DNA from: Escherichia coli
Lineage (GTDB): Bacteria; Pseudomonadota; Gammaproteobacteria; Enterobacterales; Enterobacteriaceae
Reading direction: 5' to 3' (one strand)
Length of the DNA: 951 bases
Assembly: GCF_003334765.1 (NCBI RefSeq)
Contig: NZ_QOWT01000093.1
Part shown: positions 1 to 951 of the stretch, piece by piece
Layout of the letters: the number at the start of each line of letters is the position of its first letter
Position numbering within the stretch: position 1 is the stretch's first letter
Made by a program: the position numbers and the translations under genes
Notes under the pieces: model-generated
What the model was told of the DNA's origin: nothing
Database searches by the model: none
Seen by the model: only the letters and a program-made list of their open reading frames with translations

Positions 1-222
1 CCCCTGCAGCGGGTCATAATAGCGGTGGCGGTTGTAATACAGGCCGGACTCCTCATCATACTGCTGCCCCGGCAGGCGGATAAGCTGCTGCAGCTGATGC
101 GGGTTCTCTTCATTCAGCAGGTTGCCCCATTCATCGTATTCTGCGCACCATTCTGTTGCCCCTTCCGTGCTGATAAGCGCCAGCGGCAGGCCGCGATGGT
201 CGCAGTGGTACAGGTGGATTTT
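1..222 (-). other. RHS repeat-associated core domain (C-terminal end of the Rhs core, immediately before the expected autoproteolytic DPxGL junction)
   Basis: The translation [74 protein letters not shown] has the characteristic shape Y-x-x-D-H-x-G-x-P ... W ... Y-D-x-W-G ... Y-D-x-E-x-G-L-Y-Y-N-R-x-R-Y-Y-D-P-x-x-G-R of the conserved Rhs C-terminal core domain. The domain is cut by the window edge. Confidence 0.75.
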
Positions 223-951
223 TCGCGCCGGCGTGTACACCGGGTCCATCTGGTTTTGCATCTGCTCCACGGTCAGGCCGCACGATGCCAGCCAGCGGCG
301 GCTTTCCTCACTCACCCGGTCAGCCAGGATTTCACTTTCCAGCCGGTCGAGCATCTGCACCAGCACCGGCGGGAACACCACACTGCCACCGTCTTCGCCG
401 CCGGACTGCTGAAGCGCATCCGCCAGGCTGCGGCGCTGCGTTTTCGCCAGCTCACCGGTGGCGGTTTCAACTCTGATGAGTGGCGTGAAGCTCCCCGGCT
501 GATAAATCGTCTGGATGCGGGTTCTGTCGTTCTGTATTGTGGTCAGCCGGTCGCCGTCCCAGCCGTACCAGGTCACTTGCGGTTTCCGTGACAGCGACAT
601 CCAGCCCGTCAGGTCCCGTTCACGCCGCCACACCCGTTTTGCCACCCTGCGGCCCAGCGGGTCGTAAAGATAGCGACTTTCGACCAGCGGCTCTTCATAT
701 TGTGTCCGCGTGTAGTGCACCAGCCGGTGCTGACTGTCGTAATGGTACCGGTGAGTCCGCTCATCATCCGTGCGGATAACCCCTTCCGGGATGAGGTCGG
801 TTTTCTCTGTCAGCCTGCCGTGACGGTCATACCGGTAAAGATAGTGCGCGTCACGGGCGATACGGTTATCCGGCCACATGCTGAGGGTGCTGTCCGGGTG
901 CAGCTCCGGGTCGGGCAGGCGGTTACCTGCCGGGTCTGTGGCATACGGGAT
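1..951 (-). CDS. Rhs family protein, conserved core region (YD-repeat polymorphic toxin, RhsA/B/C-like); partial at both ends, internal fragment
   Basis: Reverse-complement translation in the frame whose codons end at position 1 gives 317 codons without a stop. The product contains YD-repeat motifs ([48 protein letters not shown]) and the Rhs signature [35 protein letters not shown]...[22 protein letters not shown], which I recognise from enterobacterial Rhs cores. GC-rich codon usage fits Rhs cores. No start or stop codon lies in the window, so the true gene ends are outside it. Confidence 0.93.
538..843 (-). other. Block of YD (RHS) repeat motifs within the Rhs core (protein-level repeats, beta-shell region)
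   Basis: Four spaced motifs of the form aromatic-x-Y-D-x-x-G/H-R-L on the minus-strand translation: [12 protein letters not shown] (808..843), [12 protein letters not shown] (718..753), [12 protein letters not shown] (640..675), [12 protein letters not shown] (538..573). This matches the YD-repeat consensus GxxxRYxYDxxGRL. Confidence 0.75.

Follow-up and report, generated by a model that had tools for sequence, protein, structure and literature searches.

A 951-base Escherichia coli window encodes part of a clade-I Rhs core on its minus strand and is most likely a repeat-collapsed contig

The stretch of DNA analyzed here (951 bases, 61.7% GC; hereafter the window) raises the question of which strand carries its coding sequence and from what kind of gene copy that sequence derives. 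The list of open reading frames (ORFs) prepared for it at the default cut-off of 60 aa contains exactly four entries, and all of them, as the initial annotation had pointed out, lie on the plus strand. That annotation proposed that these are false genes and that the true one, a fragment of an Rhs core, is read from the minus strand, having been dropped by a finder that discards ORFs open at the edges of the sequence. The description of the ORF tool agrees with the latter point, as it says that an ORF extending past either end of the source is left out of the list.

On the minus strand, the frame with codons ending at position 1 contains no stops in 317 codons, precisely as had been claimed; the remaining five frames of the window show 1, 16, 9, 7 and 18 stops. 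Five YD-type repeats are readable in the 317-aa translation of this frame, the fifth of which is YHCDHRGLP. The 10-residue Rhs core signature is likewise present at aa 305-314 (plus-strand positions 10..39 of the window), within the part matched by the Rhs repeat-associated core model, so that the description of this frame as an Rhs core with YD repeats and a signature is borne out. The positions of the features on both strands are collected in Table 1.

Table 1. Features of the 951-base window (positions on the plus strand; aa numbers refer to the 317-aa minus-strand translation unless stated otherwise)
Feature	Position	Strand	Basis or remarks
ORF fragment, start and stop absent inside the window	1..951	-	RhsB residues 899-1215 of 1411 aa (STK39-3-E)
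YD repeat YRYDRHGRL, aa 39-47	811..837	-	Regular expression; weak Pfam RHS_repeat match at aa 38-52
YD repeat YHYDSQHRL, aa 69-77	721..747	-	Regular expression; best stretch of TIGR01643 (YD_repeat_2x) at aa 61-83
YD repeat YLYDPLGRR, aa 94-102	646..672	-	Regular expression; aligns with a Tse5 YD repeat
Degenerate YD repeat WYGWDGDRL, aa 128-136	544..570	-	From the translation; aligns with Tse5 FGWDGDR
Non-repeat insert of ~80 aa, aa 164-245	217..462	-	Lineage-specific; comparison with structures and RhsD
Pfam PF03527 "RHS protein" domain, aa 245-281	109..219	-	E 5.2e-15
TIGR03696 Rhs repeat-associated core, positions 1-42 of 76, aa 272-316	4..138	-	37.6 bits
Shadow ORF, 188 aa	25..591	+	Antisense to the Rhs frame and in register with its codons; not a gene
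Shadow ORF, 96 aa	122..412	+	Internal stops in rhsC, rhsD and rhsE; not a gene
Shadow ORF, 63 aa	285..476	+	ATG replaced by GCG and stop lost in rhsD/rhsE; not a gene
Shadow ORF, 80 aa	537..779	+	Start codon lost in K-12 rhsB, rhsC, rhsD and rhsE; not a gene

The family membership of the minus-strand product is established by profile searches. An unbroken alignment with the NCBIfam model NF041261 (RHS_core; E 6.9e-206, 686.7 bits) takes in aa 1-317 and corresponds to positions 913-1229 of the 1261 in the profile. The cut-off of this model, 2000 bits, applies to whole proteins, and the shortfall of the window is expected with 317 of 1261 positions present; the closest full-length RhsB clears it with 2653.5 bits. 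The translation also exceeds the cut-offs of TIGR03696 (37.6 vs 32.5 bits), whose alignment proceeds from the first to the 42nd of 76 positions and is then broken off by the window edge, and of the YD-repeat model TIGR01643 (31.4 vs 15.8 bits), whereas its matches to Pfam RHS_repeat are weak. With PF03527 included, these matches are full-length in the case of NF041261 and fall on the minus strand only, which is the outcome that the initial annotation had anticipated for a homology search.

At the DNA level, megablast matches to the window occurred in 3,889 of 5,426 complete E. coli genomes (median, five per genome), and the best of them (99.7-99.8%) fall inside genes annotated as rhsA or rhsB, with strand and frame in agreement. 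The closest homologue is RhsB of STK39-3-E, to aa 899-1215 of which the translation is 100% identical, while the DNA differs at 2 bases. Among the K-12 genes, rhsA, rhsB and rhsC are 99.7%, 98.7% and 97.6% identical to the window, and their products (clade I, NF041261) show the same frame, repeats and signature. RhsD and RhsE, which form a more divergent subfamily, are collinear with it and have the same open frame, with about 80-81% protein and 78% DNA identity, the approximately 210 base differences being mostly synonymous. Sequence searches of the PDB further recovered the Rhs effectors of type VI secretion systems (T6SS), i.e., Pseudomonas aeruginosa Tse5 (8CP6) as the best match (E 3.8e-25), followed by the Salmonella bongori-type Rhs (8QJC/B/D), Pseudomonas protegens RhsA (7Q97) and Tse15 (8UXT), the whole set spanning E-values from 4e-25 to 5e-12. 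These structures match the window over its last YD repeats and the Rhs-associated core, though the sequence similarity is distant. With high confidence, we accordingly read the minus strand of the window as part of an E. coli clade-I rhs core of the RhsA/B/C type; the fragment itself is most likely a repeat-collapsed contig (see below).

The pattern of substitution agrees with this assignment. We compared the window with K-12 rhsC, rhsD and rhsE: relative to rhsD, the substitutions at the first, second and third codon positions of the minus frame number 42, 34 and 134, respectively, with dS of 1.02, dN of 0.126 and dN/dS of 0.12, and the comparison with rhsE likewise gives a dN/dS of 0.12. The Rhs frame is open in all seven of the copies that were compared. 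The frame of the 188-aa plus-strand ORF, in contrast, has dN/dS values of 1.7-1.95 across the three paralogues, and that shared by the ORFs of 63 and 80 aa a value of about 3. The value in the frame of the 96-aa ORF is lower (0.25), because its third positions coincide with the third positions of the sense codons; this same frame contains 16 stops. Thus, a search for a plus-strand frame that is better conserved than the Rhs frame yielded none (dN/dS 0.12 for the minus frame vs 1.9 for that of the 188-aa ORF).

The four plus-strand ORFs are shadow ORFs, by-products of the composition of a gene that has 62% GC and is GC-rich at its third positions. The plus-strand frame in register with rhs, counted from base 1, has one stop in 317 codons. 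This near absence of stops, and hence the 188-aa shadow ORF, results from the codon usage of the sense strand, which lacks TTA and CTA and uses TCA once. The initial annotation had described all four translations as rich in Pro, Arg and Ala. This holds for the two shorter ones, in which these residues make up 46% and 38%, but not for the 188-aa (30%) and 96-aa (25%) ORFs, which are rich in Ala/Leu/Val/Arg and in Ser, respectively; the corresponding share in the Rhs frame is 22%. None of the NCBIfam profiles matched any of the four ORFs at E up to 1, nor did Pfam match the 188-aa ORF at E up to 10. A promoter scan of both strands of the window found no promoter-like site, and a terminator scan found a single terminator-like hairpin, which is the number expected from shuffles, so that neither scan provides signals for the plus-strand ORFs. 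A low-scoring Rfam match to the trypanosomatid snoRNA TB11Cs5H2 (354..417, minus strand), seen at a lax threshold, was set aside as chance (21.5 bits vs a gathering threshold of 47; E 0.053).

Two readings that would deny the Rhs frame its status as the coding sequence, or its exclusive claim to it, can be weighed against these data. A GC content of 62% lowers the frequency of stops, and an open frame could arise from this composition in DNA that codes for nothing: in 80 of 20,000 dinucleotide-preserving shuffles (0.4%) at least one of the six frames was fully open, and an estimate from base composition puts the probability of the minus-strand frame being open throughout at about 6e-5. Chance of this kind would produce neither the RHS_core match (E 7e-206), nor the 42/34/134 bias across codon positions with its dN/dS of 0.12, nor annotated orthologues in thousands of genomes, and we dismiss it. 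The other reading takes one or more of the plus-strand ORFs, chiefly that of 188 aa, for a real antisense gene overlapping rhs. It can draw on the in-register plus frame with its solitary stop, and on the fact that the 188-aa ORF is intact in the rhsA, rhsB and rhsC copies. However, the scarcity of stops follows from the sense codon usage, and the intactness in these three genes merely mirrors their 97.6-99.8% DNA identity to the window. Where the paralogues are more divergent, the ORF is broken, with a stop at codon 8 in rhsD and loss of the terminal stop in both rhsD and rhsE, and dN/dS in its frame is 1.7-1.95. Adding the want of a family match and of a promoter-like site, and the RefSeq annotation of the rhsA and rhsB loci, which places nothing on the strand opposite rhs, we consider the probability of an antisense gene to be negligible. 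The warning that annotation from the ORF track would yield four false genes and miss the true one was hence well founded, as the plus-strand ORFs are without family and lose their starts or stops in the paralogues.

Having placed the window in the Rhs family, we mapped it onto the full-length protein. It comprises the C-terminal third of the YD-repeat core and the first 42 of the 76 positions of the Rhs-associated core domain, and is devoid of a start, a stop, a toxin tip, an immunity gene and the catalytic motif. A hyperconserved motif of 61 aa described for Rhs ends in DPXG-(18)-DPXG (Jackson et al. 2009, PMC2935791; for the definitions of the boundary motif see PMC2935791 and PMC3150448). 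The DPXG-(18)-DPXG element falls 6-32 codons outside the window; in the closest full-length homologue it is seen as QDPIGL and a further 10-residue stretch, the two DPxG aspartates being situated 6 and 28 codons past window position 1, and the PxxxxDPxGL boundary occupies RhsB 1238-1247. In P. protegens RhsA, the aspartates D1324 and D1346, which are 22 residues apart, are required for C-terminal autocleavage (PMC8765631), and the closest E. coli homologue has an aspartate pair with the same spacing. In solved Rhs and Tc toxins the YD repeats form a hollow beta-sheet cocoon around the variable C-terminal toxin, and the core's C-terminal region spirals inward, plugs the cocoon and serves as an aspartyl autoprotease, freeing the toxin (PMC8765631). 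This architecture of cocoon and plug, as seen in the solved T6SS Rhs effectors, would be expected for the E. coli core too (PMC8765631). By homology, the segment encoded by the window would supply the last turns that close the beta-cocoon, together with the beginning of the plug/autoprotease that spirals inward. In the homologous loci, the core (about 60% GC) gives way, outside the window, to a variable toxin tip of 37% GC, which is followed by a small immunity gene, yhhH or yibA. At its opposite end, the N-terminus of the closest RhsB (locus 8446..9645) has a DUF6531 domain (E 5e-18), with the match to a PAAR motif not being significant (E 0.18), and no vgrG was present beside rhsA or rhsB in the loci that were read.

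Between the degenerate YD repeat and the PF03527 domain lies the non-repeat insert. In 8QJC the linker equivalent to it measures only 3 aa, and in Tse5 (8CP6) it has about 30 aa; a PDB sequence search with the insert alone (aa 157-250) recovered no match up to E 10. It is also the less conserved part of the segment, with 67% identity to RhsD (aa 166-240) as against 83-86% in its flanks. One could conceive of it as a functional module specific to clade I, such as one that serves docking or gating during delivery in strains without an adjacent vgrG or PAAR, an idea that we regard as unlikely; the alternative is that the insert is a passive loop.

What remains is the origin of the fragment, on which both of its edges are informative. 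The ybfO gene of K-12, an orphan core fragment (or "silent cassette") downstream of rhsC that is annotated as a pseudogene and does not have the first 898 codons and the start of a full-length gene, aligns with the core from rhsC nucleotide 2695 onward, and this nucleotide is equivalent to the first base of the reading frame in the window (position 951). Upstream of this edge the full-length cores read ...GATATCCGC, whereas the orphan is preceded by unrelated AT-rich DNA (...GGCATTGAT). At the other edge, the bases directly past position 1 are CGA in rhsB and rhsC, CGG in rhsA and AGG in ybfO, the copies differing at the first and third of them. The exact 317-aa product was found in 22 metagenome contigs, none of which reaches 2 kb. 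Those shown, ten in number, come from independent metagenome assemblies, are each 953 bases long, start at the same base as the window and end two bases (CG) past it; relative to the window they have 1-8 differing sites, all of them synonymous, and none is identical to it in every base.

Since the window ends exactly where the rhs copies diverge, it most likely represents a repeat-collapsed contig produced when a metagenome was assembled from short reads, a reading suggested by the coincidence of its edges and the recurrent size of 953 bases. An assembler confronted with several rhs copies would emit the longest stretch common to them as one short contig, in which the single-base differences inside the stretch are merged, and full-length genes would thereby be blended with ybfO-type orphan core fragments into one consensus. 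The base differences can be read in the same light. Among complete E. coli genomes there is no exact match to the 951 bases, the best copy having 2 mismatches, and every difference from the two nearest of these copies falls within positions 130..178 of the window (130 and 157 for STK39-3-E rhsB; 159, 167 and 178 for K-12 rhsA). Positions 100-200 (101 bases) nonetheless have exact matches in several complete E. coli genomes, inside genes annotated as rhsC or RHS core, although looking for them in a set with one genome per species gave no exact match. The window mixes variants of different cores, which points to a mosaic haplotype, as may be generated by recombination among cores or by the building of a consensus by the assembler. 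The mismatch patterns are insufficient for singling out rhsA, rhsB or rhsC as the source, the window sharing variants with different cores; being common to several rhs copies, it cannot be tied to any one of the three.

A further reading would derive the window solely from a silent orphan core fragment, i.e., a ybfO-type pseudogene downstream of a full-length rhs. K-12 ybfO does span the whole window at 98.6% identity with the same frame open, and its match starts exactly at the first codon of the window. Nevertheless, ybfO differs from the window by 13 mismatches, as opposed to the 2-3 that separate it from its nearest matches in full-length rhsA and rhsB. Moreover, a contig would break at the orphan junction only if both orphan and full-length paths were present in the sample, which an orphan-only origin does not provide, and the same two break points recur in ten independent assemblies. 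We thus judge an exclusively orphan origin to be very unlikely and retain the repeat-collapsed contig as the preferred explanation. As the window is shared with orphans, placement in an intact gene and placement in an orphan fragment are indistinguishable from it. The "real gene" of the initial annotation accordingly stands as genuine Rhs coding sequence that may or may not lie in an intact, expressed gene, the segment being common to full-length rhs genes and ybfO-type orphans.

Knowledge of the E. coli Rhs elements dates back to the 1980s. The window belongs to a gene family already known in its best-studied host, and as the segment is annotated in thousands of genomes, the biology of the window adds nothing new. 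Its value lies in what it says about annotation practice. An ORF finder that requires a stop misses a gene that spans a short contig, and GC-rich genes yield antisense shadow ORFs in its place. Similarly, when a gene exists in several copies, as rhs does, short contigs of it are consensus pieces delimited by repeat junctions and are unsuitable for locus assignment, for counting as one gene and for the calling of alleles.

Orphan fragments are also seen at the rhsA locus of K-12 (2045..4619), where two pseudogene fragments annotated as "RHS repeat-associated core" lie downstream of rhsA and yibA. One of them matches positions 1..385 of the window at 95%. A frameshifted Imm57 immunity gene is likewise found downstream of rhsA and yibA, the whole corresponding to the known pattern of displaced C-terminal tips.

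Follow-up and report, generated by a model that had tools for sequence, protein, structure and literature searches.

The E. coli rhs core, the DPxGL junction at its end, the polymorphic tips, the immunity genes and the orphan modules have all been described already, and part of this system has been solved structurally. The motif PxxxxDPxGL forms the boundary of the variable Rhs-CT, and yibA neutralises RhsA-CT (PMC3150448). The YD repeats build a beta-barrel cage around the toxin, and the C-terminal plug acts as an aspartyl protease. It has two DPLGL motifs located 17 residues apart, the second of which contains the catalytic Asp, and toxicity requires cleavage (PMC8636562). In solved Rhs proteins, the plug, with its two DPxGL motifs, releases the enclosed toxin through aspartyl autoproteolysis. 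Displaced or orphan tips accompanied by partial cores sit downstream of rhs genes, and recombination can reload them (PMC2935791, PMC3967940). This arrangement has been described as "C-terminal displacement" (PMC2935791) and as orphan toxin/immunity modules (PMC3150448, PMC3967940), and the recombinational activation of orphans has been documented in Salmonella (PMC3967940).

The stretch of E. coli DNA analysed here, 951 nt in total and referred to as the window, was compared with these systems. When compared to RhsA, RhsB and RhsC of strain K-12, the window held only a quarter of the core, without the junction, the tip or the partner gene, and it contained no catalytic or variable part of an Rhs protein. 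It was 99.7% identical to K-12 rhsA (three mismatches), and 98.7% and 97.6% identical to K-12 rhsB and rhsC, respectively, across the 951 nt, sharing their reading frame.

Coding content and domain structure of the window

Translation of the minus strand (positions 1-951) gave a first frame that was open throughout, with 317 codons and no stop, and the remaining two minus-strand frames each had several stops. The GC content was 59.5-64.5% along the length, which is typical of the E. coli rhs core (about 60-64%). The last residues of the frame, as quoted in the original prediction, were present as written in the minus-strand translation; the letters of this peptide were thus right, but its placement at positions 1-63 was one codon off, the real span being 1-66. 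An ORF of 188 aa was also seen on the plus strand at positions 25-591, antisense to the rhs core, and it extended to 226 aa in L011 (1790-2470). Such long plus-strand ORFs were taken as probable antisense by-products of the high GC content of the coding strand.

The NCBIfam model NF041261 (RHS_core) aligned to the window product from profile position 913 to 1229 (of 1261), with an E-value of 6.9e-206 and 686.7 bits. That this score lies below the whole-protein cutoff of the model (2000 bits) is due solely to the window containing no more than a quarter of it. The window product is an Rhs core protein of the E. coli RhsA/B/C type, with a match far beyond chance, and the assignment to the Rhs core made from the letters alone is supported by the matches to RHS_core, TIGR03696, TIGR01643 and PF03527. 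The matches to the Pfam RHS_repeat family were weak. TIGR03696 scored 37.6 bits (cutoff 32.5) and covered model positions 1-42 of 76, stopping there because the window edge cuts the domain. The same domain was complete (1-76) in the related loci L001, L002 and L004, where its end was DPLGL. The coordinates of these features are listed in Table 1.

Table 1. Features located in the 951-nt window, in window coordinates; residue numbers refer to the 317-codon product
Feature	Position	Strand	Description
ORF fragment, 317 codons, without start or stop	1..951	(-)	C-terminal quarter of the conserved Rhs core, E. coli RhsA/B/C type
Repeat boundary, gene-sense start	951..951	.	First base common to full-length cores and the rhsC-locus orphan core fragment
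Best-scoring YD repeat, residues 61-83	703..771	(-)	TIGR01643, 31.4 bits against a cutoff of 15.8
Segment of about 75 residues, residues 166-240	232..456	(-)	Outside the Tse5 shell alignment, without YD-repeat match
Hyperconserved "RHS" domain, residues 245-281	109..219	(-)	Pfam PF03527, E 5.2e-15, model 1-37 of 38
Rhs-associated core domain, first half (C-terminal plug / aspartyl autoprotease region)	4..138	(-)	TIGR03696, residues 272-316
Repeat boundary, gene-sense end	1..1	.	Last base before the polymorphic Arg codon CGA/CGG/AGG

The window also matched the solved Rhs effectors Tse5 (8cp6), that of S. bongori (8qjc), Rhs1 of P. laumondii (7q97) and Tse15 of A. baumannii (8uxt), with E-values of 4e-25 to 5e-12 and a coverage from the last YD-shell repeats into the C-terminal plug. 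These effectors are distant in sequence from the window, and their catalytic DPxGL motifs fall outside it. In the phmmer alignment with PDB chain 8cp6_B, query residues 24-165 and 241-315 aligned to chain residues 863-984 and 1015-1086. The 75 residues lying between the two aligned parts face about 30 residues in Tse5, so that the window is about 45 residues longer at this place. This segment closes with ...MDPVYTP.

Continuation of the core in related loci

The sequence following the window was examined in related loci (L001-L011). In all 18 continuations that could be read far enough, the core tail past the window was RYITQDPIGLKGGWNxYxYxLNPxxxxD[P/S]xGL, and the core ended exactly 32 codons beyond the window. 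This distance agreed with the parts of the profiles missing from the window, namely 32 positions of RHS_core and 34 positions of TIGR03696. The original prediction had placed the junction 20-40 codons past the edge, and had expected the motif R-Y-x-x-x-D-P-I-G-L followed by PxxxxDPxGL; the distance proved correct, and the 18 continuations carried RYITQDPIGL and then NPxxxxD[P/S]xGL. The junction motif itself was DPLGL, DPQGL or DSMGL in the relatives.

A polymorphic tip of low GC and then a small gene had also been anticipated beyond the core, and this was borne out in the related loci. In L001, the core had a GC content of approximately 62%, which dropped to 30-40% from the tip onwards. The sequences were unrelated after the core end, and at least six tips were found behind this one. 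The RhsA tip (Pfam Ntox34, E 1e-43) was followed by yibA, the RhsB tip (DUF4329, E 8e-40) by yhhH, and the RhsC tip by ybfB. The others were the IDSMGL-ASKYGH... tip of the ybfO-type orphan, followed by ybfC, the VDPQGL-VDINLYPES... tip, and the KVSFQGDESTQK... tip. Two of the six tips had both a Pfam family and a named partner (Ntox34 of RhsA with YibA, and DUF4329 of RhsB with YhhH), and four had no Pfam family. The idea that the core is a truncated remnant without a tip found no support, since every relative runs on to a junction and a tip.

One of the metagenome contigs, L011 (JADMIO012881212.1), contained at 1200-1880 a tip of the VDINLYPES type broken by an in-frame stop and followed by a same-strand ORF of 153 aa. 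The rhs gene on this contig was full-length, with a putative PAAR-like N-terminus. Additional pseudogenised orphans were annotated.

Copy number and nearest relatives

Megablast searches with the window covered 5,426 complete E. coli genomes and PLSDB. The segment was found in 3,889 of the 5,426 genomes, which carried it at a median of five and at most 14 places each. The best DNA match was rhsB of strain STK39-3-E, with 99.8% identity and two mismatches, and the exact DNA of the window was absent from both the complete genomes and PLSDB in this search. An exact pattern of 139 nt (window positions 102-240) gave no match in genome contigs and none in viral contigs, and was present in seven metagenome contigs (L005-L011), none of which was identical to the window over its full length, the best having five mismatches. 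At the protein level, the best 120 matches were partial E. coli proteins with at least two residue differences from the window and with three tip types, and none of them held the exact 317-aa product inside a longer protein.

These matches could be read as indicating that the window derives from one full-length gene, similar to rhsB or rhsA, in a strain of E. coli or Shigella that has not been sampled, in which case one tip of a known type and its partner would follow 32 codons on. The closest DNA is that of full-length rhsB and K-12 rhsA as given above, and both of these nearest genes have an intact tip and partner (DUF4329 with YhhH, and Ntox34 with YibA). We nevertheless consider an origin from one such gene improbable, as it leaves unexplained the behaviour of the window ends and the short contigs described below, and as core SNPs were found to be unlinked to tips.

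Several PLSDB "plasmid" records containing the segment (H31-H43) were chromosome-sized (up to 4.8 Mb) or were fragments of 2-5 kb, the latter from Klebsiella or E. coli and consisting largely of rhs core. These records are probably mislabelled chromosomes or assembly fragments and not plasmids. P0041 (540 aa), an RHS repeat protein of partial length, shared 98% identity with the window and was labelled Listeria monocytogenes by NCBI, which probably reflects E. coli contamination of that assembly.

Orphan modules sharing the core segment

The region after the junction had been regarded in the original prediction as the only site of an rhs locus for a toxin/immunity pair. This was wrong, as orphan modules consisting of a core fragment and a tip were present further downstream in the same loci. 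In the ybfO-type orphan of the rhsC locus, associated with ybfC, the core fragment covered the same 951 nt and started at the gene-sense first base of the window, being preceded by an AT-rich flank and followed by an AGG or CGG codon. The orphan cores showed 98.1-99.2% identity to the window with 8-18 mismatches, the orphan of L007 being 99.2% identical, and the main genes were closer (two to three mismatches). Among the best 120 protein matches, 72 carried the orphan tip, and the best of these was two residues from the window.

The window could be read equally from an orphan module. It would then be the core of a promoterless orphan of the ybfO type, carrying a silent IDSMGL-ASKYGH... tip with ybfC that is expressed only after recombination with a main gene. 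The exact start of the orphan homology at the first gene-sense base of the window, the frequency of the orphan tip among the 120 protein matches together with the closeness of the best of them, the identity of the L007 orphan and the activation of orphans by recombination known from Salmonella (PMC3967940) all speak for this origin. It is nonetheless very unlikely, because a contig from an orphan alone would continue into the unique AT-rich upstream flank and not stop at the boundary, and because the orphans are 8-18 mismatches away when compared with the two to three of the main copies.

Coincidence of the window ends with repeat boundaries

In K-12 and in other loci, both ends of the window were points of divergence between the paralogues, to the base. 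Upstream of window position 951, the main genes read ...ctggatatccgc, and the orphans (L004, L007 and L023 of K-12) read an AT-rich ...ctgggcattgat. K-12 has four full copies of the 951-nt segment with the same boundaries, in rhsA (followed by CGG), rhsB (CGA), rhsC (CGA) and the orphan (AGG), and these four copies lead to four different tips; the rhsA locus of K-12 contains an additional orphan of 385 nt. Copies within known genomes differed at 3-23 sites inside the segment. Two continuations leading to different tips were found on each of the single contigs L007 and L010, and the CGA and CGG forms occurred together on L008, where the second copy reached the contig end before its tip. The metagenome contigs L006-L008 and L010 started or stopped 29-55 nt inside these repeats.

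The exact 317-aa product occurred on 22 contigs, none of which reached 2 kb, and it was never seen inside a long contig. Ten of the 22 were listed, each 953 nt long and originating from separate ENA metagenome assemblies or from a single Logan run. All ten started at the gene-sense first base of the window and ended two bases past the gene-sense end of the window (...GGGGCG), just before the A/G site, and they differed from the window by one to eight SNPs, all of which were synonymous.

By analogy with these 953-nt contigs, the window very probably represents a collapsed node of a multi-copy repeat and not a stretch of one locus. As no record with the exact DNA of the window was found, this origin is proposed by analogy. 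The node would be common to several paralogous copies, namely the full-length rhs genes and the long orphan fragment of the rhsC locus, and short-read assemblers would emit it as a stand-alone contig of approximately 951-953 nt ending exactly where the copies start to differ. The length of such a node would be 951 nt if it stopped at the C/A difference and 953 nt if it stopped at the A/G difference. The window record itself is likely to have arisen in the same manner as the 953-nt contigs. Structurally, the segment takes in the final turns of the beta-barrel shell built from YD repeats, together with the first half of the C-terminal plug. In any real genomic copy, the core would continue for another 32 codons, up to the second D[P/S]xGL, followed by an AT-rich polymorphic tip and a small gene, which in the case of RhsA would be yibA, known to neutralise the toxin.

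Some features do not fit a collapsed node without further assumption. The ten listed contigs differ by 1-8 bases and are 953 nt and not 951 nt long, and the assembler must have merged small differences between copies, or else the source copies must be homogenised. The window could also be simply the coordinates of a called gene (1-951) cut from a 953-nt contig. The two findings of this section speak against the derivation from one full-length rhsB- or rhsA-like gene, which leaves unexplained both the fit of the two ends, to the base, with the divergence points of the paralogues and the occurrence of the product on contigs below 2 kb only, with ten at 953 nt having identical ends.

A further short record was seen at the same boundary. 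In P0001 (529 aa, an NCBI partial protein from a 1,588-nt contig), ...DPLQGRYITQDPIG was joined straight to the start peptide of the window. This corresponded to a head-to-tail join of the repeat unit, in which ...YYDPLQGRYITQDPIG was followed by the unit start at the window-start boundary, and it most likely arose as an artefact of assembly across the same repeat.

Mosaic pattern of the core and its relation to the tips

In the alignment, gene-sense columns 1-773 of the window were identical to K-12 rhsA and STK39 rhsB, columns 538-951 to a partial rhs of TOP10, and columns 510-951 to rhsC of RM10042. The SNP pattern was thus a single-crossover mosaic of an rhsA/rhsB type and an rhsC type. 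Such a mosaic would have originated either from natural gene conversion between paralogues or from an assembler consensus of several copies. The window as a whole was nearest to cores bearing the RhsB and RhsA tips. We also considered predicting the tip from the core SNPs, but this was rejected, as the last 260 nt were 100% identical both to rhsC of RM10042 and to the truncated rhs of TOP10 and XL1-Blue, which bears the RhsA tip.

The original prediction had assumed a single variable payload lying just off the left edge of the window. This did not hold, as the segment is multi-copy, both of its ends are divergence points, and it recurs as a 953-nt contig. No payload can be deduced from the edge, because at most two further bases follow, several tips occur within a single genome, and the core SNPs are unlinked to the tips. 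The same considerations apply to the proposal that an Rhs C-terminal toxin/immunity pair belonging to no described family lies 32 codons past the edge in a source strain. Rhs tips are highly polymorphic, and the small sample here already included six tips, four of them without a Pfam family. On the other hand, nothing in the window bears on a new pair, each tip recovered behind a nearly identical core is seen again in public E. coli genomes or metagenome contigs, and the record cannot be extended, so that we regard such a pair as extremely improbable. The preferred interpretation as a collapsed node has a practical consequence: a fragment of approximately 951-953 nt ending in ...YYDPLQG would be a recurrent collapsed-repeat node of E. 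coli short-read assemblies, its edge should not be flagged as a lead to a hidden toxin, and the tips would be recoverable only from the assembly graph or from long reads.

The partial rhs of E. coli TOP10 (L003, 4658-5749) was itself truncated at the N-terminus, with a truncation point corresponding to approximately window position 603, and carried the RhsA (Ntox34) tip followed by yibA, yibG and yibH. It adjoined oppA instead of yibF, and the same arrangement was seen in XL1-Blue, XL10-Gold and Origami2. In these laboratory strains, this structure suggests a chromosomal rearrangement with one endpoint within the rhs core.

Follow-up and report, generated by a model that had tools for sequence, protein, structure and literature searches.

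In the Rhs effectors whose structures have been solved, the plug domain closes off the cage and is an aspartyl autoprotease (PMC8765631, PMC8636562, PMC10684867). Tse5 has its C-terminal plug at residues 1092-1168, catalytic residues D1141 and D1164, and a cleavage site between L1168 and I1169 (PMC10684867), and Rhs1 of P. laumondii has its plug at 1263-1357, two DPLGL motifs of which the second contributes catalytic D1338, and a cleavage site between L1342 and A1343 (PMC8636562). The catalytic residues are D1324 and D1346 in P. protegens RhsA, which is cleaved at W1350 (PMC8765631), and D1369 and D1391 in A. baumannii Tse15 (PMC11461821). The spacing between the DPxG motifs has been given as x19 in Tse5 and x18 for Enterobacteriaceae (PMC10684867). 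Rhs cores, the C-terminal plug and self-cleavage by two aspartates are textbook material for the Rhs field.

Here we compare with these systems a window, meaning the whole 951-nt stretch of DNA that was analysed. It almost certainly comes from an rhs gene of the E. coli type (RhsA/RhsB/RhsC subfamily) and spans the 3' portion of that gene's conserved, GC-rich core. Its minus strand encodes the closing turns of the YD-repeat beta-cocoon, a linker specific to the family, the hairpin that ends the shell and the initial 46 residues of the C-terminal plug.

Reading frame, strand and identity of the window

Reverse-complement translation gives a single open minus-strand frame over the whole window, 317 codons long and open at both ends; the chance of such a frame is ~6e-5 by base composition, and the remaining two minus-strand frames are interrupted by stops. 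ORFs on the plus strand reach at most 188 aa in the ORF listing of the window. The longest of them, a GTG-initiated ORF of 188 aa at 25-591 that runs antisense to rhs, is most likely a by-product of GC-rich coding DNA. To read this ORF as the real gene on account of its length, and the Rhs-like frame as incidental, would be to set aside a minus-strand frame that is open throughout and matches the NCBIfam RHS_core model (NF041261) at E 6.9e-206, in the orientation in which genome annotations place rhs; long antisense ORFs are, moreover, expected in coding DNA of 62% GC, and we consider this reading wholly improbable. The rhs gene lies on the strand of the window's minus-strand frame in every genome annotation that was examined. 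The first-pass annotation had left the strand of its segment, 1-222, unstated; the segment is encoded on the minus strand and corresponds to the last 74 residues of the frame.

The window DNA is 99.8% identical to the annotated rhsB of E. coli STK39-3-E and 99.7% identical to rhsA of E. coli K-12, and matching sequence occurs in 3,889 of the 5,426 genomes compared (complete RefSeq E. coli genomes only), at a median of five copies per genome. At the protein level it equals STK39 RhsB (WP_406811839.1) without differences across the full window and differs from K-12 RhsA (WP_000015300.1) at two residues; it covers residues ~899-1215 in Rhs proteins of 1,377-1,411 aa, STK39 RhsB being 1,411 aa long. 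The match to RHS_core scores 686.7 bits over model positions 913-1229 of 1261, against a whole-protein cut-off of 2000 bits that a 317-aa fragment cannot reach; the full-length relative, at 2653.5 bits, lies above it. Both YD repeats (TIGR01643) and a TIGR03696 plug, partial in the window, are present, as in Rhs polymorphic toxins. The GC content of the window is 61.7%, and at a related locus (L001) the core, at 58-68% GC, gives way to 32-40% past the junction where the variable tip begins, a drop that lies outside the window. Nothing within the window conflicts with its explanation as a core fragment of RhsA/RhsB/RhsC. Several records labelled as plasmids that carry rhs matches are megabase-sized (1.0-4.8 Mb) and look chromosomal.

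Domain layout and conservation

The features of the window are collected in Table 1. Residues 1-165 align to the shells of Tse5, S. bongori Rhs and P. protegens RhsA, and the Pfam RHS model matches residues 245-281 at E 5.2e-15. TIGR03696 scores 37.6 bits (cut-off 32.5) over residues 272-316, which correspond to model positions 1-42 of 76; the complete domain occupies residues 1170-1247 of the full-length relative, in which an N-terminal DUF6531 is followed by YD repeats. The window therefore holds 46 of the ~78 plug residues, and the catalytic half is absent from it.

Table 1 Features of the 951-nt window, with residue numbers (aa) counted along the minus-strand frame
Feature	Position (nt)	Strand	Evidence
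rhs core ORF, RhsA/B/C subfamily, internal fragment	1..951	-	NF041261 match and 99.8% DNA identity
YD-repeat shell, last beta-cocoon turns (aa 1-165)	457..951	-	TIGR01643 YD repeat, E 1.8e-7; alignment to Rhs shells
Variable linker/insert (aa 166-243) between the anchors PGSFTPL and YHCDHRGLP	223..456	-	
Last YD-shell beta-hairpin, conserved 'RHS protein' motif (aa 244-271)	139..222	-	Pfam PF03527; AlphaFold2 strands
C-terminal plug / Rhs repeat-associated core (aspartyl autoprotease), first 46 residues (aa 272-317, YDEWGNLL...YYDPLQG)	1..138	-	TIGR03696; plug starts of Tse5 and Rhs1

The three peptides that the first-pass annotation had quoted from 1-222 as Rhs core are real: the first, of 14 letters, lies at residues 245-258 (nt 178-219), EYDEWGNLL at residues 271-279 (nt 115-141) and the third, of 15 letters, at residues 303-317 (nt 1-45), all on the minus strand. 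Its description of this segment as the highly conserved part of Rhs cores also holds. When RhsB was aligned with six distant homologues (from Burkholderia, Eleftheria, Rahnella, Acinetobacter, Moraxella and Cupriavidus), identity to RhsB was 41% over residues 244-317, compared with 26-28% over the shell and 6% over the linker at residues 166-243, and it was higher still (56%) over the 32 residues directly beyond the window. Two E. coli records from the plasmid collection, CP088347.1 (L007) and CP044307.1 (L008), were left out of this alignment; their rhs core copies carry frameshifts or early stops in the stretch equivalent to the window.

The 782 residues that end at the cleavage site were modelled with AlphaFold2 (mean pLDDT 77.9, pTM 0.70). 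The model is a run of beta-hairpins, with residues 1-165 of the window made up entirely of them, and places the strands of the last shell hairpin at model residues 676-683, 689-694 and 699-705. The part of the plug that lies within the window is modelled at a pLDDT of ~73-78. Its catalytic tail (model residues 756-782) falls below 50, so the tail of the model should not be interpreted. A Foldseek search with the model returned Tse5 at E 7.5e-54 and a TMq of 0.75; the first matches were Tse5, Tse15, the Advenella VgrG-Rhs core and P. protegens RhsA (TMq 0.75), with Tc toxins and teneurins ranking behind them.

Plug boundary, catalytic aspartates and predicted cleavage site

The alignment to solved Rhs and Tc-toxin proteins was run with the downstream extension included, and the plug region aligns: window and extension together align to every solved Rhs effector of the T6SS type, and more weakly to Tc toxins and teneurins. 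The plug starts of Tse5 (1092) and Rhs1 (1263) both fall on residue 272 of the window, the Y of EYDEWGNLL, which is also where TIGR03696 begins. This boundary divides the segment for which the first-pass annotation had proposed a plug with an aspartyl autoprotease. The assignment stands for nt 1-138, which align to solved Rhs plugs, and does not extend to nt 139-222, which encode the last shell hairpin, upstream of the plug.

As had been anticipated from the window, the catalytic aspartates lie outside it. Alignment to P. protegens RhsA maps them to codons 6 and 28 past the window edge; once the difference of 60 between the chain numbering of 7q97 and native RhsA numbering is taken into account, RhsA D1324 and D1346 are the aspartates of the first DPIGL and the second DPLGW, respectively. 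In near-identical E. coli copies, the sequence runs on after ...YYDPLQG for 32 residues and then enters the toxin. The first catalytic Asp (DPIGL) is six codons past the edge, the second (DPLGL) 28 and the predicted scissile bond 32, so the PxxxxDPxGL junction that characterises Rhs polymorphic toxins falls outside the window. Over the next ~40 codons these copies are all in frame, with a 10-residue junction followed by x17-D(P/S)xGL, and DPIGL and the second motif D(P/S)xGL are present and in frame in all five; the spacing between the aspartates of the two motifs is 22 in each of 11 intact homologues. In the numbering of E. coli RhsA and RhsB, the predicted catalytic residues would be D1221 and D1243, and the predicted cut would fall between L1247 and residue 1248. 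The Asp of YDEESGL, at residue 298 of the window, was considered as a catalytic residue and rejected because RhsA D1324 and D1346 map to the two downstream DPxG motifs. Since the window stops six codons short of the first catalytic Asp, it contains the structural half of the plug and none of the plug chemistry.

The mechanism that we propose for the full-length protein is drawn from solved homologues, which share 18-32% identity with the region that was modelled. By analogy with these, the C-terminal plug would spiral into the open end of the cage and seal it, and the two aspartates in its second half, in DPIGL and, 22 residues later, in DPLGL, would act as an intramolecular aspartyl protease. 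Cleavage would follow the second motif, at a bond predicted to join L1247 to residue 1248, and the freed variable C-terminal toxin would stay inside the cage until delivery. We infer autoproteolysis of E. coli RhsA, RhsB and RhsC from RhsA, Rhs1, Tse5 and Tse15 (PMC8765631, PMC8636562, PMC10684867, PMC11461821). For annotation, the plug at 1170-1247, the predicted D1221/D1243 and the predicted cut after L1247 are transferable to E. coli RhsA, RhsB and RhsC. At the DNA level, the stretch is in all likelihood also the near-identical repeat in which recombination between rhs copies exchanges their toxin tips, and displacement of tips via recombination in the core has been described (PMC2935791). 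Overall, the comparison supports the first-pass interpretation as a correct restatement of established knowledge, with refined boundaries.

A long linker in the E. coli Rhs cores

The linker separates the penultimate hairpin of the shell from the last one and corresponds to residues ~1064-1141 of E. coli RhsA. The distance from PGSFTPL to YHCDHRGLP is 84-89 aa in the E. coli Rhs core families, compared with 13-53 aa in six other genera, and in the alignment to solved structures the linker takes up only 4-6 aa in S. bongori Rhs and P. protegens RhsA and ~30 aa in Tse5. Its first half is acidic, rich in Gly and modelled at low confidence; the second half is modelled as a small bundle of three helices at a pLDDT of ~65-81. 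Across the linker, AlphaFold2 places helices at window residues ~176-182, 195-209, 215-223 and 228-235, with pLDDT values of 48-81. Searched alone against solved structures in the PDB, the linker gave no sequence match, even at E 10, and it has no match in Pfam. It is the only item here that lies beyond the coverage of the solved structures. One might picture it as more than a tolerated loop: a discrete helical sub-domain with a job of its own, for example as a gate for toxin release or a docking site for a delivery partner, but we hold this to be a long shot.

Delivery features and gene neighbourhood of the relatives

At the three loci examined, no vgrG, hcp or PAAR gene adjoins rhsB, rhsA or rhsC, and the full-length relative has no match to Pfam PAAR. 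The first ~30 residues of RhsB (MSGKPAARQGDMTQYGGSIVQGSAGVRIG; L001 3307-3720) show a weak and partial match to the end of a T6SS PAAR domain (E 0.014, 15.5 bits against a cut-off of 124), and DUF6531 follows at residues 46-123 of the full-length RhsB. Thus, among the full-length relatives, to which this assessment applies, we found neither PAAR/VgrG linkage nor a vgrG, hcp or Eag chaperone neighbour of the kind that marks T6SS delivery. The variable C-terminal toxin and its cognate immunity gene fall outside the window; the relatives differ in their tips and in the genes downstream of them (yhhH, yibA and ybfB).

Full-length gene, orphan cassette or mosaic allele

The first-pass annotation had taken the intact upstream part of the domain as an argument against a degraded pseudogene. 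The stretch is indeed intact, but the argument is weak, as a 5'-truncated orphan carries the same stretch open. This orphan lies downstream of rhsC in E. coli RM10042 (L004 7166-8686) and is annotated without an N-terminus; its core part, 7181-8131, has almost exactly the extent of the window, is 98.1% identical to it and contains no stops, and it continues into DPIGL...DSMGL and a different tip. The second cleavage motif of this orphan is degenerate (DSMGL, compared with DPLGL). We therefore caution against reading an intact window as proof of a functional full-length gene: a core fragment this long can be open in a silent orphan cassette as well as in a live rhs gene, and its openness alone does not tell the two apart.

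The window could itself come from such a 5'-truncated, dissociated core fragment that is joined to a silent alternative toxin tip and serves as a recombination cassette instead of a working cage and plug. Besides the RM10042 orphan, K-12 has orphan core fragments as well (a 385-nt match), and Jackson et al. described dissociated tips whose attached core fragments vary in length, as is expected when recombination within the core displaces the C-terminus (PMC2935791); such tips can encode active toxin/immunity pairs (PMC3150448). However, the best matches to the window (99.7-99.8%) are full-length rhsA and rhsB, the single full-window orphan that was examined is more divergent, and there is no signature of truncation at window nt 951, where the frame simply continues. 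Because the best matches are full-length genes, we regard an orphan origin as unlikely.

A second question is whether the window represents a single genomic copy. No exact match to the full 951 nt occurs among the 5,426 complete E. coli genomes (best 99.8%). A 160-nt exact scan of species-representative genomes gave no matches, and the same 160 nt are present in several E. coli strains. The five sites that separate the window from STK39 rhsB and K-12 rhsA all lie in window 130-178, as a mosaic in which some states are rhsB-like and others rhsA-like. An assembler that collapsed near-identical rhs paralogues into a chimeric or consensus allele could produce this pattern, given cores at a median of five copies per genome, a full-length window that no complete genome matches, and a 3'-end of the gene whose 260 nt match rhsC and other alleles exactly, even though those rhsC alleles are only 98.5% identical over the whole window and rhsB and rhsA are nearest. 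Yet real gene conversion between paralogues yields an identical mosaic pattern, the window differs from real alleles by only 2-3 substitutions, and all five sites fall within 50 nt. As the collection consists of complete RefSeq genomes only, an allele from an unsampled strain is an equally simple explanation. We thus consider an assembly artefact improbable; judged from the sequence, the mosaic is consistent with gene conversion among paralogues or with an unsampled allele of the rhs core.

A possible rearrangement also concerns rhsA in several laboratory derivatives of K-12. In E. coli XL1-Blue (L003 5661-6749), rhsA is annotated as 5'-truncated and adjoins yghO/glcC instead of yibF, and the same type of match occurs in TOP10, XL10-Gold and Origami2. 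The truncated rhsA next to yghO/glcC suggests a chromosomal rearrangement with its breakpoint inside the rhs core.

Comparison with known systems

The most distant of the systems compared are the Tc toxin TcC proteins (TccC3 and YenC2) and the teneurins, in which the YD cocoon likewise ends C-terminally in an Rhs repeat-associated core but identity is only 11-16%. The plug region with its downstream extension matches TccC3 and YenC2 at E 2e-8 to 1e-5; for teneurins the values are 1e-3 and weaker. In Tc toxins, two proteins (BC) assemble the cocoon and a beta-propeller closes it. In teneurins the plug is uncleaved (PMC8765631). The window was considered as part of a TcC subunit, and this was rejected: similarity is remote, at 11-15% identity, and restricted to the plug (E 2e-8 or weaker), and the relative has DUF6531 and a single-chain cage, as is typical of bacterial Rhs effectors.

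Closer are P. protegens RhsA (7q97), P. laumondii Rhs1/Tre23 (7pq5), Tse15 (8uxt) and S. bongori Rhs (8qjb-d), which align over window residues 244-317 and beyond with equivalent catalytic aspartates, at 20-26% identity. RhsA, Rhs1, Tse15 and S. bongori Rhs carry PAAR/prePAAR or clade N-terminal domains, whereas none was detected in the E. coli relative. The closest solved structure is that of Tse5 from P. aeruginosa (PDB 8cp6), to which the window sequence matches at E 3.8e-25. Tse5 and E. coli Rhs share the same order of parts, from a DUF6531 N-terminal plug through the YD shell to a C-terminal plug with two DPxG motifs, but they are only ~32% identical, and the Tse5 linker is ~30 aa long compared with ~80 aa.

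E. coli RhsA, RhsB and RhsC (NF041261) stand nearest of all. The window differs from them in a mosaic of five variable sites, without an exact full-window match in 5,426 genomes, and shares with them the same GC-rich core, from which the relatives continue into the same DPIGL...DPLGL junction. The window is already-known biology, that of the founding Rhs family, in a copy that hardly differs from the E. coli K-12 genes with which the family was founded.

Follow-up and report, generated by a model that had tools for sequence, protein, structure and literature searches.

The stretch of Escherichia coli DNA analyzed here (951 nt, referred to as the window) runs antisense to an Rhs polymorphic-toxin gene of E. 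coli (RhsA-B-C-F subfamily) and covers part of the conserved core of that gene. Its GC content is 61.7% (587 of 951 nt), and this composition is very probably a relic of a foreign, GC-rich history of the Rhs core. The original prediction of a GC-rich core was correct, and its interpretation was the standard one and survived the tests reported below; both have been known since the 1990s.

Identity, extent and copies of the gene

In a six-frame scan, minus strand frame 0 of the window contained no stop codons across all 317 codons, whereas the other frames contained 1 to 18 stops. The translation was recognized as an Rhs core protein by the NCBIfam RHS_core profile NF041261 (E = 6.9e-206, 686.7 bits, profile positions 913-1229 of 1261); the curated cut-off of this profile, 2000 bits, applies to the full-length protein and is out of reach for a 317-aa fragment. 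YD repeats of the form YDxxGRL[I/T] were found as well, with a TIGR01643 YD_repeat match at E = 1.8e-7 and two motifs visible in the translation, and the Pfam RHS_repeat matches were weak (E = 0.07 and 0.8). The Rhs-associated core domain TIGR03696 was matched at aa 272-316 (E = 2e-9) and Pfam PF03527 (RHS protein) at aa 245-281 (E = 5e-15). At near-identical loci (99.7-99.8% nucleotide identity), where the full genes are annotated RhsA or RhsB, the window spans codons 899-1215 of a gene of 1377-1411 codons. The paired DPxGL motifs of these genes lie at aa 1221 and 1243. The translation of the window ends at aa 1215 with ...RYYDPLQG, five codons short of the first motif (DPIGL), and the DPxGL pair falls outside the window. 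The earlier assignment to an Rhs core was thus borne out by the profile match (7e-206 when rounded) and by the identity to E. coli rhsA and rhsB. The features of the window and its immediate surroundings are as follows.

1..951, minus strand: internal segment of an RhsA/B-type Rhs core open reading frame (open frame, RHS_core match, nucleotide identity to rhsA/rhsB)
within 1..951, minus strand: final YD-repeat strands of the beta-shell, together with the beginning of the C-terminal plug, or aspartyl-protease, region (GC 61.7%, GC3 74.8%)
229..459, minus strand: charged segment of about 77 aa (...MDPVYTP), aa 165-241, 65.8% GC, the richest part of the window
109..219, minus strand: PF03527 conserved region, the hyperconserved core end (Pfam match; aligns to the C-terminal region of 8cp6, 7q97 and 8uxt)
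1..138, minus strand: start of the TIGR03696 domain (profile match, aa 272-316)
18-96 nt beyond window position 1, minus strand: DPxGL autoproteolysis motif pair and core/tip junction (from near-identical loci)
25..591, plus strand: 188-codon antisense open reading frame, an artefact of codon register

The distribution of the window was studied by megablast against 5426 complete E. coli genomes. It was found in 3889 of them, the median genome carrying it at five places; 3875 genomes covered 80% of the window or more, and 1109 E. coli records matched at 99% identity or more. The window was also found in E. albertii. No 100% match was found among the 5426 genomes, the best matches being rhsB of strain STK39-3-E (99.8%) and K-12 rhsA (99.7%). 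Among the other K-12 paralogues, nucleotide identity was 98.7% for rhsB, 98.6% for the ybfO orphan fragment, 97.6% for rhsC and 78% for rhsD and rhsE. The window differed from rhsB of STK39-3-E by two substitutions (plus-strand coordinates 130 and 157) and from K-12 rhsA by three (159, 167 and 178). All differences from both best matches were therefore confined to a 49-nt patch, window positions 130-178, in which the paralogues also differ from each other. Judging from these alignments, the patch resembles a mosaic left by gene conversion among rhs copies, a typical pattern for mosaic paralogues.

Partial copies of the core end were also observed downstream of K-12 rhsA (L002:10248-10631; 385 nt, 95% identical to window positions 1-385) and of K-12 rhsD (L005:12986-13135; 150 nt, 83%). 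Both are annotated as Rhs core pseudogenes with other tips behind them, that is, they are known orphan (displaced) tip cassettes. An Rfam scan of the window yielded no family at its gathering score and hence no match to a non-coding RNA. Chi sites, sought on both strands of the window as a possible link to the name "rearrangement hot spot", were not found.

The long stop-free antisense frames had been attributed to the high GC content. The three plus-strand frames of the window contained 1, 16 and 9 stops. Fewer stops are indeed expected at the composition of the window (8.5 per 317 codons vs 14.9 at 50% GC), and this part of the explanation stood; however, only 0.13% of shuffled frames contained one stop or none (P = 0.0013), and bulk GC was rejected as the cause. 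The longest open run, 196 codons, corresponded to the 95th percentile of the shuffles. The nearly open plus-strand frame is in codon register with the sense frame. In this register antisense stops arise only from the sense codons TTA, CTA and TCA, which occurred 0, 0 and 1 times, respectively, among 50 Leu and Ser codons, and therefore the frame remained nearly open. It may be concluded that the open antisense frame was produced by the preference for G/C-ending codons (GC3) in a fixed register rather than by bulk GC. A search of NCBIfam with the plus-strand open reading frame 25-591 gave no match, and this frame, being an artefact of register, was rejected as a real gene. For annotation, the window should be labeled as the antisense of an Rhs core, and the 188-codon plus-strand frame should not be called a gene.

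Base composition of the window and its surroundings

By eye, the window had been estimated at about 60% GC from hand counts of two 60-nt stretches. The computed value was 61.7%, and both counts were exact (56.7% for positions 1-60 and 66.7% for positions 241-300). On the coding (minus) strand, GC1, GC2 and GC3 were 66.9, 43.5 and 74.8%, respectively. The genome average of E. coli K-12 is 50.8%, and against this flat value the window gave a binomial z of 6.7.

A local baseline was built from 71 kb of K-12 DNA around five rhs loci. The 1241 sliding windows of 951 nt in this DNA had a mean GC content of 52.7% (sd 4.5%) and a maximum of 61.5%; none reached 61.7%, and the z value of the window was about 2. 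The 57 complete K-12 genes flanking these loci also averaged 52.7% (sd 4.7%), the richest being nikC at 60.9%. Their GC3 was 58% (sd 7.5%; 58-60% in the flanks) compared with 74.8% in the window (z = 2.25). The window thus stands at the top of the local GC distribution, about 2 sd out, but not far outside the local range. The description of its composition as atypical for an enteric chromosome held in the sense that the window lay above all the K-12 rhs-flank windows, though only by about 2 sd.

It was also observed that the native nik operon nikABCDER (L003:2668-7990), located directly upstream of K-12 rhsB, has a GC content of 57-61%, with nikC reaching a GC3 of 75%. Because this operon is nearly as GC-rich as the core, GC alone would not separate the core from its upstream neighbor at rhsB and is unsuitable for flagging foreign DNA there.

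The contrast between the GC-rich core and the AT-rich tip of E. coli Rhs elements was reportedly described by Feulner et al. in 1990, within a series of descriptions extending to 1998. In the four intact rhs genes of K-12, the core had a GC content of 61.3-63.3% and a GC3 of 71.5-75.4%, while the tip had a GC content of 36.5-41.3% and a GC3 of 18-31%. The DNA surrounding rhs genes at the near-identical and K-12 loci was 51-52% GC. The expectation that C-terminal tips would be of lower GC was accordingly confirmed at the near-identical loci (core 61-63%, tip 37-41%, flanks 51-52%). The AT-rich tips of K-12 are followed by yhhH, yibA, ybfB or ybbC; these are genes of related loci, not the window's own downstream DNA. 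Jackson et al. 2009 (PMC2935791), citing Wang et al. 1998, likewise describe a G+C-rich core and an A+T-rich core extension in rhs genes, and Jurenas et al. 2021 (PMC8636562) state that GC content and codon bias are not the same in the toxin domains as in the shell. In this literature, the contrast between GC-rich core and AT-rich tip serves to delimit cores and orphan tips (PMC2935791, PMC8636562).

The position of the compositional break was determined by a two-segment maximum-likelihood fit to GC in five rhs genes. In all five, the change point preceded the end of the second DPxGL motif by 48-58 nt (log-likelihood ratio 63-92), which places it between the two motifs. From the edge of the window to the end of the second motif the distance is 96 nt; therefore, the break is situated about 40-50 nt outside window position 1 and is invisible within the window. 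No compositional step was found inside the window when 100-nt windows were used, all of them within 1..951 being between 57% and 69% GC. The predicted break at the core/tip junction thus exists as a sharp change point in related loci, but it lies outside the window, beyond its edge.

The change point does not coincide with the last conserved codon but is located within the conserved core end. This position is consistent with tip cassettes that each carry a copy of the last core codons and recombine in the hyperconserved region.

Origin of the high GC content

The composition could be a demand of the protein itself, the YD-repeat shell requiring Gly, Arg, Pro, Asp and Thr with their GC-rich codons whatever the host. 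The amino acid composition does lean this way: compared with the flanking genes, the core contained more Gly (9.1% vs 7.1%), Arg (9.8% vs 5.8%) and Pro (5.6% vs 4.8%) and was also enriched in Asp, Thr and Tyr. However, codon positions 1 and 2 supplied only 35% of the GC excess over the 57 flanking genes, and the remaining 65% came from position 3, where GC3 was 74.8% vs 58-60%. Arginine was encoded by CGG in 30% of cases in the core vs 11% in the flanks and by AGG in 7% vs 1%. Measured against the 71 kb of flanking DNA as the host baseline, the core therefore showed, in GC3 and in CGG and AGG usage, the deviation at synonymous sites by which horizontally acquired DNA is recognized. Relatives from other species were compared at the seven loci confirmed among the candidates listed, only two of which are distant relatives. 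A homologue from a Clostridia metagenome-assembled genome (24% identity, E = 2e-9) had a GC content of only 31.8% and a GC3 of 21.7% and lay in a contig of 30% GC; the Serratia silvae relative had 56% GC with flanks of 55-59%. Since both of these relatives match the GC of their own flanks, the protein does not force a GC content of 62%. Amino acid composition as the main cause was rejected on the position-3 share and the low-GC homologue, and a protein-driven origin of the high GC is considered quite improbable. Closer to Escherichia, the cores of E. albertii (61-65% GC) and Pseudocitrobacter (60%) were as rich, with AT-rich troughs of 30-42% directly downstream, as in Escherichia.

The window would be unremarkable in composition if it came from a non-enteric genome of about 60% GC, and the best match of 99.8% among complete E. 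coli genomes leaves some room for such a source. This is hardly credible given the 1109 E. coli records at 99% or more and the 3875 genomes covering at least 80% of the window. Among the non-Escherichia matches listed, protein identity did not exceed 76%, apart from one 463-nt contig. This contig, NZ_JAHZMO010000170.1 (0.79x coverage), belongs to an assembly of Terrisporobacter petrolearius (Firmicutes) and encodes a peptide 92% identical to the window protein; it is almost certainly a contaminant from Escherichia.

Alternatively, E. coli could be keeping the GC content of the cores high by an active process, for example gene conversion biased toward GC among the approximately five paralogous cores per genome, or selection at the DNA or mRNA level. 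Jackson et al. 2009 (PMC2935791) report a core of Serratia marcescens at 67.7% GC and describe rhs as ancient in the Enterobacteriaceae, with most lineages older than the family; such a long enteric residence would otherwise have allowed amelioration. The genome of S. marcescens has a GC content of about 59%, below that of its core. The cores are moreover multi-copy (a median of five places per genome), and the clustering of differences at plus-strand coordinates 130-178 points to paralogue mosaicism. If maintenance were true, it would reconcile the ancient enteric residence of rhs with its unameliorated composition. However, the Serratia silvae and Clostridia relatives are at the GC of their own flanks, and the substitutions run in the opposite direction. 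When changes within the A-B-C-F subfamily were polarised by RhsD/E-type outgroups, 27 were GC→AT, 7 were AT→GC and 7 were GC↔GC, the reverse of what GC-biased fixation predicts. The GC→AT excess is conservative, since errors of parsimony in a sequence this rich in GC would add to the AT→GC class. It argues against active maintenance more than it argues for a foreign origin because bacterial mutation is AT-biased and a similar excess is expected in native E. coli genes. Overall, active maintenance is regarded as unlikely, though less so than the two preceding explanations.

Third codon positions were further compared between the RhsA-type window and RhsD. Positions identical in the two sequences were 89% GC, and positions that differed were 55-60% GC in each sequence. 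At 102 of the 134 differing positions, one sequence had G or C and the other A or T; both had A or T at only 5. The simplest reading of this pattern is that the GC3 of the ancestor would have been at least as high as today's and that each subfamily would then have decayed independently. Wang, Zhao and Hill are said to have proposed in 1998 that the rhs subfamilies diverged in a GC-rich background and then moved, independently of each other, into one with less GC.

A foreign, GC-rich history is very probably the explanation of the composition of the core. Under this explanation, the core would have evolved in a genome with far more GC than that of E. coli; after its arrival in the Escherichia lineage it would have multiplied, the median now being five copies per genome. 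It would now be decaying slowly toward the composition of the host, and the 62% GC, mainly the 75% GC3, would be a historical signature. The toxin tips and the immunity genes downstream of the core would be separate AT-rich cassettes swapped by recombination inside the hyperconserved core end, and this swapping would generate the sharp compositional step. Both the existence of a GC-rich donor and the transfer direction are inferred from these comparisons. The view of high GC as a sign of horizontal acquisition was upheld by the excess of GC3, the CGG and AGG usage, the host-tracking relatives, the 27 changes vs 7 and the 89% GC at conserved third positions.

Some points count against a foreign relic. 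The excess is only about 2 sd over local genes, and the native nik operon is 57-61% GC. There is also some tension with the ancient enteric residence, which sits uneasily with an unameliorated GC3 of 75%.

Comparison with known Rhs systems

The closest known system is the core of K-12 RhsA and RhsB, which belongs to the RhsA-B-C-F subfamily of Hill and co-workers and to clade I of Jackson et al. 2009. The K-12 rhsA and rhsB genes share with the window the same reading frame and the same position relative to DPxGL, and their GC content (61.6-61.7%) and GC3 (72%) are close to those of the window. K-12 is not known to have a type VI secretion system (T6SS) by which its Rhs copies could be delivered.

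The RhsD/RhsE core subfamily resembles the window in having the same architecture, a protein identity of 80-81% and an equally high GC content (63-64%). It differs in that nucleotide identity is only 78% and third-position differences are mostly G/C in one sequence vs A/T in the other.

Jurenas et al. 2021 (PMC8636562) describe the shell as a closed beta-barrel of YD repeats around the variable C-terminal toxin, with a plug that is an aspartyl protease; the toxin is released by the action of the catalytic Asp, which lies in the second DPxGL motif. The solved T6SS Rhs effectors are Tse5 of P. aeruginosa (8cp6), Rhs of S. bongori (8qjc/8qjd), Rhs1 of P. laumondii (7q97) and Tse15 of A. baumannii (8uxt). 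The window aligns to these effectors by sequence in the last YD-repeat strands (aa 17-165) and in the plug, or aspartyl-protease, region (aa 241-316), with E values of 4e-25 to 5e-12. The phmmer matches break off near aa 165 and start again near aa 241, so that in these alignments the solved effectors have no counterpart to about 77 residues of the window; opposite this segment, S. bongori Rhs has only 4 residues and Tse5 about 30. The segment is the charged one at 229..459 and is conserved in the RhsA-C as well as the RhsD/E subfamily. On the basis of these alignments, it may be an insert specific to this lineage, located in the wall of the shell or in the plug.

Follow-up and report, generated by a model that had tools for sequence, protein, structure and literature searches.

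The Rhs elements go back to Lin, Capage and Hill (1984, as cited in PMC3150448), and rhs-CT/rhsI modules of the orphan kind are widespread (PMC3150448). Described examples of such orphans are ybfO and yibJ in Escherichia coli K-12 and STM0292 in Salmonella LT2 (PMC3150448, PMC3967940). In Salmonella LT2, the main gene and its orphan share a 522-bp arm, 95% identical, that recombines after duplication of the locus and gives rise to a full-length Rhs protein with the orphan toxin (PMC3967940).

We studied a stretch of 951 nt from an E. coli assembly (GCF_003334765.1, contig NZ_QOWT01000093.1); this whole stretch of DNA is called the window throughout. It is a piece of an E. coli Rhs core gene of the RhsA/B/C subfamily and as such represents ordinary, already known biology. 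Since the Rhs core is repeated, the window would very probably correspond to a whole short contig, namely a collapsed-repeat edge of a short-read assembly graph, as judged from the sequence at its two ends (see below). What the analysis adds is the identification of the window itself as the collapsed segment, with boundaries stated to the base and with no core-tip link inside; all that was observed agrees with known Rhs biology and with the usual behaviour of assemblies.

Its closest counterpart is the core of K-12 RhsA, RhsB and RhsC. The window is 99.7% identical to rhsA over all of its 951 nt and in the same frame, and its segment is found in several copies in the same genomes; it contains YD repeats, and the Rhs-associated core domain begins in it. 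It differs in holding only 317 of the ~1,400 residues: the N-terminal region and the greater part of the shell fall outside it, as do the DPxGL motif, the toxin tip and the immunity gene. Among the orphan modules, the ybfO type has a core-homology arm that takes in the whole window, and the right end of the window is the exact start of this arm; the orphan's tip is absent from the window. At 1,043 bp, this E. coli arm has about double the length of the Salmonella arm shown to recombine (522 bp), and its identity is slightly higher (97% against 95%). Like the collapsed-repeat contigs formed by rRNA operons and IS elements, it is a short contig inside a repeat, ends at the first and last shared bases, has been reproduced independently and is overlapped by its neighbours over k-mer lengths. 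In contrast to those cases, the Rhs copies are 97.4-99.7% identical to each other and not identical, so small differences must be merged.

The translated window is also similar to the C-terminal part of the YD-repeat cocoons of solved Rhs proteins, i.e., Tse5 (8cp6), the Salmonella bongori Rhs core (8qjb-d) and Photorhabdus Rhs1 (7q97), with E values from 4e-25 to 3e-14. From its family membership and these solved relatives, which are distant ones, the product is predicted to form the last quarter of a YD-repeat shell enclosing a C-terminal toxin, the encapsulation role being the one expected for the family.

Coding content of the window

Translation showed that minus-strand frame 1 is open over 317 of the 317 codons (1..951, minus strand) and runs off both ends. 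This partial Rhs core coding sequence corresponds to gene coordinates 2695-3645 of K-12 rhsA, the numbering used for all end positions below, and covers the C-terminal quarter of the YD-repeat shell. Annotated rhsA and rhsB genes matched it at 99.7-99.8% nucleotide identity. The NCBIfam profile RHS_core NF041261 matched the translation with E=6.9e-206 over profile positions 913-1229 of 1261; the whole-protein score was 686.7 bits against an equivalog cut-off of 2000, which is out of reach because only a quarter of the protein, and hence of the profile, is present, and the score per position is in line with that of a full member.

Smaller features of the family were located in the same frame. 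The highest-scoring YD repeat lies at 703..771 (minus strand, residues 61-83), where TIGR01643 gave 31.4 bits and passed its cut-off of 15.8; matches to the Pfam RHS_repeat model were weak. The conserved 'RHS protein' segment, matched by Pfam PF03527 over positions 1-37 of its 38 (E=5.2e-15), is at 109..219 (minus strand, residues 245-281). Of the Rhs repeat-associated core domain, which has 76 positions, the first 42 are at 4..138 (minus strand, residues 272-316), for which TIGR03696 scored 37.6 bits, above its cut-off of 32.5. The translation ends with YYDPLQG, and the next residues in K-12 rhsA are RYITQDPIGL, preceding the variable toxin tip; the PxxxxDPxGL self-cleavage motif, which K-12 rhsA has as ITQDPIGL, is thus expected to start about 5 codons past window base 1, outside the window. 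Neither a toxin tip nor an immunity gene is present within it. The original prediction had called for the link between this core and its downstream tip and immunity gene to be verified; as both elements are absent from the window, it offers no core-tip link on which such a check could be made.

The plus strand presented short or antisense ORFs only. The one at 25-591 (188 aa) matched no NCBIfam family and was taken as an antisense artefact of GC-rich coding DNA. The sole Rfam match, to a trypanosomatid snoRNA, reached 21.5 bits against a gathering score of 47 and was set aside as a chance match.

Copies in complete genomes

A megablast search of 5,426 complete E. coli genomes matched the window in 3,889 of them, at 19,884 places, all but three of which were chromosomal (the three being plasmid-borne). 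The matching genomes held a median of 5 places each (maximum 14, lowest 1), and each of the best-matching 30 held 5-7. These counts agree with the statement, made from the sequence beforehand, that several near-identical multi-kb Rhs cores occur per genome, and so do the whole cores of K-12, which are 97-99% identical over ~3.7 kb (rhsA vs rhsB, 99.2%; rhsA vs rhsC, 97.0%). The best identity among the 19,884 places was 99.8%; a 100% match to the window was found at none of them. The remaining 1,537 of the 5,426 genomes (~28%) were without a megablast-level match to the core segment; cores of the RhsA/B/C type are therefore common in E. coli but not present in every genome. In the same survey, 11 records matched at 60-90% identity only.

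The five rhs loci of MG1655 were retrieved and compared with the window copy by copy. Mapping the window to the complete genome had been proposed as the way to count paralogues, and in MG1655 such mapping returned four full-length copies (97.6-99.7% identity), one partial copy and two diverged ones. The full-length copies are those of rhsA (3 mismatches), rhsB (12), ybfO, the orphan downstream of rhsC (13), and rhsC itself (23). The partial copy belongs to the orphan yibJ: window positions 1..385 (minus strand) are common to this type of orphan, which lies downstream of rhsA, at 95% identity with one gap (blastn against the K-12 rhsA locus, 7198-7581), the homology of yibJ to rhsA spanning coordinates 3261-3731. 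The two diverged copies, rhsD and rhsE, are 78% identical to the window each. The source genome would likewise carry several copies, as implied by the ends of the window at points of paralogue divergence and by the recurrence of the same segment in independent assemblies (see below).

Both ends of the window are repeat boundaries

For a repeat, a de Bruijn graph yields an edge that extends from the first to the last base held in common by the copies, and the two ends of the window fit this pattern. Base 951 corresponds to rhsA coordinate 2695, the first base of the ybfO-type orphan homology to the core: in the comparison of ybfO with rhsA the last mismatch is at 2694 and identity begins at 2695, and the sequence upstream of ybfO is an unrelated, AT-rich spacer. 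The orphan boundary is at 2695 in strain 30EVA1 as well. Base 951 is thus a graph branch point, where the sequence upstream of the core meets that upstream of the orphan. The ybfB/orphan junction, probed with 240 nt centred on it, was found in 2,650 of the 5,426 complete genomes, the remainder matching solely from the boundary base onward, and therefore the branch point is common in E. coli.

At the other end, base 1 corresponds to rhsA coordinate 3645, one base short of the first copy-specific site near the core/tip junction. Base-level comparison placed the first copy-specific sites after the window at 3646 in the ybfO-type orphans (K-12 and 30EVA1) and at 3648 in rhsB and rhsC; at site 3646, the rhsC gene of 30EVA1 differs from its own orphan.

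Both ends accordingly coincide with divergence points (the 2695 boundary and site 3646), and the whole window lies inside the repeat. An assembler edge would begin at the first base common with the orphan and would stop before the copies diverge towards their different tips. The original prediction had warned of collapse and chimerism in short-read assemblies. Its first part is borne out by a product found only on contigs below 2 kb and by identical end points that recur (see below); its second part, chimerism, is no more than a possibility. Beyond being at risk of collapse, the window appears, with high confidence from the position of its boundaries, to be the collapsed segment itself.

Within K-12 and within 30EVA1, the copies differ from one another at 12-30 sites inside the window; therefore a single 951-nt edge needs either the merging of small bubbles or a strain whose copies are more alike. 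The length of 951 nt equals 317 x 3, and the window could in principle have arisen from a 953-nt contig trimmed to the called gene; against this origin, the longest NCBI contig carrying the product is 951 nt.

Recurrence of the segment in other assemblies

The exact 317-aa product was found on 22 metagenome contigs, all shorter than 2 kb. Ten of these 22 were listed, from independent ENA and Logan assemblies, and each of the ten is exactly 953 nt long; 10 of 10 start at the gene-sense start of the window (2695) and end at 3647, one base before the variant at 3648. In NCBI the exact product is entered as 'RHS repeat domain-containing protein, partial [Escherichia coli]' (among others, WP_133296633.1) and comes from 7 contigs, the longest of 951 nt; thus the window is almost certainly a whole contig of a draft assembly. 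The 90%-identity cluster of the product has 169 members, and the 15 listed were largely 'partial' Rhs proteins of E. coli and Shigella, encoded on contigs ~0.9-1.7 kb long.

Three further contigs are neighbouring graph edges, overlapping at the boundaries by 55, 33 and 116 nt, which are k-mer lengths. The metagenome contig L020 starts with the 55-mer ending at 3647 and continues through a tip and immunity gene to an orphan starting at 2695; the metagenome contig L024 ends 33 nt into the orphan; and L017, which represents the core further upstream (coordinates 85-2810), has 116 nt in common with the window. The last of these (JAETOQ010000140.1, 1-2726) is filed under an 'Oscillospiraceae bacterium' MAG and is 98.6% identical to the K-12 rhsA/rhsB core; the scaffold is apparently a repeat contig of E. 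coli that ended up in the wrong, unrelated bin. A contig of coverage 0.8 in a Frankia tisae draft (NZ_JANEZT010000833.1, 1-433) is 100% identical to the K-12 rhsA/rhsB core and is likely trace E. coli contamination.

The tip-proximal part of the window occurs twice on another contig (ERZ777306 NODE-18270, 2,967 nt), at 45-428 and 2339-2967, ~2.3 kb apart. The two copies are the arm of a yibJ-type orphan and the main core, and the contig breaks within the core at window base 629.

Among 100,044 species-representative genomes, the terminal 30-mer of the window was found on no Escherichia or Shigella contig, though it is exact in K-12 rhsA, rhsB and ybfO; the two hits obtained were both contaminants. 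Metagenome contigs scanned with an 81-nt probe gave longer contigs only. The missing match may reflect a representative with a variant, a representative without a copy, or a gap in the collection.

Allele composition and alternative explanations

The window differs from K-12 rhsA at only three positions (159, 167 and 178), at which it has the alleles of rhsB and ybfO; elsewhere the two share an identical run of 773 nt. The patch at 159-178 bears the signature of a short conversion tract. K-12 rhsA has 159T and 178G in common with rhsC and a private 167T, all within 20 nt, and the tract looks like one in K-12 rhsA rather than in the window. A clean two-parent mosaic of K-12 copies was rejected, as the patch mismatches rhsB at 175 and ybfO at 174, and no simple chimera emerged from the comparison.

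Thirty-five sites in the window vary among the four K-12 copies. At these the window holds the majority allele in 22 cases, a tied allele in 10 and a minority, rhsA-only allele in 3, and no private allele was seen in the window, each of its bases occurring in at least one K-12 copy. Differences between the window and the ten 953-nt contigs fall at 12 sites, and 12 of the 12 are among the 35 paralogue-variable ones (P=8e-19). As every base of the window is an allele of some K-12 copy, gene conversion in the cell and a consensus made by the assembler fit the data equally.

It is conceivable, though doubtful, that the sequence of the window exists in no genome and is a chimera, i.e., a consensus of several paralogous cores made by the assembler. 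The lack of an exact match in the 5,426 finished genomes leans slightly towards some chimerism. The same explanation gains from the composition just described (K-12 alleles throughout, with only 3 minority ones), from the 12-30 internal differences between the copies of real genomes, which must be merged to yield a single edge, and from the independent assemblies, which differ from the window at paralogue-variable sites only. However, the window is only 2 or 3 differences away from real copies, which leans away from chimerism: only 2 changes, both synonymous, separate it from a real core (rhsB locus of STK39-3-E), and 3 changes in one cluster separate it from K-12 rhsA, with which it has the long identical run in common. 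In addition, at least 7 isolate contigs and 22 metagenome contigs carry the 317-aa product, and gene conversion in vivo yields the same pattern of alleles.

Gene conversion may also have a wider part in this pattern. We tentatively consider that, in place of an assembler effect, continuing in vivo conversion might circulate a fixed pool of alleles throughout E. coli, among all of its Rhs cores and the orphan arm, and might keep the ~1-kb recombination arm intact for tip switching.

Across the window, the core at the rhsB locus of STK39-3-E (L001, 7410-11645) resembles K-12 rhsA, with 5 differences, more than it does K-12 rhsB, yet over its whole length this core is only 97.8% identical to that of K-12 rhsA. 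By this comparison, the haplotype of a core therefore does not follow its place on the chromosome, as mosaic exchange between the copies would lead one to expect.

That the window derives specifically from a ybfO-type orphan copy, and not from a full-length rhs gene, is very improbable. Its start is the exact start of the orphan homology and the orphan frame is open across it, but its haplotype has fewer mismatches with rhsA (3) and rhsB (12) than with the ybfO of K-12 (13) or the orphan of 30EVA1 (14), and a contig from the orphan only would run on into the unique AT-rich spacer upstream.

We give still less credit to a segment that is single-copy in its own genome, on a contig kept short by low coverage or by strain mixtures with different tips at one locus: the lowest count in the survey was indeed 1 place per genome, and many of the short contigs are metagenomic, where strain variation also makes branches, but the orphan boundary at the window end requires a second, truncated copy next to non-core DNA and it adjoins a full-length rhs gene in the genomes examined, the product is also on the 7 NCBI E. 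coli contigs (longest 951 nt), the best-matching 30 complete genomes all have 5-7 places, and it is very unlikely that chance placed both ends at points of divergence.

Use of the window and the recombination arm

Read as a collapsed-repeat contig, the window would serve as a stand-in for several Rhs loci when a draft genome is annotated, which is of practical and not of conceptual value. The toxin tip or immunity gene that follows should not be deduced from it, and its single bases should not be read as the haplotype of one locus. The break points at 2695 and 3645/3647 would explain many of the 'partial' Rhs proteins of ~317 residues in databases for E. coli and Shigella, and also the mis-binning of such fragments into unrelated genomes.

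The arm shared by rhsC and ybfO is 1,043 nt long and 97% identical (rhsA coordinates 2695-3737), and the window is wholly inside it. It thus lies entirely in a stretch of ~1 kb shared by an rhs gene of full length and by the promoter-less ybfO-type orphan core-tip-immunity module downstream. This stretch may act as a homology arm, in which recombination or gene conversion would swap toxin tips and homogenise the copies. Recombination with orphan modules, which the original prediction had proposed for such copies, finds its place in this arm, and by analogy with the Salmonella case (PMC3967940) the E. coli rhsC/ybfO arm may be used in the same manner.

Downstream of ybfC, the rhsC locus of 30EVA1 (L026, 9436-10818) presented further genes annotated as immunity-like, for an NTF2-fold immunity protein and a DUF6258 protein, and a 74-nt remnant of an Rhs core, which suggests a longer array of displaced tips than that of K-12.

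Follow-up and report, generated by a model that had tools for sequence, protein, structure and literature searches.

The 951-nt stretch of DNA analysed here, which as a whole is called the window, almost certainly codes for the final portion of the shell wall in an Escherichia coli Rhs protein, where the YD motifs would be hairpins of the cocoon. The first-pass annotation had pointed to spaced YD motifs in the minus-strand translation and had taken them for structural repeats of the beta-shell; the observation was confirmed and its interpretation is supported. The finding is correct but already known, and nothing in it departs from the established picture. Feulner et al. are reportedly the ones to be credited, as of 1990, with describing YD repeats in E. 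coli rhs genes, and structures solved since 2013 have shown several times that these repeats serve as hairpins of a cocoon. The significance of the result extends little beyond correct annotation. It may be useful to know that short windows from the distal part of an Rhs core may fail with the Pfam model RHS_repeat, yet hold genuine repeats, and that strings which look like YD motifs are not all one structural unit, since the GWDGD hairpin has another type of turn.

Gene identity and reading frame

The window belongs to an E. coli Rhs core gene of the rhsA/rhsB type. On the minus strand, frame 0 is free of stop codons across all 951 bases (317 codons, 317 amino acids), and the remaining five frames of the window are all interrupted by stops. 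The two substitutions with respect to K-12 RhsA (Table 1) are T262K and A265T in window numbering, both conservative. Among 5426 complete E. coli genomes, the best megablast matches showed nucleotide identities of 99.7-99.8% and were annotated as rhsA or rhsB; the window was matched in 3889 of these genomes, where the median copy number was 5. A copy with 100% identity was not found among the 5426 genomes, the best being one of 99.8% in rhsB, with about 2 mismatches. K-12 rhsA is 99.7% identical to the window, and the match sits within the gene for the 1377-aa RhsA protein. Both RhsA and RhsB of K-12 have the same reading frame and all six motifs of the window, with essentially no difference. 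The cores of rhsA and rhsB are too similar for the window alone to be assigned to either locus.

The NCBIfam model RHS_core (NF041261), which has 1261 positions, matched the window through its positions 913-1229 with E 6.9e-206 and 686.7 bits, a score to be read against a whole-protein cut-off of 2000 bits, which is unreachable for a fragment; full-length K-12 RhsA scored 2647 bits. The coding strand has a G+C content of 62% and a GC3 of 75%, which is typical of the G+C-rich rhs core; the C-terminal extension in K-12 has 40%. On both strands of the window no promoter-like site, Rfam family or defence-system match was found, and the single terminator-like match was at chance level. A plus-strand ORF at 25..591 (188 aa, GTG start) was considered as a gene and rejected, being antisense to the rhs core and having no family match (PADLOC). 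It is probably no gene, and its presence is explained by the base composition of the coding strand given above.

It is quite improbable that the window stems from a truncated or orphan remnant of an rhs core, a possibility which would alter only the functional status of the sequence and not the identity of the motifs. Partial and frameshifted core fragments are numerous at rhs loci, two of them being annotated beside K-12 rhsA, and neither end of the gene lies within the window; however, the frame runs uninterrupted through 317 codons, just 2-3 positions differ from full-length rhsA and rhsB, and the best matches are complete genes of 1377 aa and about 1411 aa.

Repeat motifs and modelled fold

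The four motif strings of the minus strand lie exactly where the first-pass annotation had placed them (Table 1). All four had been called YD-type motifs; three of them are YD repeats by sequence, whereas the fourth is a hairpin of another turn type. Two additional elements listed at that time are present, but with ranges drawn 3-6 nt too wide: the 10-aa element had been given as 178..213, which encodes 12 aa, and EYDEWGNLL as 115..144, which encodes 10 aa. A fifth YD-like motif, absent from the earlier list, was found at 916..951. The family consensus retains its DPAGNRL; in the structural model described below it is predicted to form no regular hairpin and to be followed by a long coil (aa 3-36).

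Table 1. Features of the 951-nt window (nucleotide positions of the window; residues in window numbering unless stated otherwise; strands and turns as predicted by the AlphaFold2 model)
Feature	Position	Strand	Description
rhs core, internal piece	1..951	-	corresponds to K-12 RhsA residues 899-1215, with 2 aa differences
Fifth YD-like motif	916..951	-	aa 1-12, at the upstream edge of the window, which truncates the ORF here
YD repeat, motif 1	808..843	-	predicted strand aa 37-41, 5-residue turn D42-R46, strand aa 47-52; upstream-trained HMM i-E 9.8e-5
YD repeat, motif 2	718..753	-	predicted strand aa 65-71, turn D72-R76, strand aa 77-84; PSSM 19.0
YD repeat, motif 3	640..675	-	predicted strand aa 87-96, turn D97-R101, strand aa 102-112; PSSM 10.3
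Atypical hairpin, motif 4 (GWDGD)	538..573	-	predicted strand aa 125-132, 2-residue turn G133-D134, strand aa 135-140
Non-repeat, mostly helical insert	226..459	-	aa 165-242 (about 78 residues); five predicted helices within aa 165-233
10-aa element	184..213	-	predicted hairpin
EYDEWGNLL	115..141	-	predicted hairpin
Pfam RHS domain, PF03527	109..219	-	aa 245-281, E 5.2e-15; holds the hairpins at 184..213 and 115..141
RHS repeat-associated core domain, TIGR03696	4..138	-	aa 272-316, first 42 of 76 model positions

The match to TIGR03696 reached 37.6 bits against a cut-off of 32.5 and stops at the edge of the window, at model position 42 of 76. In motif 2, His replaces the Gly which is usual in the turn.

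For an independent description of the repeats, an HMM and an ungapped PSSM were trained on 19 repeats of RhsA only, all of them upstream of the window. The HMM matched the window at aa 39-51, 63-82, 91-101 and 271-282, and weakly at 308-314. EYDEWGNLL scored only 2.5 with the PSSM, and the HMM match over it (aa 271-282) was weak, with an i-E of 0.038. The element at 184..213 had a PSSM score of -3.8 and no match to the upstream HMM, so that homology with a YD unit is not detectable by profile. Motif 4 was not recognised by any YD profile (PSSM -12.5, no match to the upstream HMM).

Family profiles of the units were also compared with each other by hhalign, in the style of HHrepID. Unit 1 and unit 3 were related with an hhalign probability of 94%, units 1 and 2 with 76%, and units 2 and 3 with 73%; the EYDEWGNLL unit reached 91% with unit 1, and the unit at nt 916-951 about 90% with units 1 and 3. 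Motif 4 reached 7% or less with any unit, the element at 184..213 3% or less, and helical control segments 0.3% or less. A profile scan of RhsA showed a strict period of 20-21 residues from D469 to D721 and a looser spacing beyond; the motifs of the window follow each other irregularly, at 30, 25 and 35 aa. Motifs 1-3 of the window are the degenerate, irregularly spaced distal end of the repeat array.

A search for homologues yielded 134,016 representative sequences (E <= 0.001), of which 67 were aligned for AlphaFold2 prediction of residues 100-1250 of K-12 RhsA, a protein which is 2 residues off the window. The predicted core had a mean pLDDT of 88.4 and a pTM of 0.80. According to DSSP, all 19 upstream repeats (19/19) of the model consist of a strand which ends at the aromatic residue, a 5-residue D-x-x-G-x turn and a return strand. 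The same pattern of strand, 5-residue turn and strand is predicted for motifs 1-3, for the element at 184..213 and for EYDEWGNLL. Motif 4 is modelled as a beta-hairpin too, with its Asp still inside the strand and a turn made up of just G133-D134; it is missed by the YD profiles because of this 2-residue turn and the position of the Asp. The GWDGD hairpin is conserved more strongly than the neighbouring true YD repeats.

When the model was compared with the PDB by Foldseek, the top matches were all solved Rhs cocoons, led by Tse5 (8cp6_B, E 1.2e-88, TM 0.77/0.81) and followed by 7q97, 8qja, 8uy4 and 7pq5, and then by teneurins and TcB-TcC. The RhsA core would thus appear, on the basis of the model, to have the fold of a beta-hairpin spiral cocoon. 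A phmmer search against PDB sequences returned Tse5 (8cp6, E 4e-25), Rhs of S. bongori (8qjb/c/d), RhsA of P. protegens (7q97) and Tse15 (8uxt). In the alignment with Tse5, aa 24-165 of the window correspond to Tse5 residues 863-984, and aa 241-315 to residues 1015-1086. The C-terminal plug of Tse5 comprises residues 1092-1168 (PMC10684867). Judging from this alignment, all motifs of the window should lie within the barrel wall, upstream of the plug, which would start just after the window.

Between the preceding last shell strand (a 14-aa string) and the RHS domain PF03527 lies the helical insert, for which blocks of 10 residues had pLDDT values of 70-92 in the model. All homologues examined, whether close or distant, have an insert of 41-113 aa; in Tse5 the corresponding stretch has about 30 aa, and in Rhs of S. 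bongori about 4. This loop is known to differ in length among Rhs cores (bioRxiv 10.1101/2024.02.26.582050). It is conceivable, but rather unlikely, that the end of the array, i.e., the GWDGD hairpin together with the insert of about 80 residues, is not plain wall but a module specialised for closure or exit in the cocoons of enterobacterial Rhs proteins. Such a module could be a gate, or could provide a surface to which a partner docks.

The modelled cocoon and its relatives

Rhs proteins are carriers of polymorphic toxins, and the following scheme very probably accounts for the motifs of the window. About forty beta-hairpins, many of them with YDxxGRL(I/T), would join side by side into one spiralling sheet, and this sheet, by analogy with the solved structures, should close into a hollow shell that encloses the C-terminal toxin. 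Release of the toxin within the cocoon would follow through cleavage by an aspartyl-protease motif located shortly downstream of the window. In each repeat, the aromatic-x-aromatic sequence would end a strand, D-x-x-G-x would form the turn, and (R/L)(L/I/T) would start the return strand. Motifs 1-3 are such repeats, and motif 4 is a conserved hairpin belonging to that wall; the element at 184..213 and EYDEWGNLL would be the next hairpins after the helical insert.

Published descriptions agree with this scheme. For E. coli the repeat consensus YDxxGRL[I/T] has been quoted, with credit to another reference (PMC10684867). The same work describes that DxxGR forms the turn and that the Tyr faces the cavity, with Trp, His or Phe often substituting for Tyr (PMC10684867), and the YD motif has been regarded as the transition from strand to turn (bioRxiv 10.1101/2024.02.26.582050). 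If the protein of the window behaves as the structures of its homologues suggest, its Asp residues would hydrogen-bond the turns and its Tyr residues would face the cavity, and encapsulation, self-cleavage and delivery of a toxin would likewise be expected.

The window ends with ...YYDPLQG, 6 codons before the first DPxGL of the self-cleavage motif DPxGL-x18/19-DPxGL, which closes the core; for this reason it includes neither the catalytic residues nor the toxin nor the immunity gene, and the N-terminus lies outside it as well. The continuation in K-12 RhsA contains two DPxGL motifs, with D1221 and D1243, 22 residues apart. In Tse15 the catalytic aspartate pair is D1369/D1391 (Tse15 preprint), to which D1221/D1243 of RhsA probably correspond, as judged from the sequences. 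A catalytic aspartate in QQYDEESG inside the window was considered and rejected, since the Tse15 preprint and the sequence of RhsA place both aspartates in the downstream DPxGL motifs. The C-terminus encoded by K-12 rhsA is the Ntox34 domain (PF15606), with yibA just downstream.

The closest solved relative is Tse5 of P. aeruginosa (PDB 8CP6), a pore-forming Rhs toxin of the T6SS with the same cocoon fold, to which the published description of YDxxGRLV hairpins applies. All four motifs of the window align with it, and GWDGDR is identical. The proteins differ in that the identity is just 31%, the toxin domain is another one, and a segment of about 30 aa, between the shell strand that ends at Tse5 984 and the RHS domain, stands in place of the helical insert of about 78 aa in E. 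coli RhsA. The shells of TcB-TcC and the eukaryotic teneurins are spiral cocoons of YD-repeat beta-hairpins too (Foldseek E 1e-24 to 1e-41), but are far more distant, with identities of 10-15% and TM values of 0.15-0.55; the Tc shells are built from two proteins, and the teneurins are adhesion receptors with extra domains.

An older view would make the repeats surface-exposed units for the binding of ligands or carbohydrates in a filamentous cell-surface protein. The YD-repeat domain was linked with carbohydrate binding in the older literature (PMC2935791), and a review of 2015 still has Rhs proteins as 'large filamentous proteins' (PMC4436062). All solved structures of Rhs, TcB-TcC and teneurins are closed beta-cocoons, and the RhsA model matches solved cocoons with TM 0.77-0.81, which makes this view very improbable.

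Repeats at the protein and DNA levels

The motifs recur far more often than would be expected by chance. In the translation, [YWF]x[YWF]D is found 4 times, compared with 0.21 expected, and this number was reached in 0 of 20000 residue shuffles. The upstream-trained HMM gave 21.1 bits in the coding frame; none of the five remaining frames exceeded -0.3 bits, and 1000 shuffles yielded at most 6.8. The model TIGR01643 (YD_repeat_2x) gave 31.4 bits in two stretches, against a curated cut-off of 15.8; the best stretch was aa 61-83, at motif 2. Pfam RHS_repeat (PF05593) was marginal in the window, with i-E values of 0.066 and 0.84 (0.31 and 0.55 in the context of the full-length protein); with the upstream repeats of RhsA the same model gave ten matches at i-E 1e-9 to 7e-4 and an eleventh at 0.0047. 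The first-pass annotation had named a scan with RHS-repeat HMMs as a check, to be counted against the repeats if it brought no significant matches. Significant matches were obtained, because TIGR01643 exceeds its cut-off; the outcome would be borderline with PF05593 alone.

The residues of the motifs are also near-invariant in 19 homologues with 33-45% identity over the window: D42 and G45 were found in 19/19, D72 in 18/19, Y96, D97, R101 and R102 each in 19/19, G130 and W131 in 19/19, and D132 in 18/19. Comparison of the 317 aa with themselves gave no significant repeat. The best ungapped BLOSUM62 diagonal scored 32, compared with 38 for the 95th percentile of 300 shuffles, and internal repeats were not significant by blastp of the 317 aa against themselves. 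De novo detection fails because the repeats here are too small in number and have diverged too far to be recognised without the help of an external profile.

It is extremely improbable that the motifs are a chance recurrence of Tyr-Asp in a protein rich in Tyr, Asp and Arg, as the self-comparison at shuffle level and the marginal PF05593 matches might suggest; the motif counts, the upstream profile, the TIGR01643 score, the near-invariance in distant homologues and a modelled hairpin geometry identical to that of the upstream repeats speak against it.

The earlier statement that the repeats exist at the protein level, with no tandem repeat in the DNA, was borne out by TRF and self-blastn. TRF on the window reported just two rows, both trivial (19 and 27 nt). 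Self-blastn with 7-nt words gave no direct repeat with E < 1, the sole off-diagonal rows below this threshold being weak inverted ones (E 0.007 and 0.05). Recurrence in the DNA is confined to a 15-nt patch (661-675, 736-750 and 832-846; 73-87% identity), which recurs because it consists of exactly the R-Y-x-Y-D codons for conserved amino acids. Pairwise nucleotide identities of the four 36-nt units were 31-58%, with an average of 47%, compared with 28.5% for random in-frame 36-mers; the excess matches the expectation from shared codons for a few conserved residues.

Although the patch occurs three times and the units are more alike than random 36-mers, there is next to no probability that the periodicity is a nucleotide tandem repeat or a recent internal duplication, with a possible role as substrate for slippage or recombination, since the TRF rows are trivial, self-blastn shows no direct repeat, the patch is a set of R-Y-x-Y-D codons and the unit lengths are unequal (30, 25 and 35 codons). 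The periodicity is a constraint of the protein fold, and in the DNA just the codons of conserved residues recur. Behaviour as a "rearrangement hot spot" comes from whole rhs copies, with their median of 5 per genome, which recombine genome-wide, and not from these motifs.
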